Source of the DNA: Vitrella brassicaformis CCMP3155
Taxonomy: Eukaryota > Protista > Chromerida
Assembly: GCA_001179505.1 (NCBI GenBank)
Contig: CDMY01000986.1
Coordinates: 1 to 7,158, forward strand
Direction of reading: 5' to 3'
Length of the DNA: 7,158 nt
Shown one piece after another: positions 1 through 7,158 of this stretch (the stretch's first letter is position 1; every line of letters begins with the position of its first letter). The position numbers and the translations under genes are program-made. The notes below the pieces were generated by a model that saw only the letters and a list, made by a program, of their open reading frames with translations, was not told the origin of the DNA and did no database searches.

Positions 1-184
1 ACTTAATCCTTTATCCGGGACTGACCGCCCGGCAGATCCTCTCTTCACCATTCTCCCCGACTCTCTCCCACCTATTCTTACATGACTCTCGTCGATCCAT
101 GAATTAAATCGCTTCCATGACACACAGATGAACACCCATTCAGCAGTCAACACATCAGCCAACCGTCCACTCGTCAGATCCGTC

Positions 185-1683
185 TCATCTCACTGGTACC
201 ACAGCCTTCATCGCCTCTGTGTCCCTCTCCCCTGCATCCCTCCCCTCATAAAGTGCGTTGAACACACCATACAGCGACTGCACCTCACCCCTGGTCATCC
301 CACCCCGCTGCAAAACGTTCCTCACCCTCTCAAACAGCAGCTGCCGACGCCTTGGACCCTCGTAAGCCGGGTTCGACGTCGTCTCGATGATCGTCTGCAG
401 CCTCCCGAAGAAATGTGACAGCTCTTCTCTCGTCGCCAGGCGGTCGTTGTCGCGCATGTGTCGAGTGCTGTCCTGCCCTGTGTCGAGCGTCCAGTCGTCC
501 AGCTGGTGGGCCGCCCCGGCCATGTCTGTGGCGAGGATGGTCTCACGCACGTGTGCCGATCGTTCGAGAAAGATCTCGTATAGGATGATGTTGACGGACT
601 GCGCAAGGTTGAGGCTGCTGAAGTAGGGATTGGCGGGGATCTGGATGACCTCGTCGGCATAAGTCAGGTCCTCATTGGTCAGACCATTGGTCTCGGGACT
701 ACAGAAGCGACACACAGGGGGAGTGTGAGTGTGCCAAGTGGGCACTGTGTCTGTTGTATTTTCCTCACCCGAACATAATGGCAACTTTGTAGCCCTACAC
801 ACACGCAGGACAGCAAATTTGTAAGACGCATGCCTTTGCTCTGAGATGTCCAGCAGTTGGCACCTGTTGGTCAGCAAGTCTGTGGACCTCTTTGGCCTGC
901 CCTCGTGGCGTCCACACACGCGACGCGAGGCGGCCTCGCGCACGGGCTGTCGTCGCAAACACCCTCTCCACATCCTGAGCACACACACGTACAGGCACCA
1001 TGTGTCATCGAACCATGTTAACATGTTAACATGGAGCCGGCCATTGATTTGTACCTTGAGGGCCTCCTTGAGTGAGGGAAACACCTCTGCCTCATCGAGA
1101 ATCGCCTCCTGACAGCAGCACGTGGCCGAAACGGATCGATGCATCGCTTGCCAGCCAGTCTAGATAGCTTACGGCTCGGACGGCTCTCCCCCGTGCGTCA
1201 TCGCTGCGGATGTCACACTGGGGATTCACCACACGCAGATTCGGCACCTGCGAAGGCAACGAAAGAAGTGAGTGAAAAGATTGTCGCTCGCATGCAGCTC
1301 GTGTCCACCTCACCCCGAAGTTCATCATGGCCCTCGCTGTCGCACCGACATTTTGGTCGAGGAACGGCTCGACCATGACGACCACCACTGAGCCGCCACT
1401 GGTGGTCACAAACTTCCAGGCGTCGTCCTTGGACATGTGGTTGGTGTTCTGCACACACCACCCAGCCATCCCCCATCACACACACACACAGAGACTGAGT
1501 GGATGCATGTCATAATGCGTTTCAGATTCATTGACCCACCTGCACGCGCATCTGCATGAGCCGTCTTCGGGCGCGCTGCACAGGCTTGCTCACGCCATGA
1601 TGCAGTCGCTTCCGTGGCTGGACGACGAAAGCTGTGGCGCAGAGAGGCAGCGTGACGGCCAGCAGTGCCAGAAGGAGAATCAT
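185..1683 (-). CDS. trmJ: TrmJ/LasT-family SPOUT tRNA (C32/U32 2'-O) methyltransferase with N-terminal signal + transit peptide; 7 exons, ~352 aa
   Basis: Exons in transcript order: 1540-1683, 1314-1448, 1173-1247, 1055-1108, 864-974, 769-794, 185-698. Total 1059 nt, all GT-AG introns of 64-91 nt, frame preserved, in-frame TGA upstream of the ATG, stop TGA at 185-187. Spliced protein has the family motifs VVVMVEP..NVGATARAMMNFG-VPNLRVVNP, ATTAR, KVAIMFGPETNGLTNEDL and IPANPYFSSLNLAQSVNIILYE. It also has a TrmJ-type C-terminal helical domain (ATREELSHFFGRL...RVRNVLQRGGMTRGEVQSLYGVF). The donor of intron 795-863 (CAG|GTGCCA) is the least certain junction. Confidence 0.88.
1477..1490. repeat. 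(CA)7 microsatellite in intron 1 of trmJ-like gene ((TG)n on the sense strand)
   Basis: cacacacacacaca seen directly. Confidence 0.85.
1540..1683 (-). other. Bipartite targeting leader (signal peptide + basic transit peptide) encoded by exon 1 of the trmJ-like gene
   Basis: MILLLALLAVTLPLCATA is hydrophobic with an A-x-A cleavage motif. It is followed by FVVQPRKRLHHGVSKPVQRARRRLMQMRVQ, which has Phe at +1, 9 K/R and no D/E. Confidence 0.75.
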
Positions 1684-1864
1684 CGCAGCTTCGACGAGAA
1701 GAGCTTGGCATCAGTGCGCATCCGATCGGGAGAGATCTGCCGACGATCGGAATTCAGCTCGCAGAGCAAAACGGAGGGGACGAATGGGACGCTCCGGCGA
1801 TGAAGGACGGTGGCCTTAGTGGCAGAGGGAAAGATCTTTTCGATTCATGAATTGCATCCTTGTG
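1684..1864. promoter_or_regulatory. Short head-to-head intergenic region, probable bidirectional promoter/5' UTRs of trmJ-like and TatD genes
   Basis: Divergent start codons at 1683 (-) and ~1865 (+) lie only ~181 bp apart. No specific element was identified. Confidence 0.5.
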
Positions 1865-3512
1865 ATGATGATGGCCTTCATCGACATCGCCGTCAACCTG
1901 ACAGATCCCATGTACCAGGGCATCTATCACGACAAGCAGCGGCACGAGGCGGACCTGCAAAGAGTGCTGGAGAGGGCAAAGGCCGCAGGCGTGCACAAGA
2001 TGATTGTCACAGGCACGCAGAGCAGACACACAGAATCAGTGAGTGAGATCTCTCTCTGGTGATTCACTGGTATCCATTGCATTGCAGGTGGCAGCTTGGA
2101 GGACAGCCAAAAGGCCATCGACCTCTGCAGGGAGTACGGTAAGCAGTGCATGGCATGGCATGGCAACCCCTTCAGAAACCATCCCCCCCATTTATTGATC
2201 CATTATGGTCACCTCCTTCCTTCATCCATCAGATCCGTCCGGCGGCGTGCTGTACTGCACTGTGGGCGTTCATCCGACCCGCTGCAATGACTTCATTGAC
2301 AAGGCAGAGACCCCCGAGGCACACCTGAGGGCGCTGCGGGAGCTGGTGGAGGGCAACCGGGACAGAGTGGTGGCCATCGGGGAGATTGGCCTTGGTACGT
2401 ACGTTGGCACAGAAACCGAGAGCATTGCTCAGCATTGTTGGCTGTGTTGTCATTGATTGGGTCTGCTTGCCTCACTCCTCAGATTTCGAGCGCGAGATGT
2501 TCTGTGTGGCTGACACGCAGAAACGGTACGAGAGAGGGCCGCGCATGGAGTGAGAGAGAGAGCGGCGGCCTGGCGTGTGTGTTGTGTTGTGGGTGTCAGG
2601 TTCTTCGAGGCGCACTTAGATCTTGTGGATGCTCTTGAGCTGCCGATGTTCCTGCACATGAGGGCGGCTGCCGACGCCTTCTGTGGTATCGATGGCCGCA
2701 AGCCTCGGTGCCAGCAGGGATGATGGCAATTTCGTGTTCTTCCGCTGCGATCATTGCAGACATCCTATCTCGGAATCGGCAGAAATGGGAGAGGGTTGGA
2801 GGGGTGTCGCACTCGTTCACCGGTGGGCAAACCCACACGGACGCACAGACGAGTGGAGTGGCTGCATGACGCGCTGCATTGGCTGGGTTTGTATGCTCAG
2901 GGACGGCAGAAGAGCTGCAGAAGGTCATTGATCTAGGCCTCTGCATCGGTAGAAAGAAAGGCTTCTCTCACCGCCCCGGAGTGTTCTGATGGATTTGATT
3001 GGCTCATGACCTGATCGATCAGGCCTGAATGGGTGTTCGCTCAAGACGGATGAGAACCTTGATGTGGCGGCACAGGTGCCGGAACATCTCGTCATGCTCG
3101 AAACAGGTCTGTCTGCAGCCCAAACCGACACGGGGCTCCTCGCTGCACATGTGTGTGTGTGTGTGTGTGTCCATGTCAGATGCCCCCTGGTGCGACATCC
3201 GCCCGACACACGCTTCCAGCAGTTTTGTCAAGACCGACATCGACTGCGTCAAGAAGCCCGAGAAATGGGAGCCGGCCAGGCAGGTCAAGGGGAGGAATGA
3301 GCCCTGCAACATGGTGCAGGTGGCGGAGGCGGTGTTCGGTGTGCGGGCTGCCAGGGGGAGGACAACACATGACTTCAACGCATTCTGCAACACGTGAGCG
3401 CCGCTGTGCATCCCGATTTGTGCGCGTGTGTGCACTCACTGGCTTGGTTCTGGTGTGGGTGTGCAGGGTGGTGTCCAACACGCTGCGGCTGTTCACCAAG
3501 CTGAAGGCCTAG
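1865..3512 (+). CDS. TATDN1: TatD-family DNase/exonuclease, TATDN1 type; 10 exons, ~312-314 aa
   Basis: Exons: 1865-2012, 2088-2138, 2233-2394, 2483-2525, 2600-2685, 2760-2822, 2901-2948, 3023-3106, 3180-3393, 3467-3512. Total 945 nt, stop TAG at 3510-3512; the start could be ATG 1847, 1865, 1868 or 1871. Spliced protein has FIDIAVNLTDPMYQG, IVTGGSLEDS, CTVGVHPTRC, VVAIGEIGLDFER, LPMFLHMR, GGVSHSFTG, IGLNGCSLKT, MLETDAPWC and KGRNEPC. These are the TATDN1 signature motifs with metal ligands E/H/H/D present. Intron 1 requires a GC donor. Confidence 0.93.
2013..2087 (+). other. Probable non-canonical GC-AG intron (TatD intron 1, 75 nt)
   Basis: ACAG|GCACGC...TTGCAG|GT joins to give the conserved VTGGSL. 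The nearby GTGAGT at 2039 is in the wrong phase, and GTGAGA at 2043 would insert ~10 aa into a conserved motif and leave an atypically short 45-nt intron. Confidence 0.65.
3150..3170. repeat. (GT)10 microsatellite in TatD intron 8
   Basis: t(gt)10 seen directly, just upstream of the acceptor. Confidence 0.9.
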
Positions 3513-3840
3513 GCGATTTTCATTGTGTGTCTGTGTGGGTTGACTGAGTATTTATTTGTGTGCGTGGCGTGGGGGAGAGAGTGGCTGCGTGACGGTTGAT
3601 GTGACTTGACAGAAAGGCACGCCAGGCCATCCGACAGACACGCATCAGTCAGTCCCCCCATGACAGCAAAATTAGCTAAGTCAGTCTTTGCACATCGATC
3701 AATCAGCATGGCATGCAGCAGAGGTTTGGCACCTCAAAGTGGGGTACACCCTCACAAACACGGATAAACACACAGCCCCTCCCTACACACACAAACAAAC
3801 CACTTAGCCCACACCCAGCTAGAAGGAGAGACCCACTCGA

Positions 3841-6395
3841 CTACTCTATGGTGAACTCTACAACGCCCTTATGTCGCCTAGTATCATCAATATCATCATC
3901 ATCAAGCCCATCATCCTCACTGCCGCCGCCATCGCCCTCGCCGCTCTGGGTGCGGCTGGGCAGGGCAATCCCGCCCGTGGTGCCCTGCCTGTCCCTCCCC
4001 CGCCCCCTCGGCTGCATCTCCTGCAGCATTCCCTTGTCCTCCTTCAGGGCCACATACCGCCGCTGACGCTGGCCGTAGCACACGTAGTGCTGACACAAGA
4101 TCACACAGCACCAAAATATCTGCCAACACAACACAACACAACACACACACACGAGGCACTGAATGAGTGGAACAAAGTGTGTGTGTGTGTCTGTGTGTGT
4201 CAAATAGGGGTTACTTACCGATGCTAGGCTGACGGCCATTTTGGGTATGTTGCCGAAGACGAAGGAGGAGTCGCCGTAGTGAAGGGCGTCGAGGACGTTC
4301 TGCAGCATCGAGAACAGACCACCGCACAGATCCAACTGGATGTGCTGAATCGCCATCCCTGTCAGAAAGACACACAGACACGGATGGTACCTACCGTGTG
4401 TCGCCCGCCGCTTGTTTGGCTTGGCACATCAATAGGTACTCACCATGTGTGGATCTGCGTGTGAAGTTGAGCTTCACTTGGGGGATGTACTTGATCACCG
4501 TAATGCCCGCCTTCACCAGACCTGCACACACACACAAAAGACACACACACAGGGGATGTTCCCTCCACTCGCCCATTCCCTGCAGGTATTCCGTCCCCTC
4601 CCTCCCCCAAGCCGCCCACCAAGGTAGGTGACGACGCTGTATGTCTGCCAGGCGACCTTCTCCCTCCCCTGCGTCAGCGGCGTCAGGTCCACCCACGGCA
4701 TCACGCCCCCAAAAGCCAGCAGGGATTGGAACACAAGTCCCGCAAACATGAGGAAGCACAGCAGCAGGCACGTCCTCGAGTGGATCTGCCCGCCCCGGTG
4801 CAGCGACTGTATCTGCATCTCAATCAGCATCGTGGCCGCCATGCTGTGGCACGCGAAGAAGACGTCATGCGGTTCCACGGCTGACGGCAGGGCGTATCGC
4901 GTCTCGAGGAAGAATGACGAGACCGTGTAGAGGCTGTAGGCCGAGTAGCCCACGACGTTGTAGAAGTTGAGGTCCAGGCTGTAGCCCTCCACGCTCTTCC
5001 GCTGGTGGTTCAGTATCACCTGGGGGTAGAAACAGACCGTCCAGCAGAAGACGTACGCCACACCACACAGGAAGGACAGCACCCCCAAGACGCTCGAGAA
5101 CTGACCCCCAGCCGTCGCGTCGCCTTCGTCAACACCCCGCAGCAGTGGCGCCATGTACGCCTTCACCGTCGACACCCCTTCACCCGACTTGGACCGCACC
5201 TTGTAGAAGGCCCGCCACTTCTGCCCCGTCACAATCACCGGCAGGTTGGCCTCCTGCCGCCTCAGGCGGCCAGCAAACATCACTCCAGCCACACAGCACT
5301 TGAAGTCCGGCTCAGTCGTCATCAGCTCTCGGCAGGAGAAAGCAAGAGGGGCCTCGCCGGTGGTGGTGCGTGCCACATTAAGTGTGAGCAGCCAGGAGGT
5401 CTCTCTGACAGCCACGATAACACGGCCGGTCAGCCCGTCGCCCGGGATGGCGTCGATTGCGTCCAGCTGCAGGCCGCTCACGCCGGGCGGTATCTTGCCG
5501 ATGTGCCAGGCGATCTCCTTGTCGCACGTCGATACGTTGAACCTCTGCAGGTACTGCAGGGTCTCGGCGTCGAGCACGTGGATGCTCTCCGACCGATTGG
5601 TCAGCAGCACATAGCGGCCGAAGTGCGTAAGGCCCCAGGGGCCCTTGCTGATGCCCTGGGTGACTTGTGCCGACAGCGGGGCGTTCGATGTGACGACAGG
5701 GTGTGCCGGGGGGAGAGGGACTGTCACGAGCTCAGCGATGGGGGGCTCGGTAGCGGTGGCGTTGTCGGCTCTCTGAGGTAGCGTGATGACGGCGATCTCC
5801 GACCAGTTGCTTGGCGAGAGGGTCAGCCCCCTGAGGGTCCATCCAGCGGGAAAGGCCACCTCCTGCACCATGCGGACGTCCAGCGCCTTCTTGCCGCCCT
5901 GCTGCCTCATCCGCCAGACGAAGAGCTTGCCGTCCTCTGTGCTGTTGCCTGCAATGGAGGTCTCGATGAAGTGCGTGTCGTTGATTCGGGCGAGGCCCTG
6001 CGTGTTGGCGTCGGTGCGGTGGGTGAGGGACTTGCCCTCGACGCGCAGATGGAAGAAAGGCTCCTGACAGGGAGGACACACACAGACATCCATCCATCCA
6101 GCCACCCACGAGCAGTGTTCCACCCACTTCGGCCTCCCACCTTCTTGTCGGTACTCTTCTTGCTCGTTCGTTGCAGCAGCGCCTTAGCCTGTGCCGCGTG
6201 CACCTGCTCCATTATAGCTGTCGTCTGCGTGCCGTCGAAGACCCTCTCGCCAGCACCCTTCAAGTTGCTCTGATCATCAGCATCATCGCCATCAGCATCA
6301 TCGCCTCGCTGTGACCGGGCGAGGGCCGCAGCGAGAGCAACAGCAGCGATGCACAACAGACATGACGTGAGGCGCATCTGCCGCCGCGGCGGCAT
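3841..6395 (-). CDS. CTNS: Fusion protein: signal peptide + glutaminyl cyclase (glutamine cyclotransferase)-like beta-propeller + cystinosin-like 7-TM PQ-loop transporter; 5 exons, ~731 aa
   Basis: Exons in transcript order: 6141-6395, 4620-6063, 4444-4521, 4219-4358, 3841-4119. Total 2196 nt, GT-AG introns of 77, 98, 85 and 99 nt, stop TAG at 3841-3843; alternative starts at 6416 or 6377. Signal peptide MRLTSCLLCIAAVALAAALA. Cystinosin motifs: CWTVCFYPQVILNHQRKSVEGYSLD, EPHDVFFACH, VKAGITVIKYIPQVKLNFTRRSTHG, QLDLCGGLFSMLQ, FGNIPK and QHYVCY. The symbol applies to the C-terminal half only. Confidence 0.88.
4051..5100 (-). other. Cystinosin-like PQ-loop transmembrane domain (two PQ motifs; spans introns)
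   Basis: First PQ is FYPQ (YPQ codons 5020-5028) and second is YIPQ (4478-4489). There are seven hydrophobic segments, and the TM7 region aligns without gaps to human cystinosin K335-Y357. Confidence 0.92.
4124..4200. repeat. Compound simple repeats (CAACA)4/(CA)n and (GT)n in last intron of fusion gene
   Basis: caacacaacacaacacaacacacacacac at 4124-4152 and gtgtgtgtgtgtgtctgtgtgtgt at 4177-4200, which are mutually complementary. Confidence 0.85.
5197..6054 (-). other. Type I (plant/bacterial) glutaminyl cyclase-like beta-propeller domain, luminal, probably catalytically degenerate
   Basis: Collinear matches to type I QC motifs across ~285 aa: HRTDANTQGLARINDTHFIETS (cf. HDP.AFTQGL....DTL.EST), TLRGLTL (FGEGLTL), GPWGLTHFGRYVLLTNRSESIHVLDAETL (GWGL..DG..L..SDG...LY..DP.T), LDAID (LNELE), VAGV (LNGI) and VIVTGQKWRAFYKV (FVTGK.W..LFEI). 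Six N-glycosylation sequons: NDT, NST, NWS, NAT, NRS, NVS. Confidence 0.75.
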
Positions 6396-6723
6396 CCGTA
6401 ACCGCCAGTGACTCATTCTTCCGCTGCACTTCGTTGACAAGTGCTGAACCGCATAGATTTCGACGGATCTTGGCCCTGCTGCTCGCCTGTTAGTCCAGTA
6501 TGCCGTTCTTCGGCCAAGAGAGGCTCCGATCTCTCTGTTTGCGTTTTCTTTTCAAGAGTTAGAGCGGAGACCGAGTTACACGGGCGAGATCTACGAGACA
6601 TGAGTTTGCGATGGTTGTGGACTCAAACTTGCGTGTCCATGAGACCTCCGTCGTCACTGAATGCTTCTTTCGGCTTCGTCACATTCCTACTCGCTACCCC
6701 GAGCTACTGCTGATACTCCAACT

Positions 6724-6739
6724 GGTTATGAACGCCCAC
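6724..6739 (+). other. Putative primer-binding site complementary to the anticodon arm of initiator tRNA-Met
   Basis: GGTTATGAACGCCCAC is the reverse complement of GTGGGC-TCATAACC plus an AC insertion. Its position between an LTR-like end and gag fits a PBS. Confidence 0.45.
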
Positions 6740-6865
6740 ATCGGGTGTGATGAGCCATCTGGCGTGCCTTCCCTCACCATCTGTCGAGACACCATCTTCC
6801 CGGTGATGATGACCGAGCAACGTGATGTCATCCAACAAATGCCACACAGTGAGTTGTGGTACAAG

Positions 6866-7158
6866 ATGGCCGATGGCATCGCCGCCAACCCTCCTCGCTT
6901 CAGCGGCAAAGAGAGCGACTACCACAGCTGGCGTCAGTCGTTCGCTGGCATGTTCTATGGCATCGATGGCATGGCCAAGTACTTCCATCCGTCAACCGAT
7001 GACGAGCTGTCGGTGACGAGTCGCTCACAGATGTCCAACGCCGCAACATGAGGATGGAAAGATGGATGTTGTGGAGAGCACTGGACAGGGCCACAGAGGG
7101 CAAGGACTGTCAAGGAACGGTCCAGGAGGCAACCACCACACACGATGGGTATGTGTCT
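6866..7158 (+). pseudogene. gag: Copia-like gag N-terminal region with a -1 frameshift near 7006
   Basis: MADGIAANPPRFSGKESDYHSWRQSF matches the gag PxFxG....Y..W motif. That frame stops at 7049-7051, but the -1 frame from ~7006 reads AVGDESLTDVQRRNMRMERWMLWRALDRATEGKDCQGTVQEATTTHDGYVS, resembling the copia gag L..L...T.G.....V......DGY.AW motif. The start could be earlier (ATG 6728 or 6806). Confidence 0.55.

Follow-up and report, generated by a model that had tools for sequence, protein, structure and literature searches.

Cystinosins and type I glutaminyl cyclases (QCs) are the closest described relatives of the two halves of the protein analysed here. Human cystinosin (CTNS/SLC66A4; PDB 8dke and 8dyp) is a 7-TM protein with two PQ-loops, and its lumen-facing N-terminus carries a glycosylated extra domain of ~100 residues behind a signal peptide. 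The polytopic lysosomal protein NPC1, whose folds are unrelated to those of the Vitrella protein, also has a glycosylated luminal N-terminal domain ahead of its membrane domain in one chain, and substrate binding by that luminal domain has been demonstrated. The substrate-binding and gate residues of cystinosin are W138, K273, K280, D305, D205 and K335 (PMC9385667), and the sorting motifs of the human protein are GYDQL and YFPQA (PMC5297682). Human cystinosin without its luminal N-terminal domain transports with unchanged kinetics, and Arabidopsis cystinosin is without such a domain (PMC9385667).

The type I QCs used for comparison are those of papaya (2iwa/2faw), Zymomonas (3nol), Xanthomonas (3mbr) and Plasmodium, proteins that are free-standing or singly anchored. 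The papaya active site consists of nine residues, namely F22, Q24, F67, E69, W83, W110, N155, W169 and K225 (PMC9436314). Plasmodium QC is a membrane-anchored type I enzyme from a sister lineage of Vitrella; the Glu, Asn and Lys of the active site are kept in it, and its activity is abolished when the F22 and Q24 equivalents are mutated together (PMC9436314).

In Vitrella brassicaformis CCMP3155, a single gene joins domains of both kinds. The gene lies on the minus strand of a scaffold whose entire 7,158 bases were analysed (the window), and runs from 6416 or 6395 to 3841 in five exons separated by introns that are all GT-AG. Its product has 731 aa when read from the ATG at 6395 and 738 aa from the in-frame ATG at 6416, which lies 21 nt farther upstream; the 738-aa model is the one in the database, as the uncharacterised UniProt entry A0A0G4H4L0, which already bears automatic Pfam labels. 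Residue numbers below refer to the 731-aa model. The features of the locus are as follows.

6395-6141, 6063-4620, 4521-4444, 4358-4219 and 4119-3841, minus strand: the five exons of the reading frame (731-aa model).
6417..6553, minus strand: mRNA 5' leader; RNA contigs extend to 6542 and 6553.
ATG at 6454, minus strand: upstream open reading frame of 13 codons inside the 5' leader; its stop overlaps the first in-frame ATG of the fusion gene.
6141..6416, minus strand: exon 1, with signal peptide (about 6395-6318), acidic stretch and short helical spacer.
6416 and 6395, minus strand: first in-frame ATG (738-aa model) and second in-frame ATG (start in the first-pass annotation), both in exon 1.
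6064..6140, minus strand: intron 1 (GT..AG), with a GGAT/TG microsatellite inside; absent from RNA contigs, present in DNA contigs.
5191..6063, minus strand: QC-like propeller domain (residues 86-376), whose first codon is also that of exon 2; six N-glycosylation sequons lie inside it by motif.
5104..5190, minus strand: linker of ~29 residues between propeller and TM1, from the sequence; a low-confidence helix in the AF2 model.
4620..5103, minus strand: first part of the cystinosin domain (TM1 to about TM4 and the next loop), within exon 2, from the Pfam PQ-loop match and alignment to 8dke.
About 4911-5079, minus strand: PQ-loop 1 (Pfam).
4444..4521, minus strand: exon 3, with TM5 and the beginning of PQ-loop 2; junctions confirmed by RNA.
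4219..4358, minus strand: exon 4, TM6 and the following loop; RNA joint 4357/4443.
3841..4119, minus strand: exon 5, encoding TM7 followed by a cytosolic tail in which Y-V-A-L, a Gly/Arg-rich stretch and an acidic cluster precede the stop codon.
4056-4045, minus strand: the Y-V-A-L motif.
3843-3841, minus strand: stop codon.
3464..3840, minus strand: 3' UTR, from RNA contigs, overlapping the convergent TatD gene at the latter's 3' end.

The linker also contains an internal Met389, in principle a possible start for a transporter-only product.

An architecture of this kind raises the suspicion that two genes were joined in error during annotation or assembly. RNA contigs do continue from the fusion gene directly into the spliced exons of the neighbouring TatD gene, and because they do, contig continuity alone does not prove a single transcript. 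The joined-genes explanation is nevertheless contradicted by the structure of exon 2 (6063-4620), a stop-free exon of 1,444 nt that begins with the first strand of the propeller, continues into the TM bundle and contains the junction between propeller and transporter. In three RNA data sets, spliced contigs lack exactly the four predicted introns (the junction of exons 1 and 2 is confirmed by RNA joints 6140/6062), and only with these four canonical introns removed is the frame open from signal peptide to tail. DNA contigs at 80% likeness or more are unspliced and collinear with the scaffold, have single-copy depth, and include no variant contigs of the gene. An artefact of joining is thus already effectively refuted, and the fusion is one real, expressed, single-copy gene of Vitrella. 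The first-pass annotation had described one unmerged gene with a signal peptide, QC-type propeller, linker, cystinosin domain and YxxPhi tail, and all of these elements are found where it had placed them. A 484-aa database variant (P0009) was considered as a transporter-rich isoform and rejected, as its gene call begins after a run of Ns in a transcriptome scaffold.

The C-terminal half is, from its sequence, a cystinosin-type 7-TM protein. The PQ-loop family PF04193 matches it at 93.7 bits in two stretches, with P-Q at residues 432-433 and 580-581. Residues 120-366 of human cystinosin (8dke) align with E 1.9e-29, the seven-TM core matching end to end at about 31-33% identity over TM1-7, and Arabidopsis cystinosin (7zk1) aligns with E 6e-27. 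In the alignment to 8dke, seven of eight key residues are kept: human W138, D205, K273, K280, D305, Q315 and K335 correspond to W426, D485, K570, K577, D602, Q612 and K632. The exception is Asp346 of TM7, a contact of Asp305, which is Asp in human cystinosin and in four other aligned cystinosins and is replaced by C643 in the Vitrella protein. The likeness to the human protein extends to candidate sorting signals: Y-V-A-L (YxxPhi) lies 12 residues past the conserved Q-H at the end of TM7 (about 11-12 residues past TM7 in the two proteins), and Y-I-P-Q-V, encoded in exon 3, occupies the position of human YFPQA in the third cytosolic loop (Y-x-P-Q-x). The Vitrella protein differs from human cystinosin, aside from the Asp346 replacement, in a longer TM4-TM5 loop, a long acidic C-tail and a luminal domain of QC type with ~290 residues; the human luminal domain shows no sequence similarity to it, and alignments to the PDB entries begin at human residue 120. 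The Arabidopsis and yeast Ers1-type cystinosins share the transporter core and the conserved binding and gating residues (PMC9385667) and, unlike the Vitrella protein, have no luminal N-terminal domain. The cystinosin profile TIGR00951 is aligned over positions 6-233 of its 233 at 135.5 bits, against a curated cut-off of 192.35; with a score under the cut-off, substrate or coupling could differ.

The relationship of the N-terminal half to QCs is far more distant. The family profile PF05096 (Glu_cyclase_2) matches at 28.3 bits (cut-off 22.3, E 1.5e-6), a match that spans only 46 aa and profile positions 122-167 of 249; the two Pfam families anticipated for the protein are thereby both found. 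An HMM built from 62 bacterial QCs finds three collinear blocks, two more than Pfam does, and scores 26.9 bits, as against 7.4 or less in 5,000 shuffles. The blocks carry three QC motifs, H-x3-A-x-T-Q-G-L, W-G-L-T...L-D-x-E-T and V-T-G-x-x-W-x-x-F, which are correctly ordered and spaced. Alignment to the 62 QCs by hhalign covers 222 columns with E 2.2e-5 and a probability of only 76%. Among protein-language-model neighbours of the N-terminal domain, QC clusters appear at 0.91, and the ten best named ones are all QCs or members of the QC clan. From the single sequence, AF2 gave an all-beta model whose pLDDT, 37.7, was too low for use. With the QC alignment supplied, a model of pLDDT 67.7 was obtained, whose six closest PDB entries were all QCs (best 3nol/3mbr/2iwa; TM 0.73 by target to 3nol/3mbr), a result that is not independent of the alignment. 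This second model is compatible with a five-blade propeller fold. A QC-like fold is also seen at the N-terminus of A0A0G4F621, a protein of 833 aa.

These data have to be weighed against the reading in which the domain has an all-beta or propeller fold unrelated to QCs and its QC signals reflect chance or convergence. An exhaustive phmmer search of the N-terminal domain against 1.84 billion representatives returned no sequence relative and no QC, and phmmer against PDB sequences gave no relevant match and no solved QC structure; the short Pfam match, the modest hhalign probability and the dependence of the good AF2 model on the QC alignment point the same way. Two extra phmmer matches, to bacterial Calx-beta or DUF11/DUF7901 repeat proteins, were spurious, with short beta-strand stretches matched repeatedly, and a search of the ESM Atlas with the whole fusion protein found no cluster above 0.67. 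An origin outside the QCs is nevertheless quite improbable in view of the three QC-specific motifs in the right order and spacing, the margin of the QC HMM over the shuffles, the language-model neighbours and the Pfam E-value. The N-terminal ~290 aa are evidently an extremely diverged type I QC-derived domain, at 13-18% identity to the QCs compared. The domain also departs from them in a Pro-rich insertion, ~35 residues long, in the region of the second blade and in being fused to a transporter.

Little of the QC active site survives in this domain. Papaya F22, Q24, F67, E69 and W83 correspond to N105, Q107, F156, A158 and W172, and W110, N155, W169 and K225 to W228, D286, R305 and Q366, so that four of the nine residues are kept (the Q24, F67, W83 and W110 equivalents), or three of nine by the hhalign alignment. 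The MAFFT and hhalign alignments disagree in blades 2 and 4, and the retention of F67 depends on which is used. Under both, the E69, N155 and K225 equivalents are lost: E69 is replaced by Ala (Arg in hhalign), N155 by Asp (or a gap) and K225 by Gln. By the papaya chain count, these three are the Glu of FGEG, the Asn of LNELE and the Lys of TGK, which are 100% invariant in the 62 bacterial QCs. The collinear QC motifs reported in the first-pass annotation therefore hold as three blocks of structural skeleton only, with the catalytic residues replaced. An active enzyme tethered to the lysosomal membrane through the transporter half, whether a glutaminyl cyclase, a glutamyl cyclase or a cyclotransferase of related type, would fit the passing of the PF05096 cut-off and the membrane-anchored, active type I QC of relatives (Plasmodium QC, PMC9436314). 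Such an enzyme is improbable, however, with five of nine active-site residues replaced, among them the invariant Glu, Asn and Lys, and with the F22 equivalent already Asn when the F22 and Q24 double mutant is dead in Plasmodium (PMC9436314). Because the Glu69, Asn155 and Lys225 equivalents, and those of Phe22 and Trp169 as well, are replaced, the propeller is most likely not an enzyme; it would be a glycosylated luminal pseudoenzyme. The four surviving pocket residues leave room for the pocket itself to be in use.

The N-terminal leader consists of a hydrophobic core of 18 residues and a cleavage-type site, A-L-A|R-S, followed by an acidic stretch. A plastid-targeting leader was ruled out, the region past the signal peptide being strongly acidic. 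Six N-x-S/T sequons are present in the luminal part, as counted before, where shuffles give 1.5 (P = 0.0013), and at three places sequons have replaced conserved QC loops (N125, N171 and N241). As the first-pass annotation had proposed, the signal peptide and the orientation of cystinosin TM1 indicate that the propeller should face the lumen.

The spliced transcript and its gene model, the two homologies, the lost polar residues of the QC active site, the kept cystine-binding and gating residues and the sequon enrichment are direct observations. They are brought together in the reading that we prefer, with a probability of roughly two in three: a cystinosin-type proton/cystine exporter with a luminal, glycosylated, non-catalytic extension descended from a type I QC, the plant/bacterial five-bladed propeller enzyme. 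Entry of the propeller into the ER lumen would be driven by the signal peptide, in keeping with the lumen-facing N-terminus ahead of cystinosin TM1. The YVAL tail and YIPQV loop would act like GYDQL and YFPQA of human cystinosin and sort the protein to an acidic compartment. In that lysosome-like or vacuolar membrane, the propeller would form a heavily N-glycosylated, non-catalytic ectodomain where animal cystinosins have their own, unrelated glycosylated N-terminal domain. It may serve in protease shielding and stability, and possibly as a docking surface; transport would be the work of the 7-TM part alone. A passive role is favoured because the human N-terminal domain can be deleted with kinetics unchanged (PMC9385667).

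The first-pass annotation had instead suggested a cap for peptide or amino-acid sensing or for substrate delivery. In such a cap the remodelled pocket would bind a luminal molecule and so gate or regulate the transporter or supply it with substrate; candidate ligands are cystine and a peptide that is gamma-glutamyl, cysteinyl or N-terminally Gln/Glu. Retention of a pocket with loss of catalysis is a common pattern in pseudoenzymes that still bind. Here the pocket-lining Q24, F67, W83 and W110 equivalents are kept and the catalytic polar residues lost (PMC9436314), and the short 29-residue linker would hold the propeller near TM1. Such a cap is unlikely all the same: W172 lies inside the sequon N171-W-S, where a glycan would crowd the pocket, and the human N-terminal domain is without effect on transport kinetics (PMC9385667). 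A bolder form of the idea, which we regard as somewhat less likely still, makes the dead QC propeller an enzyme-derived luminal receptor whose aromatic/Gln pocket captures a ligand and hands it to the cystinosin pore or opens the pore allosterically. The ligands may be cystine or short Gln-, gamma-glutamyl- or cysteinyl-peptides from vacuolar proteolysis or glutathione breakdown. If true, the Vitrella protein would be the first case of a PQ-loop transporter whose own chain includes a head for substrate capture or sensing.

The fusion appears to be confined to a single species, with no orthologue. When exon 2, the transporter region or the N-terminal domain was the query of a word-index search, just the fusion protein itself and ordinary cystinosins came back, and exon 2 had no relative in a metagenome scan. 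The cystinosin alignment recovered 80 environmental loci at 29-37% identity, none of them (0/80) with a QC-like segment in any frame; two have long N-terminal ORFs, one a low-complexity Ser/Thr-rich extension and the other a Cys-rich extension. The view that the architecture was undescribed is borne out by the literature searched, which held no description of a QC-cystinosin fusion, and by the sequence searches, which gave no second organism with this layout.

The Vitrella protein would be a clear case of a type I QC turned pseudoenzyme, a class undescribed for the type I QC fold in the literature searched. It also bears on the role of the luminal N-terminal domain of cystinosin, which in the human protein can be deleted without kinetic change and which plants do without. 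Vitrella, a free-living organism related to the apicomplexan parasites, has independently placed a different domain at the same position, one that derives from an enzyme and bears many sequons. This points to a recurrent benefit of having some luminal ectodomain on cystinosin. The Vitrella fusion is a second natural system in which to ask why cystinosin bears a luminal domain.

Vitrella is a photosynthetic chromerid alga, kin to the apicomplexan parasites. The window is the complete scaffold CDMY01000986.1 (7,158 bases) from Vitrella brassicaformis CCMP3155, and the gene of interest, deposited as CEM38460.1 / UniProt A0A0G4H4L0 (738 aa, "uncharacterized protein"), has two neighbors on it.

Genes and exons in the window (residue numbers in the text refer to the 731-aa model)
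6395 (6416) to 6141, minus strand: cystinosin fusion gene, exon 1
6063 to 4620, minus strand: exon 2 (1,444 nt, stop-free)
4521 to 4444, minus strand: exon 3
4358 to 4219, minus strand: exon 4
4119 to 3841, minus strand: exon 5
1772 to 3512, plus strand: TatD-type DNase gene, multi-exon, convergent (320 aa product)
185 to 1469, minus strand: SpoU-type RNA methyltransferase gene (Pfam PF00588 in two ORF pieces; database model 351 aa)

The four introns are all GT-AG, and the spliced frame of 2,196 nt encodes 731 aa from the ATG at 6395; starting at the first in-frame ATG (6416) makes it 738 aa. The junction between propeller and transporter (about 5104-5190) falls within the open 1,444 nt of exon 2, which excludes a merged gene model, just as the first-pass annotation had argued. 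A Logan contig from run SRR646408 (3,704 nt) is 100% identical to the window with exactly the four introns absent, reaching 6542 at its 5' side; an equivalent contig of 3,644 nt from a second RNA run extends to 6553, with joints 6140/6062 and 4443/4357 reported directly. Taken alone, these RNA contigs are also compatible with an additional internal transcription start. Identical splicing is seen in a JGI transcriptome contig; the 484-aa product called from it was rejected as a separate form, being a gene call that starts downstream of an N run. DNA contigs still include the introns, run collinear with the scaffold at even, single-copy depth, and show no diverged second copy of the gene at a likeness of at least 80%.

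The 5' leader contains an upstream ORF of 13 codons (6413-6454, minus strand). The stop of this ORF and the first in-frame ATG overlap as ATGA, so the second ATG, at 6395, may be the one in use. The 3' UTR is overlapped by the 3' end of the TatD gene, and short-read RNA assemblies consequently fuse both transcripts into one contig. A short way upstream of the mRNA start, a dispersed repeat (6556-7158) sets in abruptly at 6556/6557; it probably explains the scaffold end. Its segment 6557-6600 is common to many DNA and RNA contigs that diverge below (summed depth about 20-30x single-copy), and a 146-aa ORF inside it (6611-7051, plus strand) has no Pfam match. The GGAT/TG microsatellite of intron 1 (6076-6111) is likewise common to very many contigs (summed depth about 90x single-copy); introns 2 and 4 also carry TG/CA-rich tracts.

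The C-terminal half is probably a working cystinosin-type exporter, in keeping with the full two-PQ-loop domain and YxxPhi tail proposed for it earlier. Pfam finds two PQ-loops (93.7 bits), and phmmer against PDB sequences matches residues 120-366 of human cystinosin (E 1.9e-29) and the Arabidopsis homologue (E 6e-27). The TIGR00951 model ("lysosomal cystine transporter") aligns over its full length, with a score under its strict cut-off. Of the key residues of cystinosin (Löbel et al., PMC9385667), seven are kept: binding residues W138, K273, K280 and D305 as W426, K570, K577 and D602, luminal gate residues D205 and K335 as D485 and K632, and Q315 as Q612. Human Asp346 of TM7, which contacts Asp305, is Asp in four other aligned cystinosins but Cys643 in the Vitrella protein, and this leaves some room for altered coupling. 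Human cystinosin carries two lysosomal sorting signals, a tail motif GYDQL and the YFPQA of its third cytosolic loop (PMC5297682); their positional counterparts in the Vitrella protein are Y-V-A-L, twelve residues past the conserved TM7 Q-H, and Y-I-P-Q-V.

For the N-domain (residues 86-376), each piece of sequence evidence for descent from a type I glutaminyl cyclase (QC) is thin on its own. Pfam PF05096 passes its cut-off (28.3 versus 22.3 bits, E 1.5e-6) but covers only 46 residues. The N-domain has no sequence match among solved QC structures, and an exhaustive phmmer search of 1.84 billion cluster representatives found no genuine relative; two weak matches were repeat proteins and were rejected. 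A bacterial and archaeal genome collection was scanned with a DNA pattern for E-G-W-G-L-T-x-D-G, ORFs around the matches were extracted, and 62 complete QC ORFs, all strong PF05096 members, were aligned. Three collinear stretches of the Vitrella protein match the resulting profile.

Blocks matched by the 62-QC profile
Residues 74-127: H-x3-A-x-T-Q-G-L region
Residues 226-269: W-G-L-T ... L-D-x-E-T region
Residues 360-376: C-terminal V-T-G-x-x-W-x-x-F region

Against this profile the N-domain reaches 26.9 bits, compared with 7.4 for the best of 5,000 shuffles. With hhalign, 222 columns align (QC profile 34-268 with residues 20-317 of P0001, a sequence containing the N-domain in its own numbering; E 2.2e-5, probability 76%), and independent protein-language-model features rank QC clusters first (0.91, 191 of 256 features shared). 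AF2 given the N-domain sequence alone predicts an almost all-beta protein at a pLDDT of only 37.7. Supplied with the QC alignment, it models P0001:20-345 at pLDDT 67.7 and pTM 0.69 with ~20 strands and a Pro-rich disordered insertion (piece residues 118-141, about 198-221 in the 731-aa model). The six best PDB matches of this model are all QCs (3nol, 3mbr, 2iwa, 2faw and two 3nok chains), and QC families also lead its matches in AFDB and the ESM Atlas, yet a model built on a QC alignment demonstrates compatibility with the fold and is no independent proof. Together, these lines of evidence support a type I QC ancestry well, with a probability of about 0.9.

Catalysis is another matter. Papaya QC has nine active-site residues (Kolli et al., PMC9436314, citing Wintjens 2006), all with counterparts in the active Plasmodium QC (PMC9436314); they were placed on the 62-QC profile by way of its printed alignment with the papaya chain.

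Papaya active-site residues, QC motif and Vitrella residues
F22, Q24: A-F-T-Q-G-L; N105, Q107
F67, E69: F-G-E-G; F156, A158
W83: L-T-W; W172
W110: G-W-G-L; W228
N155: L-N-E-L-E; D286
W169: A-N-V-W; R305
K225: T-G-K; Q366

The collinear QC motifs noted in the first-pass annotation thus hold up as blocks but not as an active site, with only four of the nine residues kept. The polar E69, N155 and K225, invariant in all 62 bacterial QCs, are lost under both MAFFT and hhalign alignments. Of the 56 columns that QCs conserve at 85% or more, the Vitrella protein keeps 25, nearly all Gly, Trp, Thr, Leu or His. The N-domain is a degenerate QC descendant, probably inactive.

Sequons (N-x-S/T) have replaced three conserved QC loops: N125 follows the Y-E-S-T-G region, N171 precedes W172 and N241 replaces S-D-G-S. 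The luminal part does have the six sequons counted earlier, against 1.5 expected (P 0.0013). At the level of sequence, the lost polar residues, converted loops and sequon excess are together the signature of a glycosylated pseudoenzyme. The predicted signal peptide and acidic linker are also borne out: the leader opens Arg-rich, continues with a hydrophobic core of 18 residues and closes with an A-L-A|R-S site ahead of an acidic stretch. This leader fits entry into the secretory pathway rather than a plastid transit peptide, and would place the propeller luminally, on the side faced by the N-terminus of animal cystinosin.

The luminal domain of human cystinosin can be removed with Km unchanged, and plant cystinosins are without one (PMC9385667). 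For these reasons, the propeller is best read as a passive, glycan-coated ectodomain that would serve stability and protease shielding, and possibly as a docking surface. The binding or sensing cap originally suggested is a live, if speculative, alternative, for which the four surviving pocket residues leave scope.

The first-pass annotation knew of no description of the architecture, and no second example has surfaced. N-domain relatives turned up neither in metagenomes nor in protein libraries, where word-index searches are insensitive, and among environmental cystinosin loci the 80 most similar to Vitrella's have no QC-like segment in any frame. No ESM Atlas cluster, each of at least 50 members, resembles the whole protein, and no paper was found linking cystinosin or PQ-loop with glutaminyl cyclase or Vitrella; these searches are set against poor protist sampling. 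An uncharacterized 833-aa AFDB entry, A0A0G4F621, shows a QC-like fold over residues 42-301 and has an accession within the chromerid proteome range; it could represent the lineage from which the propeller came, or be another QC-fusion protein. Long N-terminal extensions of other kinds occur in two environmental cystinosins (L182:430-2820 and L167:47-1612), one of ~540 aa that is Ser/Thr-rich and of low complexity, the other Cys-rich with additional hydrophobic segments. Elaborated N-termini are therefore not rare among protist cystinosins, whereas the QC domain is. The fusion is real and apparently unique: a cystinosin with a novel luminal domain.
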